Below the pieces are notes generated by a model that was given only the letters and a program-made list of their open reading frames with translations, ran no database searches and was not told the DNA's origin. Below, one piece after another: positions 1 to 64,000 of a stretch of DNA of 64,000 bases. Within the stretch, counting starts at the first letter, position 1. Each line of letters begins with the position of its first letter. The stretch covers positions 59,670 through 123,669 of the IMG/VR virus record IMGVR_UViG_3300031992_000033. One strand, 5' to 3'. Source of the stretch: a virus. Taxonomy: Duplodnaviria > Caudoviricetes. A program made the translations under genes and the position numbers.

Positions 1-173
1 TATCCAACTCTTTAGATTGCTGTGATCTTAACTTCTCTTTCTTACCTTTAAATACTGATCCGCATGGGACTGCTGGTACTTCTGTTCCATCGGGTAACGT
101 CCAGCCTGACCAACGTGGTACATCCTTAGTTTTCTTTTTCATCACTTCTCCTTATACGTAAGTAAAAGTCTAT

Positions 174-518
174 TTACGCAATTGTTTTACCGATAAGATA
201 GCCCCTGACTAGGCACATCACCTCACATTCTGCGTCTTCAGGTTTGATACGACTACTCCACGTCTCTCCTTCTACCGCTATTCCCAGCGTAGAATCAACA
301 TTGCTCCATACGTAGATGGACTCACGAGACAGACCAGCCCTTCTTACGAGATCATTTAACTTGGCTACCATATTATTCCTGTCGCCTACGATCTTCCTTG
401 TTGCCTCGTACTCTTCTTCCGTAAGGTAACTGTAACTGAAAAGAAACTCTTCCCTTGTTAATTTCCAGTAGTCCACCATCTTTTCCATATCATTAGCAAA
501 ATCCATACACGCCTCCAA
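174..518 (-). CDS. hypothetical phage protein
   Basis: ORF in tightly packed leftward gene array; start uncertain. Confidence 0.6.
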   Translation of the reverse strand: MEACMDFANDMEKMVDYWKLTREEFLFSYSYLTEEEYEATRKIVGDRNNMVAKLNDLVRRAGLSRESIYVWSNVDSTLGIAVEGETWSSRIKPEDAECEVMCLVRGYLIGKTIA

Positions 519-550
519 GTATATACCACTTTGTTTATCTTGCCAAGCCC

Positions 551-781
551 TTATACTGTTTCCTCCGTTATATAAATAGTGATCTCGTGTGACTGGAATA
601 TAATACTACTGACCACATGATTTGTCAAGACCCTACTTATAGAATCTTTTCCGTTGTACTGTCCTAAGACATTCTCATCCTCGTCTCTGATCAGCACATT
701 AAGATTGTTGTCTATTAAAGACAGAACATCTCCCAGCGAAGTTCTCCTTGAATTGCAACCATAATTTGATCTAAGATTCAT
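551..781 (-). CDS. hypothetical phage protein
   Basis: GAGGAGG RBS before ATG at 781 (track ORF 551..823 is over-extended). Confidence 0.65.
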   Translation of the reverse strand: MNLRSNYGCNSRRTSLGDVLSLIDNNLNVLIRDEDENVLGQYNGKDSISRVLTNHVVSSIIFQSHEITIYITEETV

Positions 782-866
782 ATGTATACCTCCTCTTAAA
801 AAAGGGCAGACTATCCCGTACACTGTAAATTCTAATGTTAGGGATTTAGTTTGTAATTAGATTAGA

Positions 867-1262
867 TTAGATGTTGTATCCTCTCTTGCGAAGTTCATCC
901 AAAAGATCGTCGTCAGATATATCCGACAGATCGTAGATTGTCTTGCCATCCTGTTCTACCCACTCACCGTCCTGAAGTGTGATCCTCCAGTGAGCGTCGT
1001 CTTCTCCAACATAGTCGATGTATCCCTTGGTAATATACTTGGTCAAGATATTAAGATCGCGATAAACTTCTTCCTCGTAGTACTTCTGATCTTCCGCAGA
1101 CAGGCTGATTCTATTTTCTTTCACATCGATCATCTTGCTTGCTGTGAGTCTGCTTACCTCAATCGTATGCGCACCATTTGTATTAAGATCGTAGTTGAGT
1201 AAAAGTAAGTCAACTCCACCCTTAAGTGTGCATTCACCATATCCACTGGCATAATATCCCAT
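867..1262 (-). CDS. hypothetical protein, paralog of 4710..5117
   Basis: RBS and its own promoter; C-terminus SDDDLLDELRKRGY resembles SDNELINALERRGY. Confidence 0.75.
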   Translation of the reverse strand: MGYYASGYGECTLKGGVDLLLLNYDLNTNGAHTIEVSRLTASKMIDVKENRISLSAEDQKYYEEEVYRDLNILTKYITKGYIDYVGEDDAHWRITLQDGEWVEQDGKTIYDLSDISDDDLLDELRKRGYNI

Positions 1263-1293
1263 AATTAACCTCTCTTTCTTTTCTTACGCAATT

Positions 1294-1322
1294 GTTATAC
1301 CATAAATAGAAGGACTTGTCAA
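1294..1322 (-). promoter_or_regulatory. sigmaA-type promoter
   Basis: Minus strand TTGACA-17 nt-TATAAC with extended -10 TG. Confidence 0.8.
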
Positions 1323-1534
1323 TCCTCCCATTCATCCTCTGATTTTCTTTCGATCTCTCCTTCGTGCAATGAGCCGAAGGTGTAGCCGTTATCATAGGAC
1401 AGGATGACAAGATCGTCGTCGTCGTAATTCCTAAGTACGTTGCGAAGTTCTCCCACAGTCATTGCCTCATCTGCAATATCCTGTATTGAATAAGCCTCGT
1501 GTCTTGCGTCAAATACTACTGCGTCTCTACTCAT
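1319..1534 (-). CDS. small acidic hypothetical protein
   Basis: GGAGG RBS, packed array; MTVGEL...YDDD motif common in phage small proteins. Confidence 0.7.
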   Translation of the reverse strand: MSRDAVVFDARHEAYSIQDIADEAMTVGELRNVLRNYDDDDLVILSYDNGYTFGSLHEGEIERKSEDEWED

Positions 1535-1536
1535 AA

Positions 1537-1830
1537 TTAATCCTCCTTTAATAAGTACATGATATAATAATCACAGACTTCCGTATCCAGCCCGTTTATC
1601 TTCTCGTACCTATCGTCCAGTGCCATTCTAACTACCTGACGATAATCTGTCAAGCACTTGTCACATCTCGTTCCGATCCAGCGCACAACATCGTAGGTAT
1701 CATTGCGATCAATACCCCACTCGTGATTGCCCCATACACGAAGATGCAGATTAACTACGCTGCCATCTACTTTACGTTCTACCTTCTTAACGTTGACACA
1801 ACCATAACCTTGCCAGTGTTTTACTCTCAT
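1537..1830 (-). CDS. hypothetical protein
   Basis: GGAGG RBS, packed array. Confidence 0.7.
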   Translation of the reverse strand: MRVKHWQGYGCVNVKKVERKVDGSVVNLHLRVWGNHEWGIDRNDTYDVVRWIGTRCDKCLTDYRQVVRMALDDRYEKINGLDTEVCDYYIMYLLKED

Positions 1831-1844
1831 AGTTTATTACCTCC

Positions 1845-2048
1845 TTAATTCCAGTAGTCGATGATTTCTTTCTTTGTGATCCCTATGGTATCAAGAATGC
1901 AGTACAGGAAATCTGCACCTTCATCTGTAAGAGTACCATCGAACCAAACGAATTCGGGCTGGTGTTTAGCATAGTCTATTATGTTATCAATTAGTCTCAT
2001 GCCGACAGCCCCGATAGTAAAGTGATCATTGATGTATTCCAGCAGCAT
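1845..2048 (-). CDS. hypothetical protein
   Basis: RBS, packed array. Confidence 0.65.
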   Translation of the reverse strand: MLLEYINDHFTIGAVGMRLIDNIIDYAKHQPEFVWFDGTLTDEGADFLYCILDTIGITKKEIIDYWN

Positions 2049-2052
2049 AGCA

Positions 2053-2448
2053 TTACCCCCTTACTACAACATAAACCTTGTTTCCTACGGCGCGGATATC
2101 ATACACAGGCTCTTCCGCAAGATTGCCATCTTTTCCGTCTCCTCTTATTACCTCTTCTCCGTTATTTTTAATCATTCCGATCTCGTCAAGATATCTGTTG
2201 AGGATGATGACGTTGCCGCTAAGGTAATCCATAATACAACCAAGGGTTAATTCTGATTCGGTATTTACTGTTATAGTACAAGCGCTCTGATCATTATCAT
2301 AACGCATTACTATAACTTCATAATTGGGGAGCATCACATCGCTTACATCCTCATCTTCTGATAACGTTTTTCCCATCTCATTATATATTGTAATATGATC
2401 ACAGTCTGACACAAAATTTAATACCTCTCTTAATTTCTTCATAACCAA
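2053..2448 (-). CDS. hypothetical protein (two similar small domains)
   Basis: GGAGG RBS, upstream promoter. Confidence 0.7.
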   Translation of the reverse strand: MVMKKLREVLNFVSDCDHITIYNEMGKTLSEDEDVSDVMLPNYEVIVMRYDNDQSACTITVNTESELTLGCIMDYLSGNVIILNRYLDEIGMIKNNGEEVIRGDGKDGNLAEEPVYDIRAVGNKVYVVVRG

Positions 2449-2466
2449 ATCCTCCTTACTTTTTTC

Positions 2467-2496
2467 ATTGTAAACTATAATGATTTACTTTGTCAA
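2467..2496 (-). promoter_or_regulatory. sigmaA-type promoter
   Basis: Minus strand TTGACA-18 nt-TACAAT upstream of the RBS of 2053..2448. Confidence 0.6.
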
Positions 2497-2852
2497 CAGT
2501 CAATTACTATACGATGAATCACGCTGATGAATCCATTGGGACAACGATGGAAGTGTATCCAGTATGTGAACGCCTGTCCTGTACAGTCATATGGCGTCCA
2601 TACATAACACCTTCCTAATTCTTCCCAAAGCAATTCTTTTATTTCATCATCAGAGTAATCCTCGGAATCATAGAATCCAAACTCATACCAGCCGCCGTCC
2701 CTGTCGTACACTCTGTGAAGACCGTCCATGAGTGACGCTGGCAGATCTACACAATGCTGCTTGAACAACTTTTTAAGGATTCTCTTAGTTTGCTTTGTCA
2801 TAAACTTAACCCTCCTGTGTTGATTAACGATCTGTGATTCTAATTTCCTCAA
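2493..2852 (-). CDS. hypothetical protein
   Basis: ORF in array; YDCTGQ motif; start probably internal (MTKQTK). Confidence 0.65.
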   Translation of the reverse strand: MRKLESQIVNQHRRVKFMTKQTKRILKKLFKQHCVDLPASLMDGLHRVYDRDGGWYEFGFYDSEDYSDDEIKELLWEELGRCYVWTPYDCTGQAFTYWIHFHRCPNGFISVIHRIVIDC

Positions 2853-3072
2853 GAGCGTATTCTTTAAGTTCGTTATACTCTTTCTCTGTAATCTCCACGA
2901 CTTCGAAATAATTATTCATGTCGGGATTCATATTAAACGCGAATACACTTATAACATCGCCTACAAGATCGTTAACAGTTTTGCCGTCTTTACAAACGGC
3001 TACTGCTGGTACTATATTTGCCTTTGGTACAATCTTAAAGTGCTTGTTGTGATCCTCATTTACTTTTGCCAT
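2824..3072 (-). CDS. hypothetical protein
   Basis: GGAGG RBS, packed array. Confidence 0.65.
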   Translation of the reverse strand: MAKVNEDHNKHFKIVPKANIVPAVAVCKDGKTVNDLVGDVISVFAFNMNPDMNNYFEVVEITEKEYNELKEYALEEIRITDR

Positions 3073-3076
3073 AAAC

Positions 3077-3289
3077 TTAATCCTCCTGTATCTTCATTAT
3101 TGAGTCGCCGTTCAATCTGCCCATTGAATCATCGACGTAAGCAATATCGCCCTTCTTACTGAAGCAACGTATAGTTCCTATTGCCAAAGTAGAGCGGACA
3201 GATGTCTTGTATGAGCAGTTTACCTTTCTGCTTTCCGCATAAACTACTTTGTCACCAACTTTTAATTCTACTCCTCTGATATCTTTCAT
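3077..3289 (-). CDS. small SH3/YopX-like beta protein
   Basis: N-terminal KDIRGVELKVGDKVVY signature. Confidence 0.55.
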   Translation of the reverse strand: MKDIRGVELKVGDKVVYAESRKVNCSYKTSVRSTLAIGTIRCFSKKGDIAYVDDSMGRLNGDSIMKIQED

Positions 3290-3534
3290 AGTGTAATTAC
3301 CTCCGCAGTTTTCTTATACACATCGAGACAGTAACGCGCCTGACAGCCGCAGCCAGCCACTGAACAAGTGGCTATTGCTGGACAGTCGGTGATCCTTTTC
3401 TTTGGAAACATCTTGCGGTATTTGTTGTAGTGCTGCGCACATAAATAACTCCAGCAAATACCAAGTTCGTTGTCCTCTTCGGCGTCAATGCAGTTGTCGA
3501 AATGGATTCCTTCATACCAAAGCGTCTTTCCCAT
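3286..3534 (-). CDS. Cys-rich hypothetical protein
   Basis: RBS; CxxH and CSVAGC motifs. Confidence 0.65.
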   Translation of the reverse strand: MGKTLWYEGIHFDNCIDAEEDNELGICWSYLCAQHYNKYRKMFPKKRITDCPAIATCSVAGCGCQARYCLDVYKKTAEVITL

Positions 3535-3538
3535 AAGT

Positions 3539-3739
3539 TTACCTCACTTTTAAATTGTACTGTTTGATCAGATCGTAGAGTGTAGTCTGTGCTGGATGAT
3601 TAGTTGGCATCGAAAGTATTTCATTACCGCGCTTATAAATGCGATGATTGCCCGCCTGTCTATGAAATTCAAATCCGTTATCAGCCAGCAGTTTCTTGAA
3701 CTCTCGCACACTCCACGTTCCGTTGTGCATACGAGCCAT
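3539..3739 (-). CDS. hicA: HicA-family (dsRBD-fold) RNase-like protein
   Basis: 66 aa from ATG 3739 after GAGGAGG; REFKKLLADNGF..RQAGNHRIYK..SMP.H matches the HicA G-x-H pattern. Confidence 0.75.
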   Translation of the reverse strand: MARMHNGTWSVREFKKLLADNGFEFHRQAGNHRIYKRGNEILSMPTNHPAQTTLYDLIKQYNLKVR

Positions 3740-3740
3740 A

Positions 3741-4052
3741 TTAATCCTCCTCTCCATAATCAAGATCGAGATTCTTTGCGGTGAATTTGAATTCATTAGG
3801 ATTGAAAGTGACGGGCAGTTCGTATATCCTGTCTTCAATAATTCTGCCGTGATCATCTGTTATTACTGCGGCATATACTACTCCGTCATAATCATATGCC
3901 ACTTCAACATTTTGGTCATAGAATTCTCTGAACTCAATCATCAAGAAGTCCCAGTAATTATCCCTCTCGTCCTCATAATCTACAAGGAACTGTTTCATAG
4001 CGGCTTCGTATTCAGTTTCTGTCATCTTAATAATTCTAATTTCAGGTCTCAT
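3741..4052 (-). CDS. acidic hypothetical protein
   Basis: GGAGG RBS, packed array. Confidence 0.7.
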   Translation of the reverse strand: MRPEIRIIKMTETEYEAAMKQFLVDYEDERDNYWDFLMIEFREFYDQNVEVAYDYDGVVYAAVITDDHGRIIEDRIYELPVTFNPNEFKFTAKNLDLDYGEED

Positions 4053-4066
4053 CGTTTTTGTCCTCC

Positions 4067-4708
4067 TTATCTTTCTATTAGTGTAGGGTTAATCTGGTGA
4101 TACTTAGAACTGGGCTTACGATCTCTGATCTCAATTTCATCAAAAGCCCACGCGCCTACGATTTCCATACAAGTGCCGCTATAGTCTCCGCCTCCAAGTC
4201 CATTGCCGCACGCGGTAAGAATAGGCAGTGGATGTATGCACCAAATTGATTCGTGCTTGACACCTTCGCCGTCAGTCCATGATTCCTTCCACTGGTTTGC
4301 CTTATAGTACTCGTCAAAGTTAATGTACTGTTTCTTAGTTAAGTTGACGATATACTTACCAGAGAGAACGTGATCGGCAGCGGGCGTATGATATTTAATT
4401 ACGCGACCATTTCTTTTCCAAGGATTATACTTTACATATTCATTGGGAAGATCTGCATAGTCTCCTACCCACGCTATCTGAGCCGATCCATTCTTAATTA
4501 TCTCCTCGGTAATCGCATCAACAAACTGGTTGTCAACATAACTATGCTCCATAAGTTTAGCCATAGTATAGTAACTTCCTGTTTGCTGAACTTCTTCGCG
4601 TCTCCATTCCGACAAATTTTCCAGCCCCTTCTTATCGGGCTTAACATATCTGTTATAGTACTTAGCCTTTCCGTTCCTTAAGATTGTTACCATATAATAC
4701 TGTCCCAT
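4067..4708 (-). CDS. conserved phage hypothetical protein
   Basis: MGQYY start, KLMEHSY, WVGDYA, HPLPILTA.GNG.GGGDY and GAWA motifs typical of a widespread phage family. Confidence 0.75.
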   Translation of the reverse strand: MGQYYMVTILRNGKAKYYNRYVKPDKKGLENLSEWRREEVQQTGSYYTMAKLMEHSYVDNQFVDAITEEIIKNGSAQIAWVGDYADLPNEYVKYNPWKRNGRVIKYHTPAADHVLSGKYIVNLTKKQYINFDEYYKANQWKESWTDGEGVKHESIWCIHPLPILTACGNGLGGGDYSGTCMEIVGAWAFDEIEIRDRKPSSKYHQINPTLIER

Positions 4709-4709
4709 A

Positions 4710-5117
4710 TTATTTGTCCTCCTTTATTACTCTATAACCTCTTCTTTCAAGTGCATTTATCAACTCGTTGTCTGATGCTCTTACTTGCCAGATATCCTCT
4801 TTATCATAGTACTCCCAGTCGTTGTTTTCTATAATGTATACACCCTTAAAATCTTCATCGTTGTCTACACATTCTATTTCTCCGTTTGCGATATACTCGT
4901 TGTCATCGAGAGCGGTAAGAAAAATGTCAATGTATTCATAAAAAGCATTATCCAATGTCTTAGAAATAGTGATGCAGTTATCATCTACGGCATCAAGAAT
5001 ACATTCCGCCCACGAACTTAAAGCGGTGTCATTTAATTTCTTATAAATATTGTATGCTGCCTGAAGGGACAAAGGGTTGTTTAAGTGAATATCTCCGCTG
5101 CAATATATTCTTTCCAT
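4710..5117 (-). CDS. hypothetical protein, paralog of 867..1262
   Basis: GGAGG RBS; shared N- and C-terminal motifs with 867..1262. Confidence 0.7.
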   Translation of the reverse strand: MERIYCSGDIHLNNPLSLQAAYNIYKKLNDTALSSWAECILDAVDDNCITISKTLDNAFYEYIDIFLTALDDNEYIANGEIECVDNDEDFKGVYIIENNDWEYYDKEDIWQVRASDNELINALERRGYRVIKEDK

Positions 5118-5131
5118 AATTTATTTCCTCC

Positions 5132-5332
5132 TTATATTCTTTCTGTTTCTCTTAACCAGTCAATGCAGTCCAGCAAACTCTGGAACATATAATGTCCCTG
5201 TGCCCACGTACCAGTGTTGGGGTTATACAAGTAGGCAATACAATAATCACTCTTCCTTTTAAGAATAGTATAATCGCCTATTGTGTCGATCACCTTATAA
5301 CCCTGTTCTGAATATTCGTTGTAATCGCCCAT
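5132..5332 (-). CDS. hypothetical protein
   Basis: GGAGG RBS; W.QGHY motif. Confidence 0.7.
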   Translation of the reverse strand: MGDYNEYSEQGYKVIDTIGDYTILKRKSDYCIAYLYNPNTGTWAQGHYMFQSLLDCIDWLRETERI

Positions 5333-5345
5333 GTTTATTACCTCC

Positions 5346-5942
5346 TTATTTGTAATAATTAAGGTTACAATAGTTTTGTCCGTCAGGTGTTACTATACTA
5401 TAGTATATGTATCCGTTTGTCAAACGTTCAACTGTGTTTTCGTGGTAGATATATGTTCCGTCATACCACTGCAATCTTCCGTATAATAATGCTCTATGCA
5501 GAATAATTTCGTCACCATCTTTATGGCGAGACAAATTCTTTGCCACTACTTGTATGTGTACGTTGGGAGTAGACTTAATCTTTTTCCAAGCACTCATTCT
5601 ATTCTGGCGTTCGCGGCACCGCACGCGCCACTCTATTGCCTCTTCGTTCTCAGTAGGGCTAAGTAGTTTTAAGATCGACGTAGGGCAATCAAAAAAGTAT
5701 GGACATTCAGTTTCATCCATTTCCTTATACAGGAACTCATTGCCGCGCACTTCGGTTAATATTACCAGTCCAAACACATGCCCTCTCGGATGTTCAATGG
5801 CGGCATAATAAGTGCTGTTGTGCATAGAAGACTTGACTACGTGATAGCCGCTCCACGATGTTTCTATTTCGTGGTCAACTAAATCGCGTCTTGCCTTGGG
5901 CGAATCATTTGACAGCGTGTTTCTGATACCAGTCCAGCCCAT
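5346..5942 (-). CDS. DUF6927-like protein
   Basis: MGW start, YYAA, YKEMDE..CP...DCP.SIL.LLSP.....A.EWR.RC pattern. Confidence 0.6.
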   Translation of the reverse strand: MGWTGIRNTLSNDSPKARRDLVDHEIETSWSGYHVVKSSMHNSTYYAAIEHPRGHVFGLVILTEVRGNEFLYKEMDETECPYFFDCPTSILKLLSPTENEEAIEWRVRCRERQNRMSAWKKIKSTPNVHIQVVAKNLSRHKDGDEIILHRALLYGRLQWYDGTYIYHENTVERLTNGYIYYSIVTPDGQNYCNLNYYK

Positions 5943-5963
5943 AACTTACCTCCTTAATAAATC

Positions 5964-5986
5964 AGGGACTGCATTATACAGCCCCT
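5964..5986 (-). terminator. stem-loop / intrinsic terminator
   Basis: Minus strand AGGGGCTG-TATAATG-CAGTCCCT hairpin between genes. Confidence 0.55.
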
Positions 5987-5997
5987 TAAGTTTGCGA

Positions 5998-6657
5998 TTA
6001 TCTTAATACTTCAGCAACGTTACCGCGCTGGGTATAGCAGAAACGACAGGCGTTACATGAACCTCTACTGCAACGGCACTTCCACTCATTCGGAGACGGA
6101 GAGTATCCCTTCTCGTAGACAGTAAAGATCACATCCACAAACGGATAAGTCTTCTTTACGCTGTCGCTAAGAGGGGAATTAATTAGCGGCGAACTTAATA
6201 CTATGTTCATGTTGTCAGGCTTGCCGCCTTCTTCCTTGATCGCCTTCTTATAAATCTCGGGGCGCTTAGTGAAGGCAGAGAAGTTAACCGTAGGATTTGC
6301 CTTAGCAATTCTAATGAAGTTGCGGGCGTGAGTTACGTTAATCACATCACCGTGAGACTCAAACCTGAATACCTCTCGTTTGCTTAAGTTAGGAACAATC
6401 TTAAGCAGCGATTCACTCAGAGCCTTGCCATTACGTTCCAGTGCTACACGCTGCTGGGGATATACACCAGACATAACTTGCTTGTAAGCATAGCAGTGAG
6501 AGCAAACAGTGTTGGTGTTCCTCATCAGGTTCATGCACGACGGGTTCATGCCAGCAAAACTGCTAATGGAACGGACGTTCTCCATTTTACCAGTCAGGTG
6601 GCTGATGTGAATTCCAGTCTCTTTTTCAAACTGGGCTACTGATACTACGTTAGGCAT
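5998..6657 (-). CDS. GP88-like protein (radical-SAM-related Fe-S)
   Basis: C...CxxCYA, FRFESHGD, FTKR and C-terminal C..CxxCxxC motifs. Confidence 0.65.
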   Translation of the reverse strand: MPNVVSVAQFEKETGIHISHLTGKMENVRSISSFAGMNPSCMNLMRNTNTVCSHCYAYKQVMSGVYPQQRVALERNGKALSESLLKIVPNLSKREVFRFESHGDVINVTHARNFIRIAKANPTVNFSAFTKRPEIYKKAIKEEGGKPDNMNIVLSSPLINSPLSDSVKKTYPFVDVIFTVYEKGYSPSPNEWKCRCSRGSCNACRFCYTQRGNVAEVLR

Positions 6658-6681
6658 AATATTATCCTCCTTGTTGGTATT

Positions 6682-6710
6682 AGTTTACTACAAAATAAAA
6701 GTACTGTCAA
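6682..6710 (-). promoter_or_regulatory. sigmaA-type promoter
   Basis: Minus strand TTGACA-17 nt-TAAACT upstream of AAGGAGG RBS. Confidence 0.65.
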
Positions 6711-6928
6711 TTACGGCGGCGGTCTTATTCTCATAGACTCTCCTTTCTATTTATCCTTCATGCCTTCGTCATATATGGAATTAAGTTCGTCGTGAAGTTC
6801 AGGCGGTATAGTATCCTTTATATGATGCTTTTCGTAGAACTTTCCGATCTTAATTCCCAACTTCATACCCAACCTAAATCCCTTGCGGTATGCCGACAGC
6901 ACACTTTCATTAATAAGATCTCTCATAA

Positions 6929-7321
6929 TTAATCCTCTCCTCTATACTGCAATACAATACACCTATGTTTAGTCATAGGGCGGACAACAATAAACTCGTC
7001 ACCAATCTGTCTTTCGAGTTCGGCAATTACCTTGGTGAGTTGTTCGTCGGTAAGATTCCATTCGATGCAATCCTCACCAATATAGTCGTCGCGCTTTACG
7101 CAACCTCTGCCATTGTCCGCGTTCTTGAAGAGGATATAAGAGATATCATCATAGTCCGTATCTTCAAGTACTTCATTGTTGCGCCAGTATCTACTGGGCA
7201 GATCCTTCGGACCATAGCAGCAACTACACATGCCCCGCTTGTATGTATAGTGAGCAAAGTCTATGTCGCATACTTCTCTTAAGTGCTTCAGGTTTAAGTC
7301 CTTGTATTTGTATTTTGCCAT
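6929..7321 (-). CDS. hypothetical protein
   Basis: GGAGG RBS; CSCCYGP motif. Confidence 0.7.
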   Translation of the reverse strand: MAKYKYKDLNLKHLREVCDIDFAHYTYKRGMCSCCYGPKDLPSRYWRNNEVLEDTDYDDISYILFKNADNGRGCVKRDDYIGEDCIEWNLTDEQLTKVIAELERQIGDEFIVVRPMTKHRCIVLQYRGED

Positions 7322-7323
7322 AA

Positions 7324-7686
7324 TTAATATTCCTCCTCTTCTTCGTTTTCATATTTTGATGAGCATAAATAATATCCTACGCTCTCCTTTATGTTGCTGG
7401 ATACCTTGTCAGATATATCCTTGGAAATTCTTTCCACGATCATAGACATATATTCAGGCGTGAATATTGCCTCTGCCTCTATCTTTTCATTCACCGCCTT
7501 TTCAACAGCGTCCCTGATGTATTGACGCATGGTATCAAATGAATAGCGATGTTCTCTGTCCATCATTTGATCTACGACTATGTTAACATATTTACGAGCC
7601 GCATCTCCAATGGCGTTATCAATGATACCATTAATTTTGCTATCAATCATCTTCTGTAGTGTTTCCTCATTGATTTCGATTGTCAT
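7324..7686 (-). CDS. helical hypothetical protein
   Basis: AGGAGG RBS before ATG 7686 (track start 7743 over-extended). Confidence 0.65.
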   Translation of the reverse strand: MTIEINEETLQKMIDSKINGIIDNAIGDAARKYVNIVVDQMMDREHRYSFDTMRQYIRDAVEKAVNEKIEAEAIFTPEYMSMIVERISKDISDKVSSNIKESVGYYLCSSKYENEEEEEY

Positions 7687-7702
7687 AATTTTATTCCTCC
7701 TA

Positions 7703-8077
7703 TTATACAAAGTTAAACTTAGGCTGCTTGCGACGATGTTCAAAGTTAACTAGCCACTTCTTTACTTCGTCATTCCAATGGCGCTGGTTACTGGTACGCC
7801 TTCCATCAGAGAAGATAATTCCTTCATCATTCTCTATCATATGAATCCAGTAATCTGGACCACGGAACACGGGGCGAAAACTTATTTCCCATGGATAACC
7901 ACCATTGATTCTTTTTGCCGCTTCGGGTGTCGGGACACTCATTGCCCACGATGCTGAATAGTCCGCTTGCATCTGATTAAATATCCAATCCTCAAGTTCC
8001 TTTAAAGACTCAAACCTTTTGACGTGATTATATCTAATATAATCGTTATGGTATTCTTCATAGTAAACAGTAATCAT
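7703..8077 (-). CDS. hypothetical protein
   Basis: AAGGAG RBS; ORF in array. Confidence 0.7.
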   Translation of the reverse strand: MITVYYEEYHNDYIRYNHVKRFESLKELEDWIFNQMQADYSASWAMSVPTPEAAKRINGGYPWEISFRPVFRGPDYWIHMIENDEGIIFSDGRRTSNQRHWNDEVKKWLVNFEHRRKQPKFNFV

Positions 8078-8154
8078 ATTTTCTCTCCTTGTGATATTAA
8101 GTTAACAGTAAACTAATCTAGTCTTCGGCGGTGGTCTAATCATAGGTTGTTACC

Positions 8155-8553
8155 TCACTTATTATTCAACTTAGTCATTTCCTTGTTAAGGAAGAGATAC
8201 TCGATTGCCTCTCCTACCTCGGGATCTATGAGCATATCCCTCAGGTTCATACCCTCAACTCCGTCAAGCATATCTGAGCGGTCAATCAAGTCATAGATGA
8301 TTTCAGAGACTGTGGAATTTACTTCCTGAATGAGTGTGGTTTCCATTAACATGCCGCCACCAATGTTGCCTTCGTTGGAATATACTTCTACATTCCAGTA
8401 ATCAACATAACCTTCATCCACGTCTTCGGGGAGAAGATTATCTCCCGTGCCTTCTCTTGCAACAACAAGTACATTATTGTGAATGTCGTAGAAAAACAAC
8501 CCGTCCGTATGATATTTCTTTGTATAATCAATCCACTTTAAGTCCTTCATCAC
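8155..8553 (-). CDS. acidic hypothetical protein
   Basis: EGTGDNLLPEDVDEGYVDY motif; coupled to upstream gene. Confidence 0.7.
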   Translation of the reverse strand: MMKDLKWIDYTKKYHTDGLFFYDIHNNVLVVAREGTGDNLLPEDVDEGYVDYWNVEVYSNEGNIGGGMLMETTLIQEVNSTVSEIIYDLIDRSDMLDGVEGMNLRDMLIDPEVGEAIEYLFLNKEMTKLNNK

Positions 8554-8990
8554 ATTTCCTCCCTTCTTATCTCCTCAACCTCTTCAGGTGTGAGCACACG
8601 ATTAGCCTTCATCCTGTCGGCAAGAATCCACCAGCCGCCCTGAGATTCGGGTCTCTTATAGGTCTTGTAGTCTGCTACTTCAACTTCAACCCAAACGCGC
8701 TGTTCTCCGTTGGCAAGCATTTCTTTAAGGTGCGGGGCTATGGGCTTAAAGCAACAGTGCCATCCCTTCCTAACCTCGAATCCTTTAGTGGGATGACACT
8801 CTGCCTCCATCCACTTGCCAAACTCAGTCGGCACATTCTTATTGATGAAAAGCGGATATACCTTTCCATCCTTCTTGAGGCGCATTAACTTATACGCCTT
8901 GAATCCCTTGCCCACATCAGGAAAAGTATACACTGTTCCGTATGAAGGACAGGGATTATTAAGTGTACCACCAGCATAAATCTTTGACAT
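8550..8990 (-). CDS. conserved phage hypothetical protein
   Basis: YKL.R...G..YPLFI, R.GWH and PESQGG.W motifs; GGAGG RBS. Confidence 0.7.
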   Translation of the reverse strand: MSKIYAGGTLNNPCPSYGTVYTFPDVGKGFKAYKLMRLKKDGKVYPLFINKNVPTEFGKWMEAECHPTKGFEVRKGWHCCFKPIAPHLKEMLANGEQRVWVEVEVADYKTYKRPESQGGWWILADRMKANRVLTPEEVEEIRREEM

Positions 8991-9002
8991 AGCATTACCT
9001 CC

Positions 9003-9194
9003 TTATTTCATTGCGGCACTTATTGCTCTGAAGTAATCATCATAGGCTCTGGATACAGTATCATCCGTAACCACATGATAATAGATACCATCCGAAAATG
9101 TAACCTCAAATACATACTTGCCGTTTACTTCTTCAGCATTAGTGATAACACCTTCGGGATAAATACGATAGAACATTTTCTTAGCCTCTTCCAT
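9003..9194 (-). CDS. hypothetical protein
   Basis: AAAGGAG RBS before ATG 9194. Confidence 0.6.
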   Translation of the reverse strand: MEEAKKMFYRIYPEGVITNAEEVNGKYVFEVTFSDGIYYHVVTDDTVSRAYDDYFRAISAAMK

Positions 9195-9396
9195 AGTTAT
9201 TTCTCCTTTCTTTTCTACCCTTCCATGCATAATATGTAGGACAGCCGCAACAAGATGCCTCGTTCATACTACAGGCTTTGCAAGGACTAGTGTCTGTTAC
9301 GTCAAGGAATAGATCCCTGACTGCATGATAAAACGGATTGCTGGTGGGCATATTGTACGCATCAAAGATTGCAGTGAGTTTTTCTTCTACGTTCAT
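9181..9396 (-). CDS. Cys-rich small protein
   Basis: SPCxxC....CCGC motif; overlaps upstream stop. Confidence 0.6.
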   Translation of the reverse strand: MNVEEKLTAIFDAYNMPTSNPFYHAVRDLFLDVTDTSPCKACSMNEASCCGCPTYYAWKGRKERRNNYGRG

Positions 9397-9674
9397 CCTT
9401 CTTCCTCCTTATTTGATTCCCACTTGAAGTGTCCGTTGCTATAGAGATACGGCTGATGATCAAGTTCATAGAAATTGCATACGGCATATGCTGATGTCAT
9501 GTTGCACATCAATCCCATTGCCAGATCTTTTGCCATAAACTCACCCATCTCAAGAGGCTTCTCATCTTTGTGCCACTCAGCAGTTTTATCTGAGTGGTTA
9601 ACCTTTGTGACAAATACTGGACCATCTCCTGTCATTACGATTACGTACCAATAATTCTTTTTCTTTCCAGCCAT
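9393..9674 (-). CDS. hypothetical protein
   Basis: AAGGAGG RBS. Confidence 0.7.
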   Translation of the reverse strand: MAGKKKNYWYVIVMTGDGPVFVTKVNHSDKTAEWHKDEKPLEMGEFMAKDLAMGLMCNMTSAYAVCNFYELDHQPYLYSNGHFKWESNKEEEG

Positions 9675-9858
9675 GTTATTATCCTCCTTATTATAAAACG
9701 ATTCTTATTATAGGATCAATTAATTTGTATCTTTTAATTACAACGTCTATCGGCGCATCTTCTACACAAATACAGTCTCCTTTCTGGGTACAAATAGTGG
9801 TGTCTTTACGGGTGACGGAGTATTCCAGTACAAGTCTCATTATATCCTCCTTTTAAAA

Positions 9859-9884
9859 TGAGGGTGAGCACTATGCCCACCCTC
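9859..9884 (-). terminator. intrinsic terminator
   Basis: Minus strand GAGGGTGGGC-ATAGT-GCTCACCCTC followed by ATTTT. Confidence 0.65.
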
Positions 9885-9898
9885 TTGGTTACTGATGA

Positions 9899-10912
9899 TT
9901 AAGCAGTAAGTATCTGAACTACCTTATCTGCAATCATAGGCTTCTCAACAAGATTCATCAGCCTATTCTCAGCAAATCCTTCGGGATGTCTTGCGGGTTC
10001 TGCATGAGACTCGAAGTCCGTTATTGCATGGATCAGTCTGAGTCCATCCCAGTTCTCATTCTGAAGATCGGGAGCATTGAGAAGGATGTTAGTCAACTGA
10101 TTTCTCTTCTCCTGAGCGGTACGCTTGATTCTCTCAGTAGCGTCTTCCGCATAAGGGAAGAGTCCGTCGATGATCTGTCCCATCTCAGCACGGGTTAACT
10201 TAATGTTTCTAAGTTCCTCCATGGTATGCTGAAGACCATCGAAGTAGGCATTTGCTCCAGCCATTACTTCCTGAGCCTCAAGCATCTTACCTTCGACATC
10301 TCCTCTGTGCTGGATACTGATCTTATAAGTAGAGTTCCTACTTACAAGGTGAGCCATGTTACAGCAGCATGCTCTGATGGTAGTGAAGGCAGCGAAGAGA
10401 GACTGCTTTCCATTGTTTCCATTCATCAGGAACATATATAGATGATGTTCGTCACCAGCATATGTTCTGCTGGGTAACTTCATCAAGAACCATACCTTCT
10501 CACCTCCTCTGTAACAACCTACCTTCTCAAAGGTAGCACCCTGTTGACGGAGTACATCTGCAAAGGCGAAAGCGTCTGCGTTCTGTACAGGCTTATATCT
10601 ATCCTTGGTAATACCAAACACCTTACCAGTATCAGAACGGACAATTGCCTTGTACTTAGACTGTACCTGACCACCAACACTTACCTCGGCAAGACCAAGT
10701 TCCCAAGGCAGATATGCCTTAGCAATGTCTGCCGCAGTTCCATACTTCCTGAGTTCCTCATCGACATCAGTGCCAATGCCTGAGAAGGGAAGACGGCGAT
10801 GCTCAAAGTTAGTGAGATGAATCTTCGGTTCGGGAGCAACGATCTCTGCTGATGCGGTTACGTTCTGAAGGGTGCTTGCTGAGTAAGATCTGAAGTCGAT
10901 AATCTGTGCCAT
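9899..10912 (-). CDS. DUF932 (phage/plasmid-like TIGR03299) protein
   Basis: AIVRSDTG.VFG....YKPVQN.DAF, GG.KVW, T.IR.CC.N and I.H.G pattern. Confidence 0.75.
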   Translation of the reverse strand: MAQIIDFRSYSASTLQNVTASAEIVAPEPKIHLTNFEHRRLPFSGIGTDVDEELRKYGTAADIAKAYLPWELGLAEVSVGGQVQSKYKAIVRSDTGKVFGITKDRYKPVQNADAFAFADVLRQQGATFEKVGCYRGGEKVWFLMKLPSRTYAGDEHHLYMFLMNGNNGKQSLFAAFTTIRACCCNMAHLVSRNSTYKISIQHRGDVEGKMLEAQEVMAGANAYFDGLQHTMEELRNIKLTRAEMGQIIDGLFPYAEDATERIKRTAQEKRNQLTNILLNAPDLQNENWDGLRLIHAITDFESHAEPARHPEGFAENRLMNLVEKPMIADKVVQILTA

Positions 10913-10980
10913 AATGTTTTCTCCTTGTTGTTTGCTTTACTATGTTCCATATTCAATTGTATCCATATTCAATTGTATTT

Positions 10981-11002
10981 GGGGCGGTTGTTGCGCCGCC
11001 CC
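10981..11002 (-). terminator. stem-loop
   Basis: GGGGCGG...CCGCCCC inverted repeat after the stop of 11011..11526. Confidence 0.55.
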
Positions 11003-11010
11003 TGTGTGAC

Positions 11011-11526
11011 TTACATCTCGTCTTCTTCAAACTTGCCAAGTTCAAAGACGTTGTCGAGAGGGATGGTCAGCATTCCGAGTTCGCTGTGGGAACTCTTGTT
11101 GAGGTAAGGTTCAACCTCTTCCTTGCTGACTTCCTTTCCGTTCAGGTAGTACTTAGTGCTGATCGGATTGAGAAGTGATCCATCCTTACTTCTCTTCTTG
11201 GGATATCCCTGTACATACAACTTGCCAGTCGTCTTGTGCTTGACGATTCCCTTAGCCGCACACTGTACGCGCTCTTGCCAGTTACCTGTGTGTTCGTGCT
11301 TGTCGTACTCCTTAGAGTTTTCGTACGGGACATCCAAGGTTAATGCGGTTGAACTTACCTTGACGATCTTAATGCCATCCTTCTTAGCGGATGCCTTCAT
11401 CTTTGAGGTAGTACTAAGATCTGACTTCCACGCTACGTGGATAACCTTGCCGTTAACCTTAGCGATTCTGTCGATCTTGTCCATGTTGGTAAGTCTTGAG
11501 ATGTTAGGATACTGCTTTCTAGCCAT
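11011..11526 (-). CDS. basic hypothetical protein
   Basis: GGAGG RBS; Lys-rich; biased (highly expressed) codon usage. Confidence 0.7.
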   Translation of the reverse strand: MARKQYPNISRLTNMDKIDRIAKVNGKVIHVAWKSDLSTTSKMKASAKKDGIKIVKVSSTALTLDVPYENSKEYDKHEHTGNWQERVQCAAKGIVKHKTTGKLYVQGYPKKRSKDGSLLNPISTKYYLNGKEVSKEEVEPYLNKSSHSELGMLTIPLDNVFELGKFEEDEM

Positions 11527-11624
11527 AATTAAATTCCTCCGTGTTAATTGTTTTAAGTTCCATATTCAATTGTAAGTTTATAATACGGCGGTGCTCTTAA
11601 GTTTGTAATCATCTTATCATCTCC

Positions 11625-13736
11625 TTATGATCTTGTCAAGTATGATTCGTCAAGGAAGTTATCTCCGCAACTGTAACTGTTGCCAAGACCAAGCAGAATT
11701 ATCTTGTCACACGCAAAGCCTCTGCTCTTGATCCATTCGTACACGAACGGAATTGCATCGGGATCGTTACCCAACCACTTATTGTGTGACCCATGAATCT
11801 GAACAACTGTACCATTGTTGTTAACTTCTATGGTGTAGAAAGGAGTGTTTTCATCTCCCATCTTTCTGAGGAACATTATGTTTGTATCTCCAAGTGCGTG
11901 TCTGTTAACGTAGCCGCCTACGCAATGTCCAAGAACGACGCCCTCGTTTGTGATCTCAGAAAGTTTATGAGGAACTCTGATGCAGTACTTATCTCCGTTA
12001 CATTCATACTGCTTGATTCTATCTTCCTGAAGTGACTCAAACTTTTCCTGAATTTTCTTCAGACGTTCTGCCTCAGCAGCGTTGTACCTTGCTCTTCTTT
12101 CAAGATCTATTTGATTCTTTATTTCAACAAGGTCATCGTGAAGACTCATGAGATCTTCTACACTGTTGAAACTTCTTATGTCTACGTTGGGCTTTCTGTC
12201 TCTGGGCATATACTTAAACATATCATTTACGTCTAAGAATACCTTGAAGACATTTGTGCCGCCTTCCTTAGTACTAAGCCTTACCATTTTTTCAAGGAAC
12301 TTTTTCTGCTCATCGTCAAGTTTGAATGGCGCTGCTGTATAACGATCTCTATAATACGCCGACCTTACTTCAAGCAATTCTTTGAGATCGTATATATCAA
12401 TATTAGAAAGTGCAAGAATTAAAGTTCTTGCCCTCCTTTCGTCCAGATAACTGATGTCACTGTTATCTTCCTTGGAATACAGACACTTGATATTTCTTAT
12501 GGCATACAAGCCCTCGTTTCCGAGTTCCTCAGCCGCTTTCAAGATGTACTTATTAACTCCAAGTAATTTATAGATCGGAAGTTTGCGTTCCTTATCTACG
12601 AGGAAGTTATGCTTGAGCGCGGCTGCAATCTGATTACCTTTACAGATTTCTTTTGCCAGTGACGGATACCCCGCTTTGATCAACTGTTCTACGATCGGAT
12701 GGCGAATAATGTTCATAAGAGTTATGACGGGATGGCTATCATTCTCCCAGTCAATTATATCTTTGACATACTTTATTGCCTCGCATCTTTCAAGCGGATC
12801 TCCTAACAACCTTGTACCCTTCGCTTTCTTCTCACCATAGTACCTTGTTATCTCTCTGTTTGTTATTTCCCAAATGCCAGTCCATCTATTGTACTGGATA
12901 AGAGTACACTTTCCTTTCTTGTCAATGAATAGTCTGTATTGCTCTTCCCACACATCTGAATATTCGTAAACATGACTACGCATAGTCCAATTGTAACTGG
13001 TGTCGCAATGCTGATAAAACGTTCTTAATACAGAATAGTTTTCATCAAGCACCTGATGGACAGTGGCAATGTGCGTATCCTTTTCCATCTCGTCAAACGA
13101 AGGCGTATCAAGTTCAAAATCAAAGATGGTTTTTATTCTCTGGTTTACCTTTCTATTCACCCATCTTCTGGTGTACCAGTCTTCGAATACATACGTAGGA
13201 CAAGAATTACGCTCTTTGTCGTATTCGGGATCTAAGAATGCCACAATCTTTTCTAACGCCGACGGCTTGCAATGATATCCGTGAAGGCTTGATTCGTGTA
13301 TCGTCTTCTTGAATTCTTTCGAATAAAACTTGCCTCCCTTTACAGGATTGCCATATCTGTCATATGCATCAGGATCACCCTTGAAGACAAACATTCTTCT
13401 TCCGAAATATTCCCAGTCAACAGGACAGTTGTCTTTACCGCGTCCGCCAACGTCAAGTCTTATCTGTGCGACTTCCAGTATCTCCGACTTCTCTTCGTAG
13501 TTTGCATAGAATCCATAGTAATATTTGGTAGGAGTACAGATGAAGTAATCTTTACCCCAGTCTGAATGACTTATGCCGCCAAGGGATCTTACGCCGCTCT
13601 GATTATCCCACGTCATTTCTCCCCTTACAGTGCTCCAATACTGAATGCACTGCGGGCAATTGTCCTGAATCGGATGCGGGTGCTCTGCTATGTACTGCTC
13701 TACGATTTTACTTCTGTCCATAATTAATTCCTCCAT
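11625..13736 (-). CDS. PcfJ-domain protein
   Basis: C-terminal EG..LGHCVGGY...IMFLRK....PFYTIEV....VQ.HG..N PcfJ signature. Confidence 0.75.
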   Translation of the reverse strand: MEELIMDRSKIVEQYIAEHPHPIQDNCPQCIQYWSTVRGEMTWDNQSGVRSLGGISHSDWGKDYFICTPTKYYYGFYANYEEKSEILEVAQIRLDVGGRGKDNCPVDWEYFGRRMFVFKGDPDAYDRYGNPVKGGKFYSKEFKKTIHESSLHGYHCKPSALEKIVAFLDPEYDKERNSCPTYVFEDWYTRRWVNRKVNQRIKTIFDFELDTPSFDEMEKDTHIATVHQVLDENYSVLRTFYQHCDTSYNWTMRSHVYEYSDVWEEQYRLFIDKKGKCTLIQYNRWTGIWEITNREITRYYGEKKAKGTRLLGDPLERCEAIKYVKDIIDWENDSHPVITLMNIIRHPIVEQLIKAGYPSLAKEICKGNQIAAALKHNFLVDKERKLPIYKLLGVNKYILKAAEELGNEGLYAIRNIKCLYSKEDNSDISYLDERRARTLILALSNIDIYDLKELLEVRSAYYRDRYTAAPFKLDDEQKKFLEKMVRLSTKEGGTNVFKVFLDVNDMFKYMPRDRKPNVDIRSFNSVEDLMSLHDDLVEIKNQIDLERRARYNAAEAERLKKIQEKFESLQEDRIKQYECNGDKYCIRVPHKLSEITNEGVVLGHCVGGYVNRHALGDTNIMFLRKMGDENTPFYTIEVNNNGTVVQIHGSHNKWLGNDPDAIPFVYEWIKSRGFACDKIILLGLGNSYSCGDNFLDESYLTRS

Positions 13737-13852
13737 TAGTTAAAGTTAATAAAGTTACGATCAAGACTTGCGCGGAACGGATGATTTATTCCGAGCCTTT
13801 TGCACATGGTGTATCTCTTCCACCATCTTATCACTTTAATTCCTCCTTTAAA

Positions 13853-13877
13853 AAGGGGAGAGTGTTGCCTCTCCCCT
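13853..13877 (-). terminator. intrinsic terminator
   Basis: Minus strand AGGGGAGAG-GCAACA-CTCTCCCCT followed by TTTT. Confidence 0.7.
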
Positions 13878-13887
13878 GTGATTAGTA

Positions 13888-14223
13888 TCAGATCTCAACG
13901 ACGATGATTACTTCCTCATCGTCATCGTCATCGTCATCATTAACCTTTGCTGCATTCTGCATTGCGTTTGTGATGTACGACTTAGCCTTGGCAATGTCGC
14001 CGTTGGTTTCCTCGAGCGCCATCTTGATCAGGTTCAGTGCTGCCTTTGCGTCGTTCTCAGATGTGTAGCCAAACATCAACTCAGGATGCTTAACTCCATC
14101 GATGACAGGAATGCAAGCGCCATATCCCTTAAGGATGTAGGCAAGGTTAAAACGTCTCTGGCTATCTCTCTTGATGTTTTCAGTGCTGATGTTTGCGTTA
14201 ATACCCATAATAATTTCCTCCAT
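13888..14223 (-). CDS. hypothetical protein with poly-Asp C-terminus
   Basis: GGAGG RBS; start probably MGINAN. Confidence 0.65.
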   Translation of the reverse strand: MEEIIMGINANISTENIKRDSQRRFNLAYILKGYGACIPVIDGVKHPELMFGYTSENDAKAALNLIKMALEETNGDIAKAKSYITNAMQNAAKVNDDDDDDDEEVIIVVEI

Positions 14224-14390
14224 GTTGTAGGTTGATAGTTGTTTGCCCGTATTGCGCCGATAGCACAGCGCGTCCTCCTTTCTTATTCATCGTTTTTCAT
14301 TTCGCTTATTGCATCGATCATAATGATTATTAATACTTCGACTGCCAATATTACCAGCAAAACAAGGAATAACATATTGCCTCCTTTCTT

Positions 14391-15140
14391 TTACATTAGA
14401 TAATTTACAGCGTCTTCAAAATTGACGAAGAAGTGAATGCCGTGTGAACACTCATTCCATCTGTCGGTATCAAAGAAGTCGGGACGTGTTATTTCCCCGA
14501 CCTTGTAGGTAGTTCTATGTGAGTACTTCCAGTTTGTGACCGCGGTGACTTTCATCTTTCGTTTAAGTAAATCATAAATGCCAAGCACTTTAACATACTC
14601 TGCACGGCATTTTCTTGTTGTGGCTGAAGACCTTTTTGCTGATGCTGGGATCTGTAATTTGATAATGTAGGTTCGCCCATTATTTACTACCTTCTTCCAG
14701 CCGACAAACGATCCATCGCTAGGGCAAGCCATGGGAATCTGCGGCGGCTGCTTGCAACTTATTATAGTTGAACCAAAGAATATCGAATCAAAACAATCCA
14801 CTTTTGCAAAGCAGCATCTGTTGATATCTATGTATCGAAGATCGTTTTCTCTTAAGGCTGCATTAGTAAAATTGCAATTAACCATAGGTTTACTGAATAA
14901 TGAAGAATACACTTTGGAATTTACAAATGAACAATTAATAATAACTGGGAATTTGCAGTTAATAAAAAGGCAACTATCAAATATGATGTTTTTAAGTCCA
15001 TGATGTAATTCTGTAAAATCAATCTCTTCGAACTCCAATCCACTTAGATCAAGCATCTCATCGGTGCAAGTATAAAAGTGATCATTAATGGCTGTTCTAA
15101 GATCTCTACCATCGGGTAATTTAAAATTGTCTATATTCAT
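14391..15140 (-). CDS. pentapeptide-repeat / DUF5758 protein
   Basis: N-terminal pentapeptide-like repeats; CP.DGSF.GWKK, RSSATTRKCRA and RWNECS.GIHFF motifs. Confidence 0.8.
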   Translation of the reverse strand: MNIDNFKLPDGRDLRTAINDHFYTCTDEMLDLSGLEFEEIDFTELHHGLKNIIFDSCLFINCKFPVIINCSFVNSKVYSSLFSKPMVNCNFTNAALRENDLRYIDINRCCFAKVDCFDSIFFGSTIISCKQPPQIPMACPSDGSFVGWKKVVNNGRTYIIKLQIPASAKRSSATTRKCRAEYVKVLGIYDLLKRKMKVTAVTNWKYSHRTTYKVGEITRPDFFDTDRWNECSHGIHFFVNFEDAVNYLM

Positions 15141-15160
15141 AATATCTCTCCTTTTTGTTT

Positions 15161-15184
15161 GAGGGTGGCTATTACACCACCCTC
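15161..15184 (-). terminator. stem-loop with UGUAAUA loop
   Basis: Minus strand GAGGGTGG-TGTAATAG-CCACCCTC. Confidence 0.55.
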
Positions 15185-15193
15185 GTTGATTGA

Positions 15194-15652
15194 TTAGTGG
15201 CTCGCTGCTCTGGCTGACCGCATTATGCGATCGATTTCCTTTTCGGATGTTGCGTTCTGCACAAGGTATATAGTCTGCTCGCTATATCCTTTGTACATGT
15301 CGCCATCCTTACAGTTCTGATAGGATATGAAATCCTTTATTGCGCGGATCGTATCGCGCTTGATGTTTACTAACGGCTCTGTCATCCTTACCTCCTTTCC
15401 GAACGCCATCTTAGGCTGTTCATTTACTTTGTGACCATTAATGTATAAGGACACATCGTAGCCATTGTCGATACACGCAGTTAACAACTCCTGACCGCGC
15501 ACCTCGTAAAGCGGCTTTCTCTCATCGATGATAGCCACTCCGTTCTCACAGACAAGTAATCTTACAATGTGCCTGTCTGCGTTAGTGATGAAGTCAATGA
15601 TCCTGAACGCATCATCACCAATCTGCTTTTCACAACGAACAAGTTTGATCAT
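15194..15652 (-). CDS. hypothetical protein
   Basis: AAGGAGG RBS. Confidence 0.7.
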   Translation of the reverse strand: MIKLVRCEKQIGDDAFRIIDFITNADRHIVRLLVCENGVAIIDERKPLYEVRGQELLTACIDNGYDVSLYINGHKVNEQPKMAFGKEVRMTEPLVNIKRDTIRAIKDFISYQNCKDGDMYKGYSEQTIYLVQNATSEKEIDRIMRSARAASH

Positions 15653-15837
15653 AACTCTTCCTCCTTCTTAGTCAGGTTATATCCTATAACGCCTATCCCT
15701 AAGGGAACGCATAGAAAGAACTCTATCATGAGCGGGACATATGATTGGCTGTCAAGGCAGCCGCCTACAAGTACTACCGCCAGCAGCGATATCATCATGA
15801 GTACGAAAAAGAATTTGTTCACGTCTTTACCCTCCTA

Positions 15838-16155
15838 TCATTTCATTTCACAGTTGCCAGACAACACAACTTCATTGTTATAAAGAATGTCGATCTCAGT
15901 TGAGTAGTATCCGTTCTGCTCTGAGTAACAAGGAACGAATATCCACGCATTTGTATCTCCAAACTTGAATCCTCCTCCCTCTATAAATTTGAACCTTAAC
16001 TTCTCAGGGAAATTGTAATCATAGTTAATTACGTTCTCGTTGATAACTGAGAAGTCTGCGTAGTTATCTTCGCAGCAGTCTGGATTGTGGAAATATGTAA
16101 TGTTATTTCCGTTGTCGAATATTATTGCGCTGTCGGTTACACTTGCTATTTTCAT
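15838..16155 (-). CDS. conserved phage hypothetical protein
   Basis: H.PDCCE and QNGYYS motifs. Confidence 0.7.
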   Translation of the reverse strand: MKIASVTDSAIIFDNGNNITYFHNPDCCEDNYADFSVINENVINYDYNFPEKLRFKFIEGGGFKFGDTNAWIFVPCYSEQNGYYSTEIDILYNNEVVLSGNCEMK

Positions 16156-16157
16156 TC

Positions 16158-16349
16158 TTAGTCTTCCTTTAACTTTTGCATAAACGTTATTACGTGCGCT
16201 GTGAAATAAAGGCGTTCGGGATGATTATTCGCCTGTTCGATCACTTTCAGCAATTCTTCGATAGTGGGAAGATCATCAACAGTGGAAATAATCATATTTC
16301 TTTTTGTATGAGCGTGCATATGTTCTATTGTAACTAACCACTTTGCCAT
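16158..16349 (-). CDS. hypothetical protein
   Basis: AAAGGAG RBS. Confidence 0.6.
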   Translation of the reverse strand: MAKWLVTIEHMHAHTKRNMIISTVDDLPTIEELLKVIEQANNHPERLYFTAHVITFMQKLKED

Positions 16350-16507
16350 AAGTTCTCATCTCCTTTCATGGCATTTTTACATGGTGTAATATGAACCGCT
16401 GTCTACCTTACGGAGACGGAGAAGTTCATTCTCCGCCTCCTTTCTTGTTCTGAACTCTCCGACGCAAACGGATCTGCCAAAACTGATACGATACACTCTG
16501 TACATAA

Positions 16508-16786
16508 TCACATCCCCCTTGCAGTATTATAAATCTTGATGCGGTAGTTGTATACCAACTTAACCATTTCAAATTCGGTATCAGTGAGACCGAAGATCTC
16601 ACAGAAGCCGCCTTCGTTTCCTTCCTCTCCGTTCCAGTCAATGGATACGCATCTGGAAGTATAGATGCGCTCCATCGGGACGAGATCCTTGTCCCTCGTG
16701 TTGTAGATCTGAATTCCCTCAGGGAACTCGGTGTTGAGAAACTCGACTACATGAGTAAGAGCCTTTGCCTTGCTGATAGTGTTCAT
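16508..16786 (-). CDS. hypothetical protein
   Basis: GGAGG RBS; EIFGLT..EF motif. Confidence 0.65.
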   Translation of the reverse strand: MNTISKAKALTHVVEFLNTEFPEGIQIYNTRDKDLVPMERIYTSRCVSIDWNGEEGNEGGFCEIFGLTDTEFEMVKLVYNYRIKIYNTARGM

Positions 16787-16946
16787 ACTGTACCTCCGTT
16801 GTTGTTGATAATCTTGTTGAGCAACTCGATCTGCTTATCCTTGATGGCAAGCATTCTCTTGTAGATTTCGATCTGCTTCTTCTGGTTCTCGATGATCTGC
16901 TCATCATTGTCGATGATCTGCTGCATCAGTTCAATCCGCTCTTCCA

Positions 16947-17174
16947 TTACTTTTTCCTCCTTAAGACAAACTTGATGGTGTATTCAAAAGCGTGTCCCAC
17001 ATAGTGGGTATCACTTACCTTTGCAAGTGAAGGGTGCGACAGGAAGGATTCGATGTCCTCTTTACCTTCAAAGAGTACCATTTCCTTTCCTGAGTACATT
17101 CCTCTTCTGACGAGGACTGGTACTCTTTCATACTTTGCACAGATAAACTGTGCGAGTTCCCTTGCCTTATCCAT
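16947..17174 (-). CDS. hypothetical protein
   Basis: AAGGAGG RBS; TAATG stop/start coupling. Confidence 0.65.
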   Translation of the reverse strand: MDKARELAQFICAKYERVPVLVRRGMYSGKEMVLFEGKEDIESFLSHPSLAKVSDTHYVGHAFEYTIKFVLRRKK

Positions 17175-17386
17175 TACTTATCCCTCCTTTCTCTTATCTC
17201 GAGGTCTACGTAGTTCCCTTCCCACTGAGGAAGATAACCTAACTTTATGTAGTAACTTGCCTGTTTCTTAGGCAGACAGATGATGCAAACCTTTCTGCCG
17301 CGTCTGCATTTCCCTTCGAGGCGACCATACACCTCAACCAGCGGATCAAGATTTCCGTTGGATAAATCCATGAAGAATACTGCCAT
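17174..17386 (-). CDS. hypothetical protein
   Basis: AGGAGG RBS. Confidence 0.6.
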   Translation of the reverse strand: MAVFFMDLSNGNLDPLVEVYGRLEGKCRRGRKVCIICLPKKQASYYIKLGYLPQWEGNYVDLEIRERRDK

Positions 17387-17398
17387 CTTGTTTCCCTC

Positions 17399-17944
17399 CT
17401 ATTCTTCTTCAAGTGCACAACCAAGTAATATGGTGAACCAGTTGTCGTCACCATGAGTGATGTGGATGCGAGTGATCCTGTGATTCCAGAAGAACTCACT
17501 CCACCACGCTTGTAAGATACCTCTTAACGTCTTGCTAACACCGACCTCGCGGTGATGATAATACAGCACGTAGATCTTAGGCTCATCACGATGATCCCAA
17601 GAGTACGAGTGGTCGTCGAACCACTCTGCAAGGTGGTTATTACCTACCTCAAAGTGAGTCTTGAGCATAAGATCATAGAAGTGATCCATGCCCTCCAATG
17701 TTTTGTAGCCACCAGTGAAGGCTACGAACATTGCTCTGAAGTAGTAGAGCAGACACTTGAAGTATGAGTACTCCTCCATATCTACTCTTGACGCTCCGAT
17801 CATGTCGAGATCAGAGAGCGCTTGCTGCGCCTCTGTGTAAGAGGTGTAGCGTCTGGTGAAGTCACGCTCCACTGTGTACTCCTCGCCCTCTGGACCAAAC
17901 TGTTCCACTTCACAAGTGTAGTGGATAATGAAAAGTTTCTTCAT
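17399..17944 (-). CDS. hypothetical protein
   Basis: AGGAGG RBS. Confidence 0.7.
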   Translation of the reverse strand: MKKLFIIHYTCEVEQFGPEGEEYTVERDFTRRYTSYTEAQQALSDLDMIGASRVDMEEYSYFKCLLYYFRAMFVAFTGGYKTLEGMDHFYDLMLKTHFEVGNNHLAEWFDDHSYSWDHRDEPKIYVLYYHHREVGVSKTLRGILQAWWSEFFWNHRITRIHITHGDDNWFTILLGCALEEE

Positions 17945-17998
17945 GTATTTGTCCTCCTATGAAGAAAGAAGCGATCCGAAGACCGCCTCATTGATAAG

Positions 17999-18142
17999 TT
18001 ATGCATCCTCGTAAGGATCAGGTATCATTGAGATCATCACCTGAGCGTACTCAGGTGTTACACGACACCAGCCATCCTCGTCCACCTCTTTGATGATGGG
18101 CTTGGTGATGTCAAGGCTGTCAACCTTGTCGAAGATATCCAT
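17999..18142 (-). CDS. small acidic protein
   Basis: AAGGAGG RBS before ATG 18142. Confidence 0.55.
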   Translation of the reverse strand: MDIFDKVDSLDITKPIIKEVDEDGWCRVTPEYAQVMISMIPDPYEDA

Positions 18143-18143
18143 A

Positions 18144-18395
18144 TCAGTCACCTCCTTCTTTAACTCCAACGATCTGGTCGCCATTCATGAGGACGATGAT
18201 GTCCTCACCTTGCTGATAGGTATCACCATAGAACTCGTAGATGTTACCATTTTCGAACTCTACGACGATGATTGTGTCGTCGATGTTGTCAACCACAGTG
18301 GCGTGAACCTCTGTGGCAGCCCGCTGCGGACTGACTACAAGGACTGTTGCTGTGATGATACCACATATAGCGGTGATTAAGATCTTCTTGAACAT
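18144..18395 (-). CDS. small secreted/membrane-anchored OB-like protein
   Basis: N-terminal signal/TM segment MFKKILITAICGIITATVLVV; AGGAGG RBS. Confidence 0.65.
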   Translation of the reverse strand: MFKKILITAICGIITATVLVVSPQRAATEVHATVVDNIDDTIIVVEFENGNIYEFYGDTYQQGEDIIVLMNGDQIVGVKEGGD

Positions 18396-18504
18396 TGTGT
18401 GTTCCTCCTATGAAATATTTATTGTGTACCCTGCCCCTTTCAGCATGGCTCGCATTGTAATCAACGTCTGCCATGCTTACTCAGGGATTGGATCGGGTAG
18501 ATCT

Positions 18505-18765
18505 TCAACTATAGTACTTTTCAAGACTAGAAACCTGACAAATGTATGCATCATAAATATCAACGTCAGATGCGTCTTCATAGCCTTCAGTGATTACAAG
18601 CCCCTTAACAGGATCACCGTAGTAATCTATATCAGCAGCATCTTCAACATCGTACATTCTACAAATAGATCCATCTTTGAAGACTAGTGCAAAGTGAATC
18701 ATGTCAGATTCAATAAACTCAGGAAGTTCTTCTTCCATACGATCTAATAAAGTGTCGTGATACAT
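18505..18765 (-). CDS. acidic hypothetical protein, first gene of leftward arm
   Basis: AAGGAGG RBS before ATG 18765. Confidence 0.65.
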   Translation of the reverse strand: MYHDTLLDRMEEELPEFIESDMIHFALVFKDGSICRMYDVEDAADIDYYGDPVKGLVITEGYEDASDVDIYDAYICQVSSLEKYYS

Positions 18766-18805
18766 AATTATCGCCTCCTTAGCGGAAATTAATATTTTAT
18801 TGCAC

Positions 18806-18840
18806 AAAAATACCACTGCTGGCTGTTACACCAACAGTGG
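18806..18840 (-). terminator. intrinsic terminator ending the leader RNA
   Basis: Minus strand CCACTGTTGG-TGTAACAG-CCAGCAGTGG followed by TATTTTT. Confidence 0.75.
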
Positions 18841-19271
18841 CTCGAGAATGTTATAAATCTACCAATCACATATGAAGTCTCACATCGATGTAGTGCCAGC
18901 ACTTATCAACAAGACTTAATGGAGTTTTGCGTCTGTCACTAGACCAATCATCTTATATGTTTGGGATTTAAACCATTTATCTGCTTGAGCAGTGTGCAGA
19001 ATGGACCACTTGGCGGGAACTCCGTCGGTATCACCAGCCCGTAACACTTAGGGAACAGATCTCAGATTCAGAGGAATCCTTGGCACGCTCCCTATCAGAA
19101 GAGTCACTATTGTCAGACGGTCAGAAATTCAGAATTTGGAAATGAGCCTACTATCCGATTCTCGTTAATCTAGTGACGTTAGACTAACCCGTCTGGATTA
19201 TTCCTTCATATTGCTATTTACCCTTAGCCACAAGAGTATTTTGTTTTTCAAGGAACAACTATTTTTTAACT
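18806..19271 (-). ncRNA. candidate large structured (multi-pseudoknot) non-coding RNA
   Basis: No ORF of 60 aa or more; bounded by promoter and terminator; at least 6 local and long-range helices, with G-U pairs that only work on the minus strand. Confidence 0.6.
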
Positions 19272-19277
19272 ATGTTT

Positions 19278-19306
19278 AGTATATCACACACACAACATAA
19301 TGTAAA
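19278..19306 (-). promoter_or_regulatory. leftward sigmaA-type promoter
   Basis: Minus strand TTTACA-17 nt-TATACT with extended -10 TG. Confidence 0.75.
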
Positions 19307-19499
19307 GGGGGGTATATTTTCGCAAAACATTAACGAGTTTATGCGTATTTTCCTAAAGTTCTTTCACATACACACCACGCACGCTACGCTTGTGCTACAC
19401 CCATGCCCCACGTACACCCCTCCTATTTTGCCCAAGAAGCCCCACTTCATACCCTAGGCGATAAAAATATCGTTCAGCATACTAAACCCACCTTCCTGA

Positions 19500-19890
19500 C
19501 CGCCTAGCGAAGTCACAGGGGCACATGTGCCACGGGGGGGGGTAACACACACCGTAAGGTAACACACAGGGGGGGGTGCATTAGGGGAGGGTGTACACAC
19601 ACTGTCGGGGCACACAAAAAAGCAGTGTATAAGACTAGGCACATATTTCTTGTCAGAGTTTTATACACTACTTATATTCTACCCAATAATATAATATATA
19701 TAATATATAGTAGAGTATATAGTATATAGTGTATAGTATATAGTATAGTATATAGTACTAATAGTATATAGTATATACATAGTAATAGTAATATATAGTA
19801 TAATAGTAATACATATACACATATATATATACATGTATAATAATAATAATAATAATATATAGTAGTATTATAGTAATATATGCATGTATG
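19500..19890. repeat. G-run/CA-repeat tract followed by AT-rich TATAG(TA) repeats; putative origin or genome-end signal
   Basis: G9 (19534-19542), G8 (19569-19576), GGTAACACACA x2, palindrome GGCACATGTGCC and ~200 nt of very AT-rich sequence at the strand switch. Confidence 0.6.
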
Positions 19891-19911
19891 CTAAAAAACT
19901 TATACTACTTC

Positions 19912-19940
19912 TTGACATCCAGCGAAAAGTGTGGTAATAT
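19912..19940 (+). promoter_or_regulatory. rightward sigmaA-type promoter
   Basis: TTGACA-17 nt-TAATAT with extended -10 TG, then AGGAGG RBS. Confidence 0.75.
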
Positions 19941-19960
19941 ATGCTCAGGAGGTTTAATAT

Positions 19961-20524
19961 ATGAGTAAGATGATAATCGACAGGGAACTGTTGGAGTCGC
20001 CCCTGACTGGCATAGAGTTTGCGGCGTATTTGTCGGCGGCAGATCTGGGCACAGTGTGGCGCGACAATATAGTGTTGTGCGACATAAGCATCTATTATAA
20101 TATGACGGGCAAGATGCCCAATCCCAAACAGAGAGTAGACTTAAATGAGGCACTGCTAGAACTCATCGGGGAAGGGTATCTGGTTGCGGAGGTAGTTACC
20201 CGTGGCGTATACTTAATAGATTGTAAGAAGTCTTTTCTGTACGACCTAGATCAACTACCTCGTGGCGGCACGACAATAATATTCGATAATGTGCGCAAGA
20301 TAATAGCCAGCGACAAATACTGGCAAGGCATGTTGCGCTACTATTTAATGCTGGTGTCGCACCAAAGGAATGGCAAGGCATGCGCATTTAGCCGCCAGTA
20401 TTTCTCCCAGAAACTAGGCATATGCGAATTGACGCTTTCAAAATACAATACGAAACTCAAAGAACTGGGGGTAATAGATGTGGTGCGGCGCAAGAACAGT
20501 ACAAGTATTTACAAAATCACTTGA
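19961..20524 (+). CDS. winged-HTH DNA-binding protein (replication initiator-like)
   Basis: C-terminal SRQYFSQKLGICELTLSKYNTKLKELGVIDV wHTH pattern; adjacent to origin-like tract. Confidence 0.6.
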   Translation: MSKMIIDRELLESPLTGIEFAAYLSAADLGTVWRDNIVLCDISIYYNMTGKMPNPKQRVDLNEALLELIGEGYLVAEVVTRGVYLIDCKKSFLYDLDQLPRGGTTIIFDNVRKIIASDKYWQGMLRYYLMLVSHQRNGKACAFSRQYFSQKLGICELTLSKYNTKLKELGVIDVVRRKNSTSIYKIT

Positions 20525-20549
20525 CAAATGCGGCATTTTGTGATATTAT
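20521..20549 (+). promoter_or_regulatory. sigmaA-type promoter
   Basis: TTGACA-17 nt-TATTAT with extended -10 TG. Confidence 0.75.
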
Positions 20550-20597
20550 ACAATTGATGGCGGGCATGGTGCTCGCCTTATTTGAAAGGAGAGTGGC

Positions 20598-21233
20598 TTG
20601 AAAAAGCGCGGCATTTTTCTGGCGCAGATACTGCCAACAGTATTGACGCTAATCATTTTCTTAAATCTTATTACAATATGTCATAACTGGCGAGTAGAGG
20701 AGCAGCAGTACGAAGCAACTATTGCGGAATACGAAACCAAGTTGGCTGAGGCTGAGGCATCGCGGGATGAGGCATATTCGTTGCTCGAAGATACAAGAGA
20801 GCAGTTGGTGGACGCACACGTTCGCATTGACGAGTTGGTGGCGTTAACCGAAATGCTCGAAGACGTACAGTCATATTTTGGAAACAATCCCATAAACCTA
20901 ACAAAGGAAGAAGAGATGGAACTTAAACTGCTGGCTCAGGCAGAAGGCGAGTCCGAAGGCGTTATCGGAAAGGCACTTATTATGTGCACAGTATTTAATC
21001 GCATGGGCGAAGGAGACACAGTACATTCTATTGTGTTTAGCGGTGCTTATAATGTGACGGCTGAGGGTGGCAGATATTACACAGTGACCCCAGACGAGGA
21101 ATGTGAGATCGCGTTGCTTATGGTGGCGGCTGGCTGGGATGGCTCACAGGGTGCAAAGTATTTTTGTGCGGGCGGATATTCCGCCTACGGAGAGCCACTG
21201 TTTAGATACAAGGGGCACTGGTTTTCGAGATGA
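20598..21233 (+). CDS. SleB-like cell wall hydrolase (Hydrolase_2) with N-terminal TM and coiled coil
   Basis: LAQAEGESEG..GK...TVFNR and C-terminal GHWF motifs. Confidence 0.75.
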   Translation: MKKRGIFLAQILPTVLTLIIFLNLITICHNWRVEEQQYEATIAEYETKLAEAEASRDEAYSLLEDTREQLVDAHVRIDELVALTEMLEDVQSYFGNNPINLTKEEEMELKLLAQAEGESEGVIGKALIMCTVFNRMGEGDTVHSIVFSGAYNVTAEGGRYYTVTPDEECEIALLMVAAGWDGSQGAKYFCAGGYSAYGEPLFRYKGHWFSR

Positions 21234-21427
21234 GAAAAATACTGGATACATTTTTTATGATAGCCTGTGCAATAACAATAATATGTATGTTTCTTACTAT
21301 ATTTGATCCTTACGGAGAATGGTTGATTCATAAATTGTTATCACTTATAGGTATAAGTATATTAGTTCCAATTACAGCATTAAATCTTATTTACTGGAAG
21401 GGAATGCCAGATGAGAACAATAACTAA
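21230..21427 (+). CDS. small two-TM membrane protein
   Basis: Two hydrophobic segments; ATGA coupling to the hydrolase gene. Confidence 0.6.
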   Translation: MRKILDTFFMIACAITIICMFLTIFDPYGEWLIHKLLSLIGISILVPITALNLIYWKGMPDENNN

Positions 21428-22373
21428 AACACATACGGGAATGATCGTTTCTGATGATGAATTAAAGTTGGAATATCTTTATGTCGGAGATTACGGCAAG
21501 GAAAATAATATAAAGGCAGACTTTCTCGGTTATACAAAAAGAATCGAAAAGGTTGAGCATAAGGATGTAGATATAACGGATAAACTTGTTGTAACTGTAT
21601 CTTCACAAAAAGGATGTCCAATGGCTTGTGATTTTTGTGATTGCCCTAAGTATGGTTTTCACGGAAATTGTTCAGTCGTTGAACTTATCTCGGAGATTAC
21701 AACTGGAATAGCATTGTCTGGAATTAAACATGGGAAGAGACTCAATGTTCACTTTGCTCGTATGGGAGAACCTACATTTAACCGTGATGTAATCAAGGCT
21801 GCTGTGACCATAGCGACCATGATAGATTCTGGTAACACTGTAAGTTTCGATGAATATCATCCAGTAGTATCTACTATGATGCCCAAAGGTAATAATAATC
21901 TTGAGGACTTTTTACAGGAATGGGTTAAGTGTGGTAAAATATACGGGGGAGAGGACGGCTTTGGACTTCAGTTCTCTATCAATACCCTCAATGAAGCAGA
22001 CAGAAATCAAATGTTTCGAAACAGATCTCTTTCCTTGAGTGAGATAAGCAATATTATCAAGAAACTTCCCGCTCCCGCAAAAAGAAAGTATACGCTTAAT
22101 TTTGCGGTAACAAGTAAAAGCGACTTAAATCCTGTCCTTATGGATCAGTTATTTGATAAAGAAAAGTGTATTGTTAAGATTACACCTATTCATGAAACTC
22201 ATGAAGCCTTGAATCAGGGATATGAAATTGTCAAAGACTTTGATGTTTACGAAAAGTTCGAAAGACCTCTTGTGGAGGCTGGATGGGAAGTTATCGTATT
22301 TGTACCATCCGAAGAGGAAGATAAGGATAGAATTACTTGCGGGAATTCACTGATAGCAAAAGCCTCTAAGTAA
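21411..22373 (+). CDS. RlmN/Cfr-like radical SAM methyltransferase
   Basis: VSSQKGCPMACDFC (CxxxCxxC), RMGEP, LQFSIN and C-terminal TCGN motifs. Confidence 0.8.
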   Translation: MRTITKTHTGMIVSDDELKLEYLYVGDYGKENNIKADFLGYTKRIEKVEHKDVDITDKLVVTVSSQKGCPMACDFCDCPKYGFHGNCSVVELISEITTGIALSGIKHGKRLNVHFARMGEPTFNRDVIKAAVTIATMIDSGNTVSFDEYHPVVSTMMPKGNNNLEDFLQEWVKCGKIYGGEDGFGLQFSINTLNEADRNQMFRNRSLSLSEISNIIKKLPAPAKRKYTLNFAVTSKSDLNPVLMDQLFDKEKCIVKITPIHETHEALNQGYEIVKDFDVYEKFERPLVEAGWEVIVFVPSEEEDKDRITCGNSLIAKASK

Positions 22374-22397
22374 GATATCACGTAGATTTAATTCACA

Positions 22398-22580
22398 TTG
22401 GAAAGGTTTGAAATGAAGACTGAAGAAATTTTAAATAAAATAAGCATAGCACTATTGGCGGCGGGGATTGTAATGTTGTCCGTTCCAATAGATTGTCGAG
22501 TGCCATGTAGAGGTGTCCTTATTATACTTTGTGTGTTGGAGATTATCAATTTTATAAATAACTTAAAAGGAGAAAATTAA
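22398..22580 (+). CDS. small membrane protein
   Basis: Two hydrophobic segments. Confidence 0.5.
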   Translation: MERFEMKTEEILNKISIALLAAGIVMLSVPIDCRVPCRGVLIILCVLEIINFINNLKGEN

Positions 22581-22583
22581 ATA

Positions 22584-22835
22584 ATGCGTGAATGTTGTGT
22601 GTGTGGCAAAAAGGTGACAAGCGGAACTGGTTATGTGGTAATGGGTTATGCTTACCATAACGAGTGTTTTCCATTTAAGAGTTGCGACGAAAAAGATCGT
22701 TGCCATTATTGCCACAAAATTTTGCGCAAGGGCGATACCATAGTAACGCTGGGAGATTTGGGAGCGGGAGGCAGAAGTGATAGAGTATGTGTTAAATGCG
22801 CCAATAAGCATTTTGCTGAGAGCGGTACTAACTAA
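22584..22835 (+). CDS. double zinc-finger (LIM-like) protein
   Basis: CxxC..HxxC..CxxC..CxxC; AAAGGAG RBS. Confidence 0.65.
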   Translation: MRECCVCGKKVTSGTGYVVMGYAYHNECFPFKSCDEKDRCHYCHKILRKGDTIVTLGDLGAGGRSDRVCVKCANKHFAESGTN

Positions 22836-22996
22836 ATACACGCATCCAAAAATGTTGTGCGACATGTGTTTGCGCGAAGGGAGATGTGTACCCGCTACGC
22901 ATATATTCCCAATAAAGACAACTCGATATTACTTTGTTTGCGACAAACATTATGCCTTTTTAAATTTTACAGGAGGGAGAACGGAGGAAAAATACT

Positions 22997-23293
22997 ATGA
23001 ACGAAAAGATGGCTGAACTTGGGTTCTACAAAAACTCTTCAGGCGAGTACGTGCTGATCAAGTCAATGAGTACCGAACATATTGCGAACACAATATCTAA
23101 GATCAAACGAACGGGTGAGAAGACTGAATTCCTTCAGGCACTCGAAGAGGAATATGTACTCAGAAAGGGAAGTTCTGATTTTGATAAGATCATTGCTCGG
23201 CAGAACGAGTACATTGAAAAGTTGAGACAAGATTATAATGATCTTATTTCAAATATGGCAAACATAATTAATGCAACAAAGAAAAATGTGTAA
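22997..23293 (+). CDS. hypothetical coiled-coil protein
   Basis: GGAGG RBS; I..MST.HI.N motif. Confidence 0.7.
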   Translation: MNEKMAELGFYKNSSGEYVLIKSMSTEHIANTISKIKRTGEKTEFLQALEEEYVLRKGSSDFDKIIARQNEYIEKLRQDYNDLISNMANIINATKKNV

Positions 23294-23306
23294 TGGAGGA
23301 AAGAAA

Positions 23307-23672
23307 ATGGAAACAAAGACAAAGACATTTTATGAACTTATGGAGGAACTTGGTTGCGACAAGTACTACGTGGTAGAGATCGACGGCACTGACGATGGGG
23401 CTGAATATACCATTGCCCCTGATGAAGTAAGCGACAGCCTTGGTAATTGTAATGTAATGGACTACACACACGTAAGCAAGTCGTTCGCCGTAGTATACGT
23501 TGACGTAACCGACGAGGATGAGGATGAGGTTGAAGATGATGACGATGCTTTTCTCGCTGAAAATGTTGCAAAGGTCATCGAGGAATACATAAGAAATAGT
23601 AATGGGGATGTTAAACTCGTTGTTGGTATCTTCCCCAGCGAAGGATTTTTTACCATTGCGAAGGTAAACTAA
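23307..23672 (+). CDS. acidic hypothetical protein
   Basis: GGAGG RBS before ATG 23307. Confidence 0.7.
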   Translation: METKTKTFYELMEELGCDKYYVVEIDGTDDGAEYTIAPDEVSDSLGNCNVMDYTHVSKSFAVVYVDVTDEDEDEVEDDDDAFLAENVAKVIEEYIRNSNGDVKLVVGIFPSEGFFTIAKVN

Positions 23673-23684
23673 AATTGAAGGGAA

Positions 23685-26558
23685 GTGATAACGCTGGGTA
23701 ATTATGGCTACAAGATCAACAATTACGAAGCGGGTTCAATTTATGAGGTTGACTGCGGCGTAAGAAAGAAATATGATACCAAACCAGCGATGCTAACCAA
23801 TTCGTTATTCTTAGACTTCTTAAAGGCAAATGGTCTGACCACGAAGAACGATAAGTTTACGCGGGATATCATTTGCCTAAACTTTAATTACGGGAGTCGC
23901 ACATACGATAACGAAATGGCGCGAATAGATGTAGCGCTGGCGGAAAGCCCCGACAATGAATACCTTAAAGCACTTAAGGCAGAGTGCGAGGCTAACAAGG
24001 ACAAGTTTGATTGTAAGAGCGCGGATGAAATCCGCCTCAAGTATTACCAAGATGGTGTTACGATCCATTATAAGAACGGAGATGTAAAATATAAATACTT
24101 GTACCGCACGGCTGGTAAAGCCAAGGTGGGGTCATGTATGTTTATCAAGCAAAGCCTGTATAAAAAGGCTCATAACTTTCTTTATATGGGACTTAGTCTT
24201 CCAAAACACGATGCCCCCATAACGGAGTTTGGTGCGTATACATCTCTTGTAACATCAACAATTATAGACAAGGTCGAGATAAATCCAGAAGACATAGTAA
24301 TATTAAAAGACGTAAGGTCGGAATTCAAAACCAATGTGGTGAGCGTCGAGGTAGAGAATGGTAAGTGCAAGGCGGTGTACCGCAGAGACTACACGTTGGG
24401 TTGCGATATGTTCGACGGACAGGCGCTGATCGACTTGTCAATATGTCCCGAATGGACAAATGGCTATGTGCTGTTGCGACATCATTTCACAAAAGCGGCG
24501 GCATTTGCCACAGATATACAAGGCTTTCTCAAAGACCATTTTGGTCAGGAATATGATACGGCTTATCTGACGGATATGTGGGGTAATAAACATTTAGCCA
24601 AGAACGTGAAGGTAATTACCACCAATAATGCCTGTAAGTGGATTAAGTACGACGTACCCTATGAGACATGGTGTGACAAGGTGCGGGAGAACGGATCAAT
24701 GTTCGGCATTGTAAAGACGGCACACCCAAGCAAGTATGGAGACTACCAGAGAATGTCATACCAAATGGTGAACGCCCTAAGCAATGAAACCATAGATGAG
24801 GTTGCGTCGCCAACAAAGGATTATGTAAAGGCACTCAAGACCGATTTAAATACATATCTGGAATTTCTGAGAAGAAACGCCAACTTCTCAAACGACTATG
24901 AGGCACTGTTGGCAATATGGACTCAGGATCATACGTTTGAACAAAGTGAGTACTTTCGTGAGAGAAAGCAAAAGATCATATACGACTACACTACAAGCGT
25001 AAAGACTGGCAAGTTGTTACAGAACGCGGACAATCTTGTAATATGCGGAAGTCCATACGCAATGCTATTACATTCAGTCGGTATAGACGTAAGCAAAGAT
25101 CCTACGTTTGAAGTAGAGGATGATGCAATACAATGTTACTCGGAAAGATTTGAGGACGGGGAATACTTAGCAGAGTTTCGAAATCCGTTTAACTCTCAAA
25201 ACAATTTGGGCTATTTGCATAATCATTTGCATCCGCTGATTAAAAAGTATTTTAGATTAGGCAAGTTGTGTATAGCGGTTAATCTACAAGGAACAAGTTT
25301 CTGTGACAGAAACAATGGCTTAACAAACTGGGCTAGCGTACAGAAATGTGCGTGATAAACACTTGGTGAAAATTGGAAGGCTAAGTATATGATTAATTTC
25401 CAAGTCAATTTTGGAAAGGACACTTATTGTTAAAAGAAAATCTTGGAAAAATATTTAATCATATATACGCTAATCAATTACGAAGCCTGTATTGCCAATA
25501 ATAACTACAGGAACGTTTAACGACTAGGTGGTGAGTAGGCAGCAATAATCCACCCACGAGCGCCGAGCACCTGAACAGATAATGCTGAAGGTGATGAGAT
25601 AGTCTGACCTTATAGGAAACTATAAGAAATATCAGATAAAGAACTGATATGATAACATAATGCAGATCAAGACAGCGACTCAATATACACGACTAACGCG
25701 CCAGCGATAGTCGAACATGCGAAGTATTGTTATAAGGTTTATCCAACGATAGTAAATAATATACCGCAGAGTAAAAAGAAATATGATTCAGACATGGCAT
25801 CCTTTGCGGCAATGGATAATGCACTAAGCGCTAGCCAGAGAAATATTGGTGAATCAAGTAATCTGGCTCAGGTGTGCTTAACATATACGTACAATTTTAA
25901 AGATCAGAAGTTTAAAGACTATGCCTGTATTTTGGCAGTGCTTGCTCAAGCAGCAATAGATAGTAGCAAACGTACGTTCTCTATAGACATAACAAATGAA
26001 ATAAAGCGCATACGCGAAGATATGGGGATTAAGGACAATAAGTATCCACCATTTTGGCAACAGATCCGTAAGGGCTTTCCTGTAAACAGAGTTAATTTTA
26101 AACTTGACTCCCCCATGTGTAGACTTTACAAAATGGATTTTGAATCCTACAAACCAAAAACCGAGACATTGCCAACGTCAACATTCTTTGAGAAGTATCC
26201 GTTGGATATGACCAAGAAGATGTCGCGCAATGTAGAAGACTTAATACAGAAGTATCAACTGGAATTGCTAGATAGCAGAATAGAAAAAGAAGATAGCGAG
26301 AATAATTCGGAGACATTTTTACTTTTAAGAGAAGACTTCGATCAACTCGTAAATGATATAAGGCGCATAGCCCTCCCCAGTAAATATGTTGGATTGTTTA
26401 GTTGGTTAATTGACAGGGCTTTTAGAATGACGCCACAACTTGAACAGCAAACCGCTGGGTTAAAAAGCAAACTAAATAAGAATAGAGCAATCTTATTAAG
26501 GGTTTTATATGAGGTGAACCCCGAAGCATTACTCAAATGCTTCTCCAAAAATCTGTAA
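23685..26558 (+). CDS. yonO: YonO-like single-subunit DNA-dependent RNA polymerase (RdRP-related); exons 23685-25320 and 25663-26558, 843 aa when spliced
   Basis: RTAGKAKVG, FDGQ, LRHHF.K and FRNP motifs; splicing restores NNGSDQDSD catalytic motif in frame; lies upstream of the morphogenesis genes as in SPbeta. Confidence 0.85.
25321..25662 (+). ncRNA. group I intron (no homing endonuclease)
   Basis: 5' exon ends in U with P1 UGGCU/GGCUA; P3 CTTGGTG/CGCCGAG; P7 GACTA/TAGTC; P9 CTTATAG-GAAA-CTATAAG; terminal G at 25662. Confidence 0.9.
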
Positions 26559-26704
26559 AAATAGTGTTTTTTCAGACCCCCCTCACTACATTTTGTAGTA
26601 TAGAACCCGCATGAATACTGGAACTTGGTCATTTCCGAAAAATGACTATATGAAGAGGGTGGCACTTGTGTCGCCCTCTAAAGAATAAAACGGAGGAAAA
26701 TGAA

Positions 26705-27337
26705 ATGAAAATTAAAGATAAACTTGTTGACCTATCTTCGCTGATTGATAGCGACGAGGTAGGAACTTGGGAAAAACAACAGGCTGGATTTTTGCAGAAC
26801 AGGATTATTGTCTTCGATAACCTTGTAGACGAGGCGGCAATCAGAGACGTGTCCGCTTGGATCTTACAGTGGAATATGGAGGACACCTATCTTGCAAAGA
26901 AAGACAGAGCGCCAATAACTCTTATTATACATAGTTGTGGCGGAGATATGTATGTTGCGGGAAACATAATGGATATAATCAAGGCATCTGAAACGCCAGT
27001 TAGGGCGATTGGACTTGGACTTATTGCATCGGCATCATACTTGATCTATCTGGCTGCACACGAGAGATATGCGTTTACTAACTCTATCTTTTTACAGCAT
27101 GACGGAGGCATTGATCTGTCAAACTCAAATAACAAGGCAAAGGATACTATGAAGTTCTTTGACTTAATGAATGACAGGATCAAGCAGTTTATACTTGACA
27201 ATACCATTATGACCGAAGAACAGTACGATTCAAACATTGATCGCGAATGGTATATGTATGCGGATCAGGCAAAGGAACTTGGAATCGTCCACAAGATCAT
27301 AGGTGAAGATATAACTTTAAAACAGATTTTCAAATAA
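26705..27337 (+). CDS. clpP: ClpP-family protease
   Basis: IIHSCGGD, GLIASASYLI (catalytic Ser), FLQH (catalytic His) and A.ELGIV motifs. Confidence 0.85.
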   Translation: MKIKDKLVDLSSLIDSDEVGTWEKQQAGFLQNRIIVFDNLVDEAAIRDVSAWILQWNMEDTYLAKKDRAPITLIIHSCGGDMYVAGNIMDIIKASETPVRAIGLGLIASASYLIYLAAHERYAFTNSIFLQHDGGIDLSNSNNKAKDTMKFFDLMNDRIKQFILDNTIMTEEQYDSNIDREWYMYADQAKELGIVHKIIGEDITLKQIFK

Positions 27338-28537
27338 TTGGAGGAATTAATGGAAATAATGGAGATGCTTCAGGAGTTTGATATTTCTGAAGAAGAATAC
27401 GAGAAGTGTCTTTCCGATATTACAGATAAACTCGATGGTGTTTCTGATCTCGAATGGGAAGATATTAAAACAAAATACAACTTGCCCTATAATACTGACG
27501 TACTTAGAAAAGCAAATGGCACAATTTTTGGTGGCTATTGGGTTAAGAAGTTTCTTTCCAGAAAGAATAAAAATCTTGACAACAATGCGATAATTGACAT
27601 CCGAAAGGAGAAGCAGAAACTCTTTGACGAGAGGGCTGCCATCATGAAGATTAAGCGCGAAGAGGCAAGGTTTGAAGAAGATTTCTCAAAGATGTGTAAT
27701 CTGATTGCTGAGACTGGCAAAGAAAAGTATAAGCCAGTGGCGGTTAAAAATATCGCTGGAGATACTGACCTTATTGTATGCTTATCGGATCTCCATATTG
27801 GACAGGACATTAATTCCTGTGGCGGTGTTTATAATTCAGATATTGCCAAAAAAAGGCTCGATGATTACTTTGAAGAGATCGTTAGAATAGGCAGAAGAAA
27901 TGCGTCTCAGGATGTATATGTGCTTTGTCTTGGAGATAGTCTTTCTGGCAACATACACGTTACTACTCAACTTGAGAATAGAGAAAATGTGGTTGAGCAA
28001 ATTGTTAAGGCTTCAGAACTTGTGTCTGAATTTATATTTAAACTTAGCGAAGAGTTTAATCATGTATATATTAATAGTGTAAGTGGTAATCATTCTCGCG
28101 TAGGACTTAAGGATAATGTTCTTAGAGGAGAAAGGCTTGACGACCTTATTCCTTGGTACGCTAAGGCAAAACTTGGTCATATCAAAAACATTACATTCAT
28201 TGATAGTTCCGACAACTTTGATTCCACTATAGGCAAGATTATAGTACGTGGTAAGGAGTACTGGCTGGTACATGGCGACTATGATAGTTTTGATCAGAAC
28301 GGCATATCAAAGTTGGTGCTCATGATTGGACATAAACCTTCTGGTATATTCTACGGACATTTACATTCAAATGCATATCAGAGTATTAATGATATCGAAA
28401 TAATCCGTAGTGGTTCTTTATGCGGTACAGGAGATGATTATACGATGAGTAAGCGTATACAGGGATCTCCCTCTCAAATGGTTGTAGTCGTGGATGAGAG
28501 GGGCGTTGCGTCCTTCAATCCCGTTACTTTTAATTGA
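27338..28537 (+). CDS. calcineurin-like metallophosphoesterase
   Basis: DLHIG, LGD, SGNH, HGD and GHLH motifs. Confidence 0.8.
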   Translation: MEELMEIMEMLQEFDISEEEYEKCLSDITDKLDGVSDLEWEDIKTKYNLPYNTDVLRKANGTIFGGYWVKKFLSRKNKNLDNNAIIDIRKEKQKLFDERAAIMKIKREEARFEEDFSKMCNLIAETGKEKYKPVAVKNIAGDTDLIVCLSDLHIGQDINSCGGVYNSDIAKKRLDDYFEEIVRIGRRNASQDVYVLCLGDSLSGNIHVTTQLENRENVVEQIVKASELVSEFIFKLSEEFNHVYINSVSGNHSRVGLKDNVLRGERLDDLIPWYAKAKLGHIKNITFIDSSDNFDSTIGKIIVRGKEYWLVHGDYDSFDQNGISKLVLMIGHKPSGIFYGHLHSNAYQSINDIEIIRSGSLCGTGDDYTMSKRIQGSPSQMVVVVDERGVASFNPVTFN

Positions 28538-28599
28538 TCATTTTTCTTTCCGTTAGCGTTCCTTTCACTGCTGTCCTAGCGGTGGAGGGGGCGCAATCT

Positions 28600-28668
28600 G
28601 GGGCTGGCGGCAGAGGCGTTATTCTGATAACGCGCCAATTTTTACAGGTTCAACTCCTGTTAGCCCTA
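28600..28668 (+). ncRNA. tRNA-like element lacking a D arm
   Basis: Acceptor stem GGGGCTG/TAGCCCT, T arm ACAGG-TTCAACT-CCTGT, central hairpin GCGTTAT/ATAACGC. Confidence 0.45.
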
Positions 28669-28686
28669 TTATTAATATTGCAGTTT

Positions 28687-28711
28687 AGCGGGGAAGTTCC
28701 CCGCTATTTTT
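28687..28711 (+). terminator. intrinsic terminator
   Basis: AGCGGGGAAGTTCCCCGCT followed by ATTTTT. Confidence 0.65.
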
Positions 28712-28731
28712 GATTTAAAGGAGAAAAACGT

Positions 28732-29811
28732 ATGGCAACGAATTTAGTACCCGCGCCTACTGGCGACGAACACAAACTCGGTGTCGCAGAAATGCGTAAG
28801 CGGTATGACAAAATCGCCACTACGTATAATGAAATGCTAGAATGCGACATCATGCATTGCGCTAAGTGCGACAACTGGTTTCGCAATACTGGAATGCATA
28901 AGGGGTTTTATCAGGATTCCAGATTTAAGTCTGGGTTCTTCCCCATTTGCAAAGAGTGCGTTCAGATGATGGTTGAACAGCGCAAAAGGGAGAGTGATCT
29001 TCCAAATGAAACAAAAGAAAGTGTCAAGTTTATATTACAGTTAATGGATAAGCCTTACTACGATGATCTTTATACGAAGTGTGTAGAAGGCGTAAAGAAC
29101 GGAATGAACGATCCAACAAATAAAAAGATGTATGTGTCGCCGTTCAAAACCTATATTACACAAGTACAGAGTCTGCCTAATTATAAGGGACGTAAGTGGA
29201 AGGATAGTAAATTTGGTAATTCAGAAGAGCGCCCTGTCGAAGAACATTACGATGAGAGCGATGAGATATTCGTAAATGCAAAGAAACATTTTGGCAACGA
29301 ATATACTTTACCAGATTTATATTATCTTGAAACTGAATATGCTGACTGGTGTGATAGATATGAATGTAATAGCAAGGCGCAAGAAGAGTTGTTTAAGAAC
29401 ATTGCCTTTACTCAACTTGAATTGCACAAGGCGCGTTTGAATCATGAGAGCACTGATAAACTCACCGCTACCTTGCAGAAACTTATGGAGACTGGTGATA
29501 TTACGCCCAAACAAAACAAGAACGATGTTACGGGTGGAGTAGAATCTTTCGGACAACTTATACAGAAGTTGGAGGAAACACGTCCAGTAGCCGAAATAGA
29601 TCCTGAACTTAGAGACGTAGATAAAATTGGATTATATATTAGCGTATACTTCTTGGGGCATTTGTGTAAGATGCTTGGCATTAAAAATAAGTACTCTAAG
29701 ATGTATGACGATTATATGCGACAATATGCTGCTACCCGTCCTGAGTTTAGTGCAGATGAGGATTCGGAAGACATATTCAATAAAATCTACGGCGGCTCAT
29801 TAGATGAGTGA
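28732..29811 (+). CDS. putative terminase small subunit / Zn-finger packaging protein
   Basis: CxxC...CxxC; overlaps the start of the large terminase; position as in SPbeta-like phages. Confidence 0.55.
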   Translation: MATNLVPAPTGDEHKLGVAEMRKRYDKIATTYNEMLECDIMHCAKCDNWFRNTGMHKGFYQDSRFKSGFFPICKECVQMMVEQRKRESDLPNETKESVKFILQLMDKPYYDDLYTKCVEGVKNGMNDPTNKKMYVSPFKTYITQVQSLPNYKGRKWKDSKFGNSEERPVEEHYDESDEIFVNAKKHFGNEYTLPDLYYLETEYADWCDRYECNSKAQEELFKNIAFTQLELHKARLNHESTDKLTATLQKLMETGDITPKQNKNDVTGGVESFGQLIQKLEETRPVAEIDPELRDVDKIGLYISVYFLGHLCKMLGIKNKYSKMYDDYMRQYAATRPEFSADEDSEDIFNKIYGGSLDE

Positions 29812-31573
29812 TAAAAAAAGTTTTTCTCAGATACAGCAAGAAAAATACGAAAACCTAATGGAGGGTGTCAGCATATGGGCGGCGTTTTATCGTGCGAATC
29901 CTCAACGTCTCGCTGCTGAATTTTTGAATATACAGTTGGGTATATTTCAAAAGATCTTGCTATATGTGATGAATTTATGTACAGTCTTCAACTGGATTGC
30001 AAGCCGCGGACTGGGCAAAACCTACTTAATCGCACTGTATTGTGTGATTAGATGTATACTCTATCCCGCTACTAAAGTATGTGTGGCGTCTGGAGTTAAG
30101 TCTCAGGCTGCTGAAATAATTGGCAAAATAGAAACAGACTTTATGAAACTTCACGATTGGGGTAGTAGAAATCTTGCAAATGAAATTGAAGAGATAAGCA
30201 CATCAATAAATAATCCACATGTTAATTTTAAAAACGGATCATGGATTAAAGTTGTTACCGCGAGCGACAATGCTCGTAGTAATCGTGCAACTATAGTGAT
30301 TATAGACGAGTCAAGAATGGTTAAGAAAAAGATTGTAGACACTGTTCTTAGAAAGTTCTTGACCTCGCTTAGAAAACCACCCTATATGGATCTTCCTCAA
30401 TACAAAAGAAATCCTAAGTATCAGGAAAGAAATATAGAAATGTACATGACTTCTGCGTACTACAAGAGTTCGTGGATATTTGAAAAGTGTAAGTCCGATG
30501 CAGCTCTTATGCTTGACGAAACAAAGAAATATTTCTGTTGTGGTCTTCCGTATGAGGTTGGTATTGAAGAGGGTATTTTCTCGCAAGAAGCCGTTGAGGA
30601 CGAAATGGCAGAAGCGGATTTTGACCCCATATCTTTTAGAATGGAACGTGAGGCTTTGTTCTATGGCGAAGCCGAAGATGCATTCTATAAATTTGATGAA
30701 GTGTCTAGTTGTAGAATAATAAAGAATGCCTTTCTTCCGTTAGAATTTTATGAAAAGCGTGGAATTAATGTGCCTGATCTTGCAGAAGGCGAGCGCCGCA
30801 TATTATCCGTGGACGTTGCGCTTATGGCAACAAAGGCTACCAATAACGACGCCACCGCAATAGAAATTAATATTGCAACGCCAAGCAATAATGGTATGGC
30901 GTCACACATTGTTTACGTCGAAACTCTTGAGGGTAAGACAACTGATGAAGTTGGTATTATCATTATGAGATATTTTAATCATTACAAATGCACAGATCTT
31001 GTGCTTGATACTAACGGACTAGGTCTTGGCGTATACGACTTTATTGCGCGTCAGCAATTTGATGCAGAGACAGGAGAAACCTATGACGCTATGTGTAGTT
31101 GCAATGATGTAACTATGGCTGAACGCTGTCATGATCCTAATGCAAATAAATGTGTGTGGACTATTAAGGCGTATGCACAGGAAAACTCGGAAATGGCAAC
31201 AGCACTTCGTGCGGGAATCCAAACTGGAAATTTGTCATTGCTTATTAACGAGTATGATGCTGAGCAAAGTATCAAAAAGATATCTGGTTATGGTACAATG
31301 ACGACGGAAGAAAGAGTGAAGTTGCTTATGCCTTATGCACAAACAACCGCTCTTGTTAACGAAATGGTAAATCTTGAGGGTAAGATTATAGACAATAAGG
31401 TTAAACTTAAGGAACATTCTGGAATGCGAAAGGATAGATTCTCAAGTCTTGAATATAATTATTATGTCGCTCAGGAAATTGGTAGAGAAAATCAACGCAA
31501 AGGAAATCAAGATAAACAAACGTTAGTTGGTCTTCTCGCTTCTTCTATCAGGAAGAGTTCTATTTTAAAGTAA
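29804..31573 (+). CDS. terL: terminase large subunit
   Basis: Walker A ASRGLGKT, Walker B IIIDE, nuclease SVDVA, LDTNG.G and KDRFSS motifs. Confidence 0.9.
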   Translation: MSDKKSFSQIQQEKYENLMEGVSIWAAFYRANPQRLAAEFLNIQLGIFQKILLYVMNLCTVFNWIASRGLGKTYLIALYCVIRCILYPATKVCVASGVKSQAAEIIGKIETDFMKLHDWGSRNLANEIEEISTSINNPHVNFKNGSWIKVVTASDNARSNRATIVIIDESRMVKKKIVDTVLRKFLTSLRKPPYMDLPQYKRNPKYQERNIEMYMTSAYYKSSWIFEKCKSDAALMLDETKKYFCCGLPYEVGIEEGIFSQEAVEDEMAEADFDPISFRMEREALFYGEAEDAFYKFDEVSSCRIIKNAFLPLEFYEKRGINVPDLAEGERRILSVDVALMATKATNNDATAIEINIATPSNNGMASHIVYVETLEGKTTDEVGIIIMRYFNHYKCTDLVLDTNGLGLGVYDFIARQQFDAETGETYDAMCSCNDVTMAERCHDPNANKCVWTIKAYAQENSEMATALRAGIQTGNLSLLINEYDAEQSIKKISGYGTMTTEERVKLLMPYAQTTALVNEMVNLEGKIIDNKVKLKEHSGMRKDRFSSLEYNYYVAQEIGRENQRKGNQDKQTLVGLLASSIRKSSILK

Positions 31574-31578
31574 TATTA

Positions 31579-31612
31579 GACAGCATAGGCGTCAAAACTT
31601 ATGCTGTTTTTT
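31579..31612 (+). terminator. intrinsic terminator
   Basis: GACAGCATAGG...CTTATGCTGTT followed by T-run. Confidence 0.65.
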
Positions 31613-31675
31613 CATGGGTAATTCTCTGCCCGACATGAGAAAGGAAACAAAATACTAAAGAAAGGAACGGGGATT

Positions 31676-32149
31676 ATGGATATAATTACTTATGTGCTGT
31701 CGAGAAAATATACAGACAAAACCGTTAAAGGTCTCGGCGCTCTAAAGGGTGCTCCGTGCAAAGTCGAATCAATTGTTCCCATTCAGGGCGGACAACGAAT
31801 AACTTTGTCGTGGGAGACCGACGACGGCATCAAAGAAACGCAATCCTTTGATGTTATGAATGGCGAAGATGGTGCAGATGGTATTGGTATTTCATCGGTA
31901 AGTATCAATGGATCGTATCATTTAATAGTTACTTATTCAAATGGAACTAGTGTTGATGCTGGATCTGTAGTTCCCGATTACGAACAGTTACAGAACCTAC
32001 CAGAGATAAACGGAGTTCAACTTACTGGAGACAAGTCCATAGAAGATTTAGGACTAGTCAACAATGATACTACTTATATGGATAATGGAGGGGCTGTGGC
32101 TATTAGTTGCATAACTAGTGAACAGATCGCAGCGTTGTTTGAAAATTAA
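31676..32149 (+). CDS. virion accessory/fibre adaptor protein
   Basis: MDIITY start, NGEDGADG, YEQL.NLP.INGV.L.G.KS..DLGL and C-terminal ITSEQIAALF motifs. Confidence 0.6.
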   Translation: MDIITYVLSRKYTDKTVKGLGALKGAPCKVESIVPIQGGQRITLSWETDDGIKETQSFDVMNGEDGADGIGISSVSINGSYHLIVTYSNGTSVDAGSVVPDYEQLQNLPEINGVQLTGDKSIEDLGLVNNDTTYMDNGGAVAISCITSEQIAALFEN

Positions 32150-32161
32150 TGAGGTGAAATT

Positions 32162-32974
32162 ATGGCGGATATTACAAAATCATTTTTAACACATGAAGGT
32201 CTGCAAGAGTATGATACTAAGATAAAGGAGTTTATCGCGGGTAGCACAAGTGGCGGAGAAGTGTATGTCACTGAAACTGCTGGTGGTTCATCCGATCCTT
32301 TCGGAAAAAGATATGGACTATATCAGGGTGGCGGAAGTGCACAAGCACCCGTTCCCGCAGAGAAGATAGCAGACATTGACATCCCTAAAGACATGGTTGT
32401 TGAGTCGGGTTCTGTTGTTGATATCACATATTCTAATGGAAAACTTTACGACAATGGTACTGATGTTACCGCTCTTATTAAAGGAACGGGCGGAACTGCA
32501 ACAGCAGCCGACGCGGGTAAGTACTTAAAACTTATTATCGCAAATGCTACAAGCGATGTTGTTTATATTTCAGTAAAGGATCTTGGACAGATATATACTG
32601 TACAGCCTAATGCTTCTGAAGTGCAACTCGCTATTGACGCGAACAATGTTATTTCGGCAACCATCGTAACTATTGATGGTAGCAAGATTACATATTCTGT
32701 AAATGAGACTGTTAAGCAAGCGCTTACCAGACTCGACGGATCTGATTCAACTACTGGATCAGTATCAAAGAAAATTAAGGATGCTATTAGTGCATTAGAC
32801 ACTAGTGCTAATGTTCCTATTGCCACTTATTACGCTGCAACTGGCTCTGCTGGAGATAAGATTGAACTTACTAGCGCCATTGCAGAATCAGACGGAATAG
32901 TGGAAGGAGTTTCTGGCAACAAGATTATTCTTACTGCTATAACAAACGCACAGATAGATGCTTTATTCTCATAA
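32162..32974 (+). CDS. putative head-fibre-like protein
   Basis: IDIPKDMVVESGSV motif; N-terminal FLT.EGL..YD.KIK; C-terminal ITNAQIDALF. Confidence 0.6.
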   Translation: MADITKSFLTHEGLQEYDTKIKEFIAGSTSGGEVYVTETAGGSSDPFGKRYGLYQGGGSAQAPVPAEKIADIDIPKDMVVESGSVVDITYSNGKLYDNGTDVTALIKGTGGTATAADAGKYLKLIIANATSDVVYISVKDLGQIYTVQPNASEVQLAIDANNVISATIVTIDGSKITYSVNETVKQALTRLDGSDSTTGSVSKKIKDAISALDTSANVPIATYYAATGSAGDKIELTSAIAESDGIVEGVSGNKIILTAITNAQIDALFS

Positions 32975-32996
32975 ATTGTAAAAGGAGGTTTGGGAA

Positions 32997-35024
32997 ATGG
33001 CAGATGTAAATAAAGAGTTCCTCGATCTCCAAGGATTAGAGAGATATAACTCGGATATAAAAACTTATATCGACAGCAAGATTGGTAATTCTGGTGGAAG
33101 TAAAATAATAAAAAATCAAACCTTAACCTTTACTAATCTTGTTGCAACAATAAGTGACACAGATATTACTGCGGATTCTGACTTTGCTGTATATTATTAT
33201 AATATAGCGGCAGCAGAGGCTGCGGATATAACGGCAGTATCAAGTAGCGGCACTATAACTTTTACTGCTCAAAATAATCCTTCAAGCACTATAGTGGTTG
33301 ATGTTGTGCTTTTTGATGTTAGTGGAGAAAATAATACTGGTCTACCTTCATACTACAATGTGGAATTTGAAACTACGAAGGCAAGTTTATTTAATCTCTT
33401 ATCTATATATCCAGAGTGTTTAAATCTTGTATTTATGACAGATTTACATTTTAGTTCAAAGAATGGTGGTTATCATCCTGAACTTTTAAGAGACCCTTTA
33501 TTCAGAACTATAAAAGCGGCTAAAAAGTTTATGGCGCAAATGCCAATAGATATGTTTGTATTAGGTGGAGATTATATGCAGTTTGATGCAAACAATACCA
33601 CTAAGCAAATGGGTATAGATAATATTACAGAATTAAATGAACTTGTAGATGGATCTGCAATTCCGACATTTTTACTGACAGGAAATCATGACGCACATTA
33701 TAATGGCGGAACAGGAGTAGGATTAAGCAATAATGAACTTTTTGCTTTATTATCAAGAAAAAATATTTATCCATATGACATAGAGATGGTTAGTCTTAAT
33801 ACTGGTGTAATGGTAAATAGTAAAGCACATTTATGTTGCGTTTTTATATCTACTTCGTCTTCTGCTGAAACAGCGTCTGTAGTAAGTAGAGATTGGGGTG
33901 GCGTTAGAACCATTAATTCTAATAATTATCCAGTTGTGATATTTAATCATTTCGGATCTACGGATGCGGCACAAGATGATGTTGATAGTGACATTAAGAC
34001 TTGTATTGATACAATTCAGACTGCTGGTGATACTATAATTGCTTGGATAAGTGGACATAAACATTTTGATTGGGTTCACGTTTATAATAATACTCTTGTT
34101 ATAAGTATTCTTAATTCTGGATATTGGACTAATAATCAGGGTCAAGATGGACAGATATATAACAAAACAGTAGAGACTGCCAACGAGAGCGCTTTCTCTG
34201 TCATTTCAGTTAATCCAATAACTGGAAAATTGTATGTGTTTAGATTCGGCGCTGGCGTAGACTTCGAGTGTAATTATAATACCACAAGCGGTGCAGTAGG
34301 ACGTATTGGATATTTACCTACTGATACATGCACTATAACTCAGAATCTGCTTGGTGGTACTGGATCAACAAATAGTTCAACTATAATATCTACTGGAAGT
34401 TCATACAATAATACTATTACAGTTCCTGATTCTCACTTTACTATTGGTACTGTAACTGTTCTTATGAATGGCAACGATATTACATCAACTGCATACAACG
34501 CTTCAACACATGCGATTAGTATACCTTCGGTAACTGGAAATATTACTGTGACTGCAAATGCAACAAATGATTATATATTGGCAGTAGCGGAACTTGGATC
34601 TTTTGAACAATATAATAATTCTACTCCCGCTTCTGCGGAATATCTCGGATCGAACGACTTTAGTATGTATACCGATTATCGTAATTCAGGTATTAATGCA
34701 TATGCAGATTTACACTCTGCTGTAGCCCAGTCTGAAAATTGGTATTTAAAAGCGGATTCCGTTGATATTGGTGATTATGCCAATACTGGATGGGTCATTC
34801 GTGCTTATTTCTATGACAGCAATGGTAATCAATTGGGAAGTAATGTTGATTTCTTAACATCTTCTACAGAGGTTACATCCATAGTTAATGGACGAAGTGG
34901 ATGGATTGGCTCGTCTATCGTTGGGGCTGTTCGTGTAAAAGTTGAAATAAGAACGTCAAATAATACTACGACCCCTATTGGAGTACGCTTCACAAATCTC
35001 AGACTCCAATCAACAAACAATTGA
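32997..35024 (+). CDS. modular protein: fibre-like N-terminus, metallophosphoesterase and Ig-like/beta-sandwich C-terminus
   Basis: TDLH, GGD, GNHD, FNH and GHKH motifs; Thr-rich C-terminal domains. Confidence 0.75.
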   Translation: MADVNKEFLDLQGLERYNSDIKTYIDSKIGNSGGSKIIKNQTLTFTNLVATISDTDITADSDFAVYYYNIAAAEAADITAVSSSGTITFTAQNNPSSTIVVDVVLFDVSGENNTGLPSYYNVEFETTKASLFNLLSIYPECLNLVFMTDLHFSSKNGGYHPELLRDPLFRTIKAAKKFMAQMPIDMFVLGGDYMQFDANNTTKQMGIDNITELNELVDGSAIPTFLLTGNHDAHYNGGTGVGLSNNELFALLSRKNIYPYDIEMVSLNTGVMVNSKAHLCCVFISTSSSAETASVVSRDWGGVRTINSNNYPVVIFNHFGSTDAAQDDVDSDIKTCIDTIQTAGDTIIAWISGHKHFDWVHVYNNTLVISILNSGYWTNNQGQDGQIYNKTVETANESAFSVISVNPITGKLYVFRFGAGVDFECNYNTTSGAVGRIGYLPTDTCTITQNLLGGTGSTNSSTIISTGSSYNNTITVPDSHFTIGTVTVLMNGNDITSTAYNASTHAISIPSVTGNITVTANATNDYILAVAELGSFEQYNNSTPASAEYLGSNDFSMYTDYRNSGINAYADLHSAVAQSENWYLKADSVDIGDYANTGWVIRAYFYDSNGNQLGSNVDFLTSSTEVTSIVNGRSGWIGSSIVGAVRVKVEIRTSNNTTTPIGVRFTNLRLQSTNN

Positions 35025-35036
35025 TAGGAGGCAGAT

Positions 35037-35831
35037 ATGAACGGCATAAATAATTTAAATAAGAAAGGTGTGTCAGCACTTGAAGATTTAACAGATGTAA
35101 ATATTACTAATCCGATAAACGGACAAGTGATTAAATATGATGCTATAAATGATAAGTGGATGAATGCGAATGAAAGCGGCGGGTCTACTTCTAATATTAG
35201 ATTGTTTGAGACACTGACTTATGCAGAGGTTAAAGCGAGTGACTCGCCAACGTCACCATTTATTATAAACGATAATGTATTAACTTCTACCGCAAGTAGT
35301 ATGACAAATTCAGAAACCAACATATTATCTACCAACACTATTGATTTATCTTATGTTGATTTAATTGAGATTACATTGCATTCAGCAACATTTTATTCGG
35401 GAAGTCTTTGGAACGGTTTCTTCTATGTATGTAATGATGATACGGAAATAAGAAATGATACTTATCCATCCGTATCAGACAAAATCGTATTTAGTGATAC
35501 GTCTACCCCTGTAAAGTATTATTTTGATGTGTCTCAATTGACAGGTAGTTGGTATATTGGAGTATGTACGGGTGGTCATACTGATTTAGTTGTTAGTGCT
35601 GTTATTGTTGGAATGGGTTCGGGTGGTCACACCATTATTAATGAAAACAATACTGAAATGACCCAAAGAGCAAATTTACAGTTTACGGGTAATGTAACTG
35701 TGTCTGACAATCCTACGAACAACAAAACAGTTGTTAATATTGGTTCGTATACTCTTACAGCCCAAGACAAAAGCGACATCGCTGATATTGTTCTTGCAGA
35801 ACTGCCTGTAGCAGAAAGCGAGGTGGTCTAA
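35037..35831 (+). CDS. virion accessory protein
   Basis: LEDLTDVNITNP.NGQVIKYD..WMN repeat unit typical of fibres; C-terminal LTAQDKSDIA..VLA.LP. Confidence 0.6.
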   Translation: MNGINNLNKKGVSALEDLTDVNITNPINGQVIKYDAINDKWMNANESGGSTSNIRLFETLTYAEVKASDSPTSPFIINDNVLTSTASSMTNSETNILSTNTIDLSYVDLIEITLHSATFYSGSLWNGFFYVCNDDTEIRNDTYPSVSDKIVFSDTSTPVKYYFDVSQLTGSWYIGVCTGGHTDLVVSAVIVGMGSGGHTIINENNTEMTQRANLQFTGNVTVSDNPTNNKTVVNIGSYTLTAQDKSDIADIVLAELPVAESEVV

Positions 35832-38395
35832 TGTCATTATGGACAATAAATGACAGTACGCTCGTTGACATCGCTGATGCTATACGTGCAAAGCGCGGAA
35901 CTTCTTCGCCTATTCAGGTAGATGAATTGGCAGACGAGATTGCTCTTATCGAGGGAGATGGCTTATTAAGAGATAGGCTTATAATTCCTGACAAGTATAA
36001 CACTGGATGTCATGGAGAACTTACAAAATTTGATTACTCTACCGATACAAGTGGATTGATTTGGAGAGACGCTAGTGCAACCCTTGATTTTAATAACGGT
36101 AGGGCTGTTCAAAATCTCTCGGATAATCAGGTCATAGTTTTTGAGAATTATGATTTCACAGGCTCTAGTCCTTTTTATTTTATGAATGTTCAAAGTTATA
36201 CTTCGAGTTCAACATATTATAAAAACAATTTAAAATTCATATTCAAAAATTGTCTCTTTGAATGGGTAAGACAAGACTACCCCTTCACGGATACTGCTGT
36301 GATTGGTCTTGAATTTTATAATTGTACTTTTAACAGAGTAAAAATTGGTAGAGCCAAACTTAATAGATGTTTGATTGGTAATGTTACTTATTACCAAAAT
36401 TTAATTGAAAATTTTGAACCTAGCGGAGACACCTTCAATCCGCAAGGTCCAGTAGATGTAAAGAATTGTTATATCATGGACATTGAGGCAAAGTTGTCTT
36501 ACCAAGGACAAGGACACATTGACGGCTTTCAAACCATCGTAGAAAATGGTTCTGATATGCACCTTTACAATTGTAGATTTGAATGTTTTGATATGCCATA
36601 TTCAGGCTCTCAGGGTAACTGGTCATATAGTGTATACTGGCAAGTAACCCCATCAAATTCGTCTATGGAATATTGTGTTATCCACGGAGGTGGATACTAC
36701 GGATTATCTATGGGCAAGGGTACTAATCAAGTTGTGAGAAACAACTTCTTGTCTGGAGAGTATCACTGTGCGGAAGGTGCGCCTGAAAGTGCTTGGACAC
36801 GAGTTTGTTATCCTAATGAAAATTGCTATCAAGTATCTGACGGCATTGGTGACTATATTAGAACATTACTTGTATCATCCATCTGGCTTGAAGATGGTAA
36901 AATAAAGGTTTGTTACTCAAATGATATGCATTCAATTAGGACTATGAGAATTGTTACGGATGGCAATCAAACGTATACTGTATCAGTTCCAGCATGTCCT
37001 ATAAGAGATACTGCGGCATCAGAAGGTGTTACAGAGTGGGATGACTTACCTCTTGACCTTGTGACAGAGATTGACGCATATGGTGTTAATAGCATTAGTG
37101 TTTACGATGGAAATACTCTCGTAAGAACATTTGTAGTAGATCCTAGCAGTGATGGACAAAACGTTAATCTTGGAACAAAGACCATCACTCAGAATGGAAC
37201 TTATTCAGCCGAAGACGATAATCTTGATGGCTACAGTGAAGTAACCGTAAATGTTCCCTCTCAAGCATCGGGCACAATAAACATTACACAGAACGGAGTG
37301 TATAATGTTGCTCAGTATGCAAATGCGGCTGTTAGTGTTCAGCCAAGTATTCCTTATCTTGACATAAGAGAATACACTCCCGAAAGTAATATTAATTCAT
37401 TTACTTTGCAATACCCTATGGGCAAGGAATTAATTGGTGTGTATTTATACGATTTGAACAGAGATGACCATACGGGTTATACCATAACTATGATTGCATG
37501 GTATAAGTATAGAGGTGAAAATGCAAGTTATGGTAAAATTGGAGGAGTTATCGATTACCAAGGCAATGAAAAAGCCAGTGTTAGTTATGGTTCTGTTACT
37601 GTTGGTACAGGAACTGTTACTTTGGCTGCTCATAATAATTCGTATTATTTTAGAAGTAATAGAACGTATAGGATTCTCTTGATATATAAAGATACGTCAG
37701 GTTATTCTGTTTCGTTACCTCTTATGGGAGGACTTATTCCTTCGAATACGACTGAGTTAGTAGCACATGGTGATTCATATACTAATACAATTTCAGTTCC
37801 TGATAATCATTTTACGATTGGAACAATAACCGTAACAATGGGTGGTACTGATATAACATCCACTGCGTATAATAGTTCAACGCACGTTGTCTCTATTCCT
37901 TCAGTTACTGGCGATATTGTAATATCAGGTACGGCGACCAATGACTATTGGGCTGTTATGGCAGAGGGTCTAGGTCATCAGCAAGTTGATGAAAATAAGC
38001 CATGCGAGGGTGGCGGTATGTATGGTAATGGATTTACTATATATACAACCTACACAGAATCTGGAGCAGATGTAGCCATACCGATTAAGTCACCAGTTCC
38101 TTCTGGCGGAATTGCTTTAACCATGAAAGCCGATCATGTTGAATATATTGGCAGCAATACGGATTGGTTTATAGCAGTTGCTTTTGCTAATCAGCAAGGT
38201 GGAATTATAGGACAACCTATAGAAATTATTACAGGTACAGATGTAACACAGTTAGAATCTGGAATTACATTCACTGCCGCTGGTACTTATTCTAGTGCGG
38301 ATCTTATGCTTGTAAGAATCCAAACTATGCCAACCGCCTCAGTTCCTAGTGGATTACAAGTTAACAATTTCAGATTGCAAACGACAAATGCATAA
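35831..38395 (+). CDS. putative parallel beta-helix (depolymerase-like) fibre protein
   Basis: FxNCxF-type repeats, GHIDGFQ, TITQNG.Y repeats; C-terminal module shared with 32997..35024. Confidence 0.6.
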   Translation: MSLWTINDSTLVDIADAIRAKRGTSSPIQVDELADEIALIEGDGLLRDRLIIPDKYNTGCHGELTKFDYSTDTSGLIWRDASATLDFNNGRAVQNLSDNQVIVFENYDFTGSSPFYFMNVQSYTSSSTYYKNNLKFIFKNCLFEWVRQDYPFTDTAVIGLEFYNCTFNRVKIGRAKLNRCLIGNVTYYQNLIENFEPSGDTFNPQGPVDVKNCYIMDIEAKLSYQGQGHIDGFQTIVENGSDMHLYNCRFECFDMPYSGSQGNWSYSVYWQVTPSNSSMEYCVIHGGGYYGLSMGKGTNQVVRNNFLSGEYHCAEGAPESAWTRVCYPNENCYQVSDGIGDYIRTLLVSSIWLEDGKIKVCYSNDMHSIRTMRIVTDGNQTYTVSVPACPIRDTAASEGVTEWDDLPLDLVTEIDAYGVNSISVYDGNTLVRTFVVDPSSDGQNVNLGTKTITQNGTYSAEDDNLDGYSEVTVNVPSQASGTINITQNGVYNVAQYANAAVSVQPSIPYLDIREYTPESNINSFTLQYPMGKELIGVYLYDLNRDDHTGYTITMIAWYKYRGENASYGKIGGVIDYQGNEKASVSYGSVTVGTGTVTLAAHNNSYYFRSNRTYRILLIYKDTSGYSVSLPLMGGLIPSNTTELVAHGDSYTNTISVPDNHFTIGTITVTMGGTDITSTAYNSSTHVVSIPSVTGDIVISGTATNDYWAVMAEGLGHQQVDENKPCEGGGMYGNGFTIYTTYTESGADVAIPIKSPVPSGGIALTMKADHVEYIGSNTDWFIAVAFANQQGGIIGQPIEIITGTDVTQLESGITFTAAGTYSSADLMLVRIQTMPTASVPSGLQVNNFRLQTTNA

Positions 38396-38431
38396 CAGAA
38401 GAGAGGGGAGGAAACTCTCCTCTCTTTATTC

Positions 38432-38647
38432 TTGGAGGAACTCGACATGATAATAAATAGAAAGTATGATACGACCCATGTTTCAACGTGGGAGTTTTCT
38501 GGGAAGAGCACAGAAACAAAGCCCACAGTCAGAAATGGGTCTAAGGATGTTCCTCCCGATCAAAGTTTATTTTTAGAAGTGGATACCGCAGAAGTATATT
38601 ATTACGATAAAGATACAGATGATTGGTATCCTCTTGGGGAGAGTTGA
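38432..38647 (+). CDS. small virion accessory protein
   Basis: EFSGKSTETKPT...SLFLEVDT.EVYYYD...W motif. Confidence 0.6.
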   Translation: MEELDMIINRKYDTTHVSTWEFSGKSTETKPTVRNGSKDVPPDQSLFLEVDTAEVYYYDKDTDDWYPLGES

Positions 38648-38666
38648 TAGAAAGGGGGATGTTGCT

Positions 38667-40190
38667 TTGGCGACAACAAAAAAGACTAGCACGGGCAACA
38701 CCCGTAAAGCGGCTGAGATAAAAGCAAAAGTTAAAGAAGCCGAAAATGAAAGCATGGATCTATTATTTAAAAAAGCACAAGAAGTTGCTATGAAAATAAA
38801 AGACCCAAACAGAACCGACATTAAAAACATCATTGGTAAAAAGAGACAAGAGATAAGAGAGTATCTACAAAATCCAGCAAGTAACGAAAATAATTTAATT
38901 GTTGCTTCAAGATATTTATATTATAGAACTCAAATATATTTTAGACTTGTTAATTTTTATGCTAATATGTTTGACTTAAGGTGTAGACAAGTTATACCAA
39001 ATTATAACTTAACCAAGACAAACAATGATAAGAAGATACTCAAGCAGTTGAACGAAACTTTGACTTGGTTAGACAATTACGGCATACATGATGTCATGCT
39101 GCCAGCATTAACAACTGTATTCAGAGAGGACGTATATTACGGAATCTTTTATCGAGACGACACTGGTAGTATCTTATATCCACTTGATCCATCTTTTTGT
39201 AAAATAGATGGAATATATAGTTCTCACGACTATTCGTATTCTGTTAACATGAGTAAGTTTAGAAGTCAAAACATGCAAGAGTTATTGCAGTGGTTAGGCG
39301 ATCCCTTACTTTCAATGTACAAAGAATATGAAAGAACTAAAGAACAATGGCAACATATGGATGATAGATATGCCGCTTGTTTTAAATTTAGAACTGATGA
39401 CTTAGATCACGTTTTACCTCCTCTTATGGGAATATTCCAAGAATTAGCAACAAGAAATGATCGCGCAGATTTACAAGCAATTGCTGATGAACTTGATGTG
39501 TACAAACTTTTGCTTATTCCTATGGAAACTATAAGTGGAACTAAAAGAAGCGATGATTTCCAAGTTAGCCCTCAGATATTATTAGACTACTACAACGTAA
39601 TGATGGAAACGTTTCCTGATTATGTTGGTGCGGCTGTAATACCAGCCAATGTTACAAAGGATAATGTCTTAGACTTTTCCAGTAGCAGTAGTGATAATGA
39701 TATAGACAGGCTAGAACAGAGTGATAAGACTTTACTTGGAACGTCGGGCGGTGGTGCGGTACTTAATGCAAACATGATTACTTCAACCGCTGCCTTTAAG
39801 GCGTGGTTAAAATCGGAGAGTGAATTTGCCATATCTCCTTTGTTACCACAAATAAAAGGATTTACTAATCGTATGTTAAAATACGATGCTGCTAATCCTT
39901 GTACTGTAGATTATTTTGAGGTGTCAATATATACAAAAGAAGATGTACAAAAAACTTTACTTGAATCCTGTCAATATGGATTTAGTAATAAGTTGGCTTA
40001 CAATACCTTTAATGGTATAAGTGAGAAGACAACTATTTCCATGATGTATCTTGAAAATAATATATTAAACATGCCTCAAATTATGATACCACTTTCTTCA
40101 TCGTATACTCAAACCACTGGAGATGTTGGAAGACCAGAAGTTTCAGATGATGAATTGAGTACTTCTGGCGAAAGAAGCAGAAATGAGTAA
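38667..40190 (+). CDS. portal protein
   Basis: ~508 aa from TTG 38667 after AAAGGGGG; position between terminase and protease; SRYLY and C-terminal GRP motifs. Confidence 0.75.
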   Translation: MATTKKTSTGNTRKAAEIKAKVKEAENESMDLLFKKAQEVAMKIKDPNRTDIKNIIGKKRQEIREYLQNPASNENNLIVASRYLYYRTQIYFRLVNFYANMFDLRCRQVIPNYNLTKTNNDKKILKQLNETLTWLDNYGIHDVMLPALTTVFREDVYYGIFYRDDTGSILYPLDPSFCKIDGIYSSHDYSYSVNMSKFRSQNMQELLQWLGDPLLSMYKEYERTKEQWQHMDDRYAACFKFRTDDLDHVLPPLMGIFQELATRNDRADLQAIADELDVYKLLLIPMETISGTKRSDDFQVSPQILLDYYNVMMETFPDYVGAAVIPANVTKDNVLDFSSSSSDNDIDRLEQSDKTLLGTSGGGAVLNANMITSTAAFKAWLKSESEFAISPLLPQIKGFTNRMLKYDAANPCTVDYFEVSIYTKEDVQKTLLESCQYGFSNKLAYNTFNGISEKTTISMMYLENNILNMPQIMIPLSSSYTQTTGDVGRPEVSDDELSTSGERSRNE

Positions 40191-40377
40191 GGAGGGTGAT
40201 TGTATGGGTAAAGAACCTTTTATTAAAACCACAGATGAAGAGACTGCAAATAAGTTAATTAAATTGGGATTTAGCCTTATTACTAGTTTGAATGGAGTAT
40301 ATATATTTGCCAATGACAGTGTTACTACATTTGATAGAAATGATAAAGTTGAATTTACCAACATTATGTATGGATGA
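40183..40377 (+). CDS. small hypothetical protein
   Basis: FIKTTD.ETA..L...GF motif; between portal and protease. Confidence 0.6.
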   Translation: MSKEGDCMGKEPFIKTTDEETANKLIKLGFSLITSLNGVYIFANDSVTTFDRNDKVEFTNIMYG

Positions 40378-40386
40378 GGTATAGAG

Positions 40387-42063
40387 ATGAGTGAGAAAAA
40401 GAAGAAGTATCTAACAATCGACGACCTCTATAAATTTTTCGAGAAACAAGATAAGGATTGTAGGTTTAGTGTTAAAGATGATAACAAACAATATCTGATT
40501 AAAGTAGAAGCGGATATGACATTCGACGCCGACAGTCAAAACGATTTGCTTGCTGTGCATTTACAAGCATGTCACACTGGCGAGAATGTAAATAAGTGTT
40601 TTATCTCTGAAGACTCTATGAATGCCGCTCTTCCCACTTTGATTAATAAACCAATACTGGGATATATTTACAAAGACAATGAGGGAGAGTTTCAATTCCG
40701 TGATCATGCTATGCACAAAGAAAACGGAGAGATAGTTTATGATGAGGAAATCATAGGATTCCTTCCCGAATCTTGTAATCCACATATCAAATATGATGAA
40801 GAGAAAAAGAAGAACTTTGTAGAGGTTGACGGCTACATTGTTGAGAAATACACTAAAGCCGCCGATATTTTAAGACGTGAGGAGAAATGTCAGGTAAGTG
40901 TAGAGATGGCAGTTAATGAAATGTCATACGACGCTCATACTCGAATACTTAATATTACTGACTTTATTTTTACTGGTGTAACTATCCTTGGACGTTTTGA
41001 AGACGGAACAGAGGTTCAGGCTGGCATGGCTGGATCTAATATCACAATCCGTGATAGTGAAATTTCGTTTGCTGAACAGCAGGCTAAACTTGAGGAACTC
41101 GCACGTCAAGTAGCAGAGATCCAAAACAGTTTGTCTATAAATAATTCAGAGAAAGGAGGAACAGAAAGTCCTATGAAAATTGACGAACTTCTCGCAAAAT
41201 ATAATAAGACTGCCGAAGACGTAACTTTCGATACAGAGGGTCTTTCAGACGAGGAACTCGAAGCCAAATTTGAAGAAGTGTTTGGTGAAGCGGTAGAGAA
41301 TGAAACCACCGTAGAAGAAACAACTGCAACACAATCCGAAGAAGGCGAGGAGGTTGGCGCTCCTGAATCTGAAGAAAGTGATAACGGTGAAAATGTCGAT
41401 AATGAAAATGTCGAAGGAGAAGTATCACAAGTGGAGGCGGACATAGTTGCATCCATTAAGACTAAGTCTAGTGATAAAATCTCTACTTTCGGACTTAGTC
41501 TTACCGAGAAAGAAAATGCAATTCATGAATTAGTTAATCTTACATATGGGGATGCTGATAATGATTATTATTTTACAGATACATATGAAGATGATGGCTA
41601 TGTAATCATGAGATCTTGGTGTACTAATCGCGCATACAGACAAAACATTGAACGTGTTGACGATCAGTATTCTCTTGTTGGTGATAGAGTAGAAGTGTTT
41701 GCTGTCTATGTAACACAGGAAGAGAAAGATTCGCTTGAATCGATGCGCAACTCTTATGCCGACATATTATCTAAGTTACAGAATTATGAAGATGAATCTT
41801 CTAAGATGGATGTACTCAACAAAGAAGAGTACGACTCTGTCCGCGACACAGAAGAGTTTGCAGATCTGTTAAAGACAGAAACTCATTTTGAAATGTCTGT
41901 GGACGAAGTTACTGAAAAGGCTGACTCCATCCTGTTAAATGCGGCTAAGAATAAAACTCTTAACTTTGCATCTAAGGATGTACAGGCTACCCGCAAGCCT
42001 CTTCCATTTAAGAAGGCTAAAGGCACGGGCAGATATGGAAATATGTTTTCCCATAATGATTAA
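40387..42063 (+). CDS. prohead protease/scaffold protein
   Basis: HTGEN.N, PILG, SVEM.V and F.GVTILG protease-like N-terminal half; acidic scaffold-like C-terminal half. Confidence 0.7.
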   Translation: MSEKKKKYLTIDDLYKFFEKQDKDCRFSVKDDNKQYLIKVEADMTFDADSQNDLLAVHLQACHTGENVNKCFISEDSMNAALPTLINKPILGYIYKDNEGEFQFRDHAMHKENGEIVYDEEIIGFLPESCNPHIKYDEEKKKNFVEVDGYIVEKYTKAADILRREEKCQVSVEMAVNEMSYDAHTRILNITDFIFTGVTILGRFEDGTEVQAGMAGSNITIRDSEISFAEQQAKLEELARQVAEIQNSLSINNSEKGGTESPMKIDELLAKYNKTAEDVTFDTEGLSDEELEAKFEEVFGEAVENETTVEETTATQSEEGEEVGAPESEESDNGENVDNENVEGEVSQVEADIVASIKTKSSDKISTFGLSLTEKENAIHELVNLTYGDADNDYYFTDTYEDDGYVIMRSWCTNRAYRQNIERVDDQYSLVGDRVEVFAVYVTQEEKDSLESMRNSYADILSKLQNYEDESSKMDVLNKEEYDSVRDTEEFADLLKTETHFEMSVDEVTEKADSILLNAAKNKTLNFASKDVQATRKPLPFKKAKGTGRYGNMFSHND

Positions 42064-42084
42064 GAAATTGAAAGGAGTTAAATT

Positions 42085-42579
42085 ATGGCTTATCAAGTTA
42101 CAACTACAAAACATAATATAGCATTTCCGTCGAAGATTAGATCTGGCGGAGATGGACACACACTCAATATTTTTGTTGCAGCAGATACCGATAATGGTGT
42201 AATTGGTTCTGTTGGAGCATGGAAGGATTTTGATCGTTACAATTTCACAGCGGGCAATACTGGCTTCGCTGGAAAACTTCACGCTGCTGCTAATGGCAAC
42301 TGGTATGTAGAAGTTACCGCTATTGACGTTGACGCTCCTCCTGTATTCCTTTACAACTCTCCTATCATCGAAGATGAGAGATATAAGGATCAGCCTGATA
42401 TGTTCTTCAACGCTAACGGAGACACTGTAAAGGGTTATGTCCTTGAACTCTTTGATGTATTTGAAGAGTCTGAGGCAATCTTCACATTCAACACCAATAA
42501 GGCTACCGACCTTAAGGAAGGTGCTACTGTTGCAGTTGATACTACTAATACCGCAAAACTTAAAGTCACTGCACCCTAA
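42085..42579 (+). CDS. putative capsid decoration/stabilising protein
   Basis: Immediately upstream of capsid gene; DNG motif; strong codon bias. Confidence 0.55.
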   Translation: MAYQVTTTKHNIAFPSKIRSGGDGHTLNIFVAADTDNGVIGSVGAWKDFDRYNFTAGNTGFAGKLHAAANGNWYVEVTAIDVDAPPVFLYNSPIIEDERYKDQPDMFFNANGDTVKGYVLELFDVFEESEAIFTFNTNKATDLKEGATVAVDTTNTAKLKVTAP

Positions 42580-42603
42580 TTGAGAGAGGAGGAATAGAAT
42601 ATT

Positions 42604-43722
42604 ATGAGACTTCAATTTTCTGAACATGAACTTGGCATTTTTGCTAAGCATGAAACTAATATGGATGCTATCAGAAATCTCATGTTTGATCTCTATCGTG
42701 GAGAGAAGATCGTCGATGACGAAGGTAATGAGGTTTCAAAATTAGAAGCAAATGATAAACTTCGTGCATTCTTACTTGACTTCGCTGGACTTCAGAAGGG
42801 ATTTACCCAGAGAGATTTCAAGCGTGCATGGAGAGAGGGTGGAATCCGCAAGACCTTCGACATCATCGAAGAGGTTGTTGACGACGCTCTTGATGTAGGA
42901 TATCGTGAGTCTGAGTGGTTCAACAAACTTGTTGACTACAGGAACATTGCTCGTGGCGACGCATACGAGTTTAAGGTAGAGGACGAGAATGTTATTCTCT
43001 CCATCGCTACTGTTGGTAAGTCGCACCACGACTTCATCCTTCAGAGACCCGCTCTTGGATCTAAGTACACCCTTCCTATGGGACGTTATGGTGCTGCTGT
43101 AGGTCTTGATATCAACAGATATCTTGTTGGTCAGGAGGACTTTGCTAGACTTATCGCTATGCTCGTTAAGTCCATTATGATTAAGACTCAGACCACTATT
43201 TATGGTGCTGTTGCTAACGCTGTAAATAGTCTTCGTGTTACTACTGGTTTCGTAGGTCAGGGTAACCTCTCCTCTTCTACCAAGGATCAGTTCGATGAGA
43301 TCGTTGATAACGTAAGATCACTCTATGGTACTGCTGTTATCATCGGTACTAAGAATGCTCTTAGAAAGATCACTGGTCTTGCACTTGTTCAGTGGGCTTC
43401 TGATCAGCAGAAGGAAGAGATCGCTGGCACTGGTAGACTTGGTTCTTACGAGGGAACTACTCTTGTAGAGATCGAGCAGAGATTTGCTGACAAGAGCCTT
43501 ACCACTAAACTTATGGACGATACAAAACTCTACATTCTTCCTTCCGAAGATTACAAGATTGTTGAGTGCGTAGTTAGTGGCGAAACCGAAATCGACGAGA
43601 TCACCGAGAAGGGCGAAGAGCACGGAAGAATCGATGACATCGGCAAGTACGAAGTTCAGTACGAACAGGCTATTGCTGTTAAGGCTAATAGACAGTTCGG
43701 TGTATGGACTATCGCACAGTGA
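42604..43722 (+). CDS. major capsid protein
   Basis: 372 aa, strong codon bias, after protease/scaffold and followed by a terminator; G.LG.YEGT.LVEI motif. Confidence 0.8.
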   Translation: MRLQFSEHELGIFAKHETNMDAIRNLMFDLYRGEKIVDDEGNEVSKLEANDKLRAFLLDFAGLQKGFTQRDFKRAWREGGIRKTFDIIEEVVDDALDVGYRESEWFNKLVDYRNIARGDAYEFKVEDENVILSIATVGKSHHDFILQRPALGSKYTLPMGRYGAAVGLDINRYLVGQEDFARLIAMLVKSIMIKTQTTIYGAVANAVNSLRVTTGFVGQGNLSSSTKDQFDEIVDNVRSLYGTAVIIGTKNALRKITGLALVQWASDQQKEEIAGTGRLGSYEGTTLVEIEQRFADKSLTTKLMDDTKLYILPSEDYKIVECVVSGETEIDEITEKGEEHGRIDDIGKYEVQYEQAIAVKANRQFGVWTIAQ

Positions 43723-43733
43723 TAATTATAATG

Positions 43734-43762
43734 TGTGGGAGAGTGTAATGCTCTCCCACTTT
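43734..43762 (+). terminator. intrinsic terminator
   Basis: GTGGGAGAG-TGTAATG-CTCTCCCAC followed by TTT. Confidence 0.7.
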
Positions 43763-43782
43763 GATTAAAAGGAGATAATACA

Positions 43783-44403
43783 ATGGCTTACAATAGAAAA
43801 AATACCACAAAGAAAAGTACTACAAAGAAGACCTCTGAGACTCCTAAGAAACAGGAAGTAGTAGAGGAAATTATTTCTGATGAAGAAGTTTTTTCAGATG
43901 TAGAAATCGAAGATGTAGACGATGTTCCAGCACCTAAGGCAGAGAAGAGAGTTTTCCATGCGGACGACATGATTCTTTGTAGATCGGTTGCTGCTGGTCT
44001 GACTTGTATGGAAGGACGCACCACTAACATGGTGTATATCTTCAGAGACTATGGAGATGAATGCGGGATTGAATATAGAGATCTTGCTGCGGCAGTACGT
44101 TTTCACTCTGACTTTATATACAAGCCTTATTTCATCGTAGAAGATCAGGATTTCGTTGATGAGTTTGCTGAACTTAAAAAGTTTTATACTGAGAAGTTTA
44201 CTGTCAAAGAGTTGACGGATATCATTAACATGAACGAGGGCGATATGGAGTCTGCTATCGAAGTTCTTCCCAAGGGAGCAAAGGAGCAACTTGTCAATAT
44301 TGTTTCTACTAAGATTGTTAATGGCGAACTTGACAGCATTAGAAAGATTAAGACTTTACAGAAACTTCTGGATGTAGATTTTTCGTTCGTGGCTGAAATT
44401 TAA
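43783..44403 (+). CDS. head morphogenesis-associated protein
   Basis: Directly after capsid gene; LDS.RKIK.L C-terminal motif. Confidence 0.55.
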   Translation: MAYNRKNTTKKSTTKKTSETPKKQEVVEEIISDEEVFSDVEIEDVDDVPAPKAEKRVFHADDMILCRSVAAGLTCMEGRTTNMVYIFRDYGDECGIEYRDLAAAVRFHSDFIYKPYFIVEDQDFVDEFAELKKFYTEKFTVKELTDIINMNEGDMESAIEVLPKGAKEQLVNIVSTKIVNGELDSIRKIKTLQKLLDVDFSFVAEI

Positions 44404-44420
44404 GTAAGTCGTAAAGGAGG

Positions 44421-44894
44421 ATGTTGGTTATGTCTTCTATAACTTACGATGAAATTTTTAGCAGTTTTTTATCTAATATAACTGATTACAAAATTGCAGA
44501 ACAGAATGAAGATGTGACCATTGAGCAATTAACCGAATATCTTCATAAGGTTATTGGCACTCCGTATATCAATGCTTTATTTATGTCTGTCGATTTAGAC
44601 GACGCTAATTCCATGCTTAGTTATGATATGAAGAATCCCAGCGTAAATGGAGATGATTTATTTGTAACGATGATGTTGGGAAAGCAGATGGTATACGAAT
44701 GGATACATCCACAAGTTCGCAAAACTTCTCTTCTTGCTCAGATGTTTTCTGGAAAAGAGGTTAAATACTTTGCTCAAGCAAATCACTTGGCTGAATTGAG
44801 GCAATTAGAATCTGAAACAGAACTTGAAGTAAGGCGTATGATTAGAGATCGGGGCTTCATTTCCAATCCTTACTTGGAAAGGAGTACCACATGA
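44421..44894 (+). CDS. putative head-tail adaptor
   Basis: T.YDEIF..FL..ITDY start and QANHL motif; synteny. Confidence 0.6.
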   Translation: MLVMSSITYDEIFSSFLSNITDYKIAEQNEDVTIEQLTEYLHKVIGTPYINALFMSVDLDDANSMLSYDMKNPSVNGDDLFVTMMLGKQMVYEWIHPQVRKTSLLAQMFSGKEVKYFAQANHLAELRQLESETELEVRRMIRDRGFISNPYLERSTT

Positions 44895-45211
44895 AATTTA
44901 ATTTTACCAACGAGCAGATTGAAGAAGAGAAAAGATTGTTACAAAAAAAGATTTTTTATTTGCTGTTAATCGTTGATCCTGAAACTGCGGGACAATATCC
45001 CAATGTAGATGTAGAGGCAGCATATGAAGATATATTTTCAGATCTTGACGGGTTAAATGAAGTATTCTCTTATCCCGTTGAAATAGTTAATATAGCAAAG
45101 AAGTTAATGAAAGCCTTGAAAGAATACAAGTCCCAGAATTTTGAATATAAGAAATATAGAAAACTTGTACTAGATGCTGGGAGTGAAGTAACTAAGATTG
45201 GAGGTGGTTGA
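44891..45211 (+). CDS. hypothetical protein (neck region)
   Basis: ATGA coupling; YRK.VLDA motif. Confidence 0.6.
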   Translation: MKFNFTNEQIEEEKRLLQKKIFYLLLIVDPETAGQYPNVDVEAAYEDIFSDLDGLNEVFSYPVEIVNIAKKLMKALKEYKSQNFEYKKYRKLVLDAGSEVTKIGGG

Positions 45212-46421
45212 CATGCCATCTCTTCAGACTTACAAAAGTATAGTTGGTAGATACACAAATGGACAGTCGCATAAAGTAGAGTCTGATATGGTTATGGAGG
45301 AAACGTGGTACGACGATTTACAAACTCGTACCGCATATTTTTATGACTATAGACATGACGTTTGTCCTCGCCAGTTTGAAAACTTAAGCCCTGAGGAAGA
45401 TCCAAATAAAATTCCCATTAGTATTAAATACATTGAGAATAGTTCTCAAACCCTTGATAAAGATGCAGTAAGTTATCACATTATGTTTAAACCTTCACAG
45501 GATCTTAATGTGGTAGGGTACTATAAATCTGATTATGAGGATAGATGGGGCGCTACGTTTCCTTGTGGGCTTTACGTGGACATCCCAGATTACAGAGGTA
45601 TTTATAATAAATGGCTCGTAGTCGGAATGGCTCAGAGTAATAATGCTCAGTTTCCCACATATGAAATACTTAGAGTAAATTATTTATTCACATGGATATT
45701 TAATAGAACTAAGTATCAGATGGCGGGAGTACAGAGAAACCAAAACTCTTACAACTCTGGTGTTTGGATGGATTATGTTTTTGAGACTCCAAATGATGTA
45801 ATCAAGTTTTACTTACCAATGAATGAAGTTACTTCTAAACTTACTTACAATCAGAGGTTGATAGTCGATACAAAAGTAGATGTAAACAAGGGGGATATTC
45901 CTCGTGTTTGGCAAATATCAAAAGTATCTCGTACTACTCCTCATGGTATAGGAATTTATACAGCGGCACAAGATGTTTGGGACACCAATCGAGATTATAT
46001 TGAATATGAGGTCGAAGGTGATCCTAGTACCATTGTTGGTATGTACGCTGATTATTACGGAGAGGGAACTCCTGTAGATCCTGACTATAACCCTATACCT
46101 CCACTTGGCTCTGACATTGAAATCACTGTTTCTGGTGTTTCTAAGTCTATTAAGGTCGGTGGAAGTTCAAGGAAATTAACCGTTAAGTTTTATCAAGACG
46201 GAACTGAGGTTGGTTTTGAAAATGGAACGTGGGGGTACACTGTGGACGGCAACGATGTCTCGTCTCTTATCACAGAAAGTACCGACGGACTTCAACCTAA
46301 TCAGTTACGTATTAATTTTGCAGACGATACAAGTTACGTAGGAAAGGTACTGACCATATCTTACACATCCTCTGTTAGCGGTATCGTAGGCACACTGCAA
46401 CTAGCCATTGCGGGTCTTTAA
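45198..46421 (+). CDS. putative head-closure/neck protein with C-terminal Ig-like domain
   Basis: Synteny; IKVGGS.RKLTV Ig-like C-terminus. Confidence 0.55.
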   Translation: MEVVDMPSLQTYKSIVGRYTNGQSHKVESDMVMEETWYDDLQTRTAYFYDYRHDVCPRQFENLSPEEDPNKIPISIKYIENSSQTLDKDAVSYHIMFKPSQDLNVVGYYKSDYEDRWGATFPCGLYVDIPDYRGIYNKWLVVGMAQSNNAQFPTYEILRVNYLFTWIFNRTKYQMAGVQRNQNSYNSGVWMDYVFETPNDVIKFYLPMNEVTSKLTYNQRLIVDTKVDVNKGDIPRVWQISKVSRTTPHGIGIYTAAQDVWDTNRDYIEYEVEGDPSTIVGMYADYYGEGTPVDPDYNPIPPLGSDIEITVSGVSKSIKVGGSSRKLTVKFYQDGTEVGFENGTWGYTVDGNDVSSLITESTDGLQPNQLRINFADDTSYVGKVLTISYTSSVSGIVGTLQLAIAGL

Positions 46422-46436
46422 TAAGGAGGGGTTACT

Positions 46437-47048
46437 ATGGATTGGACAGATCAAGATACTGCCTATTTTGCGTCCCTCGTAAACGATATAGAAGACGATG
46501 ATACAAGGTTGAAAAAGAAGATAAAGGAAAAAATAATTAGTAATAAGTATATATTAAAGGCGCTTGATAATAAAGAGTTGGAAGAAGCAGAGGCAGAACC
46601 AGATGAATATTTTGGACGCTCTATACTGCCGTACTACATTGTACATCCTACTCAGGTTCAAGCAAATAATTTTATTTGTTTTGAAACGCGCTTTGATAGG
46701 TTAGGCACTTCTATAGACAGATATAATAAAACACAAAAGCGGCAGCAAATTGTGTTCTATATTCTGTGCGAGCAAAAGAACCAAGATGTCACCACCGACA
46801 CTGAGTTGTCTGGTGGTATTACCGATCTCGGAATCGCTCGTCATGATTTGATTGCCTCATTGCTTATTCATGAATTTAATTTCTATAACTTTGGAGGAGG
46901 ACAGGCTCAATTAATATCGAACGTGCCTAGCACAACCGATGATAATTATGCATGTCGTACCCTGACATTCGAGTTTAATACCGATGCCAATCTCGTTAAA
47001 ACTGTTAATGGTGAGCCACAATTTGTAAATAAGTTGTATGGCAAATGA
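46437..47048 (+). CDS. putative tail terminator/completion protein
   Basis: Synteny; RHDLIA motif. Confidence 0.5.
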   Translation: MDWTDQDTAYFASLVNDIEDDDTRLKKKIKEKIISNKYILKALDNKELEEAEAEPDEYFGRSILPYYIVHPTQVQANNFICFETRFDRLGTSIDRYNKTQKRQQIVFYILCEQKNQDVTTDTELSGGITDLGIARHDLIASLLIHEFNFYNFGGGQAQLISNVPSTTDDNYACRTLTFEFNTDANLVKTVNGEPQFVNKLYGK

Positions 47049-47821
47049 GATTTCCTAAATTAAAGTTTGATCGTTTACAAATATTTGCGGGCGAACCTAA
47101 AACTATAGATATCGAGGGAGTGGCGGGAACTGTCACTGTTAAATCTCCCACAATGGGAGATATAATTAAAATTGGTGAAGGTAGATTTTATTCAACCTTA
47201 AGTATTCTTGTCGGTAACACAACACAGGCTAGATTGATACTCTGGAATTCAGGAATCGATTGGTGTGTTATATCAGATTTTGTATACTTTACTATGAGAT
47301 ATAAAGAGTTAGACAAAGAAGTGGTCGATCTATTGTTTGACGATATAAACTTTGAAGACTTTGATGTTTATACTAGAATCAAAGATGATGGTAGTGAAGA
47401 AATATTTTTATATAACGAGAAAACTGGTGTGGAGATAACAGAACTCGTTTATCAATATTTTCATCAATATCTCCAAAATGTTTTTGATATGAAGCCTGAA
47501 GAAGAAATAACTAAGGACAGACATCTTAAAGAGTGGTGGATACGAAAGGATAGCGTTGCTGCGGCACAAAAAGAAAAGAAAGACGAAGACTCTTCCTTCT
47601 CTTTTGTTCCATTAATAAGTATGTATATTAACGACGAAGGTACTAAGCATTCTCTACAAGATATAAAAGATGGCAAGGTAGGCGTTGCTGAGTTCTTTGA
47701 TTCTATCAAGAGGATAAGAGTAAGAGAACACGCAAAGGCTGTACTCTCTGGTATATATTCAGGCTTTGCAGATACAAAAAATATAAACCCTTCAGAATAT
47801 GATTTTGCAAGGGATATTTAA
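47045..47821 (+). CDS. tail-associated hypothetical protein
   Basis: PT.GDI...GE..FY, FFDS.KR and GIYSGF.D motifs; synteny. Confidence 0.55.
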   Translation: MRFPKLKFDRLQIFAGEPKTIDIEGVAGTVTVKSPTMGDIIKIGEGRFYSTLSILVGNTTQARLILWNSGIDWCVISDFVYFTMRYKELDKEVVDLLFDDINFEDFDVYTRIKDDGSEEIFLYNEKTGVEITELVYQYFHQYLQNVFDMKPEEEITKDRHLKEWWIRKDSVAAAQKEKKDEDSSFSFVPLISMYINDEGTKHSLQDIKDGKVGVAEFFDSIKRIRVREHAKAVLSGIYSGFADTKNINPSEYDFARDI

Positions 47822-47836
47822 AAGGAGGAAACTAAT

Positions 47837-48652
47837 ATGGCTTTTAATCTTGGTAATTTCGCTGTTAAAGAGATTATCTATGGTGTAGCACAGGACTTTG
47901 ACGACAATCTTCTGTACACCCTTGACCAACTTACTTCCGCTTCTATCGAAATCAGTTCTGATCCTATCGAGATCGCTGATAAGAACGGAAACATCATCAG
48001 AACTATTTATCAGAGCAAGAGCGGTACTTTCACTGCTAGTTCCGCACTTCTTTCTCCCGTGCTTCTGAACGCACAGTCTGGTAGCCCTATGGAGATCGCA
48101 TCTGCTACTAACGCTGTAGAGATGCCTTTCATCACTGTTGTTGCTGCTGGAACTACTATTCAGGCTGCTGACGCTAAGGCTGGCACTATCCATGTAATGG
48201 GTCTTTACAACAACGGCGCTAACGGAAAGGTTCTTACTCAGGGCACTTCTGCTGTAGTTGATAGTACTTTTGCTTATGATGCATCCGCTCATACCATTAC
48301 TGTACCCGCTACCGCTACCGATGCACCTACTAAGTATCTTGTTAAGTATGACAGAGATGTAGAGGCTGGTTACAAGATCACCAACACCGCTTCTTCGTTC
48401 CCTGATACCATTCACCTTACTCTGTATGTTGCTATTGTAGATCCTTGTGAGGACGCTTATAGGGCTGCTTACGTTTATATTCCTTCGTTCCAGCCTGATC
48501 CTTCCGTAACCATCAATCTCGACGCTGAGAACACTGAGACTGATTACAACGGAAATCTTCAGATCGACTACTGCGACTCTGTTGATAAGACTCTTTACTA
48601 CATCTACTTCCCTGATGAGGACGCTGTTACTACCGTAGTAACCAACGCGTGA
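47837..48652 (+). CDS. major tail (tube) protein
   Basis: 271 aa, Thr/Ala-rich, strong codon bias, followed by a terminator. Confidence 0.7.
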   Translation: MAFNLGNFAVKEIIYGVAQDFDDNLLYTLDQLTSASIEISSDPIEIADKNGNIIRTIYQSKSGTFTASSALLSPVLLNAQSGSPMEIASATNAVEMPFITVVAAGTTIQAADAKAGTIHVMGLYNNGANGKVLTQGTSAVVDSTFAYDASAHTITVPATATDAPTKYLVKYDRDVEAGYKITNTASSFPDTIHLTLYVAIVDPCEDAYRAAYVYIPSFQPDPSVTINLDAENTETDYNGNLQIDYCDSVDKTLYYIYFPDEDAVTTVVTNA

Positions 48653-48659
48653 TATTAAT

Positions 48660-48690
48660 GCGGAGGGTGGAAACACTCTCCGCTTATTTT
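48660..48690 (+). terminator. intrinsic terminator
   Basis: GCGGAGGGTG-GAAA-CACTCTCCGC followed by TTATTTT. Confidence 0.7.
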
Positions 48691-48703
48691 AAGGAGAACA
48701 GAT

Positions 48704-49030
48704 ATGGCTAAAGGAATGAGAACTTGCATAATCTGTGGAACAAATTATACTTATTGTCCTAAGTGTGGCAAGGGCGACAAGAACGAAACGTGGAGATACA
48801 ACTACGATTCTGAACTTTGCAACAAAATTTTTGACATTCTTTCAGCATTTGCTCACGGGCATATAAAGAAAGAAGAGGCTAAGGGTCAACTTGAAGACCT
48901 TGGCATTCCTAAGGGAATGAAATTTAATTCTACTATTAAGAAACAGTTAGATGCCATCATGGTATCTGAGCCTAAAGTAAAAGAGGACAAGTTTAAGAAG
49001 GACTCTCAGATTGTGAAAAATGAAGATTAA
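48704..49030 (+). CDS. Zn-finger protein
   Basis: CIIC...YCPKC...C motifs. Confidence 0.65.
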   Translation: MAKGMRTCIICGTNYTYCPKCGKGDKNETWRYNYDSELCNKIFDILSAFAHGHIKKEEAKGQLEDLGIPKGMKFNSTIKKQLDAIMVSEPKVKEDKFKKDSQIVKNED

Positions 49031-49077
49031 AATATATGGGATAACACTTCACAATCTAGTGATGGTTATCCCATTTT

Positions 49078-49338
49078 TTGCGGAGGATTAAAATGAGAGA
49101 AACGAGATATGAAACAAGTAGTATAACTGGTAGGACGTATGAACTGTTCTCACAGATTAGAATACTTAACATCCAGCAGTGTATATTCTATATACAAAAT
49201 GGAGTTACACTTAACGACATAGAAATCAGTGAAGATCGTAAGACGCATTTGCCTGTTATGGTCTTTTTATTTAATAGAGAGGACACGAAAACTGCTTACG
49301 ATAAATGGTGTAAGCGGCGTGATCAGGTATTTGAATAA
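49078..49338 (+). CDS. hypothetical protein
   Basis: VFLF.REDT..AY.KW motif; GGAGG RBS, start probably at MRETRY. Confidence 0.6.
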   Translation: MRRIKMRETRYETSSITGRTYELFSQIRILNIQQCIFYIQNGVTLNDIEISEDRKTHLPVMVFLFNREDTKTAYDKWCKRRDQVFE

Positions 49339-49829
49339 TGAAAATAATCGGTATTGACGCTAGTACTACATGCTCTGGCATTGGTGTTATTGAAGATGGT
49401 AAATTAGTATATCACGGCACTATAAATATGAGGAAGAATAAAAACTCTTATGATCGTGTTACAAACATGATGTATGAAATAGGGGCTTTTATTATAGATG
49501 TTAAGCCAGATTGTGTTTACATTGAGGATAGTTGGACGGGTAAAAACGCAGAGATAACTAAGATGTTATCAAATATAATTGGCGCTGTTATGTATGTGTG
49601 TAAAGTTAATGATATTAATTTTACTAAATTAAATCCTTCTTTATGGCGCAGTGCCGTTGGTATTACCCTAGATAAAAAAGGCAAGAAGGTTAAGAGAGAC
49701 GAACTTAAGAAAGAGGCTGTAAAAAGAGTTAAGAGAATATACAAAATAGATTGCGAAGACGACGAGGCTGAAGGCATATGTATTGCTGAGGCTGGTTGGA
49801 TTATGCAAGACAATGATTTGTTTGATTAA
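49338..49829 (+). CDS. ruvC: RuvC-like Holliday junction resolvase
   Basis: IIGIDAS..SG, VYIED, PS.WR, K..A and DDEAEG catalytic motifs. Confidence 0.85.
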   Translation: MKIIGIDASTTCSGIGVIEDGKLVYHGTINMRKNKNSYDRVTNMMYEIGAFIIDVKPDCVYIEDSWTGKNAEITKMLSNIIGAVMYVCKVNDINFTKLNPSLWRSAVGITLDKKGKKVKRDELKKEAVKRVKRIYKIDCEDDEAEGICIAEAGWIMQDNDLFD

Positions 49830-49842
49830 TAGGAGATTAATT

Positions 49843-50373
49843 ATGAATATAGATACATTTATGTCGCAGATGAATACTGAGCACAAAGAGTCTGTTGTGC
49901 AGAAACATATTATAAAGAATTACATTCCACTTGAAATAAAGATTGCAACCGCCAAGAAAATAGTAGAGGCGTCGTGTTATAAAGATGTGGAAGATTCTCA
50001 GGGAAATACAAAGAAAGTGTTTTGGGCTAATTCTGTTTTAAGACATTTTCTGACAATACGTGCGCTTATAGAATGTTATACCGACCTTACATTCTCAAAG
50101 AATCCGATGGACGATTATAATATGTTGGCTGAGAAAAAATATGACGCAATGATTCTTGCTGCAATTCCAGTGGACGATGCTGAAGAATTTACCAACATTG
50201 TGGACATGGTTTACGATGATGAATATGAAAACGTCAACTCAGTACAGGGGCGCGTAAAAAATTTTATAGATGGATTTGAAGAGATACTTGGGGCTGTCAT
50301 GGAAAACGTGGCGCTCAACCAATTGGGTGGAGGTAATGTAGATGGCGAAGAGAACGGAGATAGGGAGAATTAA
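49843..50373 (+). CDS. putative tail assembly chaperone
   Basis: AGGAG RBS before ATG 49843; YIP...K and YTDL motifs; between tail tube and tape measure genes. Confidence 0.5.
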   Translation: MNIDTFMSQMNTEHKESVVQKHIIKNYIPLEIKIATAKKIVEASCYKDVEDSQGNTKKVFWANSVLRHFLTIRALIECYTDLTFSKNPMDDYNMLAEKKYDAMILAAIPVDDAEEFTNIVDMVYDDEYENVNSVQGRVKNFIDGFEEILGAVMENVALNQLGGGNVDGEENGDREN

Positions 50374-51028
50374 AGATATAATTAATTCTCAATTTAATAA
50401 ATACGCCAAACAATTTACTAAAGAAATTGCTGAAGAAATAGAGCAAGCCTACGAAGATACTTACAAAGACTTCATGGACACTTGGGTTAAATGGAAAAAT
50501 AGTACGGCAAATGGTGTAGGGACTAATCTTGGATCTAGATTCCTTTTGCAAGCATCAGATGCCTATTGGATTCAAGGCAATGGTGGAGATATTCCAGTAT
50601 ATAGAAATGATGATATTTTTAATGCTGGTGTACACATTGATCCTGAGAATATCAAATCTGATGTATACTCTAAATGGGGACGCAGAAAGGGTAGTTCATA
50701 CGACAAGGGATCTGTTTTTGAAATGATGTATTACCATGGAATTATGGGATACAACCGTAAAATTGTCGCTAAGAGTTGGTATAAAACAAAGAAGAGTCAA
50801 CGTAAGTATTATCAAAGATATCATCTTTCTGGTGAACCAAATAGATGGAAGATATTGCAAAAGATTTATAATGCAAATATAATTCCACCTACTGCCGCTA
50901 AGAAACCTTTTAAAGAGATGGATCAGAAAGTTAAGAAGATCAAGACTAAGAAACATCTTGATGAAAAATGGAATTCTATTGTTGGCAATTTGGATAAAGA
51001 TATTGAAAGGCTTATTAATAAAAAATAA
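50342..51028 (+). CDS. basic tail-region protein
   Basis: GGAGG RBS; upstream of tape measure gene. Confidence 0.55.
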   Translation: MAKRTEIGRIKDIINSQFNKYAKQFTKEIAEEIEQAYEDTYKDFMDTWVKWKNSTANGVGTNLGSRFLLQASDAYWIQGNGGDIPVYRNDDIFNAGVHIDPENIKSDVYSKWGRRKGSSYDKGSVFEMMYYHGIMGYNRKIVAKSWYKTKKSQRKYYQRYHLSGEPNRWKILQKIYNANIIPPTAAKKPFKEMDQKVKKIKTKKHLDEKWNSIVGNLDKDIERLINKK

Positions 51029-51073
51029 TAAGAGACGTGTTGTATGACGCCTCTTATTTAACGGAGGTGTTGT

Positions 51074-54000
51074 ATGGCTGATTATGAAATTAATGTCAGG
51101 TTGAATAAGTCGCAACTTGAAAAAAGTGCCCAGTCTATAAAAAGATATATAGACAAAATGGAAAACAGTCCCGTTAAGATCCCAGTAGAATATGTAGAAA
51201 AGAAAGGGAACTCAAAAGCCAAATCTGGATCTGGTAGCGGACGTACATTTAATGGGCTTATTGATGATAAGATTATAAATGAAATACTTTCCGAACGTAA
51301 AAATAAAAAGACAAGAAGTGATGTATATGGAAAGTTAGAAAAGGGATTAGATGACATACTGGCGCACAGCGCGAATAGTTTAAAGAATGACGATACTGAA
51401 AAGATACTTAATATCTTAAAGCATGCATTGATAACAGAAAAGTCAAGTGGTGGTTCTAAGTTTGAGGGATTATCTAATGATATAATTAACTACTTAGATT
51501 CATTTGTTGGGCTTAATTCAAAAGCAGTTGATAATGAAATCAAAGAGATTAGTAAGGCTTTCAAGGAATGGGCTAAGGAAATTAAGACTGGAACTAAATT
51601 AGAATCTCTTAAAGGATATGATTTAAGTGCTGGCAAAATGTCTAAGACTAAGAAAGCGAGTGAGATAAATCTCAACACTGTTATAAAAATGCTTAAGGAA
51701 GATCGTAGCAATAAGTCTGACCAGCAAATGTATGATCAGATTATTCGGGCTATTCAAACCGCGCTTGAAAAAGAGGGTCGAGATTATAGGAAAGATAAAC
51801 TCGCTGACTTCGAAATAGAAAGCGTAATGCGATCACTGCTTCGTGCTGGGCTTGAAGAAAAAGGTTCATACAAAAACACGAGTGGTCGTAGAGGAATGTA
51901 TGGCAACGTAAGAAGTTATGTAGGCAATCTTATAGACGGCGACGCCATGGAAAAGATTTATGGCAAAGAACCCTTACAGAAGTTAAGGGAGAAGGTTGCT
52001 GAAACGGATGCTTATGTTAACATGTTTAATAAGGCAGATATTAGTCACGTACTACCAGAGGCTAAGAAAGAAAATTCTGAGATAAAACAAAAAGTCGGAA
52101 TTATCAATAATAATATCACTAAGTATAACGACTATCTTTCCGTCATTAGTAGCATTACTAGATTGCTCGGAGATAGTTTAGATGAAATAGGTTTCAATGG
52201 CGAAAGAGTTGTTGTTGGTAACAATGATTCTGTTAGTATCCCCGACAGTAAATCTGGTGTAAATTTCCACTCGCATCCTTGGGAAGGTTGGGATAATTTA
52301 GCACCGTCTGTATCGGACATTAAGTTTTATATGGACACTGTTCGTGAAAGTGCCGATGAACTTAAAGAGGCTTACATTTCTCAGAGGGATAAATTGTTCA
52401 AAATGGATTTTTCACAAATCGATTGGAGCAAAATCTCTCCTGATAAACTTGAAAAAGAATTGATCAGAGAAATAGCCAAGATATATGAAAAAAACGGCGG
52501 ACAAGTTATTCGTTCTAATGGGGCTATTACGGAAGTTAAGGCTTCTATTGACGATAATCAAAATACAATTATCGAATCCGCAGTGCAAGCAAGAATTGCA
52601 AAAGTTCTTGGCAAGTACGGCGGAGACGCTAGATTAGCAAGAAGAGATGCTAATGGCAATTTTGTGGATGCAAAGACTGGTGAAGTATGGAAGGCAAGTG
52701 CTGACATTGCAAGGAATATTAAAGAGGCTGGAACACAAAACGTTGAGGCTGGTGCAGCAATGAAAGAGGCTGCCGCAACAATGCTCAAGGCGTCCCAAAA
52801 AATGGATGAATCTTCCGACGATGGTAGAGTAAGGATTCCTCCAGAGTTACGTTCTAGTGTTGCTCCTAATGTAGGAATGCGTAGAGTAAACGGCAAGTAT
52901 TCGTTAAAGCCCGCTAAACTTGGTGACGAACAGTCTGGACTTGGTAGTAATGCTCAGCAACTTCTTAATTTTCTTGTTGAACAAAGAGACGATCTGTTTA
53001 AATTATATGAGAGGTCTACCAAAGATCCATACAGTAAGGGTGCAAAAGTTTTTCCTAAGATAGAAGAACTTATTGGTATTTTGACTAAATATCTTGCCAA
53101 GCCCGATTCATTGAAGAATGATGAAATAAAATTTATAAATGCTGTTAATACTAATTTCAATGATTTTAAACTTGAGCAAGCAAAGTTGAATAAAAGATAT
53201 TTGCTTGAATCTGTTACGGGCGAAAGATATAAAACAGAAAGCGAAGTTGAGGGAGCATTTGAAAGAATAATGCCACTCCTTGAAAGTAGGAAGATAAGTA
53301 GAACACAAAGAGAGTTATTCAAAGGCTCTTTGTTCCAAGGAGTAAACGACACTAAGTTTGCTGATATAAAGAAAGAAACTGTTGGTAATTTAAGAAAATT
53401 AAATCAAGACATCGAAGTATTTTCGAGAACTGTAGATGTAACAAAGGGTGGCGTTGGAACATCGAATTATGTGAGAACGTTTGCCACCACACTAGAACCA
53501 CAATTACAGCGCATAGTTGATCTTGAAAAAGAAATCACTAAACTCAGAGGACAGAAAAATCCTGACGAGGAAAGAATTGATAGATTAGAGTCTGAATATA
53601 TTCAGCAGATGAAGTTTCAGAGAAAGCGTTTAAATATACCCTTTGATGCTGACAGAGCCTCTCAGGGTATGCAATATGTTCGTAGTAAGTTAGATCCAAA
53701 CTTTTCTCCTAAACAAGGTAGCAAATATGCTGTTACCTATGAAGATTGGGAAAAGATGGTTTCCTATTATGAATCCGAAAACGACAAATCTCTTGAAAGA
53801 CAAAAATTATTCTTACAAGCATTAGGCAATAATTACAAAAGACCTCAAGCATACGCTAAAAGGGCTGATGAATTAGCAGAGATATTGGGAGCAGAGTTTG
53901 AAATTCCAAGCGGAAAATATTCTGACAAACAACTGCTTGATATGCAGAAAGAACTTGACTACCTGAGAGAATATAGAGGTCATAGACAGAATATACTCAA

Positions 54001-57000
54001 GCCTCTTAATGAACTTTATAAGGCGGTCAGCATTAATCCTGATACTAAAGTTACGATGGAAAATGCTACTAATGTTCAAGACATTGTAGACAATCTTATG
54101 ACAAGTATTAGGCACGTAAAGCAATATCTAAATGCTAATCTTATTCCTTCTAAAGAGGGATATGTTGAAATTGGCAAGGAAGACGATAAAGAAGTTTCTG
54201 TCAATGCGTATTCTGTAGATGATATAGTTGCAGAAAGAACTGCAAAGTTAGAAGAGAAAAAAGAAAAACTCATAGCGGAAGAGAATGCTGCGCTACAAAA
54301 AAAGAAAGAAGCAATATACGAATCATTAATTGATTTACCTAAAGAGATAGACCTTCAGGAGTCTATTATAAAAGAAAAAGAAGAAGAGTATAAGGCTGCT
54401 CGCGAAAAGAGAGAAGCGGTTAAACGAATGTCTTTACCTAGTGATGAAGAAGCAATTTCTAAAGTATTGCGCGACATGATTACTGGCAAAGACGCCGTCA
54501 TAAAAGATAAGGGCTTAAAGAAATATTACAAGCAATATCTTGAGGGCGATGAAAATTCTATTTACAGTCTGGCAAAAGATATTCAAGATGCGCGAAAAGG
54601 ATTTTTAAAAACTAGAGATGTAGAAAATCCTGAAGTGTTTGCTAAGGGAACTAGTGAATATAGAAAAGCACTTGAGACAAATTATAGAAATTCATTAATC
54701 AGAGATATTCTGTCAATCAAAAATCAGTATGATCGCGAACAAAAAGAATTAAATGCTCCATTAGAAGAAGAAAAGGAGTACAATGCTGCTGTCGCTAGAC
54801 TTGAAGCATTAAAGGAAGAATTAATTGAAGCACAAAAGGTCGCTTATGGTTATACTGAAAAAGATAAGAAGGGTAAACTTGTAGAGGTTGCTCCATTCCA
54901 AAAGATCATTGATGAACACAATGAAAAACTTAAAAAGATTGGAGTGGATATAGATAAGTCGCTGGACGGATTAAAGAATCCTCCCGCTCCTCCAGAGCCT
55001 ACTACGCCTCCTGAAAACAAAGACGTTACTGCTGAAGGAGAAATGGTAATTCATGCTCCTTATGTTAAGATCGTTGACTCAGAAAAAACCGACGTTATAA
55101 AAGCGGGCGTTGTAAATGTTAATGGAGAGAATGTTAATTCTTTAGGCGGCAATAAAGAAAAAGAAAAAGAGCCTTCCAACAAATCTCCCATCTCTAAATC
55201 AGAGGTAGATACTTTTCTTCAAAAGATTTCTACACTTTTGGTACAATCAGAAATTGGAAGTGGCACTACTGGCGCTTATTCGCGTACGGGATTAATTAAA
55301 CTCAAAGAAGATATAAGGGCAAATAATAATCCTATTGGTCGTGCAAATCTTAAAGTGTGGAAAGAACTGTACGACAGATTTGATAATCTTACTGGCAGAG
55401 CAAAGAAAGATGTCGCTAGCAATACAGCCAGAAACGAGATAGTTGATCTTAAGTCAAAGATAATTTCAAAAGGTTTATCGGATGACAAGAGGGGATTAAC
55501 TCAGCAAGAAGATAAACTTTCTAGGCTGGTTGAAAACTATAGAAGAGGAAATAATCTTAATGATAAAGACTTCGCTCAGTTCGAAAGAGAGATAATTAGC
55601 GAGGCTCAAAGAGCAGTGGCTGAACAGATGCTTCAGGATTTAAGAAGCAACTCAGATGGTCTTAAAGACACCATTTCTAAGAATGCCGATAAAGGCGTAA
55701 GGTACAACGATGTCTTTGATAAGATGTCTACTCAGATACTCAACGAGTCTGACGCTATTAGTTCTGAACTTGAGAATGTAATTTCAGAAGGTTTCTCTGG
55801 TGACATAGTTGATGAAATGATCGTCAACGATGTTCTTAAGCGTGCTCAAGAAGAAGTTAAAGAAGTCAAGTCTGCTGTCGAAAAGGCTAACGACAAATCT
55901 AGTTATGCCGACATTGTGGATGTCAACGACATAGATAAAAAGATTAACGACCTTGAGTCTATAATGTTTACATCTATTCGTGATACCATTGGTTCTAGTT
56001 CCGAAGACATAGTGTCATCAGTGGCTGATGCCATGGGTGAGCACATAGAAAAGATGAAGGCTTTTAGAAACTCCGACATAAGACCAGTGCAAGATTATAC
56101 TACGCTGGTTACGGAGGGAGACAATCTTTCTAAAACAATTAAAAACATAAAAGAGATTAACACTCTTTATGAAAAAACATATAACCTTAGACTTAAGATT
56201 GCCAAGGCTGAACTTGATCCTAATGCGAACGCAAAGTATGTTGCTGACTTAAAACATCAACTTGATACTGCGTTTTCTGCCATTAGGAAGAATGGTGAAA
56301 CCGCTGGTATTGGCGAGGCATACGTTGAGAAAGTTCTTGGAAGTAATACTGAATATAGAGATTATGCCGAGGATCTTGTAAGACAGATTGGCAAGCGCAC
56401 TGACGATATTACCAAGTCAATGTATCGTAAAAAAGAACAGGGATTTGGTTATACTCAGGAGTTTGAAGACGCTGTTAAGGTTCAAAAACAGGACGCAAAT
56501 AATCTTATATATCAGTTATTAAATATTGCAGATGCTGGAGAAAATGCAGCGGATGTCTTAAAACAAGCGGTTCAGGTTATTGACGAACTTGAAAAGACAT
56601 TTATGAATGCTCAAAGCAATAAGTCTGTAACTGTTAAAGGCACTCAACTTTCTGATCTTATCAACAAGGCTAAGACCATTAAGAGTAACACTCAGGGGTG
56701 GCTGGTAGATAGAACAGATAAGGACAGGATTGCAGAAATTGTAAACGAACTGGAAGAGTTACAAAAGACTGCGCCTCGGGCTACTGACGAAGTAAAAGGA
56801 CTTAATAGAGTTCATTACGATGATCTCGTAATTGAACTTAATAATATTAAGGGTAAGTATGAAGAATTAGGCGCATATGGCGCTACCATGTTTACCAGAA
56901 TAGGTAAGAGTTTAAAGGCTCAGATGTCTGCTCAGATAGCAAGATACTTCTCGCTATATGACATTATAAGATATGTTCGTACGGGTGTTGAGACAATAAA

Positions 57001-60000
57001 ACAACTCGACACTGCAATGGTTGAACTTCGTAAGGTTACTGAGGGAACGACTAAGGAGTATGCAGACTTCCGCAAAGAAGTTCGTGCTACTGCTGTTGAA
57101 ATTGCCGCAACCAATAAAGACCTTATTAGTTCAGCAGCCGATTGGGCTAGACTTGGATATTCCATTAAAGAAGCAACTGAACTTGCTAAGGATGCTCAGA
57201 TATTTGTAAACGTCGGAGATGGTGTTGACATCAAGGGCGCTACAGATATGATGATCACTGCAATGAAGGCGTTCAAGATAGAGGCTAATGATGCCCTGTC
57301 TATAGTTGATGCTTACAATGAAATAGGCAACAATTATGCGCTGTCCGCTACCGATATTGGCGACGCAATGCAAAGGTCGGCTTCGGTTCTTGCAGCATCC
57401 AACACTTCGTTCAACGAATCAATTGCGCTTATAACTGCGGCAGATGAAATCTTACAAGACCCCGAGAAGGTAGGTACTGCCCTAAGAACAATTGCACTTC
57501 GTATTAGAGGTGCTAAGTCTGAACTCGAAGAGATGGGAGAGGAAACAGAATATGTTGTCCAGTCTACATCTAAACTTAGAGACCTTATTAAGGGCTATAC
57601 TAGCATAGGCGGCAAGTATGAAGGCTTCGATATTATGGAGGATGAAGATACATTCAAATCTCTTTCCGACATAATTAAAGGCATTGGTGAAGTCTATGAT
57701 GAAATGTCAGATATAGACAGAACGGCAATGCTTGAAAAACTTGCTGGTAAGAATAGATCTAACGCTCTTGCAGCAATGCTTACGAATTACAAGCAGATAG
57801 ACAAAGTACTTGCGTCAATAGATGAATCAGAAGGTTCGGCTCTTAGAGAAAACGAGCACATCGTTGATTCCGTAGAAGGACGTATTACGATCCTGAAAAC
57901 TTCTGCTGAAAACTTCTGGGATACATTCCTTAATACTGATGCAATCAAAGGCGCTATTTCACTCCTCACGGAGATGTTAAATGTAGTCACAAAGATAGTA
58001 GATAGTGGTTTTGGCTCAACCACTTTAACCGCAATAGCCGCTCCATTAGTTACTCATAAACTTTTCCATCCATATGCAAATGTAAAAACTGCTAGAGCCA
58101 ATGTTGACACAACTAGTGCGGCAATGAATGCGGCTCTTGGCGAACAGGACGTTGCGTTACAAAATTATAATGCGGCAGTAAATGAACTCAATACTGCAAC
58201 TGCTACAAATGTAGATGCTGTTAAGGAGAAAATTACTACTAGTTATAATGCGTTACAGGAATCTTGTGTAAAAGCCACTGATGCAACAGACGCTTATAAT
58301 GAGGCGACCAGAAGTCTTACTTCTTCTCAGAAAGCGTTTTATAATGCAATTAAAGCAAATATCGCTATGTTTGCTATTAGCGTTGCTATTTCCTTGTTAA
58401 CAAAATGGATTCAAAAATGTAACGAGGCTAAACAGGCTGTAAGAGACTTAGCAGACGAAACTCGCGAAAGCAATAAATCTCTTGACGAATATACTAGACG
58501 AATTGCAGAAGCCAAGAATACTTTGAATGACGAAAAGTCTTCAACGGAAGAAATTATATCTGCTAAGCAAGAACTCATAAATATTCAAAACGAATTAAAT
58601 GAGTCATACGATAACTACAATGCCATCATTAAGGATGTTAACTCCACATTAGACGAAACAAACGAACTCTTAATTAGACAAAGAGCGGAGCAAATTGCTG
58701 ACACATTAAGAGAGGCTAGGGATACTGGAAGTCATTGGTATACCATGGATAGTCTTGATAATGAATATGACAACGCAATAAATGCTTTCTTTGGCGGAGA
58801 GGATGCAGAGGGTTTTGCTCTTAGCGTTGATGGACAATGGGATAAAACGTATGATAACATCGACGATCTTATTAATGCCTATAAACAAATTATGCGTGAA
58901 TATTCTGAGGTGGATAGCACGTATAAATGGGCTGCGGGTCATGTAGAAAGTCTCGAAAAACAAAAAGACGAATATGAAGATATAGCATTATTGTACGGAG
59001 AAAATGAGGCTGTTGAAAAATATTCGCAACAATACGAAGCCTTGATGAAGGCTTATTATCATAACATCCAAGAAGGCACAGAACAATCTGAGGCTGCTGT
59101 TAAGAATAATCTTCAGGCATTATGGGAATCCGCGTCAGAAGATAATAACAGGGGTGTTAAATATTGGCTTGAATCAATGTTTAATACTTTCTTTGATGAA
59201 ATTAATGACGCTCAGATATTAGAGAAGTGGGAAAAGGCTGCTGCAAATGGTGTTTCATATGGCAGCAGAATGGAAAATATATTAGGAATACTTTCAACTG
59301 ATGTTGAAGGAGAGAATAAACAGTTAACCGAAGCAGATATATTGTCGTATCTTAATGGTAATGAGATAGAAGGTTTATCTGACAGGCAAAAAGAATGGTT
59401 GCAACTTCTTAAAGAAACCATTGATGAAGCGGGATACGAACTTGATGAATATGGAACATTAGTTCATAAGTTTGTTTCTGATGGATTAGTTTATGGTTCT
59501 GAAGAAGAAGCAAGCACGGCTAAAGAGATTGCCGCCGCTCGTGAGAACGCTCTTGCTAGTTTAGGTATGACTGGAGAGCAATTTAACTCTCTTGGTATTA
59601 GTACTAACGAAGAGTTAGATATTTGGAGAGAAATCGTTAACACTGTTGACAACGCAACGGATGCAGTTAAATTATACGAACTTGAAACCAATAACCTTGG
59701 CGATAATCTTGGAGCGTCTTCCATGCTTAAAAATATGGAAGAACAATATAAGCCCGTATTTGATTCGCTTGCAGAAGCGTATAAATCTATATGGTCTTCG
59801 AGAGGATTCCGAATAGATAAAGTAACTTCTGAACAACTTGAGGGAGTAAGATCTAACATAGAATCGTTAAGTAAAACACTTAAAGAATCTGGATTAGATG
59901 GCATTGATAACGATGCCATCAATTCGTTTATCTTAACGCTCTCCAATAGTAAGACAACTTCGGACGAGGCACATGCTGCGTTTAATGATTTGGCGACTAT

Positions 60001-62965
60001 AGTGGTTGATAGTTTAAATCCCGCCATGTCAAATGCGTCTGGTGAAACCGCCAACCTTATGATTAACACTCTTAAAGAGTTGGGCGTTGTTAACGCTGAG
60101 GCAGTTGTATATAGTAGGCTTGGATACTCAGCCGAATTATACGCGGAGGCAAAGGCAGAAGCCGCAAGGATAGGCTACGATTTAGATGACGACATAGCAA
60201 GTCTCGACAAGGAAACAAAAGCGCAGATTCTTGCCAGTGAAACATTAATGGATTACTACCAAAAAGTAATCATTGCTAATGCGGAACATATAAACACAAC
60301 GGAAGACGTTGAACAGTTGATGAATTTATGCGATCAATTGGGTATTACAATTGTTAAAATGGATAAATTAAATCAACTTAGAATATTAGAGAGGGATATA
60401 AACAATTCGTCTCTTCCAGAGTCGGTTAGGAAATCCCGTCAAAATGAATACGATAATCTCTTAGCGCAGACAATTGCTGATTTTAAGCAACACTCGGAGG
60501 TTAAATGGGAAGATCCTGTATACGATGCTTGGTTTGGCGACGACGAATCTGGTAAGTCTTCAGAGCAAGACTTTGACTGGATCGAGCGCATGATCAAGAA
60601 GATCCAGCGTGCTGTAAGTAACTTTGGAAAGGTGGCGGATGCCGCTTATAAGAAGTGGGAAAACAGAGTTGTTGGATTGACTGGTAAATACGAATCCTTA
60701 CAAGAAGAAATAAATATTCAACAGGCTGCTGAACAGGCGTATTTAGCCGAGGCTAATGCGGTTGGTCTTAGTGAGACATACGCATCAAAGGTGCGTGATG
60801 GTCTGCTTGATATTGAAACCATTACTAATGAGGTTCTCAAGGATCAGATACAAAGATATCAGGAATACTATGATAAGGCAACAGACGCTGCCGATGCTGT
60901 AGAAGATTTAAGAGGTGAGATTGCAAATCTGGCACAGGCTAGATTTGATAATATTACTAAGCAATTTGAAGAAATGGCACTTGCTATTGATCATGTTGCA
61001 AATCGTATTGGATCTATACAGAACAAAACAGAATCTGAGGGTTATTTTGAATCCACGCTGTTAATAGAAAAACTGTTAGAGGGAGACAAAGAAAAACTTG
61101 TTCAACTCAACGAAGAAGCAAAACAACTTGCTGCATCTATTGACGAGGCTGTAACCAATGGTGACATTGAGTATGGTTCTGAACAGTGGTGGAACATGTA
61201 TGATTCACTTCAGAACGTTAATGACGAAATCGTAGAAATGACCGCTAGCATCTCAGATCTTGGCGATCAACTCAGACAACTTGAATGGGATAAGTTCGAC
61301 TATATCGCAGACTCTATTAGTCGTCTGAAGGATGAAAATGATTTCCTTGTAGAAGTATTACAAGATGAGAATTTAATGTTCGAAAAGAATGCTCTAATAG
61401 GAGAGAAGATGTACGCTAACGGTAACATGAGTGATGCTGCTTTGGCGGTACAAGGATTACATGTCAACAACTTAAAAATACTCGAAGAAGAAAATAAGAA
61501 ATATGCAAATGAAATCAAGGAGATAAATAAAGAACTTGCCGATGATCCTAATAATAAGAAGATGCTTGAGCGTCGCAATGAACTTATTGATCAGCAACAG
61601 TCGATCATAAAGGGAATCAGCGATGAAAAGCACGCCATTAAAGACCTTATTCAGGAAGGATATGAGACATTCTTAGATTATCTACAGAAATCAATTGATA
61701 AGCATAAGCAAATATTAGAGGCTCAAAAGAGTCTGTATGATTATGAGCGTAATATTGCCGAACAAACTAAGGCAATAGGAGACTTCCAGAAACAATTAGT
61801 TGCATTAGGAGGAGATGATTCAGAAGAGAATCGTGCCCGCATGCAACAGTTAAGGGATGATCTTACTAAGGCTGAGAAGGATCTTCAAGAGACCGAATAT
61901 GAGAGATGGTTGTCCGATCAGGAAGAGATGATGGATGATCTGTACAGTGACTTTGAAAAACTTATCAATGACAAACTTGATAATGTCGATGAACTTATTA
62001 TGCGTGCCATTGATCAGACATCACAGGGTTCGTCTGAAATCTCTAAGACCATTCAGGACGAGGCTGATGAATTTTTATATGACCTCAATAATACCTCTTT
62101 CGGTGTAAACTTTGACGCACGTATTAGCGATGCTGTGACTGCCGTTAATTCGGTAGAAAACGCTATCAACAATATGATTAATGCGGCAAATATTAATGCT
62201 CAAAACGAACTTGCTCAACTTCAGGCGCTTGCGCAAACTGTTGCTACTAGTGCAGTACAAAAGGCTAGTCAGATTCCTCAGGCTAATCCTAGTACTGGAG
62301 GTGGCGGCGGAAGTGGAAGTAGCAGTGGTGGAACTCAGTCCACTGGTGGTTCTCCTAATGGAAATCCTCCCGTGGGAGAAGTAAAGAGAGATCCCGCCAA
62401 AGAGCAAGGTTTAGCAGAACAAATTGCAAAGACAACCGACTTATATAATAAATATCAAAAATTAGCAGACGATGCAGCAATTTCCGCTAGTAGATTTAGT
62501 CCTTTAAGTCATAATAAAACTGAGTGGGAGACTAAGGCTGCTGCATATCAAAAACAGGCTAATGTTTATAAAGAACAAATAGAAAAATATAAACAACAAT
62601 TAAGCGAATTGCAAAAAGGAGCATATGCTAAAGGTGGAGTTATTGGTAACGCCATCAAGAAGACTGGAGAGGACGGAATTATTCTCGCTCGTACTGGAGA
62701 AGAAGTTCTTAGTGTAGAGAAAGTCAAGCAGATGCAAGAAATATTTAAGTTAATGAAACCTCTTACTAACATTAAACCTAATAGTGAAATCATGGGCAAC
62801 ACTACGGTTAACGGAATGAATATTACATTCGACCTTCCTAACGTAACAAGTTATGAAGACTTCGTTAATAAAGCACAGAGAGATCCTAAGTTTGAAAAGT
62901 TAGTACAGAGTGTAACAATAGGAACATCGCTTGGTAAAAGCAAATTGAGTAAATACTCTATTTAA
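51074..62965 (+). CDS. tape measure protein (3963 aa)
   Basis: TP901-type core LDTAM.ELRKVT...WARLGYS...GNNYA...VGTALRTI..RIRG (~57.0-58.0 kb); helical composition; C-terminal YAKGG...GEEVL; followed by Dit. Confidence 0.9.
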   Translation: MADYEINVRLNKSQLEKSAQSIKRYIDKMENSPVKIPVEYVEKKGNSKAKSGSGSGRTFNGLIDDKIINEILSERKNKKTRSDVYGKLEKGLDDILAHSANSLKNDDTEKILNILKHALITEKSSGGSKFEGLSNDIINYLDSFVGLNSKAVDNEIKEISKAFKEWAKEIKTGTKLESLKGYDLSAGKMSKTKKASEINLNTVIKMLKEDRSNKSDQQMYDQIIRAIQTALEKEGRDYRKDKLADFEIESVMRSLLRAGLEEKGSYKNTSGRRGMYGNVRSYVGNLIDGDAMEKIYGKEPLQKLREKVAETDAYVNMFNKADISHVLPEAKKENSEIKQKVGIINNNITKYNDYLSVISSITRLLGDSLDEIGFNGERVVVGNNDSVSIPDSKSGVNFHSHPWEGWDNLAPSVSDIKFYMDTVRESADELKEAYISQRDKLFKMDFSQIDWSKISPDKLEKELIREIAKIYEKNGGQVIRSNGAITEVKASIDDNQNTIIESAVQARIAKVLGKYGGDARLARRDANGNFVDAKTGEVWKASADIARNIKEAGTQNVEAGAAMKEAAATMLKASQKMDESSDDGRVRIPPELRSSVAPNVGMRRVNGKYSLKPAKLGDEQSGLGSNAQQLLNFLVEQRDDLFKLYERSTKDPYSKGAKVFPKIEELIGILTKYLAKPDSLKNDEIKFINAVNTNFNDFKLEQAKLNKRYLLESVTGERYKTESEVEGAFERIMPLLESRKISRTQRELFKGSLFQGVNDTKFADIKKETVGNLRKLNQDIEVFSRTVDVTKGGVGTSNYVRTFATTLEPQLQRIVDLEKEITKLRGQKNPDEERIDRLESEYIQQMKFQRKRLNIPFDADRASQGMQYVRSKLDPNFSPKQGSKYAVTYEDWEKMVSYYESENDKSLERQKLFLQALGNNYKRPQAYAKRADELAEILGAEFEIPSGKYSDKQLLDMQKELDYLREYRGHRQNILKPLNELYKAVSINPDTKVTMENATNVQDIVDNLMTSIRHVKQYLNANLIPSKEGYVEIGKEDDKEVSVNAYSVDDIVAERTAKLEEKKEKLIAEENAALQKKKEAIYESLIDLPKEIDLQESIIKEKEEEYKAAREKREAVKRMSLPSDEEAISKVLRDMITGKDAVIKDKGLKKYYKQYLEGDENSIYSLAKDIQDARKGFLKTRDVENPEVFAKGTSEYRKALETNYRNSLIRDILSIKNQYDREQKELNAPLEEEKEYNAAVARLEALKEELIEAQKVAYGYTEKDKKGKLVEVAPFQKIIDEHNEKLKKIGVDIDKSLDGLKNPPAPPEPTTPPENKDVTAEGEMVIHAPYVKIVDSEKTDVIKAGVVNVNGENVNSLGGNKEKEKEPSNKSPISKSEVDTFLQKISTLLVQSEIGSGTTGAYSRTGLIKLKEDIRANNNPIGRANLKVWKELYDRFDNLTGRAKKDVASNTARNEIVDLKSKIISKGLSDDKRGLTQQEDKLSRLVENYRRGNNLNDKDFAQFEREIISEAQRAVAEQMLQDLRSNSDGLKDTISKNADKGVRYNDVFDKMSTQILNESDAISSELENVISEGFSGDIVDEMIVNDVLKRAQEEVKEVKSAVEKANDKSSYADIVDVNDIDKKINDLESIMFTSIRDTIGSSSEDIVSSVADAMGEHIEKMKAFRNSDIRPVQDYTTLVTEGDNLSKTIKNIKEINTLYEKTYNLRLKIAKAELDPNANAKYVADLKHQLDTAFSAIRKNGETAGIGEAYVEKVLGSNTEYRDYAEDLVRQIGKRTDDITKSMYRKKEQGFGYTQEFEDAVKVQKQDANNLIYQLLNIADAGENAADVLKQAVQVIDELEKTFMNAQSNKSVTVKGTQLSDLINKAKTIKSNTQGWLVDRTDKDRIAEIVNELEELQKTAPRATDEVKGLNRVHYDDLVIELNNIKGKYEELGAYGATMFTRIGKSLKAQMSAQIARYFSLYDIIRYVRTGVETIKQLDTAMVELRKVTEGTTKEYADFRKEVRATAVEIAATNKDLISSAADWARLGYSIKEATELAKDAQIFVNVGDGVDIKGATDMMITAMKAFKIEANDALSIVDAYNEIGNNYALSATDIGDAMQRSASVLAASNTSFNESIALITAADEILQDPEKVGTALRTIALRIRGAKSELEEMGEETEYVVQSTSKLRDLIKGYTSIGGKYEGFDIMEDEDTFKSLSDIIKGIGEVYDEMSDIDRTAMLEKLAGKNRSNALAAMLTNYKQIDKVLASIDESEGSALRENEHIVDSVEGRITILKTSAENFWDTFLNTDAIKGAISLLTEMLNVVTKIVDSGFGSTTLTAIAAPLVTHKLFHPYANVKTARANVDTTSAAMNAALGEQDVALQNYNAAVNELNTATATNVDAVKEKITTSYNALQESCVKATDATDAYNEATRSLTSSQKAFYNAIKANIAMFAISVAISLLTKWIQKCNEAKQAVRDLADETRESNKSLDEYTRRIAEAKNTLNDEKSSTEEIISAKQELINIQNELNESYDNYNAIIKDVNSTLDETNELLIRQRAEQIADTLREARDTGSHWYTMDSLDNEYDNAINAFFGGEDAEGFALSVDGQWDKTYDNIDDLINAYKQIMREYSEVDSTYKWAAGHVESLEKQKDEYEDIALLYGENEAVEKYSQQYEALMKAYYHNIQEGTEQSEAAVKNNLQALWESASEDNNRGVKYWLESMFNTFFDEINDAQILEKWEKAAANGVSYGSRMENILGILSTDVEGENKQLTEADILSYLNGNEIEGLSDRQKEWLQLLKETIDEAGYELDEYGTLVHKFVSDGLVYGSEEEASTAKEIAAARENALASLGMTGEQFNSLGISTNEELDIWREIVNTVDNATDAVKLYELETNNLGDNLGASSMLKNMEEQYKPVFDSLAEAYKSIWSSRGFRIDKVTSEQLEGVRSNIESLSKTLKESGLDGIDNDAINSFILTLSNSKTTSDEAHAAFNDLATIVVDSLNPAMSNASGETANLMINTLKELGVVNAEAVVYSRLGYSAELYAEAKAEAARIGYDLDDDIASLDKETKAQILASETLMDYYQKVIIANAEHINTTEDVEQLMNLCDQLGITIVKMDKLNQLRILERDINNSSLPESVRKSRQNEYDNLLAQTIADFKQHSEVKWEDPVYDAWFGDDESGKSSEQDFDWIERMIKKIQRAVSNFGKVADAAYKKWENRVVGLTGKYESLQEEINIQQAAEQAYLAEANAVGLSETYASKVRDGLLDIETITNEVLKDQIQRYQEYYDKATDAADAVEDLRGEIANLAQARFDNITKQFEEMALAIDHVANRIGSIQNKTESEGYFESTLLIEKLLEGDKEKLVQLNEEAKQLAASIDEAVTNGDIEYGSEQWWNMYDSLQNVNDEIVEMTASISDLGDQLRQLEWDKFDYIADSISRLKDENDFLVEVLQDENLMFEKNALIGEKMYANGNMSDAALAVQGLHVNNLKILEEENKKYANEIKEINKELADDPNNKKMLERRNELIDQQQSIIKGISDEKHAIKDLIQEGYETFLDYLQKSIDKHKQILEAQKSLYDYERNIAEQTKAIGDFQKQLVALGGDDSEENRARMQQLRDDLTKAEKDLQETEYERWLSDQEEMMDDLYSDFEKLINDKLDNVDELIMRAIDQTSQGSSEISKTIQDEADEFLYDLNNTSFGVNFDARISDAVTAVNSVENAINNMINAANINAQNELAQLQALAQTVATSAVQKASQIPQANPSTGGGGGSGSSSGGTQSTGGSPNGNPPVGEVKRDPAKEQGLAEQIAKTTDLYNKYQKLADDAAISASRFSPLSHNKTEWETKAAAYQKQANVYKEQIEKYKQQLSELQKGAYAKGGVIGNAIKKTGEDGIILARTGEEVLSVEKVKQMQEIFKLMKPLTNIKPNSEIMGNTTVNGMNITFDLPNVTSYEDFVNKAQRDPKFEKLVQSVTIGTSLGKSKLSKYSI

Positions 62966-62972
62966 TACTGAG

Positions 62973-63338
62973 GTGGGACAGGGGTCAAATCCTGTCCCAC
63001 TATTACGTGTGATTGAAAGGAGAATGGTCATGTTTGAAAACGCAAAACTTAAGAGACGTGAGGCACTCATTAAAAGCCTCAGAGAAGAGATTAAAGAGTT
63101 AAAGCAACTTAATATAGATGCTGAGAAATTAAAGGAAAAGCAAATAAAGACGGATGCCCTTATATATCAGTTAAACGAATTGATAGGTAAAGTGTCCGAA
63201 GAATTAAAGGGACTTAGACAGGCGAAAAAAGAATATGAAGATGAACGTTTGAAGTTTATAAAACTCAACGTTGAATATAAAAAAGACATGCAAAGGTTTT
63301 TTAAACAAATGAATATTAAAAGAGAGGGAGACACATGA
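62973..63338 (+). CDS. coiled-coil hypothetical protein
   Basis: AAAGGAG RBS; true start probably ~63023-63030. Confidence 0.55.
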   Translation: MGQGSNPVPLLRVIERRMVMFENAKLKRREALIKSLREEIKELKQLNIDAEKLKEKQIKTDALIYQLNELIGKVSEELKGLRQAKKEYEDERLKFIKLNVEYKKDMQRFFKQMNIKREGDT

Positions 63339-64000
63339 GTATTATTGCTAATGATTTTATAGACTTTTATTATTGCGGACACACAATGTCTGAATATAAT
63401 GGAATCATTGGAGACATAGACGGCGGTAGCGCGGTGTCTCCTGTAGAAATAGGAAGTGTATTAAATCTTAATCCAGTAGAAATTAAGCCACTTAAAAAGA
63501 GAAAGAGTGTGACAGCCACGTATGATGAATATGTTGAGACACAATTTTCCTTCTTCAAGAATCCTTGTAGTCAATATAGTTACTACACAAGAGAAGAAGT
63601 TGTTGAAATTATTAGGTGGTTAAATCAACCAAGGTATGAAAAGTTTTATCCAGTATATTCAGACACTTCATTGCCGTCCGTGTATTATTATGCTTCATTC
63701 AATGTTCAACCTATTATATACATAGGGAGGGTAATTGGGTTTCAATTATCTATGACCACTAATGCCCCGTTTGGATATTATGATGAAGTTACTTTTGAGG
63801 GCACGGGAATATTAACATTCCAAGACCCTTCTGATGAACAGGGATTTATATTCCCCACATGTAGTTTAACTGCCAGTGAGGATGGACATCTTATTCTTAC
63901 AAATAGCAGAGACAGTGGTTACAGAACAATTGTAGGGAATTGTAAGGCTGGAGAAGATGTTACTTTAAACGGAGAGTTTGGTACTATTACAACTTCTATG
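63335..64000 (+). CDS. distal tail protein (Dit), truncated by window end
   Basis: ATG 63335 after GAGGGAG; open to the window end; DF.Y.G..S, I.RWL and TNAPFGY motifs. Confidence 0.7.
   Translation, partial: MSIIANDFIDFYYCGHTMSEYNGIIGDIDGGSAVSPVEIGSVLNLNPVEIKPLKKRKSVTATYDEYVETQFSFFKNPCSQYSYYTREEVVEIIRWLNQPRYEKFYPVYSDTSLPSVYYYASFNVQPIIYIGRVIGFQLSMTTNAPFGYYDEVTFEGTGILTFQDPSDEQGFIFPTCSLTASEDGHLILTNSRDSGYRTIVGNCKAGEDVTLNGEFGTITTSM

Follow-up and report, generated by a model that had tools for sequence, protein, structure and literature searches.

A probably splicing-competent group I intron ahead of the catalytic aspartates in a YonO-type RNA polymerase gene of an uncultured phage

Introduction

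How does a phage express an RNA polymerase whose gene appears to break off just before its catalytic aspartates? This question is raised by a 64,000-nucleotide stretch of a Caudoviricetes genome (IMG/VR record IMGVR_UViG_3300031992_000033, positions 59,670 to 123,669), referred to here as the window, in which two open reading frames follow each other at 23685..25355 (556 aa) and 25794..26558 (254 aa; ATG start). A preliminary description had read them as one YonO-like gene divided by a group I intron that lacks a homing endonuclease and may serve as a regulatory checkpoint. Our analysis favours, with a probability of about 0.9, a splicing-competent IA-type group I intron of the SPO1/Bastille-like family at 25321-25662, which would be a selfish homing element within a YonO-type polymerase gene.

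The interrupted polymerase gene

Joining position 25320 to position 25663 gives an open frame of 2532 nt, that is, 843 codons and a stop, which reads DRNNG-S-DQDSD across the junction. The exact junction can be seen in related phages: the spliced sequence DRNNGSDQDSDSIYTTNAPA is letter for letter the same as that of the uninterrupted alleles L005, L008, L009 and L010, whose DNA runs ..GGC T|CA GAT.. at this point. The two reading frames are parts of one gene, and the comparison with intron-less alleles that the preliminary description had called for gives an identical junction. Exon 1 begins with a GTG codon preceded by the ribosome-binding site GAAGGGAAG, and the intron enters after the first base of a serine codon, one codon ahead of the Asp triad (Table 1). 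When the exon 1 frame is read without splicing, it meets a TGA at 25353-25355, directly after P2 and ahead of the catalytic core, and the final 11 residues of the 556-aa product are a translation of P1-P2 of the ribozyme. As had been predicted, an unspliced message can yield only a truncated protein without the Asp triad. In both exons pN is far below pS; for exon 2, which holds 297 sense codons without a stop or frameshift, pN is 0.05-0.12 and pS is 0.66-0.83 against the intron-less alleles. For the most part, the strong purifying selection on exon 2 dates from before the arrival of the intron, and alone it is no proof of present-day expression.

The identity of the polymerase was established from sequence profiles and a structural model. 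Exon 1 matches SPbeta yonO (tblastn, E 8e-8) and PHROG 8308 (E 3.5e-71). An hhalign comparison of the family profile with YonO (E 2.2e-6, probability 89%, 391 columns) spans the Asp triad and places the family triad, DQDSD in the window and DFDSD in the lead sequence of the profile, opposite DNDGD of YonO. The aspartates D544/D546/D548 are invariant in 18 homologues. The AF2 model, which is that of P0005, an intron-less relative with 86% identity, and not of the window's own spliced protein, has a pLDDT of 84; Foldseek searches with it retrieve RDR2 (5.7e-11) and QDE-1 (3e-10), and also phage P32 gp64 and crAss gp66. Neither exon has a match in Pfam, which holds no family for this polymerase, and PDB sequence and profile searches with the polymerase gave no match. 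Judged by these profile and model comparisons, the host gene encodes a two-barrel RNA polymerase of the single-chain YonO type, and the alignment across the catalytic motif bears out the earlier assignment. By analogy with YonO, the polymerase may transcribe late genes; the one thing that speaks for this role is the position of the gene, which lies directly ahead of the terminase and structural module and is followed by terminase and head protease genes. Relatives from Enterocloster and from human faeces suggest that the phage infects a gut or rumen Firmicute.

Structure of the intron

The Rfam model RF00028 matches 25330-25626 on the + strand over its full length (1-253) with 58.5 bits and E 2.9e-12, the gathering score being 50 bits, which confirms the group I identity. 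This is the sole RF00028 match in the window at the gathering score and the sole one in the whole 123.7-kb record at E <= 0.001. The single-sequence fold has a z of -4.3 relative to shuffled sequences. Every helix named in the preliminary description, P4 and P6 included, is found where it had been placed (Table 1), and the single hairpin between P7 and P3' is the extra element of IA-type introns, in agreement with the subgroup first suggested.

The boundaries likewise stand as first proposed, on the evidence of the intron-less alleles, P1, P10 and the terminal G. The U25320.G25331 pair in P1, the mark of the 5' splice site, is invariant in 9/9 introns, and the exon and guide strands of P1 co-vary between alleles, with a change from C-G to G-C at 25319/25332. 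The 3-bp P10 agrees with a 3' splice site after G25662.

Covariation was counted on an E-INS-i alignment of nine related introns. Compensatory double changes occur in 40 of the 67 base pairs, and 532 of 586 cells (91%) are canonical; slid controls show compensatory changes in 10-15 pairs and 33-43% canonical cells. P7, by analogy the guanosine-binding helix, is invariant and so provides neutral evidence on compensatory change. The P9 helix of the window holds two non-canonical cells, A.A at 25612/25624 and U.U at 25613/25623; the core helices of this copy are all intact.

Table 1. Features of the interrupted polymerase gene and its intron (window coordinates).
Feature	Position	Strand	Basis or content
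Exon 1, YonO-type RNA polymerase	23685..25320	+	545 codons and first base of Ser546 codon
P1	25316..25335	+	exon UGGCU 25316-25320 with internal guide GGCUA 25331-25335
Group I intron, IA type, 342 nt, without endonuclease gene	25321..25662	+	Rfam, intron-less alleles, covariation
P10 guide CUG	25328..25330	+	pairs with CAG 25663-25665; 21/27 cells canonical in 9 introns
P2 hairpin, GAAA loop	25336..25353	+	structure, RF00028 match, covariation alignment
P3	25362..25368 with 25561..25567	+	6/7 pairs compensatory
HNH gene remnant in P5 extension	25413..25458	+	alignment with the HNH-carrying twin intron of L006
P7	GACUA 25522..25526 with UAGUC 25600..25604	+	invariant in 9/9 introns
P7.1 hairpin between P7 and P3'	25527..25554	+	4/5 pairs compensatory
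P8 hairpin	25568..25593	+	RF00028 match, covariation alignment
P9, GAAA loop	25610..25626	+	covariation alignment
P9.1	25629..25650	+	covariation alignment
Terminal (omega) G, last intron base	25662	+	fixed by intron-less alleles
Exon 2	25663..26558	+	last two bases of Ser546, Asp triad, C-terminal 297 residues, stop
Catalytic Asp triad codons DQDSD	25665..25679	+	GAT 25665, GAC 25671, GAC 25677
Second intron site, empty in the window (..AVLA|QAAID..)	25946..25947	+	occupied in relatives

Alleles in related phages

Related phages carry the same site both empty and filled. The gene is uninterrupted here in L005, L007, L008, L009, L010 and L013, and the polymerases of sisters without the intron share 84-90% protein identity with that of the window. 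In L006, L016 and L133 the same site holds an intron with an HNH_3 ORF. The L006 intron is 89% identical to that of the window outside this ORF, compared with 78% for the exons. Its ORF encodes a 172-aa HNH endonuclease that matches I-HmuI (1u3e, E 8e-7) and shares 43% over 70 aa with I-BasI. When the two introns are aligned, the P5 extension of the window copy is seen to retain the ribosome-binding site of the HNH gene, GGAAAGGA at 25413-25420, and its last 11 codons (IVKRKSWKNI, stop) at 25426-25458; the deletion joint lies near 25425-25428, and about 486 nt of the gene are gone. The earlier statement that the intron has no homing endonuclease thus holds in that no endonuclease ORF is present, yet it overlooked a deletion derivative. 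The one HNH relative in this genome is only distantly similar and lies far from the intron (G000:C1:23124-23339, E 1e-5). By this alignment, the window carries a version of the sister-phage intron from the same site that has lost its HNH endonuclease gene. Its patchy distribution among close relatives, together with an intron that is more conserved than the exons, points to a selfish mobile element and not to a conserved control device. The 92% identity of the last 60 nt of exon 1 to L006 was also considered as the sign of a co-conversion tract, but was rejected as evidence, since intron-less alleles reach about the same similarity over these bases.

The same distribution bears on the regulatory checkpoint of the preliminary description, in which splicing efficiency, governed by guanosine nucleotide supply or translation, would gate production of a late-gene RNA polymerase. 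The inability of unspliced RNA to yield active enzyme, the location of the gene ahead of the late module and the role of YonO in driving SPbeta late genes (PMC5467207) are all compatible with such control. However, sister phages with 84-90% identical polymerases do without the intron, while others carry it with an endonuclease or have a related intron either 9 nt further on or at the third site, and a conserved control device is not expected to be so patchy. No regulation-specific element was found at the intron. We therefore consider the checkpoint unlikely and do not retain it.

Still less probable is a dead intron in a decaying gene, with a ribozyme crippled by the endonuclease deletion or by later mutations and a polymerase pseudogene in a defective phage. 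The lost endonuclease and the two irregular P9 cells could be taken in this sense, but the core helices are intact, with P7, the U.G pair and the terminal G all present, and the differences from the L006 twin are mainly compensatory pairs in P3, P8, P9 and P9.1. Moreover, exon 2 has stayed open throughout, and the virus record (123.7 kb) is rated 98% complete. Lastly, separate translation of the two ORFs and their assembly without RNA splicing, as the split RNA polymerase subunits of jumbo phages (PMC7824862) and the ATG at 25794 might suggest, is scarcely credible, because translation from 25794 would leave out the Asp triad together with 44 conserved residues, the tail of the 556-aa product is ribozyme-derived sequence and Rfam recognises the RNA in between as a whole group I intron.

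Other intron sites in the gene family

There are three intron sites around the active site, at which 36 of the 120 nearest protein clusters end; 25 of the 120 end at the site of the window with the read-through tail LT.W.SVQKCA. These frequencies were counted from protein clusters, the 80 best IMG/VR loci being biased to uninterrupted genes. One site precedes the triad, another falls within it 9 nt downstream, and the third lies downstream by about 95 codons, with the target G(G/A)CU|CAG common to all three. The second intron site of Table 1 holds a related intron in MT837385.1, the closest public relative, and in seven protein clusters. A single intron lineage may have reached the three sites by reverse splicing and not by homing, with its guide retuned each time, and endonuclease-less copies might also shield the polymerase gene from HNH enzymes that co-infecting relatives bring in; we regard this proposal as doubtful.

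Comparison with known systems

The DNA polymerase genes of the Bacillus phages SPO1, SP82 and Bastille contain group I introns with the HNH nicking endonucleases I-HmuI, I-HmuII and I-BasI, as summarized in PMC11620839 from the work of Landthaler and Shub. The window intron belongs to the same ribozyme family: megablast finds ~84% identity between 25592-25659, a part that runs from late P8 through the 3' strand of P7 to P9 and P9.1, and the I-BasI intron in the Bastille-like phage Eyuki, and the L006 enzyme matches two of these endonucleases. In both cases the insertion interrupts an essential polymerase gene in a conserved part that encodes its catalytic region. However, the host gene encodes a DNA polymerase in those phages and a YonO-type RNA polymerase here, and the window copy lacks the endonuclease. 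The phages also differ, as the window type is uncultured, metagenomic and ~120-130 kb in size, whereas the comparison phages are Herelleviridae.

An interrupted RNA polymerase gene is also known from the Pseudomonas phage PhiPA3, in which the virion RNA polymerase beta-subunit gene contains an intron with the HNH endonuclease gp210 (Birkholz et al. 2024, PMC11620839). This endonuclease cleaves the allele that lacks the intron in a related phage, and protection has been shown for PhiPA3 against PhiKZ (PMC11620839). As in the window, a putative group I intron adjoins the conserved catalytic-region aspartates. The PhiPA3 polymerase, by contrast, is multisubunit and belongs to a nucleus-forming jumbo phage, whereas that of the window is a single chain; the PhiPA3 site lies in the beta-subunit gene with the HNH gene present, and the window site lies in the beta-prime-like barrel of the Asp triad in a copy without one.

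[quoted passage not shown] 2017, PMC5467207). Its gene, like that of the window, precedes the late module in a ~125-kb phage, and an HU-like gene lies downstream both in SPbeta and in loci related to the window. The two polymerases share only ~22-25% identity, and SPbeta yonO itself is uninterrupted, unlike the window gene. A GIY-YIG ORF divides yonO at a different place in Goe11 and Goe14, two SPbeta-like phages in which the gene is annotated only as yonO_1/yonO_2; the Goe14 insertion, which has no Rfam match at E <= 0.01, is likely to be an intron. A parallel for endonuclease loss is found in T4 nrdB, which has an IA-type intron whose I-TevIII gene is truncated by a deletion with splicing kept; the full gene is still present in a relative. 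T4 belongs to another phage group than the window, and its intron sits in a different gene and has an endonuclease of a different lineage.

Proposed mechanism and implications

In the splicing reaction that we propose from the sequence, the pre-mRNA would fold so that exon UGGCU pairs with the guide in P1, and free guanosine would attack after U25320. The 3' exon would then dock via P10, G25662 would be released, and the ligated message would encode the 843-aa polymerase. Ribosomes on unspliced RNA would halt at the TGA, ahead of the ribozyme core. Since most of its endonuclease gene has been lost, the window copy would no longer home by itself, and it would persist because it splices. Its presence would also disrupt the sequence that such endonucleases recognise. 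Homing, and immunity to cleavage, are probable properties of this system.

A literature search retrieved no paper on an intron in a YonO-type gene, and the published precedent among RNA polymerase genes of phages is the PhiPA3 intron. The element is of an ordinary selfish phage kind that is common and unannotated in this YonO-type gene family, and the general view of how phage introns work is unchanged. Its practical consequence lies in annotation. Gene callers yield a truncated 556-aa polymerase and an orphan ORF, and ~30% of the nearest public protein clusters (36/120) show the same artefact, with tails translated from ribozyme; as a consequence, annotations of YonO-type polymerases from gut and rumen phages carry a systematic error at the active site. 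With this locus, the single-chain two-barrel RNA polymerase joins the essential phage genes that are targeted by homing introns. The family also provides a compact natural series, from the empty site to the intron with and without endonuclease and to shifted sites, for the study of intron gain, endonuclease loss and site shifts.

Intron, boundaries and host gene

The IMG/VR virus record is 123.7 kb long, with a completeness rating of 98%, and the window makes up its right-hand 64 kb. The group I intron that the preliminary description had called in a YonO-type polymerase gene is recovered by the Rfam model RF00028, which covers 25330–25626 end to end with 58.5 bits (E = 2.9e-12) against a cut-off (gathering score) of 50 bits. 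No other Rfam match reaches gathering score in the window, and RF00028 has no second match (E ≤ 0.001) anywhere in the record. Excision of 25321–25662 gives 2532 nt, or 843 codons and a stop, with the junction ...DRNNG-S-DQDSD...; the joined frame matches uninterrupted alleles, and the two ORF pieces are one gene, as first proposed. The single-sequence fold of the intron gives P1, P2, P3, P4–P5, P6, P7.1, P8, P9 and P9.1 (z = −4.3), and all helices assigned earlier, including P7, are present in their places.

Features of the split polymerase gene in the window and of the two introns in the related phage MT837385.1 (L001)
Feature	Position	Strand	Remark
556-aa ORF	23685–25355	+	Upstream piece of the split polymerase gene
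254-aa ORF	25794–26558	+	Downstream piece, same frame as the 556-aa ORF
P1	Exon UGGCU 25316–25320 / GGCUA 25331–25335	+	U25320·G25331 at the splice site
P10	CUG 25328–25330 / first exon 2 bases CAG	+	Pairing possible by sequence
P9.1 hairpin	25629–25650	+	Additional to the helices first described
Intron 3′ end	G25662	+	Last intron base
Ribosome-binding site of lost HNH ORF	25413–25420	+	Retained; comparison with L006
Last 11 codons and stop of lost HNH ORF	25426–25458	+	Comparison with L006
L001 intron 1	L001 4277–5000		At the window's site; HNH ORF inside
L001 intron 2	L001 5285–5560		At ..VVA|QAAID..; without HNH ORF

By tblastn, exon 1 is similar to SPbeta yonO (E = 8e-8; identity about 25%); it also matches PHROG 8308, and a Pfam search of the polymerase exons gave no family. 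The YonO-like identity is upheld by a profile of 18 full-length homologues: its alignment with SPbeta YonO (391 columns, E = 2.2e-6) continues through the junction, and DNDGD of YonO falls opposite the family's Asp triad, which is DQDSD in the window and DFDSD in the lead sequence of the profile. Mutation of those aspartates kills YonO (PMC5467207). For P0005, a relative that lacks the intron and shares 86% identity with the window's protein, AlphaFold gives a model with a pLDDT of 84. This model matches RDR2, QDE-1 (E as low as 6e-11, TM about 0.5) and the phage proteins P32 gp64, P74 gp62 and crAss phi14:2 gp66. In each exon, pN is 0.05–0.12 and pS is 0.66–0.83 (saturated).

Downstream of the gene lie a ClpP-like protease, an SbcD-like exonuclease and the large terminase. 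In related loci an HU-like gene follows the polymerase, similar to yonN after yonO in SPbeta. Upstream, a 320-aa ORF (21411–22373) shows a sub-threshold radical-SAM match (25.9 bits versus 29.5) and a match to PHROG 24834, of unknown function; positions 18600–19500 of the window contain no Rfam family at E ≤ 1. In two related phages the polymerase gene is followed, at a distance of a few kb, by a ROOL RNA (RF03087; L009:4474–5081, 224 bits; L014:5725–5967, 136 bits), and the window itself has no ROOL match at gathering score. In L016, from the metagenome-assembled genome GCA_045627125.1, an IS605-type OrfB/Cas12f-like TnpB gene (L016:5868–6972) follows exon 2 of the intron-split polymerase gene at a distance of about 1 kb, with two small genes between them.

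Comparison with intron-less and endonuclease-bearing alleles

Scanning IMG/VR with exon 1 yielded 11 related loci, eight of which carry an uninterrupted frame of 843–897 residues (one ended by a contig edge). Protein identity to the window's polymerase is 84–90% for L005, L007, L008, L009, L010 and L013, and 53–54% for L011 and L012. In four of the eight (L005, L008, L009 and L010) the protein sequence here is DRNNGSDQDSDSIYTTNAPA, identical to the spliced product predicted for the window, and ..GGC T|CA GAT.. stands in the DNA of L007, L008, L010 and L013 at the point of the window's GGC T-intron-CA GAT. Since the intron-less alleles match the predicted spliced protein and DNA, both predicted splice sites, those of the preliminary description, are fixed to the base.

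At the same site, the sister phage L006 carries this intron in an 829-nt form, with a 172-aa ORF that matches Pfam HNH_3 (E = 6e-8), the solved structure of I-HmuI (1u3e; E = 8e-7) and, with 43% identity over 70 aa, I-BasI of phage Eyuki. With this ORF left out, identity between the two introns is 89% (305/342), versus 78% for the flanking exons, and many of the differences are compensatory pairs in P3, P8, P9 and P9.1. About 486 nt are cleanly gone from the window's intron, which leaves only the ribosome-binding site and last codons of the ORF and bears out the earlier statement that it holds no homing endonuclease. Judged by this sequence comparison, it is a mobile intron minus its endonuclease. 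In IMG/VR, a pattern built from part of the intron picks out 31 stretches; five belong to YonO-type genes interrupted at the same residue, and the others to different genes. The only relative of the L006 endonuclease in this phage genome is a distant one, a free-standing 217-aa ORF outside the window (G000:C1:23124–23339 of the whole record, minus strand; HNH match, 29% identity, E = 1e-5).

Covariation of the ribozyme

We aligned nine related introns of YonO-type genes (the window, L004, L006, L014, L016, L133, L134 and both L001 introns) and counted base pairs for the window's helices, with the 3′ partner shifted by 1–3 columns as control. Compensatory double changes occur in 40 of 67 pairs and standard pairs fill 532/586 cells (91%), versus 10–15 pairs and 33–43% in the slid controls; the counts are biased towards structure, as the sequences are related and the structure partly derives from them, and the margin is still large. 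P7 (GACUA/UAGUC) and the U·G pair are invariant, and the guide tracks the exon: an exon with GGG-U in place of GGC-U is matched by a guide with C in place of G opposite the change. The window's own sequence makes all pairs but two cells, both in P9. By this covariation, the ribozyme is under selection.

Intron sites across the family

In L004, a related intron lies 9 nt further downstream, after GAC-U within DQD|SD. In the closest public relative, MT837385.1 (human faeces), whose record carries no annotation, the YonO-type gene contains two group I introns. The site of the second corresponds to position 25946|25947 of the window, which is uninterrupted there; G(G/A)CU|CAG is common to all three sites. 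Among the best 120 clusters (90% protein identity) found with exon 1, 83 are full-length polymerases, 25 end at the window's site, mostly with the tail LT.W.SVQ.CA (P1–P2 of the ribozyme in translation), four end at the +9 site and seven at the third. Contigs of four clusters ending at the window's site hold HNH_3 ORFs in three cases, one also with NUMOD4; other such contigs hold a faint GIY-YIG ORF or no endonuclease. From these sequences, the polymerase active site is an intron hot spot.

The papers found on YonO and its relatives mention no introns (PMC5467207, PMC2919709, PMC7824862, bioRxiv 10.1101/2021.11.22.469490), and an intron is described in the multisubunit polymerase gene of PhiPA3 (PMC11620839). 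In the SPbeta-like Bacillus phages Goe11 (L132) and Goe14 (L131), yonO is split after residue 626, with yonO_1/yonO_2 annotated around a GIY-YIG/NUMOD3/HTH ORF (locus 3962–5266) labelled merely as a hypothetical protein. No intron is annotated there, nor is there an Rfam intron match at E ≤ 0.01.

Splicing and mobility

Splicing would follow the usual group I pathway: once P1 has formed, guanosine would attack after U25320, P10 would bring the 3′ exon into line, and ligation would join the exons and free the intron, with G25662 as its last base. An early in-frame stop that keeps ribosomes off the intron core is familiar in phage introns. Here, the stop at 25353–25355, conserved in position across the family, would keep ribosomes out of the ribozyme core.

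Active polymerase is impossible without splicing, as first stated, and splicing had been suggested to act as a regulatory checkpoint on the enzyme. However, sister phages whose polymerases are nearly identical lack the intron, which is therefore no conserved control device, and the checkpoint is very improbable. Close relatives include empty, endonuclease-bearing and endonuclease-less alleles, and the intron is more conserved than the exons; as a sequence pattern, this is the outcome of homing and later decay of the endonuclease. Once occupied, a site would no longer be an endonuclease target; thus, the window's copy may shield the polymerase gene from the endonucleases of relatives, by analogy with PhiPA3 gp210, which attacks the polymerase gene of PhiKZ (PMC11620839).
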